In this document: piece after piece, positions 1 through 30,761 of the stretch | Numbering within the stretch: the stretch's first letter is position 1 | Layout of the letters: every line of letters begins with the position of its first letter | NCBI GenBank assembly: GCA_964534625.1 | Contig: CAZHRF010000038.1 | Location: 1 to 30,761 of the forward strand | Reading direction: 5' to 3' | From: an uncultured archaeon | GTDB lineage: Archaea > Asgardarchaeota > Heimdallarchaeia > Heimdallarchaeales > Heimdallarchaeaceae | DNA length: 30,761 bases | Translations under genes and position numbers: made by a program | Notes under the pieces: generated by a model | Seen by the model: only the letters and a program-made list of their open reading frames with translations | Told to the model about the DNA's origin: nothing | Databases searched by the model: none

Positions 1-269
1 ATGGTCCTATATAAACACAACATTTTGTACCCAAAAGTGACCAAAAAAACCCATGGAATACGCGACATATGTACTCATTGATAGAACATCGTCATTTTCT
101 GGGTGTCACGTAGTATCTGATCAAGATTGTCTACCTTGATCTCATTTTCACATGGGTATACTTTTTCTCACCCAGTACAACTGGTTCGTTTGTGAGTCTC
201 TTCATCCACGCATGTTTCCCTATTCATTTTCCTTTATAAACCTCACGTTTTTTCCTTAGAGTTCCCTAA

Positions 270-1004
270 TCAACACCATAAAATTGTTTCTATAAACACA
301 ATATTACCTATGGTGAATACAAAATTTATAGTAAAAGACCAAAACAAGCCTTTTGTTTCATTAATTGCTTTTGCTAAGAAGAAACCAAAAAAAATAGCTT
401 TAATGCAAAGGAAAATACTACCTGGAGTAAGGAAATAATGTAGAATACCAAATATTATCGCTGAAACTAAATATATGATATCTGATGGAATTTTATTATC
501 AAAACTAGCTATCAACGTAAATAATGAAAGTATTACAAGATTCCAAGTTCTTATTATTGAATACAAAATACCTGTAATTATAAGGGTATAAATATTGTAA
601 TTGACTCCTATTAGATAGAATATAAGAATAAAACCAAAAATAGAATATGTTATTATAATTGATATGAGTGTTAACCCCAAATTGACCCAGCCATTTAATT
701 TTCCAAATGTGAGTTTCTTAACTGGACTTACCTCTGCATTAATCTTGCCTAATCCAAAGTGCGTTTTGAAGCTTTTTGGATTGTAAACGAAAGTTAAAGC
801 TAAAATAAGAGTTGAGGGTAGAAGTGTATAGATTTGAATACTAATCAGAAAATTTAGACAATAGTATTTTGTAAAAAAGAATATTCTTAATAATTTTTTG
901 TTAATCAAAAAACGGATTACAAAAATCTGTGTAATTCCTCCTATTACTAGTAAAATAGGTGTGATTTGGTGCCATTTCCCCCTAAATTTATAATTATTTT
1001 TCAT
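270..1004 (-). CDS. CPBP (Abi/CAAX protease-like) intramembrane protein, catalytic motifs degenerate
   Basis: Multi-pass hydrophobic ORF with SAIIFGILHY (FxxxH) and ETKGLFWSFTIN (typical T.sL....H region with H replaced by N); no EExxxR motif visible. Confidence 0.6.
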   Translation of the reverse strand: MKNNYKFRGKWHQITPILLVIGGITQIFVIRFLINKKLLRIFFFTKYYCLNFLISIQIYTLLPSTLILALTFVYNPKSFKTHFGLGKINAEVSPVKKLTFGKLNGWVNLGLTLISIIITYSIFGFILIFYLIGVNYNIYTLIITGILYSIIRTWNLVILSLFTLIASFDNKIPSDIIYLVSAIIFGILHYFLTPGSIFLCIKAIFFGFFLAKAINETKGLFWSFTINFVFTIGNIVFIETILWC

Positions 1005-1332
1005 AAATCTTGCTCTTTGTATTTGTATCTCTTTTTAATGTTAAATATGTAAGTCCATCTAATTAAAAATGTTATTTTTATACAGACGTATATGGACAAT
1101 ATAATTGTCAACACAAGAAGTTTCAACAAGTAAAATTTGAATTGTGTGAAGAATAATGCCATTACTCTCAATTTCTAGTTGAGTTTATGAAAAAACCTAT
1201 CCATTGATCCTCTTTTTTATGAGGTCATATATAGCACAAAAGTTAATTAGAAACTTGTTTATGCGGATAAACCTATTTTGATTTATCGAAGAGAAAGACA
1301 GAAATTTAAAGATAAATATAATAAGAAAAATA

Positions 1333-1376
1333 AAGAAAGATTCTATTTTGCTATATCAAGCAGTTTGGCATTGATG
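1333..1376. repeat. 44-bp direct repeat, copy 1 (ATPase 3' end, stop codon and start of terminator)
   Basis: aagaaagattctattttgctatatcaagcagtttggcattgatg is identical at 4743-4786. Confidence 0.95.
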
Positions 1377-2257
1377 GCTACAATTACTGTAGTCAAGCTC
1401 ATTATCAGTGCTCCGACCGCAGGAGGAAGAACGAATCCCACACTATACAGAACACCAGCAGCTAAGGGTATGGTAATTATATTATATCCTGTGGCCCAGA
1501 AAAGATTTTGAAGGGTTTTTTTGTAAGTAGCTTTACCAAAACGAATAAGTGTGGATACATCAGTAGGATCATTTTCTACAAGTATGATATCTGCTGTTTC
1601 AGCTGCGACATCCGTGCCTGACCCTATTGCAATACCGACATCTGCTTGGGCTAAAGCAGGTGCATCATTGATGCCATCCCCCACCATACAAACAAACTCT
1701 CCTTTATCTTGTAGCTCTTTTACTTTCTCTTGCTTTTCATGGGGAAGTACTTCTGACCAATATCCTGTTATATTTAATTCTTCACTAACTTGTTTTGCGA
1801 CATTTTCAACATCACCAGTCAACATCCATACTTTTATCCCTTGTTTCTTTAATTCATTTACTGCTTGGAAAGACTCTTCTCGAATTTTATCAGCTAAAGA
1901 TACAGCACCAAGAGTTTTACTATCTTTTAATAGATAGACAGTAGTGGTACCCGTAGGCGCTTCATAATCAGTAGGCAAAGATATATCATTCTCACGTAAA
2001 TAACCTGGGCTTACAACTATAAACTCTTCACCATTGATTTTACCCCTTATCCCCTTGCCTTTAATAGCTTCAAAATCGGAGGAAGACAATTTTTTAGTAT
2101 TCTTTTCTTTAGCTTTTTTAATTATACCTGTTGCTATAGGATGTTCCGAGTTCGATTCAAGTGAATATGCTATTTGTAAAATCTTATTTTCATCGTAGTC
2201 TTTGGAAAAGGATGTAATGGAACTAACGCCAAATTTACCTGTAGTCAGTGTACCTGT
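1343..2257 (-). pseudogene. C-terminal half of a CopB-like P1B heavy-metal ATPase, truncated inside the DKTGT motif
   Basis: The frame extends upstream of the listed 2089 start as TGTLTTGKFGV...SEHP...; it also has MLTGD, GDGINDAPALAQADVG, YN and MSLTT motifs. Upstream of 2257 the frame becomes S/H repeats and hits a stop at 2312-2314, so D-K and the N-terminal TM segments are missing. Confidence 0.85.
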
Positions 2258-2258
2258 C

Positions 2259-2315
2259 GATGAAGAGTGGGATGATGAAGAGTGGGATGATGAAGAGTGG
2301 GAAGAAGAGGATTAA
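2259..2315 (+). repeat. 15-bp tandem repeat encoding an orphan acidic tail DEEWDDEEWDDEEWEEED*
   Basis: About 3 copies of gatgaagagtgggat, then TAA at 2313-2315 and a T-rich tract; abuts the broken ATPase directly. Confidence 0.8.
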
Positions 2316-2374
2316 ACAATCTTAACCTCTTTATTTCTAAACTTTTTTTCTTGCTCTTTTACATTTTGTTTTAC

Positions 2375-2421
2375 TAGACTAGTTTCTTGAAAGCCCTGTC
2401 CTTTAGGGTGGGGTAGTTCAT
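2375..2421 (+). mobile_element. 47-bp single-hairpin IS200/IS605-derived mini-element
   Basis: TTAC|TAGACTAGTTTCTTG-AAAG-CCCTGTCCTTTAGGGTGGGG-TAGT-TCAT: IS608-like left-end layout joined to a right-end TAGTTCAT like that of the 27598 element. Confidence 0.7.
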
Positions 2422-2503
2422 TTTATTGTGTTGTTTCTAACATCATTCTTTTTCAATTCCAATTTGGAGAGAAAAAAATAGATCATTGATTATGATCTTT
2501 ATA

Positions 2504-3514
2504 CTATTCATTACTTTCACAAATTTTTGGTTTTTCGAGATGCATCTCAACTCGAGTTATACCATAAGGTATAAATCCACAAAGTTTAGCCCTCACATCA
2601 TTAACTCGTTTTTCATGGAATTTCGTAATGTAAATCACAGACACAAGTAAATTTGTACCAAAAATGAGTATGATAATAAATAAAAGAACAAATATTGCAA
2701 CTATATACACTAGAAGATTGGAAATAACAGGAGCACCATTATTGAAATTTCCCATCATCGCGGGTAAAGTATCAATAAGAAAGCCCATCCCAGCTAAAAA
2801 ACCCGAAAAGCCTAGGAAACGAGATAAAATTCCTTTTCTCATATCATCAGAAATAGTCCTCACTTCTTGATCAGAATTAATATATTTGAGATTAATGTCT
2901 TTGAGTGTCCACGTTAGAGGAATTAACCATGATATGAATATAGGTGCTCCAATAATGATTAGAACTGAGATGAGCAAGGCTGTTTCTCGTGAATTAATAA
3001 ATGGCCTTACTAAAATGGCAATAAGAAAGCCTACGCCTAAACATGCAGATGTTACTTGTACCATAAGTGTAGATAATATTTTTCTTATATCTTTCATATT
3101 TCTATTAGGTATCGTCAATTCAAAATAATATTTATTATCTTTCGAGTATCGGAGACCTAACAAAAGTAAATACAATTGTTTAAGGAACCCTATTTTCATT
3201 TCACCTTTAGGTTCTCGTGTTTTATCAGTATTCATCTGATTTTTCCAATTTTCAACTGTACCAATAATAATTTTGTTTATAGACCAAAGACCTACTTTAT
3301 TCCAGCAAAAAACTGCAACAGGTATAGTTACAGCTGAAATCAAAAAAGGCAAAAAGTTTACTTGACCTATAAGCAAAAACCAGGCAATAACAGAAATAAT
3401 CGATAAAAAAGAAATGATTATCCATTTGATGATCGAGGGATGTTCAACTCTAAATACAGATTCTACAGTACTAATTTTCTTATCTGAAGATAAAAATTCA
3501 TTATCTGACGTCAT
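2504..3514 (-). CDS. Hypothetical multi-pass membrane protein
   Basis: 336-aa ORF with about 6 hydrophobic segments; no recognised motif. Confidence 0.75.
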   Translation of the reverse strand: MTSDNEFLSSDKKISTVESVFRVEHPSIIKWIIISFLSIISVIAWFLLIGQVNFLPFLISAVTIPVAVFCWNKVGLWSINKIIIGTVENWKNQMNTDKTREPKGEMKIGFLKQLYLLLLGLRYSKDNKYYFELTIPNRNMKDIRKILSTLMVQVTSACLGVGFLIAILVRPFINSRETALLISVLIIIGAPIFISWLIPLTWTLKDINLKYINSDQEVRTISDDMRKGILSRFLGFSGFLAGMGFLIDTLPAMMGNFNNGAPVISNLLVYIVAIFVLLFIIILIFGTNLLVSVIYITKFHEKRVNDVRAKLCGFIPYGITRVEMHLEKPKICESNE

Positions 3515-3653
3515 ATAATAGAGCTATTACTGTTCTAAGATAAATATTTTTGGAAGAAGTCAACAAAATATTTTTTTAGAGTAGGTAGAAAAAATGTTTT
3601 TGTTCGTTTAAATAGATTTTTTAATTAGCGTAATAAAAAGGATTTGAATACCA

Positions 3654-4589
3654 ATGGATAGCACTCTAGGACTGGTATTGGCTTTTACAGCTGCAATAGC
3701 ATGGGGATCAGGTTCAACCTTGTTCAAGCTGGGTGTAAAAAACAACGTAAAAACTCTTGTAGCTACTTTTTTGAGAGGTTTATTAGCCGTACCTATATTG
3801 ATTTTAATGAGTATACTGCTCCATGGCTTTAATTCACTACTAGTTCTATTTCAAGGCATGAATGCCGTTTATTTACTCCTTTCGGCTTTATTTGTAACTT
3901 TGGGAGATTTTTTTTCTTTAATTGCCATGAAAAATTTGGATATTTCAATTACCCAGCCTATAAGTTCTATATATCCGATTATTACCACATTCATTTTATT
4001 GATTTTCGCGTTAGAAGTTATTACTATTTTAATTATTGTAGGGACAATTTTAAATGTATTAGGAGTTTTTGTTATATCCTACTTCACTAATCGAAAAAGT
4101 AAGAAAAAACTTTTTGAACATTCTGTAGATAAAAAAGAAGATGAAACTGTAAAAGGTATAACTTTTTCTCTTTTGGCTGCTTTATTTTGGGGCTTTACCA
4201 TTATTATGACTAAATTACTTCTTTTAGATCCTGGCGTTAAAGTTGTTTCTGTCTTAGCCATCAGGAATGGTTTAATGGTTCTAATTATGTTCATTGTCAG
4301 TTATATAACAGCTCTAAAAAACAATGTAGAAATCAAACAAGAATTCTTTCCTTCATATCGAGACAGTTTAACATTAATGTTGGGAGGTATAGTCATGTGG
4401 GTTATAGGTGGTGTAAGTTTCTTTACAGCTGTAAATATTATTGGAGCCGGAAGATCAACCCCTATTAGTGCTATTTCACCTTTTGTGGTGTTGCTTCTTA
4501 GTGGGATTTTTTTAAAAGAAAAGATCAAATATGTTCAGATTTTTGGTGTTTTGCTCATAGTTATAGGCTCTATTCTCTTATCGGTATAA
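3654..4589 (+). CDS. EamA/DMT-family transporter
   Basis: Two 5-TM repeats (LAFTAAIAWG / LLAALFWG; PISSIYP / PISAISP...FLKEKI). Confidence 0.9.
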   Translation: MDSTLGLVLAFTAAIAWGSGSTLFKLGVKNNVKTLVATFLRGLLAVPILILMSILLHGFNSLLVLFQGMNAVYLLLSALFVTLGDFFSLIAMKNLDISITQPISSIYPIITTFILLIFALEVITILIIVGTILNVLGVFVISYFTNRKSKKKLFEHSVDKKEDETVKGITFSLLAALFWGFTIIMTKLLLLDPGVKVVSVLAIRNGLMVLIMFIVSYITALKNNVEIKQEFFPSYRDSLTLMLGGIVMWVIGGVSFFTAVNIIGAGRSTPISAISPFVVLLLSGIFLKEKIKYVQIFGVLLIVIGSILLSV

Positions 4590-4742
4590 TTTTTCAGAAA
4601 ATACTCTTTTTCCTTTCTGGTTAGAAATACAAAGGAAGCGTTTGATCACCACTTCAATCTCATATTTTATTACTTTTGCCTACTGACGAAGATCCTTGCA
4701 GAGGTAGGGAAATATCTACAAACTAAAAATAAGTAAAAGAAT

Positions 4743-4786
4743 AAGAAAGATTCTATTTTGCTATATCAAGCAGTTTGGCATTGATG
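4743..4786. repeat. 44-bp direct repeat, copy 2 (intergenic, between convergent EamA and uvrA)
   Basis: Identical to 1333-1376, 3410 bp away; the adjoining A-rich tract is also similar. Confidence 0.95.
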
Positions 4787-4864
4787 CAGAAAACATCCCG
4801 TGTTTGTTTTATAAACATAGAAACGCGATTAAAGAACTATATTTTAGAAACACCAGCTAAGGCT

Positions 4865-7800
4865 CTAATATTGAACAATAGTGTTAAGTAATTCTTTCAG
4901 GTATTTCCACGTATATCCTTCCTTTTGAGCAACTACTCCTTCAGGTGTTCCTTCAGCAACAACATATCCACCATGCTGTCCTCCTTCAGGTCCCAGATCT
5001 ATTACATGATCAGCATTTTTTACTAACTCCATATTATGATCTATAAGAATAACAGCGTTACCTTCATCAGCTAAGCGGTGAAGAATTTTAACTAGTTTGT
5101 CTATATCATAAAAATGAAGCCCTTGTGAGGGTTCATCCATTATATACACTTGTGTGCCGTATGTTCTTTTAGCTAATTCACGAGCTATCTTCAATCTTTC
5201 AGCCTCACCACCGCTAATAGTGTTAGTTGATTGGCCTAGCTGTAAATAATCTAATCCCACATCTTCCAATACTGCAAGTGTTGAGCGAATACTATCTATA
5301 TTTTCAAAATGAGCTGATGCTTCACTAACAGTCATATCAAGAACATCGCTAATAGATTTCTGTTTATATCTTACTGATAGAACATTAGGTTTATATCGTT
5401 TACCTTTACAAACGGGACATTGAATCCACACATCACTTAAGAACAGTAATTCAACTTTTTTACGCCCTAATCCTCTACACTCTTTACATTGACCGTCCTT
5501 CGTATTAAACGAGAAATGACCTTTTTTCAGTCCTAATTGTTTTGCTTTAGGCAATGCTTCATAGAACAAGCGTATATCATCAAAGACCCCCATATACGTA
5601 GCAGGATTACTGCGTATAGAAGAACTCAAAGGAGTTTGATCCACCACTATAACTTTTTTGATATCTTCAAAACCTTCAATTGTAGTATATTTACCTGGTA
5701 AATTTTTTTTCTCATGAATTTTCTGTTCTAAAGCAGCTTGAACAGTATCGATGACAAGAGTCGATTTTCCTGCTCCACTTACTCCCGTAACAGCAGTTAT
5801 TATACCTTTACCAAAACTGGCAGCAATATTTTTTAGATTATGCTCTTTGCACCCACTTATAGAAATGTGATTTTCAGCTGTACGTCTTTTGGTAGGTAGA
5901 GGAATGCTCTTTTTTCCTTTAAGGTAGTCAAGCGTGAGAGAAGATTCACCATTTTTAAAAATATCAGAAACAGCACCAAAAGTTACTATTTCACCTCCAT
6001 TCTCACCTGCATATGGTCCCAATTCTAACATATAATCAGATGAACGAATGATACGGTCGTCATGTTCTACAACAAGCAAATTGTTGCCAGCATCACGTAA
6101 CTCTATCATGGTTTTTAATAACCGATCGATATCTCTAGGATGTAAACCTATCGTGGGTTCATCTAAAACATAGGTTACGCCTACTAAGCCAGAGCCAATT
6201 TGACTGGCTAAATTTATACGTTGAGCCTCACCATTGCTTAAAGTTGCTGAACGTCTATCTAAAGTAAGATAAGATAATCCCACATTAATTAAATATTCTG
6301 CACGTTTAGTAAGCTCTTTAAGAATATTCTCTGCTATCTTTTTTTCTCTTTTACCCAATTCAAGAGACGTGATAAACGGGTGAAATTCATCTATAGCCAA
6401 ACTTGCTGTTTCAGTTATAGATTGGTCGCCTATTTTTATAGCCAGAATGCCCGGTTTGAGTTTCATTCCTTTACATTCAGGACAAGTATGATTTGTATAA
6501 TATTTCTGCATTTTGCTTTTAAACCACGAAGAAGAACTTTTCTTCATATGCTCTTCCCAACGATTAATCAACCCTTTCCATTCAAGTTTTTGCTCCATCT
6601 CATATCCTGAACCTGAACTAGATCTACGCTCAACTTTGAATTTGATTTCACCATCAAAACCGTAAAATATAGCCTGGATTTGTTCATTAGAAAGATCTTT
6701 CAAAGGAGTATAAAGATCAAAGCCTAATTTATTAACTACACTATCAAGCATATTCCGTCGATAGGGTGAACCATTTTCTATCATATTTTGACTATATGGC
6801 CCTATTCCACCTTCAGCTATGCTTTTTTCATCATCAACTATTAGTTTATTCACATCTAATTCTCGTAAATATCCTAACCCTGTACATTTTTCACATGCTC
6901 CACTATAGTGATTAAAACTAAAGAGCCTAGGAGTAATATCAGTAGGAGCACGATATCCACAATCTATACATTCAGGATAAATAGAGCATGTACAAACGAA
7001 TATTTCTCCATCAAATAATTGAATACGCCCATTTCCCCATTTCACTCCTGTTTCTAATGCTTCATTAAGACGGGTTAAGTTTGTTTCATCAATTTTTATA
7101 CGGTCCAAAACGACCGAAAGATTCTGTGTTTTTTGGATGGAAGATTTTGATTCTACCCGATGAATTTTACCTTCAAGAACAACTCTATTAAAACCAGCTT
7201 TTTTAACTGTATTCAACGTTTTTTTAACATTAATTGGCTCACCATTAGCTAGCGGTGCAGCAATTGTTAATTGTCTTCCCCGATATTCTTTGATGATATC
7301 ATCAGCTATTTCTATCGGACTCTGTTCTAATAGAACTTTATTACACTGAGGACAATGGATAATACCTATTTTAGCATATAAAAGCCTAAGATAATCGTAA
7401 ATTTCAGTAGTAGTTGCTATAGTAGAACGAGGATTTTTTGAGATATTAGTTTGATCAATAGCAATAGAAGGAGTGAGACCTATTATTTCTTCAACATCAC
7501 CACGCTCTGCTTTAACAAGAAATTGGCGCGCATAGCTACTTAAACTTTCTACAAATCTGCGTTGACCTTCAGCAAAAATTGTATCCATTGCCAATGATGT
7601 TTTTCCACTCCCACTAGGGCCTGTTATCGTAATGAGTTTGTTTTTGGGAAGTTTAATTTCAATATTTTTTAAATTGTGCTTTTTAGCCCCTCGTAAGTAT
7701 AACCACTGGGAAAGATCTATTTGTTCTTCGGTTTTATTCCCGTTTATTGTTGAAATAGTTTTCTGCTCATTCTTGAGTACTTTATGCAGAGATTGACCTG

Positions 7801-10621
7801 TAAAAGATTCTTCTACTTGAACGATCTCTTCTGGTGTTCCTTCAGCAACAATGTAACCCCCACCCGCCCCACCTTCAGGACCTAAATCTATAATATAATC
7901 AGCTTGTTTAATTACATCTAAATTATGTTCAATAATAAGCACAGTATTGCCTTGATGTACTAATTCATGTAAAACACGAAGCAATTTTTTAATATCTTCG
8001 AAAGATAAACCTGTTGTAGGCTCATCAAGAATATATAAACAGTCTTTAACGCTCCTTTTTGATAATTCTCGACTGAGTTTGATCCTTTGTGCTTCTCCAC
8101 CACTAAGAGTTGTGGAATTCTGCCCTAATTTAAGATAGTCTAAACCAACGGATTCTAACGTTTTTAAAATCTGCAAAATTTTAGGTTGGTTCTTGAACAA
8201 CTTAGCAGCTGCACTCACAGTTAGATTAAGAACATCAGAAAGTGAATGTTTTTTGTATTTAACTTTTAAAGTTTCATCATCATAACGCTTACCTTGGCAT
8301 GTTTCACATCGAACTTCAACATCTGGTAGAAGACTCATTTCGATTGTTTCATATCCATAACCACCACAAGTTTTACACTGCCCTTTTTTTGTATTGTAAG
8401 AAAATCTTGTCTTTGTAAAACCTCTTACCTTTGCTTCTGGAAGTCGAGCAAATAAATCTCTGATATGATCAAGCACCTTAGTATATGTTGCAGGACAACT
8501 TCGTGGAGTACGACCGATCGGTGATTGATCAATGACTACCACTTTATCTATATTCTCTACTCCGCTTATTTTCTTATATCTACCAGGTATTCTGGCTCCA
8601 TTATGTAATTCATTAACTAAAATAGGATAAAGCGTATCCGCAACCAGACTACTTTTTCCACTCCCCGAAACTCCTGTAATTGCCGTAAACGTATTTAGAG
8701 GCATTTTAACATCAATATTCTTTAAATTATTATGACGAGCACCATATAAAATAATAAATTTTTCTCCCTTTCTTCGCTTTTCAGGAATAGCTATACCATC
8801 TTTACCCAAAAGATATCTTGCTGTGACTGATTGAATAGCATCCATATCGTCTAGTGCATTGGGCGCTTTAGCAAAAAGTAAATGTCCCCCTTTATCACCA
8901 GCTCCAGGTCCCAAATCATATAATATATCAGCTGAACGTAACGTATCTTCATCATGTTCAACAGTAATAACAGTATTACCATTATCTCTCAGCGTTTTAA
9001 GGGAATTAAGTAATCGTTCATTATCCCTATTAGCCAAACCTATACTAGGCTCATCCAAAATATAGGTGACGCCCTGCAGTTTAGAACCTATCTGTGTTGC
9101 TAAACGTGTCCGTTGAGCTTCACCCCCAGATAAAGTAGCTGCACTACGATCAAGGGTTAAATAATGTAATCCTACTTCTATTAAAAAACTTAATCTATTT
9201 TTAATTTCTTTCAATAATGGTTTAGCTATTTTATTTTGTTCGTCTGTTAATTGCATGTTTTTAAAAAATTCTAAAGCAGAAGCTAGATCCAATTTTACTA
9301 TTTCTGCTATATTTTTGTCATGTAATTTAACCGCCAACACATCCCTCTTTAATCTTGAACCTAAGCAAACAGGACATTCAACGATGTCCATCCATTTTTC
9401 AAGTTGGCGTCGTCTACTCTGAGAATTAGTCTGATAATACCCCTGCATAGTATATTCTACAAAACCTTTCCAACGAGTCTTAGAGTCCCATTTCCCTTTA
9501 CTTTTACCATCCTTCGATTCCCATTCGCCCTCGATAGCATAAATACGATTTCCAGTACCATGCATCAAGATATGCTTATGTTCGTCGGGTAAATCTTTGT
9601 AAGGTAAAGTAAGATCCATTCCCCATTCCTCAGCTAACTGTTTTAACGAATTTGTACTCAAAGCATAAGTGAAGTAAGTCTTGCTTTTTGTTTGTGTTCC
9701 TATAGCTCCGTCTAAAACAGATTTATTAGGATCTTCTACAAGTTTTTCAGGCACTACTTGAGGAAACGTGCCTAAACCTTTGCATTTTTTACATCCTCCA
9801 ACAGCTGTGTTGAAAGAAAAATCTCGAGGTTGAAACTCATCAACAGCGATATTGCACTCTTCACAAACAAGTCTAGTGGAATAAGAGCGTTCTTCTTCCT
9901 CTCCCTCAATAATTATTTTTCCTCCTTCTGATAATTCTAAACATAAATTTATACTCTGATGAATAGCTTCTTCATTTTTTCTTTCACAAATAATTCTATC
10001 AACAATAATTTCTATAGTATGTTGCTTATATCTATCAAGTTTGACAGCAATATCATCTAAATTCACTTCCTCTCCATCTACTCGTAACCGATTATATCCT
10101 TCCTCTTGCCACTCTCTCAGTTCTTTTCTGTATTCACCTTTGCGGTTCTCGACCATAGGAGCTAACAACTTAATTTTTTGATCTTCAAACGTAGCAAAAA
10201 CAAAATCTACGATCTGTTCGGGAGGAACAGCAGCTATCCGTTTTCCACAATTCGGACAATGAGGTACTCCTACTCGTGCATATAAAACACGCATATAATC
10301 ATAAACTTCAGTTAAGGTGCCAACAGTAGAACGAGGGTTTCGGCTAATAGTTTTTTGATCTATAGATATAGTAGGTCGCAGCCCATCAATATGTTCCACA
10401 TCAGGACGATCAAAACTGCCAATGAATTGTCTAGCATAAGCAGATAATGTTTCCATATATCTTCTTTGAGCCTCAGAATATATTGTATTAAAAGCAAGCG
10501 AACTTTTTCCACTCCCACTAATCCCAGAGATGACAACAAATTTCTCATGAGGGATCTCTACATTAATATTTCGCAAGTTATTCTCTTTTGCTCCAACTAC
10601 TTTAATCTTGTTTTTTACCAC
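4865..10621 (-). CDS. uvrA: Double-length excinuclease ABC subunit A (two fused UvrA units)
   Basis: 1918 aa with four Walker A motifs (GISGSGKS, GVSGSGKS, GPSGSGKT, GVSGAGKS), four signatures (LSGGE, LSGGE, LSNGE, ISGGE), four DEP Walker B motifs, CxxC zinc sites and two AE.QRR..E.LS.YARQF motifs. Confidence 0.95.
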   Translation of the reverse strand: MVKNKIKVVGAKENNLRNINVEIPHEKFVVISGISGSGKSSLAFNTIYSEAQRRYMETLSAYARQFIGSFDRPDVEHIDGLRPTISIDQKTISRNPRSTVGTLTEVYDYMRVLYARVGVPHCPNCGKRIAAVPPEQIVDFVFATFEDQKIKLLAPMVENRKGEYRKELREWQEEGYNRLRVDGEEVNLDDIAVKLDRYKQHTIEIIVDRIICERKNEEAIHQSINLCLELSEGGKIIIEGEEEERSYSTRLVCEECNIAVDEFQPRDFSFNTAVGGCKKCKGLGTFPQVVPEKLVEDPNKSVLDGAIGTQTKSKTYFTYALSTNSLKQLAEEWGMDLTLPYKDLPDEHKHILMHGTGNRIYAIEGEWESKDGKSKGKWDSKTRWKGFVEYTMQGYYQTNSQSRRRQLEKWMDIVECPVCLGSRLKRDVLAVKLHDKNIAEIVKLDLASALEFFKNMQLTDEQNKIAKPLLKEIKNRLSFLIEVGLHYLTLDRSAATLSGGEAQRTRLATQIGSKLQGVTYILDEPSIGLANRDNERLLNSLKTLRDNGNTVITVEHDEDTLRSADILYDLGPGAGDKGGHLLFAKAPNALDDMDAIQSVTARYLLGKDGIAIPEKRRKGEKFIILYGARHNNLKNIDVKMPLNTFTAITGVSGSGKSSLVADTLYPILVNELHNGARIPGRYKKISGVENIDKVVVIDQSPIGRTPRSCPATYTKVLDHIRDLFARLPEAKVRGFTKTRFSYNTKKGQCKTCGGYGYETIEMSLLPDVEVRCETCQGKRYDDETLKVKYKKHSLSDVLNLTVSAAAKLFKNQPKILQILKTLESVGLDYLKLGQNSTTLSGGEAQRIKLSRELSKRSVKDCLYILDEPTTGLSFEDIKKLLRVLHELVHQGNTVLIIEHNLDVIKQADYIIDLGPEGGAGGGYIVAEGTPEEIVQVEESFTGQSLHKVLKNEQKTISTINGNKTEEQIDLSQWLYLRGAKKHNLKNIEIKLPKNKLITITGPSGSGKTSLAMDTIFAEGQRRFVESLSSYARQFLVKAERGDVEEIIGLTPSIAIDQTNISKNPRSTIATTTEIYDYLRLLYAKIGIIHCPQCNKVLLEQSPIEIADDIIKEYRGRQLTIAAPLANGEPINVKKTLNTVKKAGFNRVVLEGKIHRVESKSSIQKTQNLSVVLDRIKIDETNLTRLNEALETGVKWGNGRIQLFDGEIFVCTCSIYPECIDCGYRAPTDITPRLFSFNHYSGACEKCTGLGYLRELDVNKLIVDDEKSIAEGGIGPYSQNMIENGSPYRRNMLDSVVNKLGFDLYTPLKDLSNEQIQAIFYGFDGEIKFKVERRSSSGSGYEMEQKLEWKGLINRWEEHMKKSSSSWFKSKMQKYYTNHTCPECKGMKLKPGILAIKIGDQSITETASLAIDEFHPFITSLELGKREKKIAENILKELTKRAEYLINVGLSYLTLDRRSATLSNGEAQRINLASQIGSGLVGVTYVLDEPTIGLHPRDIDRLLKTMIELRDAGNNLLVVEHDDRIIRSSDYMLELGPYAGENGGEIVTFGAVSDIFKNGESSLTLDYLKGKKSIPLPTKRRTAENHISISGCKEHNLKNIAASFGKGIITAVTGVSGAGKSTLVIDTVQAALEQKIHEKKNLPGKYTTIEGFEDIKKVIVVDQTPLSSSIRSNPATYMGVFDDIRLFYEALPKAKQLGLKKGHFSFNTKDGQCKECRGLGRKKVELLFLSDVWIQCPVCKGKRYKPNVLSVRYKQKSISDVLDMTVSEASAHFENIDSIRSTLAVLEDVGLDYLQLGQSTNTISGGEAERLKIARELAKRTYGTQVYIMDEPSQGLHFYDIDKLVKILHRLADEGNAVILIDHNMELVKNADHVIDLGPEGGQHGGYVVAEGTPEGVVAQKEGYTWKYLKELLNTIVQY

Positions 10622-10804
10622 TCTAGGACACCATAAAAATGACTTTTTGAACTGAGCTATTTGCGCTTTTTTACTATATAAAGCTGTATATTTCGCGATT
10701 CTATAATCAATAAAACTTGGAGAATGATTTAGTTTTAGTCACGAATAAGACTCAATTGATAGCTAATAACAATGATTTATTAGGACGTAGTACCATAAGA
10801 CCTT

Positions 10805-11452
10805 ATGAATAATCTAAAAGATACCTTAGAATTAATTTTATTATCGGATGACGAAGGTTCATGTTTGCTTTTCCAATCTTTCAGTTCAAATATAGATTAT
10901 AACAAAAAAAACATGTTTACGGGATTCGTTTTTGCGATGAACCAGCTTGCGAATCAAGTGTTCCAATCATCGATTAAAAAATTTGGCACGTCTAAGATGG
11001 ATCTTTATTACTCTGCCGTTAAAATTGCATCTACCAAGAATTTTTTTATTATAATTGGTGCAAAGAAAAACAGTAAGGAAAATGATGTTACTAATAAATT
11101 ACGCGAAGTTAGTGAAGCATTTATAGCAGAATATGAAGACCATGAATTCACTAGCTGTGATGAAGAACTTTTTCTACCCTTTATTAATACAATAGATGCC
11201 ATATTTGGAACTAAAACTACAAGAGTTATTCCTGAACATGCTGAACTATTGCAAATTCTACAAAAAGCAGAGGAAGGAGAATTTTCTGAAAACGAAACAG
11301 TAAGTAGTATTTTAGCATTCTTGGAAAAACTTCCAGAGAATAAACTGAAAGTTATATTACAAAGCACGCTTCATGTGCTTTCTATGTTCATGGAATCGGA
11401 TAGTCTAGAAGAAGAACAAATTAGAAGATTTCATCATATTCTTAATGTTTAG
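10805..11452 (+). CDS. Longin-like domain protein with helical C-terminal extension
   Basis: N-terminal pattern (ILLSDDEGSCLL...MFTGFVFAMNQLA...FIIIGA...LREVSEAFIAEY) resembles Asgard longin/sedlin-like domains; recognised by eye only. Confidence 0.6.
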   Translation: MNNLKDTLELILLSDDEGSCLLFQSFSSNIDYNKKNMFTGFVFAMNQLANQVFQSSIKKFGTSKMDLYYSAVKIASTKNFFIIIGAKKNSKENDVTNKLREVSEAFIAEYEDHEFTSCDEELFLPFINTIDAIFGTKTTRVIPEHAELLQILQKAEEGEFSENETVSSILAFLEKLPENKLKVILQSTLHVLSMFMESDSLEEEQIRRFHHILNV

Positions 11453-11584
11453 ATTCAGGAAACTTATTCAAAAAAGTAGTTGCTATTCGTTGATCCATGT
11501 TATGTTAAAAAAAGTCGTAAATACTAAATAGAAAATAGAAAAAGGAGATACAAAATAATATTACGGAAGACTTTTTTCCAATCT

Positions 11585-12604
11585 TTATTCTTGTTCTAAT
11601 ATTTCTTCCTCATCATCTTGTATTTCATCAATAGTTAAATAAGCTAATGTTTGGTTTAGTAACTGATAAGCTACTTCTCCAAAGGTAATTGGGCCAACTA
11701 TTCCTCCTGTTTTCTTTCCTTCTAATTCTGAATAGAGATAATTGAGAATACAATTACACGAGAAAACTATATTTTCTTTTTCTTGGGGCATATGTTTTAC
11801 AAATTCGTCCACGTAATTCTTTACTTTTTCAGCTTGTCGATATTTTTGTCCTTTAAACACCGGAGCATAAAAATGTACTTCCTTTTTCTCTTCATCGACT
11901 TTTTGGAAACTAACATTTACCATTACGCCAAGATAATCAGCTACCAAGGGTAGTCGTATATCTAAATCGTTTTTCATTATATACATAGCAAAATTTTCTT
12001 TTTGTCCATTTATTAGTGCTTCTGAATGAATAAAACCATCATCTATGAACTCAATTGTATCGCCTGAGCCTTGATTAAAAATATTGACAATTCCAATACT
12101 GGCAAATCTATTTTCGGGGAGACTAGCATGTAATACAACAGCTTGATTTTCTAGGGGGTTTTTTTCTTTTCCTTCAAAAACTTTAGCAGTGATCTTACCC
12201 AGATCATCTAGATGCATGCCTGATATCCATCCAATCAAAGGACGGGTAGCAAAATCTTCATACATTGGAGCATCCAAAGCAAAAGAGAGATGTATTTCAC
12301 TTGATGCGGGTAAAATTATTATGCTAAAACCATTTAATGGGGCGTCTTTGTAGATATTGCTGATAGTATCCACAGTATAAGTTTTTATGTTCATTTTTTT
12401 TACATAATCTGGAATCAGATTCACAAAGATTTTTTCTTTAGTTGACAATCCACCATCACTAGCCATAAAATAAGGGATAGTACCTGCAATCCAATTACCT
12501 TTTGGCAATGTTTTAATGATTTCCTCATCTCCTGCGAGAACAAGAGTTTTACCACTAGAAATTAATTTTTTCACTTCATCAATAGTTAATAACAATTTTT
12601 TCAA
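11585..12604 (-). CDS. DUF6976-type FIST-like putative sensor protein
   Basis: LAGDE...LPKGNWIAGTIPYFM, FYAPVF, FSCNCILNY and GPITFGEVAYQLLNQT motifs; acidic C-terminal tail; TTG start overlaps the upstream stop. Confidence 0.75.
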   Translation of the reverse strand: MKKLLLTIDEVKKLISSGKTLVLAGDEEIIKTLPKGNWIAGTIPYFMASDGGLSTKEKIFVNLIPDYVKKMNIKTYTVDTISNIYKDAPLNGFSIIILPASSEIHLSFALDAPMYEDFATRPLIGWISGMHLDDLGKITAKVFEGKEKNPLENQAVVLHASLPENRFASIGIVNIFNQGSGDTIEFIDDGFIHSEALINGQKENFAMYIMKNDLDIRLPLVADYLGVMVNVSFQKVDEEKKEVHFYAPVFKGQKYRQAEKVKNYVDEFVKHMPQEKENIVFSCNCILNYLYSELEGKKTGGIVGPITFGEVAYQLLNQTLAYLTIDEIQDDEEEILEQE

Positions 12605-12876
12605 CTCCCAAAAATTCTCCGTAAAAAGCCTTTACGCTTGAAAATCTTTTGTAGATCTTTCTTTGCTACTGGATGGTTCTTATTTTTCTCAAAAATTTGC
12701 CTTACTTCATGAGCACATTTTTTAAGTGTTTCTTCACTAGGATCTAGCTGTATTTGTAAACGTTGTCTTGCTAAAAGCAATTTTAGAGGAAAAAAGTCTA
12801 TATCTATATTTATGTCTCCTCTTACAACTTCTAGCCACTTAGAATCATTCACTTGGGGTATTTCCACATTTAACAC
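12601..12876 (-). CDS. Small protein coupled to the FIST-like gene, with C-terminal amphipathic helix
   Basis: 91 aa, 4-bp overlap with the next ORF; ends KRKGFLRRIFGS. Confidence 0.75.
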   Translation of the reverse strand: MLNVEIPQVNDSKWLEVVRGDINIDIDFFPLKLLLARQRLQIQLDPSEETLKKCAHEVRQIFEKNKNHPVAKKDLQKIFKRKGFLRRIFGS

Positions 12877-13183
12877 CTGTTATTATCCTTTTGAATACTA
12901 TTGCACTATACTGGTATATTAACATACGTAAATAGGAAAAAGGTGACTCTCAAATCTTATTTGTATCTAGATAAAACCAGTTCCCAATTACAAAAAAATT
13001 AAAGAGCCTATTTAGTTAGAATTTTTCATTACCCATTCAATTCAGAAATTTATGCTATGCATGCACTATTTCGGAAGTACTAAAAACTGAAAAAAGCTTT
13101 TATATGAAAGAGCTTAAATGGAACTACGTAACACCATACTTATATTATTAAAATTAGAGTCAAAATGAAATCGGGGCGACAGA

Positions 13184-13747
13184 ATGTTTGGTAATTTTTC
13201 AAAATGGCTAAAAGGCAAATTAAAAGCCGAAAGAAAAGCTAAGATACTTATTTTAGGACTAGATGCAGCAGGTAAAACAACCTTGATGAAAAGAATGAAT
13301 ACACAAGAATTTGAAGCAAATCTTAAACCCACTATTGGGCAAAATATAGACTCTTTCAGTTTTAACGACTGGAGAATCACCTCTGTTGATGTTGCTGGTC
13401 AAAAGCAGTTCCGTTTTCTCTGGGAAGTACATTATCCTGGTTGTTCAGCTGTTATTTTCGTAATTGATGCTGCAGATATTGAAAGATTACCTGAAGCAAG
13501 AGATATCTTACGAATACATGTCTTTAACAATCATTATTTAGAACATGTTCCCTTACTTATCCTTGCGAACAAACAAGATCTTCCTGGAGCTATTGAAGCC
13601 CCTATGCTTATACAACTGCTTGGATTACATATGGAACTCAAGAATCAAACCTTTGCAGTTTTTGATTGTAGTGCATTGAATGGAAAAGGTGTAGGAGAGG
13701 CTTTTTCATGGTTAATAGATCAACTTGAAATAAGTAAAGCTGTATAA
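13184..13747 (+). CDS. Arf-family small GTPase (Asgard Arf-related)
   Basis: KILILGLDAAGKTT (G1), PTIG (G2), DVAGQ (G3), ANKQD (G4), CSA (G5), and an N-terminal amphipathic helix MFGNFSKWLKGKL. Confidence 0.92.
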   Translation: MFGNFSKWLKGKLKAERKAKILILGLDAAGKTTLMKRMNTQEFEANLKPTIGQNIDSFSFNDWRITSVDVAGQKQFRFLWEVHYPGCSAVIFVIDAADIERLPEARDILRIHVFNNHYLEHVPLLILANKQDLPGAIEAPMLIQLLGLHMELKNQTFAVFDCSALNGKGVGEAFSWLIDQLEISKAV

Positions 13748-13764
13748 GTAAATAGAAACTAAAT

Positions 13765-13823
13765 TAAATTTTCATTAACTAGAAACTAAATTTTCATTAA
13801 CTAGAAACTAAATTTTCATTAAC
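13765..13823. repeat. 22-bp tandem repeat, about 2.7 copies
   Basis: taaattttcattaactagaaac at 13765 and 13787, partial at 13809. Confidence 0.9.
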
Positions 13824-13920
13824 AAAAAAATTAAAAATTGAAATTTAGAGCATAAAATAAAACTAGAAACAGAATAATCTTAAAGGAGTTCTATAATTAG
13901 ACTATTTAGAGAGTACAAAT

Positions 13921-15024
13921 ATGGAACTTAATATCATTCATAACACAGATTGTATTGAAGGATTGAAAAAATTAGAATCTGAATCAGTAGATTTAGTTTT
14001 TGCTGATCCACCGTATAATTTACAGTTAAATAATGAGTTATATCGCCCAAATCAAAGTAAAGTTGACGCTGTTGATGATGAATGGGATCAATTTACTTCC
14101 TTTACCGCATATGACTCGTTTACATTGAAATGGTTACAACAATGTAAAAGAGTACTAAAACCAGATGGCTCACTCTGGGTAATTGGAAGTTATCATAATA
14201 TATTTAGAATGGGTAAAATTATCCAAGATTTAGGTTTTTGGATCTTAAATGATATTATTTGGATTAAAACCAATCCTATGCCTAATTTTAAAGGAACACG
14301 ATTTACTAATGCTCATGAAACATTGATATGGGCAGCCAAATCAGAAGAGGGAAAACCTACTTTTCACTATAAAGCAATGAAAACTTTTAACGACGATAAG
14401 CAAATGAGAAGTGATTGGTATCTACCTATTTGCACAGGAAGTGAAAGATTAAGAGAAAATGGAAAAAAAGTCCATTCAACTCAAAAACCAGAAGCACTCC
14501 TCTATCGTATCATTCTTTCCACATCCAGCTCTGGTGACCTTATTCTTGATCCCTTTATGGGTACAGGAACAACAGCGGTAGTAGCTAAAAAACTTGGTCG
14601 CCAGTTTATTGGATTTGAACTTGAAAAACAATATATTAAAGCAGCAAACGAGAGACTAAACCAAATACAACCTATTGATACCAATCTTTTAAACTATGAT
14701 ATAGAAAGAAAGCCTCCACGTGTGCCTTTTGGAGCTTTAATTGAAAGAGAATATATAGAGGTTGGAGAAGAAATTTATTCAAAAGATATGAAAGAAAAGG
14801 GAATAATTAATGCCAATTCGTCCATAGAATATGAAGGAATAGTTGGTTCTATTCATCAAATTAGTGCCCACATATTAGGAAGAAAAGCCAATAATGGTTG
14901 GAATTATTGGTATGTAAAAAGAGATGACAAACTAGTTTCAATTGATTATCTCAGAAAAAAATATGCGGAAGAAGAGCTAAATTATACTTTCATAAATGTT
15001 AGTAATCTTAAGAAAAAGGAATAA
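13921..15024 (+). CDS. Beta-class N6-adenine DNA methyltransferase, CcrM/M.HinfI-like (probably GANTC)
   Basis: DPPYNLQL, GSYHNIF, PMPNFKGTRFTNAHETLIW, HSTQKPE and DPFMGTGT motifs, plus the CcrM-type C-terminal domain (RVPFG...GSIH...NGWNYW). Confidence 0.9.
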   Translation: MELNIIHNTDCIEGLKKLESESVDLVFADPPYNLQLNNELYRPNQSKVDAVDDEWDQFTSFTAYDSFTLKWLQQCKRVLKPDGSLWVIGSYHNIFRMGKIIQDLGFWILNDIIWIKTNPMPNFKGTRFTNAHETLIWAAKSEEGKPTFHYKAMKTFNDDKQMRSDWYLPICTGSERLRENGKKVHSTQKPEALLYRIILSTSSSGDLILDPFMGTGTTAVVAKKLGRQFIGFELEKQYIKAANERLNQIQPIDTNLLNYDIERKPPRVPFGALIEREYIEVGEEIYSKDMKEKGIINANSSIEYEGIVGSIHQISAHILGRKANNGWNYWYVKRDDKLVSIDYLRKKYAEEELNYTFINVSNLKKKE

Positions 15025-15124
15025 AGAAAGCAGATATTGGCTCAGGTTCAAAAGATTTCACTTTTATATTGACTTTGACCATTCACACATTTTTTATATG
15101 TAAAAATTAATTAAATAGATGTTT

Positions 15125-15130
15125 AGGTGA
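15125..15130 (+). promoter_or_regulatory. Archaeal-type ribosome binding site AGGTGA of polX
   Basis: 4 nt before ATG 15135; similar GGTGA motifs precede the KamA gene (26153-26157) and gdh (22161-22165, minus). Confidence 0.7.
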
Positions 15131-15134
15131 AATC

Positions 15135-16862
15135 ATGCGTAAAAATGAGAAAATTGCTGATCTACTCTTTAAAATAGCTGACATGTTAGAGTTCAAAGGT
15201 GTTAATTGGGAGCCTCGCGCTTATAGAAAAGCTGCAAGTTCAGTTCAAAATCTTTCTGAAGATATTATGGATTTATGGGAAAAAGGGGGCAAGGAAAGCC
15301 TCAAAAGCATACCCGGTATCGGCGACAGTATAGCTACAAGTATTGAAAATTATCTTACAACAGGGAAAATGGATAAATATGATAAACTTAGAGAAGATGT
15401 TCCAATAGGTGTACATCAAATCATGGGAATTCAAGGTATTGGACCTAAAAAAGCAAAAAAATTATTTGATGAATTACAAATTGAAAGCGTTGAAGATCTT
15501 GAAAAGGCTGTTAAAGCCCATAAAATCCGCGTATTAGACGGTTTTGGTGAAAAATCCGAGCAGAATATCATGAAAGGATTAAAGATGAGTAAAGAAGGGC
15601 AAGAACGTACAACGTTGGATAAAAGATTAGATCTGGCTGAATCTATAGTCTCAACATTAAAGGAGTTAAATGAGGTTAGTAATATAGCCATAGCGGGTTC
15701 TCTCAGACGAATGCGTGAAACAATTGGTGATGTGGACATTCTTGTAAGTGCTACAGATGTTGATGCTGTTATGGACGCTTTTACCACGCTTTCAGATGTG
15801 AAAAGAGTATTAGGCAAGGGTATAACTAAATCATCTATTATTCTCGATCCTGATATTCAAATTGACTTACGCATTTTAGATGCTAACAGTTGGGGAAGTG
15901 GTTTACTCTATTTTACTGGTTCTAAAGACCACAATATTGCTTTACGTAAAGTTGCCATCAAAAATAACTATAAATTGTCAGAATATGGTTTATTTAAGGA
16001 TAAACAAACTATCGCCAGTAAAACAGAAGAAGAAATCTATAATGCTTTAGATATGCAGTGGGTACCTCCTGAACTCAGAGAAGACAGAGGAGAAGTTGAA
16101 GCTGCTTTAGACCATTCTTTACCTAATTTAATTGGCTATGATGATCTTAAAGGTGATTTTCACGTTCACACAACATATAGTGATGGATCCAACACCATTG
16201 AAGAAATGGTTCAAGCATCAATAGAGCGAGAATATGAATATATCTGTATTAGTGATCATTCTAAAAGCGAGAAAATCGCTGGAGGATTGACAGAACATGA
16301 AATTATTGAACAACTTGAAAAGATTCGTACAATTGATGACGAGTTTTCTGATATTAAAGTTTTAGCAGGAGTTGAAGTGAGTGTTCTCAAGGATGGGTCC
16401 TTGGACTTTTCTGATGATATACTGCAACAGTTTGATGTAGTTGTAGCTGGTATTCACTCCCATTTTTCTTTAGATAAAGATGAAATGACAGCAAGAATTT
16501 TACATGTGCTTGAGCAAAATCATGTAAATATTCTTACTCATCCAACTGGACGTATTATTCATAAGAGGGCAGCGTATGATGCAAATTGGAAAGAAATATT
16601 TACGAAAGCTAAGAATAACAATGTCTATATGGGAATTAATTCGCACCCCTCTAGATTAGATTTAAATGATACTATGATAAAAGAAGCAAAGGAAATAGGT
16701 GCCAAATTTTCAATTAATTCAGATGCTCATAGTACGCAAGCACTTTCTTTTGTTAAGTATGGTATTGCTACAGCTAGAAGAGGATGGTTGAAGAAAGACG
16801 ATGTGTTGAACACCCGGTCTTTGAAAGATTTACCTAAAATGTTAAAAAATCTGAATATTTAG
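15135..16862 (+). CDS. polX: DNA polymerase X / PHP 3'-5' exonuclease
   Basis: HhH motifs GIG, GSLRR, GDVDIL and YFTGSKDHN; PHP domain DFHVHT, SDHS, HPTGR and NSDAH. Confidence 0.95.
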   Translation: MRKNEKIADLLFKIADMLEFKGVNWEPRAYRKAASSVQNLSEDIMDLWEKGGKESLKSIPGIGDSIATSIENYLTTGKMDKYDKLREDVPIGVHQIMGIQGIGPKKAKKLFDELQIESVEDLEKAVKAHKIRVLDGFGEKSEQNIMKGLKMSKEGQERTTLDKRLDLAESIVSTLKELNEVSNIAIAGSLRRMRETIGDVDILVSATDVDAVMDAFTTLSDVKRVLGKGITKSSIILDPDIQIDLRILDANSWGSGLLYFTGSKDHNIALRKVAIKNNYKLSEYGLFKDKQTIASKTEEEIYNALDMQWVPPELREDRGEVEAALDHSLPNLIGYDDLKGDFHVHTTYSDGSNTIEEMVQASIEREYEYICISDHSKSEKIAGGLTEHEIIEQLEKIRTIDDEFSDIKVLAGVEVSVLKDGSLDFSDDILQQFDVVVAGIHSHFSLDKDEMTARILHVLEQNHVNILTHPTGRIIHKRAAYDANWKEIFTKAKNNNVYMGINSHPSRLDLNDTMIKEAKEIGAKFSINSDAHSTQALSFVKYGIATARRGWLKKDDVLNTRSLKDLPKMLKNLNI

Positions 16863-16959
16863 GGAATGTAAGTAATAAATGTCTAAAGTGCTAATACAAG
16901 TAAAAACTACTAGATTCTAGCTTTGATCACTTTGTATAAAGGAGTATGTTGATCTCGTC

Positions 16960-18429
16960 TTACATGAATAGTAAAGTAAAATCATTATAAATTGTACAAC
17001 CATTTTTTTTCAATTTTCTCAATATTTTCTTTGAATTATTTTTTAAGAAATTATCCGTAACATCTAATTCTTCTAGCTTTTTCAACTTGATCAAGCTTTC
17101 AGGAAGCATGTTTAAATTGTTTTCACTTGCATCCAGTTCTTGAAGGTTTTGAAGATCACCTATTCGTTCGGGAAGAGAGGTTAAGTTGTTTCCTGCTAAA
17201 TCCAGTTCTTGAAGGTTTTGAAGATCGCCTAATTGTTCGGGGAGCGAGGTTAAGTTATTTTCTGCCAAATTCAGTATTTGGAGGTTCAGAAATCCCCCTA
17301 TCCATTCAGGAAGCAAAGTTAAGTTATTTCCTGCTAAATTCAGTATTTGGAGGTTCAGAAACCCACCCATGCGCAAGGGAAGCGAAGTTAAGTTATTTTC
17401 TGCCAAATTCAATTCTTGAAGGTTCGAAAATCCATCCATGTGCAAGGGAAGCGAAGTTAAGTTATTTTGACTTACATCTAGTTCTCGGAGGTTGCTAAGC
17501 CTAGCCATATGATCGTGTAATGAGATTAAGCTATTCTCACCTAAAACTAGTATCTGGAGATTTCGAAGACCGCTTATACATTCAGGTAATGAGGTTAAGT
17601 TGTTTCCTGCTAAATCCAGTTCTTGGAGGTTCTGTAATCCATCCATATGTGAAGGAAGAGAGCTCAAACTATTCTCACTTACATCGAGTTCTTGTAGATT
17701 TCGAAGATTACCTATAGATTCAGGCAGTGAAGTCAAGCTATTCTCGCTTAGATACAGTATCTGGAGATTTCGAAGATTGCCTATAGATTCAGGTAATGAG
17801 GTTAAATTATTATAGCTGATATCTAGTTCTTGCAGTTTCTCAAGATCGCCTATATTCGCGGGAATTTGACTCAACAATTTATTACAAAGGCCGAGTCCTT
17901 TTATACTATTATGTTCTATTACAAGTCCAAATGTATCATAGTATAGTTCTTCCACTAATGGAATTGTTGTTCCTACGCTTTTTTCTATTTCTTCTATGAT
18001 TTCTTTTTCCTTAGAGTTAATTGTCGTATTTTTGAACGGAATAACCATTTTTTCTGCTGTTTGAAGCTTATGTTTGGATTTCACTTTTTTTTCTGTTTTT
18101 TCTTTTTCTTGTATTTGTATTTGTTTTACTTTCGCTACTTTAGATGTCGAATTTTTCTTTCCTATTCCTTGTTTTTCATAGTTTTTAAATTCTAACAACA
18201 AAGCATCTATGGCCTTACTTACATCATCGGTTACGTTTTTAGTTCTTAGAATTCCTTCTTTATGATCTATTTCAAAATCGCCTAGTTCTATTTTCCATAA
18301 CCATTCAATGAGTAACTCTTCATCTTGAAATTTTAACCTTCGTGTTAACAATTCTAATGGTATAGCAGTTGATTTTTTTAGAGCTTTTTTCAATACTGAT
18401 AACCTTTCGCTATCAGATGGAGCATTCAT
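16960..18429 (-). CDS. Leucine-rich repeat protein (12 x 23-aa LRRs) with N-terminal helical domain and Lys-rich linker
   Basis: Repeats LxxLxLxxNxLTSLPxxIGxLxN with 69-bp periodicity at about 17040-17880. Confidence 0.93.
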   Translation of the reverse strand: MNAPSDSERLSVLKKALKKSTAIPLELLTRRLKFQDEELLIEWLWKIELGDFEIDHKEGILRTKNVTDDVSKAIDALLLEFKNYEKQGIGKKNSTSKVAKVKQIQIQEKEKTEKKVKSKHKLQTAEKMVIPFKNTTINSKEKEIIEEIEKSVGTTIPLVEELYYDTFGLVIEHNSIKGLGLCNKLLSQIPANIGDLEKLQELDISYNNLTSLPESIGNLRNLQILYLSENSLTSLPESIGNLRNLQELDVSENSLSSLPSHMDGLQNLQELDLAGNNLTSLPECISGLRNLQILVLGENSLISLHDHMARLSNLRELDVSQNNLTSLPLHMDGFSNLQELNLAENNLTSLPLRMGGFLNLQILNLAGNNLTLLPEWIGGFLNLQILNLAENNLTSLPEQLGDLQNLQELDLAGNNLTSLPERIGDLQNLQELDASENNLNMLPESLIKLKKLEELDVTDNFLKNNSKKILRKLKKNGCTIYNDFTLLFM

Positions 18430-18524
18430 TATTACTATTATTCTTTTTAAACCATAAAAATATTGCTGTAATTTGACAGAAGAGAAGGCGAGAAAGAAAA
18501 ATAGAGGATATTATATTAATTAGC

Positions 18525-19715
18525 TCATGAGTTCTTTGTTTTTATTCCCTTTCGCATTATTTGAGCTATTTTTTCAGGTTCAATATGCGTAACTCTAAAA
18601 GCATCCAACAGCTCTGCACCTCCCACAGGATGATTTATAATAAAATCGATGAACATATGGATATTATCAGTGAAACCCACATGACTCTGTTTGAAAAGTA
18701 TATTGCGATTTATTTTCGCTAAGTATTTCCTATTGGGTTGCTTAATAAAAACATTAATGGCCTTATCTGCGATAAACATTGCTTCAGCCAGGTCTTGTAA
18801 TTGATTAGTACCTAAGTCAACAAAGTTTCCCACATGCTTTTTAGGTATTAATCGTAAATGTCCCTCTCGTATAGGGGCAAAAGCAGTAACTACTCGCCAA
18901 TTACCATTATCAAATACTGTTCGTTCATCAATGTTTAACGATTGATTAAAAGAATCTTTTTTGACTTTATTATTAGCCATTTGACAACCTATACACTTAG
19001 CAGTAGACTGAGATTGAATTTGTGATTGTATCTCTGAATATAAGCCAATTCCTATATCCGCCGTATAAATATACGTTTGTGAGTGCAAATGGGGTATTGA
19101 TGCACCTGATTCTATACCCATATTAAAGAAGTGCATCATACGTAGTTTCTCAACCTTATTTGTTTCTTTGAGTACTCTGATCGTTTCTTTTTGAGCTAAC
19201 TGCGTATTTACCAGTAATTTTTGTAAGTTGATTTTGTTTAAATCAGAAACGAAATCGCAATGGTCGACAGTGGTATGTACAAGCGCTATCCCTTGTAATA
19301 CTTCTTCTTTGTTTTCTTCTGGAGCAATACTTATTCTTGCCATAGGGCTAAATAGGTTAATAAACGATATTGCCGTATTGGCGCTCCAATCTCTTTTTTC
19401 TTCTTGAATACTCAATGGGCTTTGATGTATCTGATCATCATTAGTTATGACAATGGCAGGTAATTTACCTTTGGCGATTCGGCAAAAAGAATCGATGAAA
19501 CCTTCTGGTTCATGCATTTCAAAGGGTTGTTTACTCCTAATGGGGGAAATCTGCGTTACATGACTGATCTTTTTATCTGTTTCAGGATCTATTCTAGAAT
19601 AAAAAGGATCATATCTAAAACTTGGTATATTCCATCGATTCTTTTTAGTATATATGCCCCACTTAGCATCGTAATAAGAAGTAGAATTAGAATTATTTTC
19701 CTTATCTTCAGCCAT
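18525..19715 (-). CDS. GalT-like HIT-superfamily nucleotidyltransferase
   Basis: FFNMGIESGASIPHLHSQ (HxHxQ), CxxC, second domain with AFAP and LIPKKH; ATG at 19715 preferred over TTG at 19724. Confidence 0.75.
   Translation of the reverse strand: MAEDKENNSNSTSYYDAKWGIYTKKNRWNIPSFRYDPFYSRIDPETDKKISHVTQISPIRSKQPFEMHEPEGFIDSFCRIAKGKLPAIVITNDDQIHQSPLSIQEEKRDWSANTAISFINLFSPMARISIAPEENKEEVLQGIALVHTTVDHCDFVSDLNKINLQKLLVNTQLAQKETIRVLKETNKVEKLRMMHFFNMGIESGASIPHLHSQTYIYTADIGIGLYSEIQSQIQSQSTAKCIGCQMANNKVKKDSFNQSLNIDERTVFDNGNWRVVTAFAPIREGHLRLIPKKHVGNFVDLGTNQLQDLAEAMFIADKAINVFIKQPNRKYLAKINRNILFKQSHVGFTDNIHMFIDFIINHPVGGAELLDAFRVTHIEPEKIAQIMRKGIKTKNS
18896..18941. repeat. 46-bp direct repeat, coding copy
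   Basis: gccaattaccattatcaaatactgttcgttcatcaatgttt(a/g)acga also at 19855-19900, one mismatch. Confidence 0.95.
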
Positions 19716-19854
19716 TAAAATCAACTAAACTATGTATGATAAAAACATTACAAAGATATTAAATGTTTCTTAATATGACGCTTTGGTATACATTAAATGC
19801 CCAGTCTAATAAAAAGAGAAAAATAGTACCAAACAGTTACTAATTGTTACTACT

Positions 19855-19900
19855 GCCAATTACCATTATCAAATACTGTTCGTTCATCAATGTTTGACGA
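19855..19900. repeat. 46-bp direct repeat, intergenic copy of GalT-like coding sequence
   Basis: 45/46 identical to 18896-18941. Confidence 0.95.
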
Positions 19901-19974
19901 AATAACGGAAAATAAGCATAATAGATATATAGGCTCTGTTATTATCTAGTACCTATAATAGATTAAGTGGTTTA

Positions 19975-20141
19975 ATGTCATTAAAAATACTGAACGGCGT
20001 ATTCGAGATATAATAATTAGCAGTATCCGAGCACGTGCATTATCCAATGAAGAATGTTTTGATCAAGCAATGGAATTACAGAGATTTGCAAATGAAGTGA
20101 TTACTGCTACTAATCAATTCCAGGATGATGAAAATGTCTAA
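19975..20141 (+). pseudogene. Frameshifted small partner (antitoxin-like) gene upstream of the nucleotidyltransferase
   Basis: ATG TCA TTA AAA A needs one extra A to enter the frame NTERRIRDIIISSIRARALSNEECFDQAMELQRF...ENV*, which overlaps the NTase start. Confidence 0.45.
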
Positions 20142-20715
20142 TTTGACTTTATCTTCAGTTGAAAACCTAATCAAAATTATTAGCATATATTGGAATACTA
20201 GAAAAATACCTTATGTAATTGTTGGAGGTATCGCAGCATTATTTTGGGGGTGTCCCAGAACAACACAAGATGTGGATGTAATAATTGATCATAGACGATT
20301 AGATCTAGACGATTTTGTTAATTACTTGAAAAATAATGACGTGCATTCCTCGAAGGAAGACTTACAGTTTGCGTTTGAGAACAACGAACATTCAAATATT
20401 AACTTCTATAAAGATACATTGTTTAGATTAGATATTAAAGGGATATAGACTAAATCAGAAGAGATAACTGTTAACGAAAGATACAAACAACAATGGAAAA
20501 ATATGACTATTTATATTGATGATCCTCATAATCTAATCATTAATAAATTACGATTTGGTTCCCAACAAGATCATGAAGATGCTTTGGCTGTCCTTGTAAC
20601 GAATATTGATCTTCTTGATATAGCTAAATTAAAACAGAAAGCAGAAAGTAATAATGTATATCAAGAACTAATTCAGTTGTTTTCCAAGGCTAATATAGAC
20701 ATAACTAGCTTATAA
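20125..20715 (+). pseudogene. Minimal nucleotidyltransferase (DUF6036-like) interrupted by one in-frame TAG
   Basis: PYVIVGGIAALFWGCPRTTQDVD motif; ORFs 20125-20448 and 20503-20715 share a frame with only TAG 20446-20448 between; the C-terminal part has the typical LIINKL...QDHED. Confidence 0.75.
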
Positions 20716-20718
20716 TTG

Positions 20719-20762
20719 ATGAACTTTCACTAACTAAAGGAGTGAGATTTCTGACTGTCTCA
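20719..20762 (-). mobile_element. Degenerate single-hairpin IS200/IS605-derived mini-element
   Basis: Minus strand TTAC|TGAGACAGTCA-GAAA-TCTCACTCCTTTAGTTAGTGAAAGT-TCAT; same 25-nt GAAA-to-TCAT spacing as 2375 and 27598. Confidence 0.5.
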
Positions 20763-20880
20763 GTAAAATCATTTCGTTTCTTATCATTTCCTTTTAAAAA
20801 GGGCATATTAAGCTTTTATCAGACACAGAGAAGGAGAAAAAGAAAGAAAAAGAGATTTTTTTTAATATGTAGACTTAAGA

Positions 20881-22155
20881 TTAAGGATATATACCTCTAA
20901 GCTTGATCTGTTGTTCAATTCTTTTAACTGCAATTGCATATGCAGCTAAACGCATATTAGCTAAATCCATTTCTTCCATCTTTTCATACACTTCGTCAAA
21001 GGCTTTAACCATTATATGCTCAAGTTTGGCATTAACTTCTTCTTCTTCCCAAAAGAGTGCGTCATTACCTTGTACCCATTCAAAATAACTTACAGTTACA
21101 CCACCAGCATTAGCGAGAATATCAGGTACAACCATCACGCCATTTTTCGTCAAGATATCATCAGCTTCAGGTGTTGTAGGTCCATTAGCACCTTCAACGA
21201 TAATTTTAGCTTTGATATCATTAGCGTTCTTTTTAGTTATCTGACCTTCAATAGCACAAGGACCAAGAATATCAACATCTAACTTCCATAATTCTTCATT
21301 AGTTAAGGTTTTTTCTACTTTGGAATAACCTTTCACGCTTTTAAGAGTATTTTCTTCATTTTCATAGACATATGTATACAAATCTTCGATATCTAAGCCA
21401 TTAGAATCATATACTCCACCATAAGCATCAACAATACCAACCACTTTTGCGCCATGTTGATAAGCTAAAAGAGCAAACCAATGACCAACATTACCAAAAC
21501 CTTGAATAGCTATGGTAGCTCCTTCTAGAGGGATATTCTTTTTCTTTAATGCCTCACGAGATGAAAAGAAGACTCCTCGTCCTGTAGCTGCAGCTCTTCC
21601 TTTAGAACCACCGACTTCTACAGGTTTACCAGTTACAACACCAAGTTCAGAATATCCTTTATTCATGCTATAGGTGTCATAAATCCAAGCCATCTCTCTA
21701 GCTGAAGTATTAACATCAGGAGCAGGTATATCCTTTTTAGCCCCAAAAACGTTCATCATCTGATAGGTATATCGACGAGTAAGTTTCTCAATTTCCTTTA
21801 CGGACATTTTAGTAGGATCACAAATTATTCCACCTTTGCCACCCGAATAAGGTACTTGTACAACAGCACATTTCCATGTCATCCACATAGCCAAGGCTTG
21901 TACTTCCTCTTTAGTAACTAGAGGACTATATCGGATACCGCCTTTACAGGGCAGGATTTCGACATGATGTACTCTATAACCTTTGAAGACTTTCACGGTT
22001 CCGTCATCCATATTGACTGGAAAGTTGACTTCAACAACTCGTATAGGATGTTTCAAAATTTCTTGTACATTAGGATCTAAATCTATAATTTTAGCAATAC
22101 GATCCAATTGTTCTACTGCATTTTCCCATGGGTCAGCTGAATTATTTTCATGCAT
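20881..22155 (-). CDS. gdhA: Glu/Leu/Phe/Val dehydrogenase (glutamate dehydrogenase)
   Basis: KGGIRY, MTWKCA, GGKGG, DIPAPD, VTGKP, QGFGNVG, EGANGP and NAGGVTVSYFEWVQ motifs; ATG 22155 follows a GGTGA RBS. Confidence 0.93.
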   Translation of the reverse strand: MHENNSADPWENAVEQLDRIAKIIDLDPNVQEILKHPIRVVEVNFPVNMDDGTVKVFKGYRVHHVEILPCKGGIRYSPLVTKEEVQALAMWMTWKCAVVQVPYSGGKGGIICDPTKMSVKEIEKLTRRYTYQMMNVFGAKKDIPAPDVNTSAREMAWIYDTYSMNKGYSELGVVTGKPVEVGGSKGRAAATGRGVFFSSREALKKKNIPLEGATIAIQGFGNVGHWFALLAYQHGAKVVGIVDAYGGVYDSNGLDIEDLYTYVYENEENTLKSVKGYSKVEKTLTNEELWKLDVDILGPCAIEGQITKKNANDIKAKIIVEGANGPTTPEADDILTKNGVMVVPDILANAGGVTVSYFEWVQGNDALFWEEEEVNAKLEHIMVKAFDEVYEKMEEMDLANMRLAAYAIAVKRIEQQIKLRGIYP

Positions 22156-22632
22156 TTGTATCACCGTACAAGCAATTTTCAATACTATTAATATACATTC
22201 TTATGCAACCATAAGGAAAAATGGTGTGCAGAGAAGATAAAATTTTAATTCCCGTGAAAAATGTCTTAAATTAAATCTTTTTCCTAATGTGATATCTCTT
22301 TTATACTAGTCTAGTATCAATCTAATATTATAGGGGACCTATTAAGAAAGGAAAAGAAAGAGTCTTAAAAATACTTTACTCCGCCCTTTATTTGTCTTTA
22401 TTTTTCAAGGTAGTTTCCGAAGGTTTTTAAATAGGTGTAGGATAGAGTATTCTAAGAAGTAAAGTAAATTAAATGCGGAATAAAAACTAGTAGAATAAAA
22501 ATCATATTTGTTTGGAAGGAGTTTAGAAATTATTTCTAACATAACGATTATCATCACTTACGTAACAAATTATTTTTTTTGAAAGTTTTTGAAAGATTTG
22601 AAACTTTATTTAGAATTCAAATGTGATTAAAG

Positions 22633-23913
22633 ATGAAATTTAAAAATTTTGATATACAAAATGATATTAAGAAAGCATTGAACAAAATGGGCATGCATAC
22701 GCCTACTGATATACAAGATGTAGCTATTCCTGAAATCTTAGCGAATAATAAGACACATTTTATTGCTCAAGCTAAAACGGGTACAGGTAAGACACTCGCT
22801 TTTGCTATTCCTCTTTTTGAGATGATTGATTCTTCTTTAGAAAAGGTGCAAGCAGTTATCATGGCTCCAACTCGTGAACTTGTCACGCAGATTTATGATG
22901 TTTTATATGATTTAAATAAATATAAACGCTTGAAACTATGCAAGGTCTATGGTGGTGTGTCTATTGATAGACAGATTAATCTTATAGCGGGAGGAGCACA
23001 AATTATTGTTGCTACTCCAGGTAGAATTATTGACATATACAAACGGGGAAAGGTTTCTTTTGACCATATGAAATATTTTGTACTCGATGAAGCTGATCGA
23101 ATGTTAGATATGGGGTTCATTCCCGACATAGAGTTCTTACTTTTTGAAGCTATGAAAGAAGTATATCCACGCTTGTATTTATTCTCAGCTACTATGCCAG
23201 AGGAAATCGTCAAGGTAGCTGAATCTTATGCATTCGATTGGGGAGATGAACTAATAGAAATCAAAGTATCAAGCGATGATGATTTAACAGTGCAAAATTG
23301 TGATCAATACTTCTACCAAGTTGAAGATAGAAATAAGAAATACAATAAATTTGTCAAAATTCTCCAAAAAGAGCGACCTGAATCGTGTATTGTTTTTGTG
23401 AACACAAAACACTGGGGAGATATACTTAAGAGGCTGCTTATTCGAGATAAAAGAGTAAAAATGTACATTGGAACTCTTAACGGTAACATGTCTCAAAGAC
23501 AGCGAGAAAAAACACTAGAAAAATTCCGTCAAGGAAAAATTGATTGTCTTGTAGCAACTAATGTAGCTGCTAGAGGATTAGATATTCCTCGTGTTACGCA
23601 TGTGTTCAATTACGATATTCCCGAGGGTAAGCCCGAAGTCTATGTACATAGAATTGGCAGAACATCACGAATGAAAAGTGAAGGGAAAGCTATTGCTCTA
23701 GTCGAAAGAGAGCAATTAGAGATGCTCTATGATATTGAACACCTCATTAATAAACAAATACAGCGTTATTATCTAGATTCTAGAGAAAAGAATCGTTATA
23801 AGAACCTTGTTCGTTCTTCGTCTAAAACAGCTGGAAAACAAGATAAAAAAGAGTTCGAATATGTCGATAAAGAAACCAAAGATGTCTACGCTGATGTTTC
23901 TATTTATGGGTGA
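22633..23913 (+). CDS. DEAD-box RNA helicase
   Basis: Q motif, AKTGTGKT, PTREL, GG, TPGR, DEAD, SAT, ARGLD and HRIGRT motifs. Confidence 0.95.
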   Translation: MKFKNFDIQNDIKKALNKMGMHTPTDIQDVAIPEILANNKTHFIAQAKTGTGKTLAFAIPLFEMIDSSLEKVQAVIMAPTRELVTQIYDVLYDLNKYKRLKLCKVYGGVSIDRQINLIAGGAQIIVATPGRIIDIYKRGKVSFDHMKYFVLDEADRMLDMGFIPDIEFLLFEAMKEVYPRLYLFSATMPEEIVKVAESYAFDWGDELIEIKVSSDDDLTVQNCDQYFYQVEDRNKKYNKFVKILQKERPESCIVFVNTKHWGDILKRLLIRDKRVKMYIGTLNGNMSQRQREKTLEKFRQGKIDCLVATNVAARGLDIPRVTHVFNYDIPEGKPEVYVHRIGRTSRMKSEGKAIALVEREQLEMLYDIEHLINKQIQRYYLDSREKNRYKNLVRSSSKTAGKQDKKEFEYVDKETKDVYADVSIYG

Positions 23914-24052
23914 ACTACACCACCCCAAGTGATGGTGCTTCTTGCGAGTACATTGCTTGATGTTGTATAACAAGGTCTGTTTGTCGCAAATTACCAATAA
24001 ATTGTTGATAGGCTGTCCACAAGCCATTCTGGGATAGGTACCGTTATAGTAC
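23910..24052 (-). ncRNA. Putative orphan TnpB-type omega-RNA scaffold ending in an IS200/IS605 right end
   Basis: Minus strand GTACTATAAC...GCTTGTGGA...CAA-GAAG-CACCATCACTTGGGGTGGTG-TAGT-TCAC; shares motifs with 27598-27720. The 5' boundary is approximate. Confidence 0.55.
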
Positions 24053-24153
24053 ATTCAAACAAAAAGGTAAATATTCAAAAGAACAAAATTCAGGATCAAA
24101 TTGAAAAGAATAAAAAAATGAGAAAAGAATAAAAAAATTCCAAAGATTCCTTC

Positions 24154-25518
24154 TTAGGCTTTTTCTTGTATCATTTCCATATCCAATTGTAATCTTTTAC
24201 TTTTAACTTTTCTAAGTGGTTTGGTGATAACAATAATCAAATGCTCAAAACCATACTTAAAATTTATTTTAGACCATAAATAGACAGCTAGAATCCAAAA
24301 ACTCGAAAAAGTTGCAATAAATAGAGATATGGCAGGAACATTCGTCATAAAAGCATTAATCTCCCCAAAGTTTTCTAAAGTACCAAAAGATCTATGAAAA
24401 ATAGCTGCAAAACCTTCATTGAAAGCAACCTCAAGCATATAGAGAGTCAATGAAGCCACCCCAAATCTTCTAACAAAGAGGGTTTTATCAGCTAATACTT
24501 GTCTTTTTTCTGTAGAAGTATATTCGAATTTCTTGAAGAGTATAGGAAATATAAACATTAAGCCACCCAGACTAAAGAATAACAATTCTCTAGGATAAAT
24601 TGTAAAGTTGAAGAGTGGATCAAATGGGTTTATGTCTGCCCTAATAGAAACTATTATTGTTAAAGTTGTATTAATAACAAAAGCTGCTAAAAAGACGGTT
24701 CCAGTTATGAAACTATATTTTTTAATTCTTGAATAGTCCTCTTTCCGTACCAATAAATAGCCTAATACAAGCCCAAACATGAGATATGCGCACATGGGGA
24801 AATATGAAAGCTGATTACCAAAAAACAAGATTCCTATATATGATACGAACGTAAAAAATCCACCTTTATTGAATAGGTTAACAATATGTTCATAATATAT
24901 ATAATCACTTAGTGGCTTATGAGTAACAGTTAGAATAATTCCTAAAATCGTCAAAATAATAACGTTTCTTTTCATCTCATCTATCCCTTCATTTCGGAAC
25001 AATAACCAGAAGATTACAACAGCTGTATACCCACATAATCCAATAGCTGGAAGTATACCTATTTTGAATAATTTCTGTACATTTGGCCAAGCTAATTCAC
25101 CTGTTTGATAAAGCCTAGTTAGAATTGAATAATTGATATATTCGTTATTGGGGTTGTTAAAAGGGTTATACCACGTTCTCGTAAAGAATAAACATTTAAT
25201 AGGGTCCAGAAGGATCATAAGCGTACTATTGAGAAGAATTGGTGTCGCGGCATCTTTGAATGATACTCCTCTTTTTAGTCTTCTGTACATGTTATAGGCA
25301 TTTACAACACCCGACATCATGACGAAACCTCCAGCCCACGTTGATAACAGGGCTAAAGGAGAAAGAAGGATGAGAATCGGAATTGGTAAAACTTGAATAG
25401 CATTTCCTGCCGTCCGCCATATTCCAAAAATTAGCGGATGAAAAAAAAGAACGCCGATAATTGCCCAACCTCTAAAGTAATCTATCGATAAGAGCCTACT
25501 ATCTTTGATCTTTTCCAT
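24154..25518 (-). CDS. Multi-pass membrane protein, DUF1624/HGSNAT-like acyltransferase N-terminal motif
   Basis: RLLSIDYFRGWAIIGVLFFH, late G..SLTLY motif, about 10 TM segments. Confidence 0.65.
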   Translation of the reverse strand: MEKIKDSRLLSIDYFRGWAIIGVLFFHPLIFGIWRTAGNAIQVLPIPILILLSPLALLSTWAGGFVMMSGVVNAYNMYRRLKRGVSFKDAATPILLNSTLMILLDPIKCLFFTRTWYNPFNNPNNEYINYSILTRLYQTGELAWPNVQKLFKIGILPAIGLCGYTAVVIFWLLFRNEGIDEMKRNVIILTILGIILTVTHKPLSDYIYYEHIVNLFNKGGFFTFVSYIGILFFGNQLSYFPMCAYLMFGLVLGYLLVRKEDYSRIKKYSFITGTVFLAAFVINTTLTIIVSIRADINPFDPLFNFTIYPRELLFFSLGGLMFIFPILFKKFEYTSTEKRQVLADKTLFVRRFGVASLTLYMLEVAFNEGFAAIFHRSFGTLENFGEINAFMTNVPAISLFIATFSSFWILAVYLWSKINFKYGFEHLIIVITKPLRKVKSKRLQLDMEMIQEKA

Positions 25519-26161
25519 ATTAAACCTACTTTAAATTCTTGTTTTTAAACATATGGTAGAAAGAATAAATATTTCAAAACAGCCAACTAGCAATAATTTT
25601 TATACAGTGCCACTGGAAATCATTCACTTTTCTTTATTTTAATGGAAAAGTCTTTCTAAATAGAAATTTCCTTTTAACATTTTTTTTAAAATGGTGACAA
25701 AGAATACTGTATATTACACTTAATATATTTCAAACATTAAATATTTGCCCTTAGAATGTTTTGGATGAATGTTTTGTCTATTTTGTATTTTTATTTTTAA
25801 TCACAATATTTAATATCTTTTTTCCATCATTTCTGTTTATGGAATTAGTTGAACCATTTAAATGTTATAAAATTCTAATTTTCATTTTTAATGTTGTATC
25901 AATTTTGTTTGTTATTATTGAATTGTGTTTTTTCTTGGTTATTTTTTCTCTTTTCTCCCTTTTTGCTTCTCTTTTCTAATCATTTTCAGGTGTTTATAAA
26001 GGAGTAAGTTCACTAGGAGAAAAATAGGTGAAGAACAAGAGTTTCAATCAAAAAATATTTATAACCAACAATTTAGTTTTATTTGTAATTCAATCAATCG
26101 ATATTTTTGGTCATATAATTATTATGAATTTTTATTCTTACTCATTAAAAATGGTGATATT

Positions 26162-27511
26162 ATGAAAAAGACTCCCAAATATAAAGCATATGGATTAAAA
26201 TCATTAGATAAAATTGCTAATAAGTATGGGATATCAGAGACTGATTTACCCGAGATCAAACTTTGTGGGCAGATTTTACCTTTCAAAACCAATAATTATG
26301 TTCTCGAACAGCTTATCAACTGGCAAAATTACAGAGAAGACCCTATGTTTAAGTTAAATTTTTTAAATAGCCAAATGCTTTCAAAAGAGCATTATAATAA
26401 AATTAAAACGCTTATTGATCAAAAGGCATCAAAAAAAGAGATCCAACAAGTTGCTACTTCTATAAGAAAGGAACTGAATCCTCATCCCGCTGGTCAAAAA
26501 GATTACAATACCCCCAGTTTCCAAGGTCAGAAATTAGAAGGGATCCAACATAAGTATCGAGAGACTATACTCCTGTTCCCTTCACCAGGGCAAACATGTC
26601 ATGCCTATTGCACGTACTGTTTTAGATGGCCGCAATTTTTAGGCAAGGATTTACACAAATTTTCTTTTCCTGCTAAAAAGATGGACTTACTCGTCGAATA
26701 CATACAAACAAATGAAGGAATTAAAGATGTTCTTATCACAGGTGGAGACCCGCTGGTTATGAAAACCAAAATTCTTTCAAAATTTATTAAACCACTTATA
26801 GATGCAGATATTAAACATCTTAGGACTATAAGAATAGGGACAAAGAGTCTTTCATATTGGCCTTATAGATTTTTAACTGATAAAGACTCAGAAAAATTGC
26901 TTTCGTTGCTGGAGTTTATTGTAGATAACAAAAAACATTTGGCTATAATGGCACATTTCACCCATTATAAAGAATTACGCACAGAAGCACTAAGACAAGC
27001 TGCTGAAAAACTTGTCAAGAGTGGAGCGGTAATAAGAACCCAAGCACCAATACTAAAAGATATTAACGATGACGCCCAGACATGGATTAAAATGATTAAT
27101 GAACAAGTAAAAATAGGCATGATTCCTTATTATATGTTCGTTCCACGAAATACTGGAGCTGATATTTATTTTAAAATCCCTCTAATTAAAGCATGGAAGA
27201 TCTATTTAGAAGCGTATAGAACATTTAGTGGATTGGGAAGAACCTTACGGGGACCAGTAATGTCTTGTAATCCGGGTAAAGTATTAATGTTAGGTAAAAC
27301 AACTATTGAGAATGAAAAGGCAATAGCGTTAAAGTTTATTCAGGGTAGGAATCCTAGATGGGTAAACAAAATCTTTTACGCAAAGTACAATGATAAAGCC
27401 ACATGGATAGATCAATTAACACCACTTAGAAAATCATTCTTTTATGAGAAAGAATTATTTAAATATTCAAGACCATACAATGAGATAAAAAAAATAAAGA
27501 AAGAAAAATAA
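26162..27511 (+). CDS. KamA-family radical SAM aminomutase
   Basis: HKY, CHAYCTYCFRW (CxxxCxxC), VLITGGDPL, IRIGTK and PYY motifs; candidate PLP lysine in SCNPGKV. Confidence 0.88.
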   Translation: MKKTPKYKAYGLKSLDKIANKYGISETDLPEIKLCGQILPFKTNNYVLEQLINWQNYREDPMFKLNFLNSQMLSKEHYNKIKTLIDQKASKKEIQQVATSIRKELNPHPAGQKDYNTPSFQGQKLEGIQHKYRETILLFPSPGQTCHAYCTYCFRWPQFLGKDLHKFSFPAKKMDLLVEYIQTNEGIKDVLITGGDPLVMKTKILSKFIKPLIDADIKHLRTIRIGTKSLSYWPYRFLTDKDSEKLLSLLEFIVDNKKHLAIMAHFTHYKELRTEALRQAAEKLVKSGAVIRTQAPILKDINDDAQTWIKMINEQVKIGMIPYYMFVPRNTGADIYFKIPLIKAWKIYLEAYRTFSGLGRTLRGPVMSCNPGKVLMLGKTTIENEKAIALKFIQGRNPRWVNKIFYAKYNDKATWIDQLTPLRKSFFYEKELFKYSRPYNEIKKIKKEK

Positions 27512-27597
27512 CACACTCTTATTTTTCTATTTTCCAATGAATTCTTGATTCAAGAATGTAACTTCTTGTCGCTTTTTTCTATTCTATTTGGGTTGAC

Positions 27598-27720
27598 ATG
27601 AACTACCACTGCCTAAAGGCAGATGGTTTCTTGTTTCAACGAAGTTGCCTCAAAATGAGGGCTTACCTCTTCTCCACAAGCGTAAGTTCCCGTAGTACCT
27701 ACGGTACAATGTTCTAGTAC
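27598..27720 (-). ncRNA. TnpB-type omega-RNA (reRNA) scaffold
   Basis: ACCGTAGGTACTACGGGAACTTACGCTTGTGGAGAAGAGG...CTTCGTTGAAACAAGAA plus right-end hairpin; reads TVGTTGTYACGE...SLKQE, the usual overlapping TnpB tail. Confidence 0.75.
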
Positions 27721-27986
27721 ACACAACGTACCGACTCTACATCGGAAGTCCTCAATACTCTTACTTAGGTCGATACATATACCCATTATCGTTGTTTAAT
27801 GTGTAGCCCTATCTTCTACTTCCATCTTTTTCTTTTTGTTTCGTACCACTCTTGGTTTTCGAGATGGTACCAAGACACGTACACAAAGACAGCATACTTA
27901 CAAAATGTTTGTATGCTAAAACGTGTATTGTTTTTTCTTCTTTTCATCCCCGCCCTCAAGGACGGGGTTTTCAAGAAGACGTTCAC
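27598..27986 (-). mobile_element. 389-bp non-autonomous IS200/IS605 element (both ends, no tnpA or tnpB)
   Basis: Left end TTAT|GTGAACGTCTTCTTG-AAAA-CCCCGTCCTTGAGGGCGGGG; right end GAAA-CCATCTGCCTTTAGGCAGTGG-TAGT-TCAT. Both guide/cleavage tetranucleotide pairs obey the IS608 pairing rule. Confidence 0.85.
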
Positions 27987-28433
27987 ATAAAAAAAATATT
28001 TATACAAAAACAGTTTAATTTTTGCATATACAAAGACTGCATATTTAGTTTGCAAATTTTGCATTTGTATTCCATGAGTCCCAGGGTCAATAGTACAATG
28101 AACCCGCTTACTGGCGTTAAGATCTTATTATTTAGCCTTGTCCATATCATCTGTGCTTCTATCGCCACAGGACCATTACGTACTTTTGTTCCTGGATTCT
28201 TCTCGTATACTCCTTGACTACAGGTACATCATGTTCCTCTTCGTCACGTTGCCAGTTGGGTGAAGTGCTACATTTTTAGAAAAGTTCCTAAAACTGCCTA
28301 AAAAAACTCATCGCAAGAAGAACTTGATCTTTACAATTTTTTCTAATTAGTCAAATTCAAAATATATTAAAAAAGTAATCTTAGTCTAATTTTTTTAGAG
28401 AATCTTTAAATTTGTTTAGAGAAAACGTTAATC

Positions 28434-28766
28434 ATGTCAGACAAATATATTACCGTCGAAGTTAGTAAAAAAACAGCAAAAATAGCCAAAACTATTATGA
28501 TTGTGGGCCTCATTATTGGTATCCTTATGATGCTTATTTCGGGTATTTTCTTCGCAAGCGGAGATTATGATACTGCTAATATAACAATTATCATATCTGT
28601 CGGGTTTATTTTTCTCGGGTTATTGATCTACATGTTCATAGTAGGTATTGCTAGTATGAAGCGAACAATGGGAAAAAAGAAACTAAATCAAACAGCCTTA
28701 CGTATAATTGCCATGGTAGCTGGATCTTTATTATTGTTAGTGATTTTAGTTGCTATTCTATCTTAA
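28434..28766 (+). CDS. Small 3-TM hypothetical membrane protein
   Basis: 110-aa ORF with three hydrophobic segments followed by a T-rich tract. Confidence 0.75.
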   Translation: MSDKYITVEVSKKTAKIAKTIMIVGLIIGILMMLISGIFFASGDYDTANITIIISVGFIFLGLLIYMFIVGIASMKRTMGKKKLNQTALRIIAMVAGSLLLLVILVAILS

Positions 28767-28888
28767 TTTCTATTGAATAATTTTTTTTAGATTAATTTAT
28801 TCTTTTCATATAGTTGTATTAGACATCATAGAATTGAGGATTAAAAAAATATAACTCCCATAACATTTAGAAAAGCAAAAATAAAAAG

Positions 28889-30532
28889 TTAAAAAAAAGA
28901 GCAAGAAAACCTCTTCCTTATTTTTTTATATGTATAAGGGAGAGCAGCCACTCCTAGATACAAAAGAATGAAAACAAAGGATGTAAAAGGGATACGAAAA
29001 GGGAACAAACCCTTAGGACGGATAACAAAACCGAAAACGGAACTATCAAAGATACGTCCTGTCGTATCCACCACACTAACATAGTAAAGGATGATTGACC
29101 GTTCAGGAAAAGGACCAAGAGTAACAGAATACGCATTTCCATCACCGCTCATAGGTGAGTGCTGCCAAGCGTCTTGTTCCCCTATAACTCTATGCATGAG
29201 CACAACCTGGTCAACCGTGATTGGGTCTTTAATTGTAACCGCAATGGTTATCTCATCTCCAAGAACAGGCATCTCGGGCGTATAGTCCATTGTACTCAGA
29301 ATAGAATCGATAACCGCATCTAATGGATATAAGTCTTTTGAACCTATATTTCCATCAATAGCATATGTCCCTTTCCCATCATAATCTGACCAGTAATTTC
29401 CTTCTTGTACTGTTTCGTTATACCAGGAGTTATTCTGATCCACCTCTTTAAACACATATTCATGTCCTTGTGAATTTTCTCCTCCATTACCAATAAAGTT
29501 GTTAGCATAGATGATTGTATTAGCTGTATTATCCAATTTCAATCCGTATTTGGTGTTACTCAAGATATTATTATATGCAATAACAGGTGTTTTTCCTCCT
29601 TCATTTATTCCTAACATTATCCCTCGGTCGTGACTATTTATGATTGTATTATTGGTAATAGACATATGCTCATATAGTACATAACTGGACCAACTAATCC
29701 ATCCACCAATAACCACATTATTGGTAATAGCGATAAAGAGACAATAAGCTGATTCAATTCCTGCAATCTCAACATGGAGAAAATTATGTGTGATAGTAAC
29801 AGATTCTCCATCGGAGATTAGAATCCCAGCTTCACTATCTGTTATAGTATTATTATTGATGATTAAAATAGTAAACCACTCGATATATATACCAGCAAAA
29901 CTGTGAGTGATCATATTATCAAAAACAAACACAGAATCAACACTCACACATCGAATAGCATCAATATTTTCATCGATAACATTATTGACTATACGTATTT
30001 CAATATGTGAATGCCAAACAGTGATCCCTCTGACGTTTCCTATAATAGTATTATTTGTTATATATGCTGATCCTTTCGTAATATTATTCAAGTGAATACC
30101 GTGATAGTCATAGTCAGAATGTCTCGCTGTCTGTGTCTGGAGATAACAATCAGAGATCACAAAGTGAACAGTGGTATTGGCGATATAAACAGCATTCCGT
30201 TGATTCGTTGTTATATTCAACTCTTCAATAAGATAGGGGGCGTCTTCTGTTCCTGTACCGTTAAACCCATACATAACAAAGTCTTCGTCAGAGGTAATGT
30301 TTATAGGAGCATGAGGTTTATATGGTTGTTTTTCTTGTGGTAAATAAGTGGAAGCGGAATATTCGCCATGAGAGGGTATACCCTCGGGTATTGGTTCGTT
30401 TGGTTGATATAGTGCGGTCGCTTCTTGGTGGAGAATTAAATGTGGATTAAGACATACTCCACATATGATCAAAAATATACCAACTAGTACTAATGTAATT
30501 TTTTTATATTTTCGTATTATAGATTTATTCAT
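28889..30532 (-). CDS. Cell-surface right-handed beta-helix (NosD-like) protein with Ig-like domain and C-terminal anchor
   Basis: Signal peptide, HAPINI...GTGTEDAPYLIE cap, ITNNTI repeats, GNYWSDY...D.YPL and C-terminal TM; ATG 30532 follows a GAGGTGG RBS. Confidence 0.85.
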   Translation of the reverse strand: MNKSIIRKYKKITLVLVGIFLIICGVCLNPHLILHQEATALYQPNEPIPEGIPSHGEYSASTYLPQEKQPYKPHAPINITSDEDFVMYGFNGTGTEDAPYLIEELNITTNQRNAVYIANTTVHFVISDCYLQTQTARHSDYDYHGIHLNNITKGSAYITNNTIIGNVRGITVWHSHIEIRIVNNVIDENIDAIRCVSVDSVFVFDNMITHSFAGIYIEWFTILIINNNTITDSEAGILISDGESVTITHNFLHVEIAGIESAYCLFIAITNNVVIGGWISWSSYVLYEHMSITNNTIINSHDRGIMLGINEGGKTPVIAYNNILSNTKYGLKLDNTANTIIYANNFIGNGGENSQGHEYVFKEVDQNNSWYNETVQEGNYWSDYDGKGTYAIDGNIGSKDLYPLDAVIDSILSTMDYTPEMPVLGDEITIAVTIKDPITVDQVVLMHRVIGEQDAWQHSPMSGDGNAYSVTLGPFPERSIILYYVSVVDTTGRIFDSSVFGFVIRPKGLFPFRIPFTSFVFILLYLGVAALPYTYKKIRKRFSCSFF

Positions 30533-30546
30533 GTATCTCCACCTCG

Positions 30547-30761
30547 TCAATTATTTGTCCACCATCTATTGTTAATGTCTTTGGTCATCCCACTCTTATC
30601 ATCGCCTATATCCTCGGGCAACCAGTTATAAAGTTGAAACCAAGCTTTATCTGCACCAATTTGTTTGATCAACAATTCAGCATCCCCTAATGTTCCATAC
30701 CACACCCCACTATTTGGATAGGTCATTATACTCACATCACCCCAATCAGTTACATACCAAT
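30547..30761 (-). CDS. 3' end of a hypothetical protein, cut by the window edge
   Basis: Frame open from the window end (WYVTDWGDVSIMTYP...RWWTNN*), just upstream of the beta-helix gene. Confidence 0.6.
   Translation of the reverse strand, partial: WYVTDWGDVSIMTYPNSGVWYGTLGDAELLIKQIGADKAWFQLYNWLPEDIGDDKSGMTKDINNRWWTNN

Follow-up and report, generated by a model that had tools for sequence, protein, structure and literature searches.

A 47-nucleotide one-hairpin insert in a Heimdall-group Asgard archaeon as a probable collapsed remnant of an IS200/IS605-family element

The locus and the anatomy of the insert

The window, by which we mean the whole 30,761-nt stretch analysed here, is one contig (C38) of a Heimdall-group Asgard archaeal genome assembly of 3.37 Mb (32% G+C, 120 contigs, 89.8% complete). 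Between two convergent reading frames it carries a 47-nt insert (2375-2421, the preceding TTAC not counted), and the forward strand reads, in order, TTAC, 15 nt, AAAG, a hairpin, TAGT and TCAT (Table 1). The frame at 2202-2315 (+), of 37 aa and ending in ..DEEWDDEEWDDEEWEEED, corresponds, as a truncated paralogue, to the C-terminal end of a 151-aa highly acidic protein encoded on another contig, C89 (L031:490-945); approximately 160 nt of the gene end and the spacer are duplicated between the two places. The window further contains a gene-less PATE of the same family as the insert and a solitary right-end fragment of a sister subfamily. The latter abuts the stop codon of a DEAD-box helicase gene (22633-23913), and upstream of it lies a 454-aa ORF (24154-25518) that has no Pfam match and is not recognizable as TnpB; a right end near-identical to this fragment stands behind a TnpB-type match at C17:57025-57058. 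A search of the whole window against Rfam at gathering thresholds returned no family.

Table 1. Positions of the features in the window and of the related right ends in two other genomes
Feature	Position	Strand	Remarks
Segment duplicated on C89	2274..2479	+	3' end of acidic-repeat gene and downstream spacer; used for the empty-site comparison
Target tetranucleotide TTAC	2371..2374	+	Flank, outside the element; insertion point 3' of C2374
Left-end linker, 15 nt	2375..2389	+	B-type leader TAGACTAGTTTCTTG
GAAA, candidate right-end guide (hypothetical)	2389..2392	+	Overlaps AAAG; 1 nt off the hairpin foot
Left-end guide AAAG	2390..2393	+	Adjoins the hairpin foot on its 5' side; complementary to TTAC under the IS608 rule
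Chimeric subterminal hairpin, 8-bp stem	2394..2413	+	CCCTGTCC / loop TTTA / GGGTGGGG
Right-end tail TAGT (2414-2417) and cleavage tetranucleotide TCAT (2418-2421)	2414..2421	+	Together TAGTTCAT; element ends after T2421
Solo right-end fragment, sister subfamily	23910..24060	-	Guide GAAG, hairpin CACCATC/GGTGGTG, tail TAGTTCAC
389-bp gene-less PATE, same family	27598..27990	-	A-type left end (TTAT, guide AAAA) and full right end
Minisyncoccia contig L064	tnpA 1201-1653; right end 1658-1689		
Woesearchaeota contig L083			Right-end motif directly behind Y1 tnpA

This layout is, to the base, the one given in a preliminary description of the window made from its letters alone, and reading both ends likewise bears out the 25-nt gap between GAAA and TCAT that it noted both here and in the full right end of the PATE (27598-27630, minus strand: GAAA, a 21-nt hairpin, TAGT, TCAT); across intact right ends the gap is 24-25 nt, with GAAA standing directly at the hairpin foot. 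The "GC hairpin" of the same description was overstated: the stem has five G-C and three G.T pairs, and as ssDNA a 55-nt stretch with the insert folds with -3.9 kcal/mol (z-score -0.08 against shuffles), compared to -9.0 kcal/mol (z -3.5) for an intact right end and -7.5 kcal/mol for an intact left end.

Comparison with the ends of longer elements in the same genome, in which left ends read ..GGGCGGGG ATGAAAAG and right ends ..TTTA GGGTGGGG TAGTTCAT, indicates that the 5' arm of the hairpin is of the left-end type and its loop and 3' arm of the right-end type. The B-type leader recurs in a second one-hairpin copy (C3:129047) and in a solo left end (C60:13358). The linkers of the insert are asymmetric, with 15 nt between TTAC and the guide and 8 nt (TAGTTCAT) from the hairpin to the right end, and family-wide the linkers of IS200/IS605 elements are of 15-16 nt on the left and 8 nt on the right (PMC3597680). 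Instead of a subterminal hairpin at each end, as in its long relatives in the genome, the insert has a single one. An identical hairpin forms the right end of a TnpB element of Methanocella; from AAG through TCAT the two sequences are the same, with GGAAG preceding the hairpin in Methanocella.

An empty site within the genome

Searching the genome with the surrounding 700 nt, we recovered a paralogous segment at C89:5203-5360 that lacks exactly the 47 nt and is otherwise collinear with the window; with the flanks of the insert joined, the two are 93.5% identical over 138 nt. With a slash marking the insertion point, the empty site reads TTTTAC/TTTATT and the filled one TTTTAC/47 nt/TTTATT (in longer context ..CATTTTATTTTAC/TTTATTATATTG.. 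on C89 and ..CATTTTGTTTTAC/47 nt/TTTATTGTGTTG.. in the window), the paralogue picking up at TTTATT right after T2421. As the insert follows TTAC and there is no target duplication, we classify this as an insertion of the IS200/IS605 type; the lack of terminal inverted repeats is also characteristic of that family. The C89 site defines the boundaries of the insert only and does not distinguish its arrival as 47 nt from arrival as a longer element.

The preliminary description had pointed to orthologous empty sites as a check; the predicted joint, TTAC/TTTATT, does exist in the paralogue on C89, and none was found in 40 relatives, a set with no genome of the same genus and no DNA-level synteny. 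The repeat family itself was not found in these 40 genomes, save for one match with two mismatches. A joined-flank search with 22 of the one-hairpin copies in the same genome gave an empty site for the window copy only. Four microbial-mat runs from one study, which is probably the source of the assembly, contained only the filled allele and no joint skipping 2375-2421; these runs are kept as contigs, which drop rare variants, and the result does not address rare empty alleles. A scan of JGI metagenomes with the right-end motif gave nine loci, all from other organisms, and no strain-level relative; viral contigs gave no match.

The family in the genome

We took a census of the family by means of BLAST, pattern searches and an nhmmer profile built from the one-hairpin copies (hereinafter minis). 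The further copies that the preliminary description had proposed to look for were found: the profile recovered 29 minis with the full single-hairpin architecture, each packing into 42-47 nt the leader and guide of a left end, a single chimeric hairpin and TAGTTCAT, the tail of a right end. The other ends of the family amount to approximately 30 long left ends and 30 long right ends, belonging to TnpB/omega-RNA elements and to gene-less PATEs. All these counts are lower bounds, as the genome is 89.8% complete and many of its 120 contigs break inside these repeats; contigs ending inside left or right ends are C37, C74, C99, C57, C76, C112, C41, C70, C101, C113 and C114.

The main left end, the A type, has the form TTAT/TTGAACGTCTTCTTGAAAA/CCCCGTCC TTGA GGGCGGGG/ATGAAAAG.., and the B, C and D types have other leaders. 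Long right ends come in two forms, approximately 11 with GAAA, a hairpin ending in GGGTGG(G/A)G and TAGTTCAT, and 19 with a CTGCC/GGCAG hairpin, the commonest right end, which is also that of the PATE in the window (GAAA, CTGCC/GGCAG hairpin, TAGTTCAT). The tail TAGTTCAT terminates all right ends of the family, and the flanks diverge straight after it. Long copies that encode TnpB yield 11 PF07282 matches (e.g. C30:32983-34399, ~1.4 kb), and the gene-less PATEs measure 389-396 bp. The window mini is of the B type, with one close sibling, at C3:129043-129093 (insert from 129047; E 1e-18), that differs at two positions in 47 nt.

The census also brought up degraded copies of other kinds. At C31:2259-2548 a C-type left end (guide AATG), broken in the hairpin, has been joined to the 3' end of what remains of a tnpB gene, with an intact right end after it, which represents an internal deletion of approximately 1 kb that does not run from hairpin to hairpin; a PATE of approximately 160 bp at C58:1686-1850 (minus), longer than the 47-nt minis and shorter than the 390-bp PATEs, combines a C-type left end, a short 3' piece of omega-RNA and a right end. 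A separate repeat of approximately 75 nt (..CGGGGATAGGT..CACCAGCGAGG..TTTTTAT) has at least 20 copies, located at C7:31442-31521, C34:14790-14864, C8:57577-57660, C9:76472-76615, C39:8801-8937, C2:141159-141226, on C60 near 2750-2824 and in approximately 15 more places. In at least two places A-type left ends stand directly behind its terminal TTTAT, as if this were a preferred TTAT target, and the A-type mini at C7:31522 is flanked on its left by the copy at C7:31442-31521.

Guides, targets and the transposase

In IS608 the cleavage site is paired with a guide tetranucleotide located on the 5' side of the hairpin foot (PMC3597680), and the preliminary description had applied this rule to the window mini. 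TTAC or TTAT precedes approximately 58 left ends of the family and covaries with the guide: guides ending in G (AAAG, AATG, AACG) stand behind TTAC in approximately 26 left ends and those ending in A (AAAA, AAGA) behind TTAT in approximately 30. Since each insertion picks its own target the copies are separate tests, and with approximately 53 of 58 left ends conforming, against four or five exceptions, the rule holds across the family. At right ends GAAA accompanies TCAT, and in two copies GAAG accompanies TCAC. The contrast of these two combinations was considered as a clean right-end covariation, a reading that is weakened by the right ends of Methanocella and Methanoculleus, where GGAAG goes with TCAT; the combination of GAAG and TCAT implies that position 4 tolerates a G.T pair.

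The PF01797 HMM detected no Y1 TnpA in the 89.8%-complete assembly, and tblastn searches of the assembly with four TnpAs of relatives reached at best an E-value of 0.14 and yielded no TnpA; the region behind that value, C24:43214-43486, was rejected, being a 258-aa ORF without HUH-type features. A transposase-bearing copy could sit in unassembled sequence. Y1 TnpA is present in six of the 40 relatives. Furthermore, in two other genomes, of a member of Minisyncoccia and of Woesearchaeota (Table 1), a Y1 tnpA gene is immediately followed by the right-end motif (a hairpin ending in ..GGGTGGGG, then TAGTTCAT), and from this we conclude that the ends of the family are of a type used by Y1 transposases.

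Origin of the insert

Based on this comparison of ends, the reading of the window mini as a collapsed recombinant of the left and right ends of a resident IS200/IS605-family element, i.e. a terminal-only PATE, is well supported. The preliminary description had left it as one of two options, the other being a REP-like element mobilized in trans. The first is favoured by the diagnostic bases, in that the leader, AAAG and the 5' arm are those of left ends, the 3' arm and TAGTTCAT are those of right ends, and the junction falls within the hairpin, and also by the empty site on C89 and the family-wide guide rule; the second, along with the idea that one hairpin serves as both ends, has less in its favour, given that no Y1 TnpA was found in the assembly and that the variety of junctions speaks for collapse having occurred repeatedly and independently.

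These junctions are visible throughout the family. Every mini is chimeric: its bases are diagnostic of left ends as far as a switch within or next to the hairpin, and of right ends from there on. In the six A-type minis this switch lies four times within TCCTTGAGGG, the longest run common to the two ends, once after CCCC and once within GAAA, and the AATG-type minis fall into two junction classes; junctions that differ in this manner, with at least three classes in the A type, indicate repeated independent deletions. The minis also depend on the resemblance of the two hairpins: they account for 29 of approximately 40 right ends with the GGGTGG(G/A)G arm, which is similar to the left-end hairpin, and for none of the 18 right ends with context (19 in total) that have the unlike CTGCC/GGCAG hairpin. 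Moreover, the share of minis rises with the divergence of the lineage, for which differences per nucleotide over the 15-nt leaders serve as a crude measure: from 6/23 in A-type left ends (pairwise leader difference 0.016-0.022) through 7/12 in the AATG type (0.07-0.14) to 8/8 counted in the C-type with guide AAA(A/G) (0.17). Finally, the leaders of the minis are interspersed among the leader variants of various long copies. Taken together, the variety of junctions, the dependence on hairpin likeness, the interspersed leaders and the divergence gradient argue for recurrent repeat-mediated deletion of the element core. The C-type minis with guide AAA(A/G) were at one point considered a lineage of minis only, which would favour spread as minis; this was dropped because the nhmmer profile also recovered long left ends whose hairpin is very similar (C16:36985, C3:45600 and C8:55864).

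We accordingly propose, with a probability of roughly 0.7, that the insert arose through collapse by repeat-mediated deletion, most likely in place, and that the resulting stub is now inert. The anatomy shows that a family element (TnpB/omega-RNA, IS1341-like) inserted directly 3' of TTAC without target duplication, presumably as ssDNA and at a site picked through its pairing with AAAG, the guide of the left end. Family-wide patterns suggest that the whole interior between the two subterminal hairpins was then lost by slippage or recombination between these hairpins, which are direct repeats with 5-15 nt in common, so that only the leader and guide of the left end, a single hybrid hairpin and the 8-nt tail of the right end were left. 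The most likely setting of the collapse is the present locus, though it may predate arrival there. The stub is probably inert, because it has no omega-RNA scaffold, the assembly has no transposase, the stem contains three G.T pairs and the fold is at the level of shuffled sequences.

Alternative explanations

The explanation that competes most directly with collapse in place is that the 47-nt unit arose once by collapse and then itself transposed to TTAC with a Y1 TnpA acting in trans, one hairpin serving for both cleavages: AAAG would guide the left cut, after TTAC, and GAAA, which overlaps it, would guide the right cut, after TCAT. The window copy and its C3 sibling, as each other's closest relatives with the same junction, could have spread as minis, and no long element in the assembly, hence no candidate parent there, combines the leader of the B type (TAGACTAG..) and a right end of the form TTTA/GGGTGGGG; both points count against collapse in place. 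The gap from GAAA to TCAT is that of intact right ends, the stretch from AAG to TCAT is the same as in a working right end of a Methanocella TnpB element, and three AATG minis share a junction that lies in just 3 nt of common sequence. A precedent may be seen in ISHwa23 of Haloquadratum, where six of six strain-specific insertions are of the 52-bp form and the authors suggest that mobilization is possible (PMC3119063). Set against this, neither the HMM nor tblastn with the four TnpAs of relatives detected a Y1 TnpA in the assembly, and eight AATG/AACG minis have GAAT or GAAC at the shifted position, which lacks the GA.A motif and does not fit TCAT by the rule, so that the dual-guide idea cannot be general. 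GAAA occurs in ordinary long left ends as well, and hence is no adaptation of the minis. Decay in place accords with the multiple junction classes, with the age gradient and with the leaders that minis have in common with various long copies. The TnpA dimer binds the left and right hairpins together (PMC3597680), whereas here one hairpin would have to present both cleavage sites, and the hairpin of the window copy is weak (-3.9 kcal/mol). On this balance we regard transposition of the 47-nt unit as an unlikely though serious alternative, and the stronger proposition that the unit is a complete Y1 transposase substrate by virtue of the overlapping guides AAAG and GAAA as slightly more doubtful still. 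Were it true, no smaller transposon would be known, and the unit would form a natural link from IS200/IS605 ends to single-hairpin repeats of the REP type.

REPs resemble the subterminal hairpins of IS200/IS605 elements, and the insert, belonging to a short, intergenic, hairpin-bearing repeat in multiple copies, might on the face of it be a domesticated REP/RAYT-type repeat, i.e. a single-hairpin palindrome spread and maintained by a RAYT for a host function. We consider this very improbable: no Y1/RAYT gene was found in the genome assembly, all 29 copies are single units with no inverted pairs, each consists of left-end and right-end parts of TnpB elements resident in the same genome, and the copy number of 29 is not above that of the parent elements. 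The placement between convergent reading frames and a fold energy that is not better than that of shuffles could also suggest a chance hairpin or a terminator-like structure of the host unrelated to mobile DNA, a notion to which we give almost no credence, as chance is excluded by the presence or absence of exactly 47 nt relative to the paralogue and by 29 homologous copies with conserved ends.

Relation to known elements

Collapse by repeat-mediated deletion has a close counterpart. As documented between two strains of Haloquadratum walsbyi, core deletion between near-terminal palindromes yielded 52-bp terminal-only PATEs (Dyall-Smith et al. 2011, PMC3119063), to which both HqIRS46 and the 1.5-kb ISHwa23 had been shortened, and a possible mobility of the 52-bp form was already raised there (PMC3119063). 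The window mini shares with them a length of approximately 50 nt (47 nt as compared to 52 bp), a make-up of two joined ends from an IS605/IS1341-type element or PATE, a deletion between near-terminal palindromes that are direct repeats, the lack of inverted terminal repeats and of a target duplication, and a host genome with many tnpB elements and little intact tnpA. It thus has the features of a terminal-only PATE, namely fused termini with a junction inside a common near-terminal palindrome, a size of approximately 50 bp and no coding capacity. It differs in its host, a Heimdall-group Asgard archaeon as opposed to a haloarchaeon, and in the evidence, which here is a paralogous empty site in one genome and there was a comparison of two strains. 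Also, the run common to the left and right ends is of 5-15 nt here as against 19-22 bp there, which makes several junction classes visible here.

IS608 and ISDra2 belong to the IS200/IS605 family, whose Y1 HUH TnpA catalyzes single-strand transposition by "peel and paste". The mini resembles them in its insertion 3' of a tetranucleotide (TTAC, as in IS608), the guide 5' of the hairpin foot, the long left and short right (8 nt) linkers and the absence of a target duplication; unlike them it has one hairpin and no gene, no TnpA was found in the assembly, and the right cleavage site is TCAT rather than TCAA. Omega-RNA-bearing PATEs, gene-less IS200/IS605 elements, were reportedly described by Meers et al. 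in 2023. Elements of this kind, such as that at 27598-27990, are non-autonomous and of the same family as the mini, with the same ends and target rule, but retain both hairpins and the scaffold of the TnpB guide RNA (389-396 bp), whereas the mini has neither the scaffold nor the second hairpin. With REP/REPIN sequences and their RAYT (TnpA-REP) the mini has in common one short intergenic hairpin unit related to IS200/IS605 ends; REPs, in contrast, have a dedicated Y1 enzyme, often occur as inverted pairs and are not chimeras of the left and right ends of a resident transposon.

Conclusions

The window mini is a clean new example of the type of stub described in 2011 in salt-loving archaea, and not a new kind of element. 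The family provides unusually readable evidence that collapse depends on the similarity between the two hairpins, and demonstrates that the guide/target rule of IS608 also applies at a great distance from bacteria. In annotation such stubs should be treated as transposon scars, and should be mistaken neither for new RNAs or terminators nor for REP elements. A stub that a Y1 transposase could still move would be of wider interest. For the biology of the organism, the finding indicates that TnpB-carrying transposons of an Asgard archaeon decay by the same route as those of haloarchaea, with similar end hairpins recombining to leave a stub of approximately 50 nt.

Follow-up and report, generated by a model that had tools for sequence, protein, structure and literature searches.

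The question raised by this locus is whether a short element with IS605-type ends and no protein gene still keeps a guide RNA that a TnpB nuclease made elsewhere could use. The window, by which we mean the whole stretch of DNA that was analysed (30,761 nucleotides, contig CAZHRF010000038.1 of assembly GCA_964534625.1), comes from an uncultured archaeon of the Heimdallarchaeaceae. Its metagenome-assembled genome, G000 (3.37 Mb, 120 contigs, GC 32%, 89.8% complete), is the source of all contigs designated by C numbers below. A first-pass annotation, made from the sequence alone, had placed at 27578-27990 a protein-free IS605-type element with an apparently intact TnpB guide-RNA (omega-RNA) scaffold, and had proposed that its RNA could act as a guide in trans.

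A BLAST search of G000 with positions 27560-28010 as the query returned about 13 copies spanning most or all of it, together with many end fragments. The limits of the element were set from 13 aligned genomic copies with unrelated flanks: in minus-strand orientation, the sequence common to the copies runs from GTGAACG, before which the left-end limit falls at 27986, to ...GGTAGTTCAT, after which the right-end limit falls at 27598, and outside these bounds nothing is alike. The element so delimited occupies 27598-27986 on the minus strand, measures 389 bp, and is non-autonomous, of the IS200/IS605 type (PATE/MITE) (Table 1). The span first proposed includes it, but adds the 20-nt right flank (the would-be guide) and TTAT. 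Wherever a copy has this type of left end, insertion has occurred 3' of a fixed motif, with TTTAT preceding the left end, and no duplication of the flank (TSD) was found at the right end of the aligned copies. Four copies, namely that in the window and those on C33, C19, and C15, are 98-100% identical; therefore, this subfamily has moved recently.

Table 1. Features of the element and its immediate flanks, in window coordinates
Feature	Position	Strand	Basis
Whole PATE/MITE, 389 bp	27598..27986	-	13 aligned copies, unrelated flanks
TTTAT target/transposon-adjacent motif, outside the element (TTAT = 27987-27990)	27987..27991	-	conserved in copies
Left-end leader, 15 nt, GTGAACGTCTTCTTG	27972..27986	-	sequence and copies
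Left DNA guide AAAA, pairs with TTAT (IS608 rule)	27968..27971	-	co-variation among copies and in the G001 autonomous element
Left subterminal hairpin CCCCGTCC-TTGA-GGGCGGGG	27948..27967	-	sequence; conserved in copies
Left-end block common to tnpB-bearing copies	27896..27986	-	98-99% identical, element positions 1-91
Mid-tnpB codon relic (...ISKTKSG...), 28 nt	27846..27873	-	96% identical to C30:33561-33588 and C16:37568-37595
Decayed C-terminal tnpB frame H*TT...TVGTTGTYACGEEV...KQETICL*	27613..27801	-	translation against C16/C4 and G001 TnpB tails
Omega-RNA scaffold core, 112 nt, to right-end boundary	27598..27709	-	R1 92.2 bits, 21/22 pairs
Stem A hairpin CCGUAG-GUA-CUACGG	27690..27704	-	co-varies in MITE copies: CCGUCG/CGACGG, CUGUCG/CGACAG
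Long-range helix, 5' strand CUUGU	27676..27680	-	pairs with 27630-27634
Long-range helix, 3' strand ACAAG (its G is the first base of GAAA)	27630..27634	-	R1 model
Right DNA guide GAAA, pairs with TCAT	27627..27630	-	fourth base co-varies with the element's last base
Right subterminal hairpin, also stem C of the RNA	27606..27626	-	sequence and covariance model
Right cleavage motif TCAT	27598..27601	-	copies, co-variation
Right flank GTCAACCCAAATAGAATAGA, would-be 16-20-nt guide, outside the element	27578..27597	-	different in each copy, unique in genome

Terminal inverted repeats are absent; instead, subterminal imperfect hairpins stand at both ends, on the same strand. The left end reads TTTAT, 15 nt, AAAA, and hairpin, whereas the right end reads GAAA, hairpin, TAGT, and TCAT. 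Under the IS608 rule, 4-nt DNA guides lying 5' of the hairpins pair with the cleavage motifs, and the pairs AAAA/TTAT and GAAA/TCAT, noted at first pass as consistent with this rule, co-vary across relatives in just this manner. On the left, copies with the guide AAAA sit behind TTTAT, whereas MITE copies with AAAG, as well as those of the mini-elements described below that have this guide, sit behind TTTAC, and the autonomous element of the sister genus (genome G001) likewise combines AAAG with TTTAC. On the right, we counted 24 cases of GAAA/TCAT, 16 of GAAT/TCAA, 10 of GAAG/TCAC, and 1 of GAAC/TCAG, with a handful of exceptions; all four Watson-Crick combinations of GAAN/TCAN' thus occur. 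The co-variation at the two ends is strong evidence that the element is a substrate of a Y1 transposase.

In IS608 of Helicobacter pylori, as Barabas and colleagues reportedly established in 2008, the 4-nt guides used by the Y1 TnpA lie 5' of the hairpins and pair with TTAC and TCAA. The end architecture seen here is the same, and the relatives in G001 and G005, both of the sister genus, use the IS608 pairs themselves (AAAG/TTAC and GAAT/TCAA), whereas the genome under study has AAAA/TTAT and GAAA/TCAT, with both partners changed. A further difference from IS608 is that the transposase gene is absent from the element and was not found in the assembly.

None of the open reading frames of the element (at most 82 aa) matched a Pfam family, and the translation indicates that the codon for the RuvC-III Asp has been lost. 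A real small gene inside the element was considered and rejected. With both hairpins in place over 389 bp and no protein-coding capacity of this kind, the early description of the locus as a protein-free IS605-type element stands, and we are nearly certain that 27598-27986 is a protein-less IS605-type MITE.

Judging from alignment and translation, the element is an internally and multiply deleted tnpB element that keeps decayed tnpB codons. Over its first 91 nt, it shares 98-99% identity with the left ends of tnpB-bearing copies on C30, C7, C112, C41, C57, and C76. This identity ends about 30 nt before the start codon of those copies, and the 30 nt directly upstream of the tnpB start, which may hold the promoter, are not kept in the element; no TATA-like box was confidently recognised. 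The relic ISKTKSG from the middle of the gene has its counterpart in the VSKTKSG of intact TnpB relatives, and the last 190 nt of the element read as a decayed TnpB tail that matches C16/C4 as well as the intact relatives.

Intact relatives were found in the sister genus, where G001 and G005 carry tnpB genes for proteins of 427-429 aa; their right end is laid out like that of the element and is 77-79% identical to it. A Y1 tnpA lies directly upstream of the related tnpB in these two genomes; therefore, the parent was an IS605-type tnpA-tnpB element. Relatives of the parent nuclease gene carry the names of Heimdallarchaeota/Promethearchaeota MAGs, and the closest solved homologue of the parent TnpB clade is ISDra2 TnpB (E 8e-62, residues 5-379).

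For comparison of the scaffold, tnpB loci were gathered from species-representative genomes and metagenomes, and in every one of them a common block lies at the tnpB 3' end and extends to the right-end boundary. Alignment A2 comprises 25 non-redundant omega-RNA blocks of tnpB-bearing relatives, none from G000, and the covariance model R1, built from A2, was run over the whole of G000. The A2 fold consists of the stem A hairpin, a long-range helix (CYUGU/RCARG), a variable middle stem, and a terminal hairpin. Compensatory changes are seen among the 25 tnpB-bearing relatives at 16 of the 22 predicted pairs; in the long-range helix, one position varies between U-A, C-G, and G-C, and another between G-C, C-G, and A-U.

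The best R1 match in the whole of G000 is the scaffold core of the window copy, together with identical copies (92.2 bits, E 6e-24; E 6e-26 within the window). The match covers model positions 1-112 from end to end, and 21 of the 22 model pairs are formed. The scaffold of this youngest subfamily fits the family consensus better than that of any tnpB-linked copy in G000 (C30, 80 bits; C7, 77; C4, 61; C64, 59; C16, 58), and the diverged, older MITE copies score 50-58 bits, with mismatches in the long-range helix, e.g., on C24, C22, and C3. Placing the 13 MITE copies on the model gives standard pairs in 92% of pair cells and double changes at 8 pairs, values reached by 0 of 500 shuffles and by none of the slid controls, in an alignment that was itself fitted to R1 and in which some of the variation may come from different parents. 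The UUC at 27600-27602 and the upstream GAA at 27687-27689 are both present; they are conserved in most relatives and hence do not co-vary, and the UUC is a candidate pseudoknot strand for pairing with this GAA. Rfam yielded nothing at gathering score in the window, and around the element only matches at chance level (E 0.3-10). We conclude with high confidence that the scaffold is structurally intact in comparison with tnpB-bearing relatives. The omega-RNA-like block described at first pass is accordingly upheld, and the scaffold does not show the loss of pairing relative to autonomous copies that had been named as a possible refutation of the trans-guide idea.

Since the R1 match extends exactly to the final base of the element, 27598, the right flank lies where a guide would be. 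At an empty site, the left-flank TTTAT would be joined to the right flank GTCAACCC..., which fits the geometry of TnpB homing. The guide search against host and viral contigs suggested in the first-pass annotation was carried out: the 20-nt flank occurs once in G000 and has no exact match in viral contigs, as expected for a homing guide. The 12-nt guide seed is found at one other place in G000, without TTAT in front of it. The sequencing runs listed as containing this DNA are four, all of them DNA runs of a single microbial-mat study. Their contigs, compared over 26900-28700, showed no joint across the element, which would mark an empty allele, and G000 has no paralogous empty site for the joined flanks of 7 copies.

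The probable account is that the locus, a PATE/MITE derived from a tnpA(Y1)-tnpB parent, keeps the end signals for the Y1 transposase and the entire 112-nt scaffold of the kind bound by ISDra2-type TnpB nucleases, for use by a TnpB acting in trans. In the mechanism that we envisage, a minus-strand transcript would be trimmed to the scaffold plus 16-20 nt of the right flank (GTCAACCC...), and a compatible TnpB made elsewhere would load the trimmed RNA. Excision of the element would join the left-flank TTTAT to the right-flank sequence, the ribonucleoprotein would cleave the site so vacated, and the element would be restored by recombination with a copy that is still filled. The element would in this way exploit a transposase and a nuclease that are both supplied in trans. 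The analysis establishes what the element is, where it came from, the rules of its ends, and the structural intactness of its scaffold, whereas transcription of the element, loading of its RNA, and cutting are steps that we infer.

The idea of a trans-acting guide locus thus draws support from the intact scaffold and the homing geometry, but neither a demonstrably intact cognate tnpB nor a Y1 TnpA was found. A tblastn search of G000 with the G001 TnpB as the query identified two full-length cognate copies, on C30 and C16, both of which are frameshifted, outside long homopolymers. The copy on C7 is without residues 135-246, those on C4, C27, and C31 are truncated, and the fragments on C112, C41, C76, and C64 have reading frames that stay open up to the contig ends; no demonstrably intact cognate tnpB was found by this search in the 89.8%-complete assembly. 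As for TnpA, the same assembly contains no PF01797 match and no tblastn match below E 0.19 to the G001 protein. Since the assembly is incomplete and broken exactly in these repeats, the missing tnpB and tnpA are not proof of absence. The sole intact TnpB of the genome (425 aa, on C42) is an unlikely partner, being 30% identical, from another clade, and without an adjoining R1 match.

That a functional TnpB takes up this scaffold in the present-day organism is a proposition we hold only tentatively, leaning somewhat against it. Similarly tentative is the reading in which the same MITE carries its omega-RNA block as an inert passenger, which came along with the right end on loss of the parental gene and looks intact only because the subfamily is young, the matching TnpB or TnpA being no longer made. 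The state of the fully assembled cognate tnpB copies, all broken, and the missing Y1 TnpA speak for this reading, as do the low scores and helix mismatches of the older MITE copies. It also gains from the mini-elements, which lack the scaffold and have multiplied nonetheless: mobility therefore does not require the scaffold, which could be a passenger. The recent history of the family points the other way, as the near-identity of the four youngest copies implies that a transposase must have acted very recently, and it is the most recently amplified subfamily that has the best scaffold in the genome. Furthermore, double changes among the copies preserve pairs, and at least four tnpB copies (C112, C41, C76, and C64) keep an open frame up to the contig ends that cut them, in a MAG of 89.8% completeness.

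The mini-elements (mini-PATEs) are about 47-50 bp long and number some dozens in G000, with a single hairpin and no omega core, indicating that the transposase substrate can shrink to one hairpin. They consist of the left-end leader, one hairpin, and TAGTTCAT, as exemplified in the window at 2372-2421 and 20719-20771 (R1 scores of 23 and 9.5 bits).

The MITE family itself is mosaic. The window copy (on C38) and the copy on C6 are 99.5% identical in the middle of the element and 80.5% identical in the scaffold. The scaffold of the window copy is in turn a patchwork, with the 5' 47 nt resembling C30 (91.5%) and the 3' 65 nt resembling C16/C4 (94-97%), which points to exchange between elements. 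The surroundings of the scaffolds also differ between the genomes: in G001 and G005, each of the 16 R1 matches lies where a tnpB match has its 3' end, whereas in G000, where 22 matches reach 49 bits or more, only 6 adjoin a clear tnpB remnant, 13 belong to the MITE, and 3 have at most decayed tnpB traces. One could go further and suppose that the gene-less elements that bear a guide RNA (at least 13, plus other orphan cores) parasitise TnpB and the transposase, that they now outnumber and may outlive working tnpB genes, and that they are selected for capture of TnpB through guide competition, with scaffold segments swapped by gene conversion; we consider this extended scenario unlikely.

Archaeal IS1341-type genes are known to give sense-overlapping transcripts. 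It is nevertheless highly improbable that the right-end block serves the transposase as an extended DNA signal, or yields a sotRNA-like regulatory sense/antisense RNA of tnpB elements, rather than a nuclease guide: the terminal hairpin and GAAA/TCAT are indeed DNA signals for Y1 transposases, and such transcripts would suit a regulatory role, but about 45 nt of the right end suffices for mobilisation, as the mini-PATEs attest, the co-varying stem A and long-range helix lie outside these 45 nt and match an ISDra2-type scaffold in length and layout, and the sense-overlapping transcripts are nowadays generally taken as omega-RNAs.

Taking the locus as a MITE with a retained guide-RNA scaffold, both the kind of element and the idea of a trans-acting guide have been reported before (Meers 2023; Altae-Tran 2021/2023). 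According to Altae-Tran et al. (2021, as summarised in PMC10691335), OMEGA systems include omega-RNAs that are mobilised and stand alone, and these were shown to work in trans with TnpB; PATE-like, protein-less IS200/IS605 elements encoding omega-RNAs have been described in Geobacillus stearothermophilus (Meers et al. 2023, 10.1101/2023.03.14.532601). Like these, the present element has no protein gene, ends of the IS605 type, and a right-end omega-RNA that needs a TnpB from elsewhere, and it occurs in several copies alongside tnpB elements of the same genome. It differs from them in that it resides in an Asgard (Heimdall-type) host, has TTTAT as its transposon-adjacent motif, and carries a scaffold patched together from two tnpB subfamilies of that host; moreover, an intact partner tnpB or tnpA is not seen in this assembly, and activity in trans is here a prediction.

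A structural reference is provided by ISDra2 of Deinococcus radiodurans, the functional scaffold of which is 116 nt long, with a dispensable 5' region and a 3' UUC that pairs with an upstream GAA as a pseudoknot (PMC10097598; PDB 8H1J, 8BF8, 8EXA). The two scaffolds are alike in length (about 112-116 nt to the right-end boundary), in having several stems with a variable middle stem, and in a UUC near the 3' end with a GAA upstream. They differ in the transposon-adjacent motif (TTGAT in ISDra2, TTTAT here) and in that the scaffold described here lies in an element without tnpB and has a pseudoknot that is predicted by analogy.

The element alone leaves existing knowledge unchanged. It does add a well-delimited archaeal example of gene-less IS200/IS605 elements that retain a TnpB guide RNA, and it brings a scaffold model backed by co-variation (R1/A2) together with a clear read-out of the DNA-guide rule of the transposase. 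The comparison also reveals a lineage shift: every scaffold in the sister genus is attached to a tnpB, but most of those in G000 are orphans. If the partners are present, the family would lend itself, as a natural system, to asking how many guides one TnpB serves.

Three further observations concern the neighbourhood of the element and its relatives. A weak R1 match (20.1 bits) lies in the window at 23910-24048 on the minus strand, with a conserved GCUUGUGGA and GCAAGAA and a GAAG/TCAC right end; its features suggest an orphan scaffold that has diverged and belongs to another subfamily, also present at C17:57059. At 28074-28312, 85 bp from the element, the window contains an unrelated repeat of about 240 bp with short terminal inverted repeats (ATGAGT...ACTCAT), of which G000 holds at least 12 copies at 83-95% identity and which has a run depth 10-30 times that of its flanks; a composite of the element and this repeat was considered and rejected, as each family occurs elsewhere without the other. 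Finally, in a group of relatives (loci L049-L053), a TGA immediately ahead of stem A ends tnpB, and PTVGTTGS(Y/H)ACGD is conserved in frame downstream of it, a conservation that probably operates at the RNA level and mimics a peptide. In G000 and G001, this tnpB stop has been lost, and the open reading frame continues through the scaffold.
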